4,968 bases of DNA. It comes from a virus. Taxonomy: Duplodnaviria; Heunggongvirae; Uroviricota; Caudoviricetes. This document shows positions 1-4,968 of the stretch, piece after piece. The position numbers and the translations under genes are program-made. Position 1 is the stretch's first letter. Each line of letters starts with the position of its first letter. Location: IMG/VR virus record IMGVR_UViG_2541047436_000009; one strand, given 5' to 3'. A model generated the notes under the pieces. It saw nothing but the letters and a program-made list of their open reading frames with translations, did no database searches and had not been told where the DNA came from.

Positions 1-4469: not shown

Positions 4470-4968
4470 ATGGCTAATGCCTGGCTCAGATTGTGGCATG
4501 ACATGCCAAATGATCCCAAATGGCGAACCATTGCCAGGGTCTCAGGACAGCCAATCGCAACAGTGATGGCGGTGTATATCCACCTTCTGGTGAGTGCGTC
4601 ACGAAATGTCACGAAATGTCACGGCGAGTCACTACGTGGTCACATTGATGTCACGACGGAAGATTTAGCAAGTGCGCTTGATGTGACGGAAGACGTGATT
4701 GATTCAATTTTGCATGCAATGCAGGGGCGAGTTCTGGATGGCGATCTTATTTCCGGATGGGAAAAACGCCAGGTGATGAAGGAGGATAACGGTAATGTTT
4801 CGCAAACCGCAAAATCCCCGGCAGAGCGCAAGAGAGCGCAGCGGGAGCGGGAAAGACTGCGGGAGCAGAACACTGATTGTCACGATGAGTCACGACGCGT
4901 CACGCATATGTCACGACAAGTCACGACAGATACAGATACAGATAAAGAATTAAACCCCACACATAACG
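4470..4968 (+). CDS. ydaU: YdaU-like replication protein (DUF1376 family), N-terminal 166 codons; continues beyond the window end
   Basis: ATG at 4470 with GAGGT 4 nt upstream; the frame is open to the window edge (MANAWLRLWHDMPNDPKWRTIARVSGQPIATVMAVYIHLLVSASRNV...). It is absent from the ORF track because it has no in-window stop. Position after ydaT and the N-terminal WLRLWHDMPNDPKW motif fit Rac YdaU as I recall it. Confidence 0.8.
   Translation, partial: MANAWLRLWHDMPNDPKWRTIARVSGQPIATVMAVYIHLLVSASRNVTKCHGESLRGHIDVTTEDLASALDVTEDVIDSILHAMQGRVLDGDLISGWEKRQVMKEDNGNVSQTAKSPAERKRAQRERERLREQNTDCHDESRRVTHMSRQVTTDTDTDKELNPTHN
4598..4656 (+). repeat. Iteron array 1: six direct GTCAC(G) repeats at 10-11 bp intervals, inside ydaU
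   Basis: GTCAC begins at 4598, 4608, 4618, 4628, 4639 and 4650 (GTCACGAAAT GTCACGAAAT GTCACGGCGA GTCACTACGTG GTCACATTGAT GTCACGACGG), seen directly. The period is not a multiple of 3, so the repeat is a DNA-level feature, not a peptide repeat. Confidence 0.65.
4879..4943 (+). repeat. Iteron array 2: five direct GTCACG repeats at 10-11 bp intervals, followed by 3 x ACAGAT tandem hexamers
   Basis: GTCAC begins at 4879, 4889, 4899, 4910 and 4920; ACAGAT x3 at 4926..4943. Seen directly, inside the ydaU coding sequence about 220 bp downstream of array 1. Confidence 0.65.

Follow-up and report, generated by a model that had tools for sequence, protein, structure and literature searches.

A candidate prophage replication origin of phased GTCACG iterons within the gene of its own predicted initiator

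The stretch of DNA analysed here (the window; 4,968 nucleotides of a Caudoviricetes virus, IMG/VR record IMGVR_UViG_2541047436_000009) probably carries, at positions 4598-4954, a prophage replication origin that lies within the gene of its own initiator and is composed of initiator-binding iterons and a DNA unwinding element. Judging from sequence comparison, we put the probability of this reading at roughly 0.75. It is favoured because the layout matches that of origins proven for lambda and the Stx phages, for the oriL of SPP1 and for RepA_N plasmids: phased repeats of the initiator type and an adjoining AT-rich tract are located inside the initiator gene, at the linker between the DNA-binding and the partner-binding domains, modules are exchanged at this linker, and a helicase loader is encoded downstream.

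The repeats are eleven direct copies of GTCAC(G) in two clusters (Table 1), and all the coordinates and the 10-11 bp spacing given for them in the first-pass annotation were confirmed. The full word GTCACG is present in 9 of the 11 copies, while the copies at 4628 and 4639 read GTCACT and GTCACA, respectively. The mean spacing is 10.4 bp in array 1 and 10.25 bp in array 2, which is about one helical turn, and the two arrays are 229 bp apart. The window contains 17 GTCAC words (7.2±2.9 in dinucleotide shuffles) and 9 GTCACG words (1.8±1.4 expected), and the longest run of GTCAC at 10/11-bp spacing comprised six copies, as against two in 2000 dinucleotide shuffles. The remaining five GTCAC words of the window are isolated singles in line with chance, and no second cluster was found elsewhere in it. 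The repeats are also out of register with the codons, as had been proposed: the copies fall in codon phases 2,0,1,2,1,0 in array 1 and 1,2,0,2,0 in array 2, and the residues encoded by them differ from copy to copy (ASR, VTK, CHG, ESL, GHI, VTT, etc.). Because all three codon phases are occupied, a repeated peptide can be ruled out. When the same 166 codons were recoded synonymously in 20,000 draws, GTCAC occurred 2.27±1.36 times with a maximum of 9, and none of the 20,000 draws reached the 11 copies observed.

Table 1 Coordinates of the initiator gene and of the elements of the candidate origin in the window
Feature	Position	Strand	Description
Replication initiator gene, 5' part (codons 1-166)	4470..4968	+	ATG at 4470; runs past the window end
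Array 1	4598..4655	+	Six direct GTCAC(G) iterons; spacings 10, 10, 10, 11, 11 bp
Array 1 copies (GTCAC starts)	4598, 4608, 4618, 4628, 4639, 4650	+	
Single inverted iteron	4683..4688	-	GTGACG on the + strand; 33 bp past the last array 1 copy
Array 2	4879..4925	+	Five direct GTCACG iterons; spacings 10, 10, 11, 10 bp
Array 2 copies (GTCAC starts)	4879, 4889, 4899, 4910, 4920	+	
AT-rich, purine-rich tract ACAGATACAGATACAGATAAAGAATTAAA	4926..4954		29 bp, 24% GC; abuts array 2; proposed DNA unwinding element
Start of C/GC-rich segment CCCCACACATAACG	4955..4968		Tentative right-hand origin boundary

The arrays were then compared among genes sharing the N-terminal domain of the encoded protein, namely four phage genes, 38 genomic loci and 45 distinct viral-contig genes. 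In about 27 diverged genes with a gene GC content of 42-68%, both arrays are found at equal gene positions and with 10/11-bp spacing, GTCAC starting at gene nt 129, 139, 149 and 160 in array 1 and at about 389, 399 and 409 (419, 430) in array 2. The hosts of this GTCAC class include Escherichia, Shigella, Aeromonas, Pseudomonas, Bordetella, Chromobacterium, Aquitalea, Castellaniella, Acidovorax, Gilvimarinus and others, and over all of its arrays 95 of the spacings are 10 bp long and 29 are 11 bp long. The conserved part of the iteron is the core GTCACG alone (position 6 is G in 86-89%), and the spacers are degenerate. Array 1 has four copies in most homologues; the window copy is 21 bp longer, which corresponds to two extra iterons and seven codons, and an E. 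albertii copy also has the extra 21 bp. For array 2, every GTCAC-class homologue has 3-5 copies in the corresponding part of the gene, and an inverted GTGAC occurs at gene nt 193 (214 with the 21-bp insert) in most of the GTCAC-class genes. No phased repeats were found in the gene of TL-2011b, the N-terminus of which is 41% identical, and recognisable iterons were not found in a few members from low-GC hosts (L034, L037, L039 and L071).

Codon use was examined in 19 non-redundant genes without indels in the first 105 codons, the proteins of which are 51-75% identical to that of the window and the hosts of which range from 42% to 68% GC. For each invariant residue outside the arrays, 3-6 synonymous codons are in use, which means that silent positions there are saturated. 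Inside array 1, each of V47 (GTC), T48 (ACG), G50 (GGT), H51 (CAC), V54 (GTC) and T55 (ACG) is encoded by one and the same codon in 19/19 genes, S44 by TCA in 18/19 and A43 by GCG in 17/19, and V65 in the inverted copy is GTG in 17/17, whereas the spacer codon R49 varies freely among the 19 genes. Since the array codons are frozen while synonymous sites elsewhere drift, purifying selection acts on the DNA word and not on the protein. The proposal of the first-pass annotation that the repeats are selected at the DNA level is thus supported by word and phase being kept in very diverged homologues, and the alignment of the homologous genes showed that the repeat phase is conserved despite codon drift.

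The iteron word is not the same throughout the family. Sister clades, represented by 8 genome loci and at least 20 distinct viral contigs, have GTAACG(C) or CGAACGC where the two GTCAC arrays would be, and each gene uses a single word, that of array 1 always being that of array 2. GTAACG(C) is carried by loci from Pantoea, Enterobacter and Marinobacter, by one locus with Sphingomonas as its recorded source and by four viral contigs, and CGAACGC by four genomic loci and about 20 distinct viral contigs; (A/C)ACG is common to all the words. The inverted site follows the change in the GTAAC-class locus L032, where it is GTTAC, the reverse complement of the word of its clade. These coordinated changes are indirect support for the proposed binding of the repeats by the initiator. 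Gene conversion, instead of a shared binder, could in principle maintain one word in the two arrays. As a separate observation, two loci (L040 and L043) have (A)CTACG arrays on both sides of an inserted GIY-YIG-like segment.

The partners of the N-terminal domain vary. In the window it is joined to a DnaT-like C-terminus and followed by a lambda-P-like protein, in the Aeromonas phage it is accompanied by a DnaT-like part and a DnaC/IstB-like ATPase, in phage Evi by an uncharacterised C-terminus and DUF977, and in the Pseudomonas phage by an uncharacterised C-terminus and a Toprim primase. The upstream regulators also differ between the Escherichia, Aeromonas and Pseudomonas phages. It is with the N-terminal domain alone that the arrays travel.

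The AT-rich tract next to array 2 has the lowest GC content anywhere in the gene (0.375 over 40 bp) and a strong A-over-T skew. It includes the three ACAGAT units at 4926-4943 which, together with the inverted GTGACG, had been suggested as further elements; both are present and both are conserved in homologues. Nearly all members of the family, whatever their iteron class, have a tract of the type (C/T)AGATAAAGATA(A/C)AGA after the last iteron. A GATAAAGATAAAGA-type tract is almost always found after array 2, with a GC content of 17-30% in most genes, including genes and hosts of 60-68% GC. In the GC-rich genes, the codons GAC, AAG and ACC would be expected for the same Asp-Lys-Thr peptide, yet the tract is AT-rich. 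The tract is short, and because it also codes for a conserved charged linker (TDTDTDKE), some protein-level constraint may act on it as well. Inspection by eye revealed no convincing match to a DnaA box or an IHF consensus in the tract. To its right, the O157 copy described below has a C-run and then a 12-bp palindrome, CGCGCATGCGCG, just beyond the window end (L001:6570-6581); L038 likewise contains AACCCCACACATAA..CGCGCG, and many loci have C-runs after the tract.

Over its last 569 bases, the window shows 100% identity to a potC-adjacent prophage of E. coli O157:H7 strain TR01 as well as to some 300 further genomes. The match to the TR01 prophage is limited to window positions 2607-4968 (99.5%), the left half of the window being a different mosaic piece, and the whole window was found at high identity in no complete E. 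coli genome. The O157 copy (L001) was taken as the continuation of the gene beyond the window. In it the gene has 345 codons, with the annotation 'DnaT-like ssDNA-binding domain-containing protein', and lies between racR, ydaS-like and ydaT-like genes upstream and, downstream, 'replication protein P', the ATG of which overlaps the initiator stop. Pfam places DnaT (PF17948) at aa 201-267 of the L001 protein and Phage_lambda_P (PF06992, E=6.8e-16) in the next gene (L001:7101-7562). This P-like loader has only 153 aa and matches just aa 89-257 of the P-like protein of TL-2011b, and a tblastn search for a hidden N-terminal part of the gene found none. Because the loader is this short, this particular prophage may be replication-defective.

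The order of domains is a winged-helix N-terminal domain, a disordered linker and a DnaT-like C-terminal domain, with the lambda-P-like loader gene next. The protein is itself a mosaic: residues 1 to about 195 are found in phage Evi (75%), Aeromonas phage pAEv1818 (55%) and Pseudomonas phages (61%), and residues from about 148 to 345 in the 'ydaU' of Rac-SA53 and in PPompW phages (82%). The two pieces join where array 2 and the AT tract end. The N-terminal type is a 'replication initiation protein' in PHROGs, and many of its more than 1000 homologues are named 'phage replisome organizer' by NCBI. Weak profile matches were obtained to PHROG 4880 ('replisome organizer', E=3.4e-4) and PHROG 10469 ('DnaD-like helicase loader', E=4.8e-8). 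An AlphaFold model built on 48 homologues is confident for aa 1-100 (pLDDT about 90), where it shows three helices (29-45, 63-70 and 74-84) together with a beta-hairpin wing, and the N-terminal domain is confidently predicted to be a winged helix resembling the N-terminal domain of DnaD and the RepA_N plasmid initiator. In this model the peptide encoded by array 1 (aa 43-62) forms a low-confidence hairpin or loop between helices 29-45 and 63-70, and that encoded by array 2 (aa 137-152) lies within the disordered linker (pLDDT below 50 for aa 135-166).

A Foldseek search with the protein model returned nothing significant, and a Pfam scan of the N-terminal domain gave no match above threshold, the match to Phage_rep_org_N (PF09681) being sub-threshold (E=0.11, 13 bits vs 23.3). 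Neither the full protein nor its N-terminal domain had a Pfam match to Phage_rep_O, the lambda O family, and the RepA_N domain (PF06970) was not detected in the protein. A profile search against PDB sequences found DnaT alone, weakly and in the C-terminal part, and NCBIfam likewise gave DnaT alone, below its cutoff. A search of a plasmid collection for small plasmids relying on the gene returned nothing beyond large plasmids that contain phage inserts, chromosomes filed in error and two Pseudomonas records of 50.8 kb, a result that is not decisive.

Origins of this layout within initiator genes have been proven in three systems. In lambda and Stx phages, the origin consists of iterons and an AT-rich tract in the middle of gene O, and Stx phages with 4 or 6 iterons differ by 13 aa in the protein (PMC7466680). 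The same logic, which the first-pass annotation had borrowed from lambda, fits the present gene with its iteron arrays, adjacent AT tract, predicted winged-helix domain and lambda-P-like loader. As in lambda and Stx phages, iterons and AT tract lie inside the initiator reading frame between a DNA-binding N-terminus and a partner-binding C-terminus, and the iteron number varies and adds residues (here 4 vs 6, or 7 aa); as in lambda, a P-type loader gene is directly downstream and the protein is a mosaic with its junction at the origin. However, the protein has no sequence relation to O, its C-terminal domain is DnaT-like, and a 6-bp core in 10-11-bp units takes the place of four iterons of about 19 bp with internal symmetry. 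There are also two separate arrays plus an inverted copy, and the lambda model does not account for the role of array 1, which is inside the coding sequence of the DNA-binding domain.

The oriL of SPP1, with direct repeats as well as an AT-rich unwinding element inside gene 38, is bound by G38P (PMC6316719), and the present gene likewise has direct repeats as well as an AT-rich element within the organizer's own gene and shares the name 'phage replisome organizer'. The hosts here are Proteobacteria, the repeat word and layout differ, and the second origin of SPP1, oriR, is distant, while both arrays here lie within about 330 bp. In plasmid pSK41, the proven origin has four Rep boxes centrally within rep, and the linker of the protein is encoded by ori (PMC5703833). 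The present protein has no sequence-level match to RepA_N or pSK41 Rep, belongs to a phage or prophage rather than a plasmid, and has a DnaT-like and P-like module for helicase recruitment. A further parallel is satellite phage P4, in which repeats of about 8 bp form two separate clusters, ori and crr, both bound by the initiator. Short repeats in two clusters are common to both systems, but the P4 alpha protein, a primase-helicase, is unrelated to the protein here, and the P4 clusters are kilobases apart and outside the coding sequence of a DNA-binding domain.

Beyond the repeats, phasing, DNA-level conservation, concerted word change, conserved AT tract and domain make-up established here, we infer from the sequence that the DNA is bound, bent and unwound and that helicase is then loaded. 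Once the racR-controlled rightward operon is derepressed, the initiator would be synthesised and would bind to the iterons, the eleven direct words and the one inverted copy being the putative sites of its N-terminal winged-helix domain. Because the iterons are about 10.3-10.4 bp apart, bound protomers would be aligned on one face of the helix; they may oligomerise like DnaD-type N-terminal domains and bend or wrap the DNA, perhaps bringing the two arrays together. The resulting stress would open the AT-rich purine tract, and the DnaT-like C-terminal domain and the lambda-P-like protein would then bring the host DnaB helicase to the opened DNA.

The main rival to this origin reading, for array 1 especially, is that the words are initiator-binding sites serving mainly for control and not for firing, in which case the true unwinding site could lie elsewhere; array 1 might be a roadblock or autorepressor of the replication operon, or the arrays might pair ('handcuff') and limit initiation. 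Dual roles in initiation and control are established for plasmid iterons, where handcuffing limits initiation. Array 1 is apart from the AT tract, inside domain-coding sequence and at a position without a lambda counterpart, and lambda in vitro requires only two iterons next to the AT-rich region (PMC7466680). However, array 2 abuts a conserved AT-rich tract in the classical origin arrangement, and the window lacks another iteron cluster. Control and firing roles can also coexist, and a control function is compatible with the sites being iterons. We consider it unlikely that the words serve mainly for control.

It is considerably less probable that the arrays bind another protein, such as a repressor, a CII/YdaT-like regulator or a partition or packaging protein, and that their location in the initiator gene is incidental. 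Short phased repeats are also known from partition and pac sites, and the window does encode other DNA binders (RacR, YdaS-like and YdaT-like). Against this, the genes upstream and downstream are not the same in the phages of Escherichia, Aeromonas and Pseudomonas, in which the N-terminal domain alone constantly accompanies the arrays, the word changes from clade to clade along with that domain, and the place beside an AT tract in an initiator gene is that of proven origins. Least probable of all, in our view hardly credible, is that the repeats have no function at the DNA level and are a low-complexity or repeated peptide, a neutral slippage repeat or an mRNA-level signal. A 10-11 bp unit could expand by slippage, and the two extra units of the window copy would agree with this, but a conserved 6-bp core with drifting spacers is the opposite of a young slippage repeat. 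The use of all codon phases speaks against a peptide, synonymous sites are frozen at the word only and the word is kept from 42% to 68% GC, the conservation of an inverted copy is an argument that double-stranded DNA, and not RNA, is recognised, and the saturated flanking codons exclude an artefact of recent common ancestry.

The hairpin between helices 29-45 and 63-70 is the sole segment of the domain that differs systematically between the iteron classes. It reads SRNVTRGHxDVT in the GTCACG class, SNATERGRTQ in the CGAACGC class and shows (T/S)xGNAGVTQ(G/S)-type repeats in the clearest GTAACGC members, whereas the remainder of the winged-helix domain, with the putative recognition helix and wing, is nearly identical in all classes. 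We speculate that the hairpin encoded by array 1 might help to read the iteron, so that site and reader would reside in the same nucleotides, but this is doubtful. If true, a word change in array 1 would alter the reader at once, which would provide a self-referential route to new origin specificities and thereby to new incompatibility types.

The design of this origin is familiar, but the family seems to be undescribed: no description of it or of its origin was found in the searchable literature, the coverage of which stops short of older subscription papers. The family is large, with more than 1000 database proteins, and its prophage hosts include EHEC O157:H7, Shigella, E. albertii, Pseudomonas aeruginosa, Aeromonas and Bordetella. 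For these uncharacterised replication modules, a candidate origin can now be given at the level of nucleotides. Its three natural classes (GTCACG, GTAACGC and CGAACGC) offer a system in which the evolution of initiator-origin specificity can be studied with the origin locked in the initiator frame. Such origins matter for prophage induction, for cross-activation among co-resident prophages and for phage-derived replicons.

The first-pass annotation had named the gene ydaU, which was not borne out. The gene occupies the ydaU position after racR-ydaS-ydaT, but its N-terminal domain is a different one: BLASTP against K-12 YdaU gave E=0.4, and YdaU is a DUF1376 protein, whereas no DUF1376 match was found here. 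It follows that the candidate origin is not oriJ of the K-12 Rac prophage, and K-12 ydaU contains neither GTCAC nor GTGAC. The loader also differs, being the DnaC-like YdaV in K-12 Rac and P-like here; the C-terminal half of the protein shares 82% identity with 'ydaU' of phage Rac-SA53. No nucleotide-level location of oriJ was found in the literature searched, and the published 'oriJ' primers map inside ydaV (PMC3945230). The linker of K-12 ydaU nevertheless has imperfect phased TGTT(C/G)AA repeats at gene nt 393, 426, 436, 447 and 459, followed by GATACAGATAAAGAT and a C-run, similar to the tract described here despite the unrelated N-terminal domain. This shared AT tract points to the probable site of the long-known, unmapped oriJ of K-12 Rac.

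We found imperfect phased TGTT(C/G)AA-like repeats within ydaU, a replication gene of the K-12 Rac prophage (gene nt 393, 426, 436, 447 and 459), and these repeats are followed by GATACAGATAAAGAT and CCCCCCCTAAATCCCCCCC. Although the N-terminal domain of K-12 YdaU is unrelated to that of the window initiator, the two genes share the same layout of phased repeats and then a tract, and therefore oriJ, the genetic origin of K-12 Rac, is probably located at the ydaU repeats. Primers labelled 'oriJ' in an earlier study map inside ydaV (1422240-1422376) (PMC3945230).

Coordinates of features in the related loci and records
Feature	Location	Remark
Repeat region of K-12 MG1655 ydaU	L002:4510-4660	record 1421509-1421659
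Perfect 12-bp palindrome CGCGCATGCGCG	L001:6570-6581	first bases past window end
Lambda-P-like loader gene	L001:7101-7562	just past window end
GIY-YIG-like insertion locus	L040:300-700	Serratia MAG
GIY-YIG-like insertion locus	L043:300-720	Pantoea
Initiator in P. aeruginosa record	CP137943.1:44997-45419	
Initiator in P. aeruginosa record	CP124671.1:30935-31357	

Some other members of the initiator family carry different iterons or none that can be recognised. In L040 and L043, the linker is interrupted by a GIY-YIG-like segment (…YVYYVATTDGDVVRVGISRNPWAR…) with (A)CTACG arrays of 9-11-bp spacing on either side, the second of which adjoins the usual GATAAAGAT tract, and the hairpin array 1 is absent. 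No recognisable iterons were found at either array position in four further loci with the same N-terminal domain (L034, L037, L039 and L071), and recognisable iterons were likewise not found in phage TL-2011b (L005:1501-2325), whose protein is 41% identical. The hosts of these four loci are low-GC bacteria (Ventosimonas, Entomomonas), and the GATAAAGA tract is retained in the four loci. In the iteron-less members, either the sites are too degenerate for detection or the origin lies elsewhere.

In the O157:H7 TR01 prophage (L001), the AT tract is followed by a CCCCACACATAACG segment and then by the palindrome, and a similar AACCCCACACATAAAACGCGCG occurs in L038, another locus with the same N-terminal domain. 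In lambda, a GC-rich element lies to the right of the AT-rich region, which the palindrome recalls. Further downstream, the initiator stop is overlapped by the loader ATG (ATGACTGA). This putative loader has only 153 aa and aligns with aa 89-257 of the TL-2011b P-like protein (258 aa) at 31% identity. A single PHROG profile (15931, 482 positions) covers both the initiator and the P-like protein.

The TR01 prophage matches window 2607-4968 at 99.5% and gave no match to 1-2606, and the whole window was not found at high identity in complete E. coli RefSeq genomes (best, 85% coverage and 90% identity). These two results mark the window as a Rac-like prophage of mosaic make-up whose source is absent from that RefSeq set.

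An initiator of this type (70% identity) is also encoded in two Pseudomonas aeruginosa records of 50.8 kb that are classed as plasmids in the plasmid collection. These records may represent phage genomes maintained or sequenced as circular episomes, and if so, they would be natural test material for origin function.

In the protein database, the close E. coli homologues are mostly listed as 'partial' and come from contigs that are 0.6-5 kb long. Assemblies built from short reads are evidently prone to breaks in or near the initiator gene, probably because several co-resident prophages have parts of it in common: nucleotide comparison with the initiator region gave 2-3 matching places in each O157 genome.
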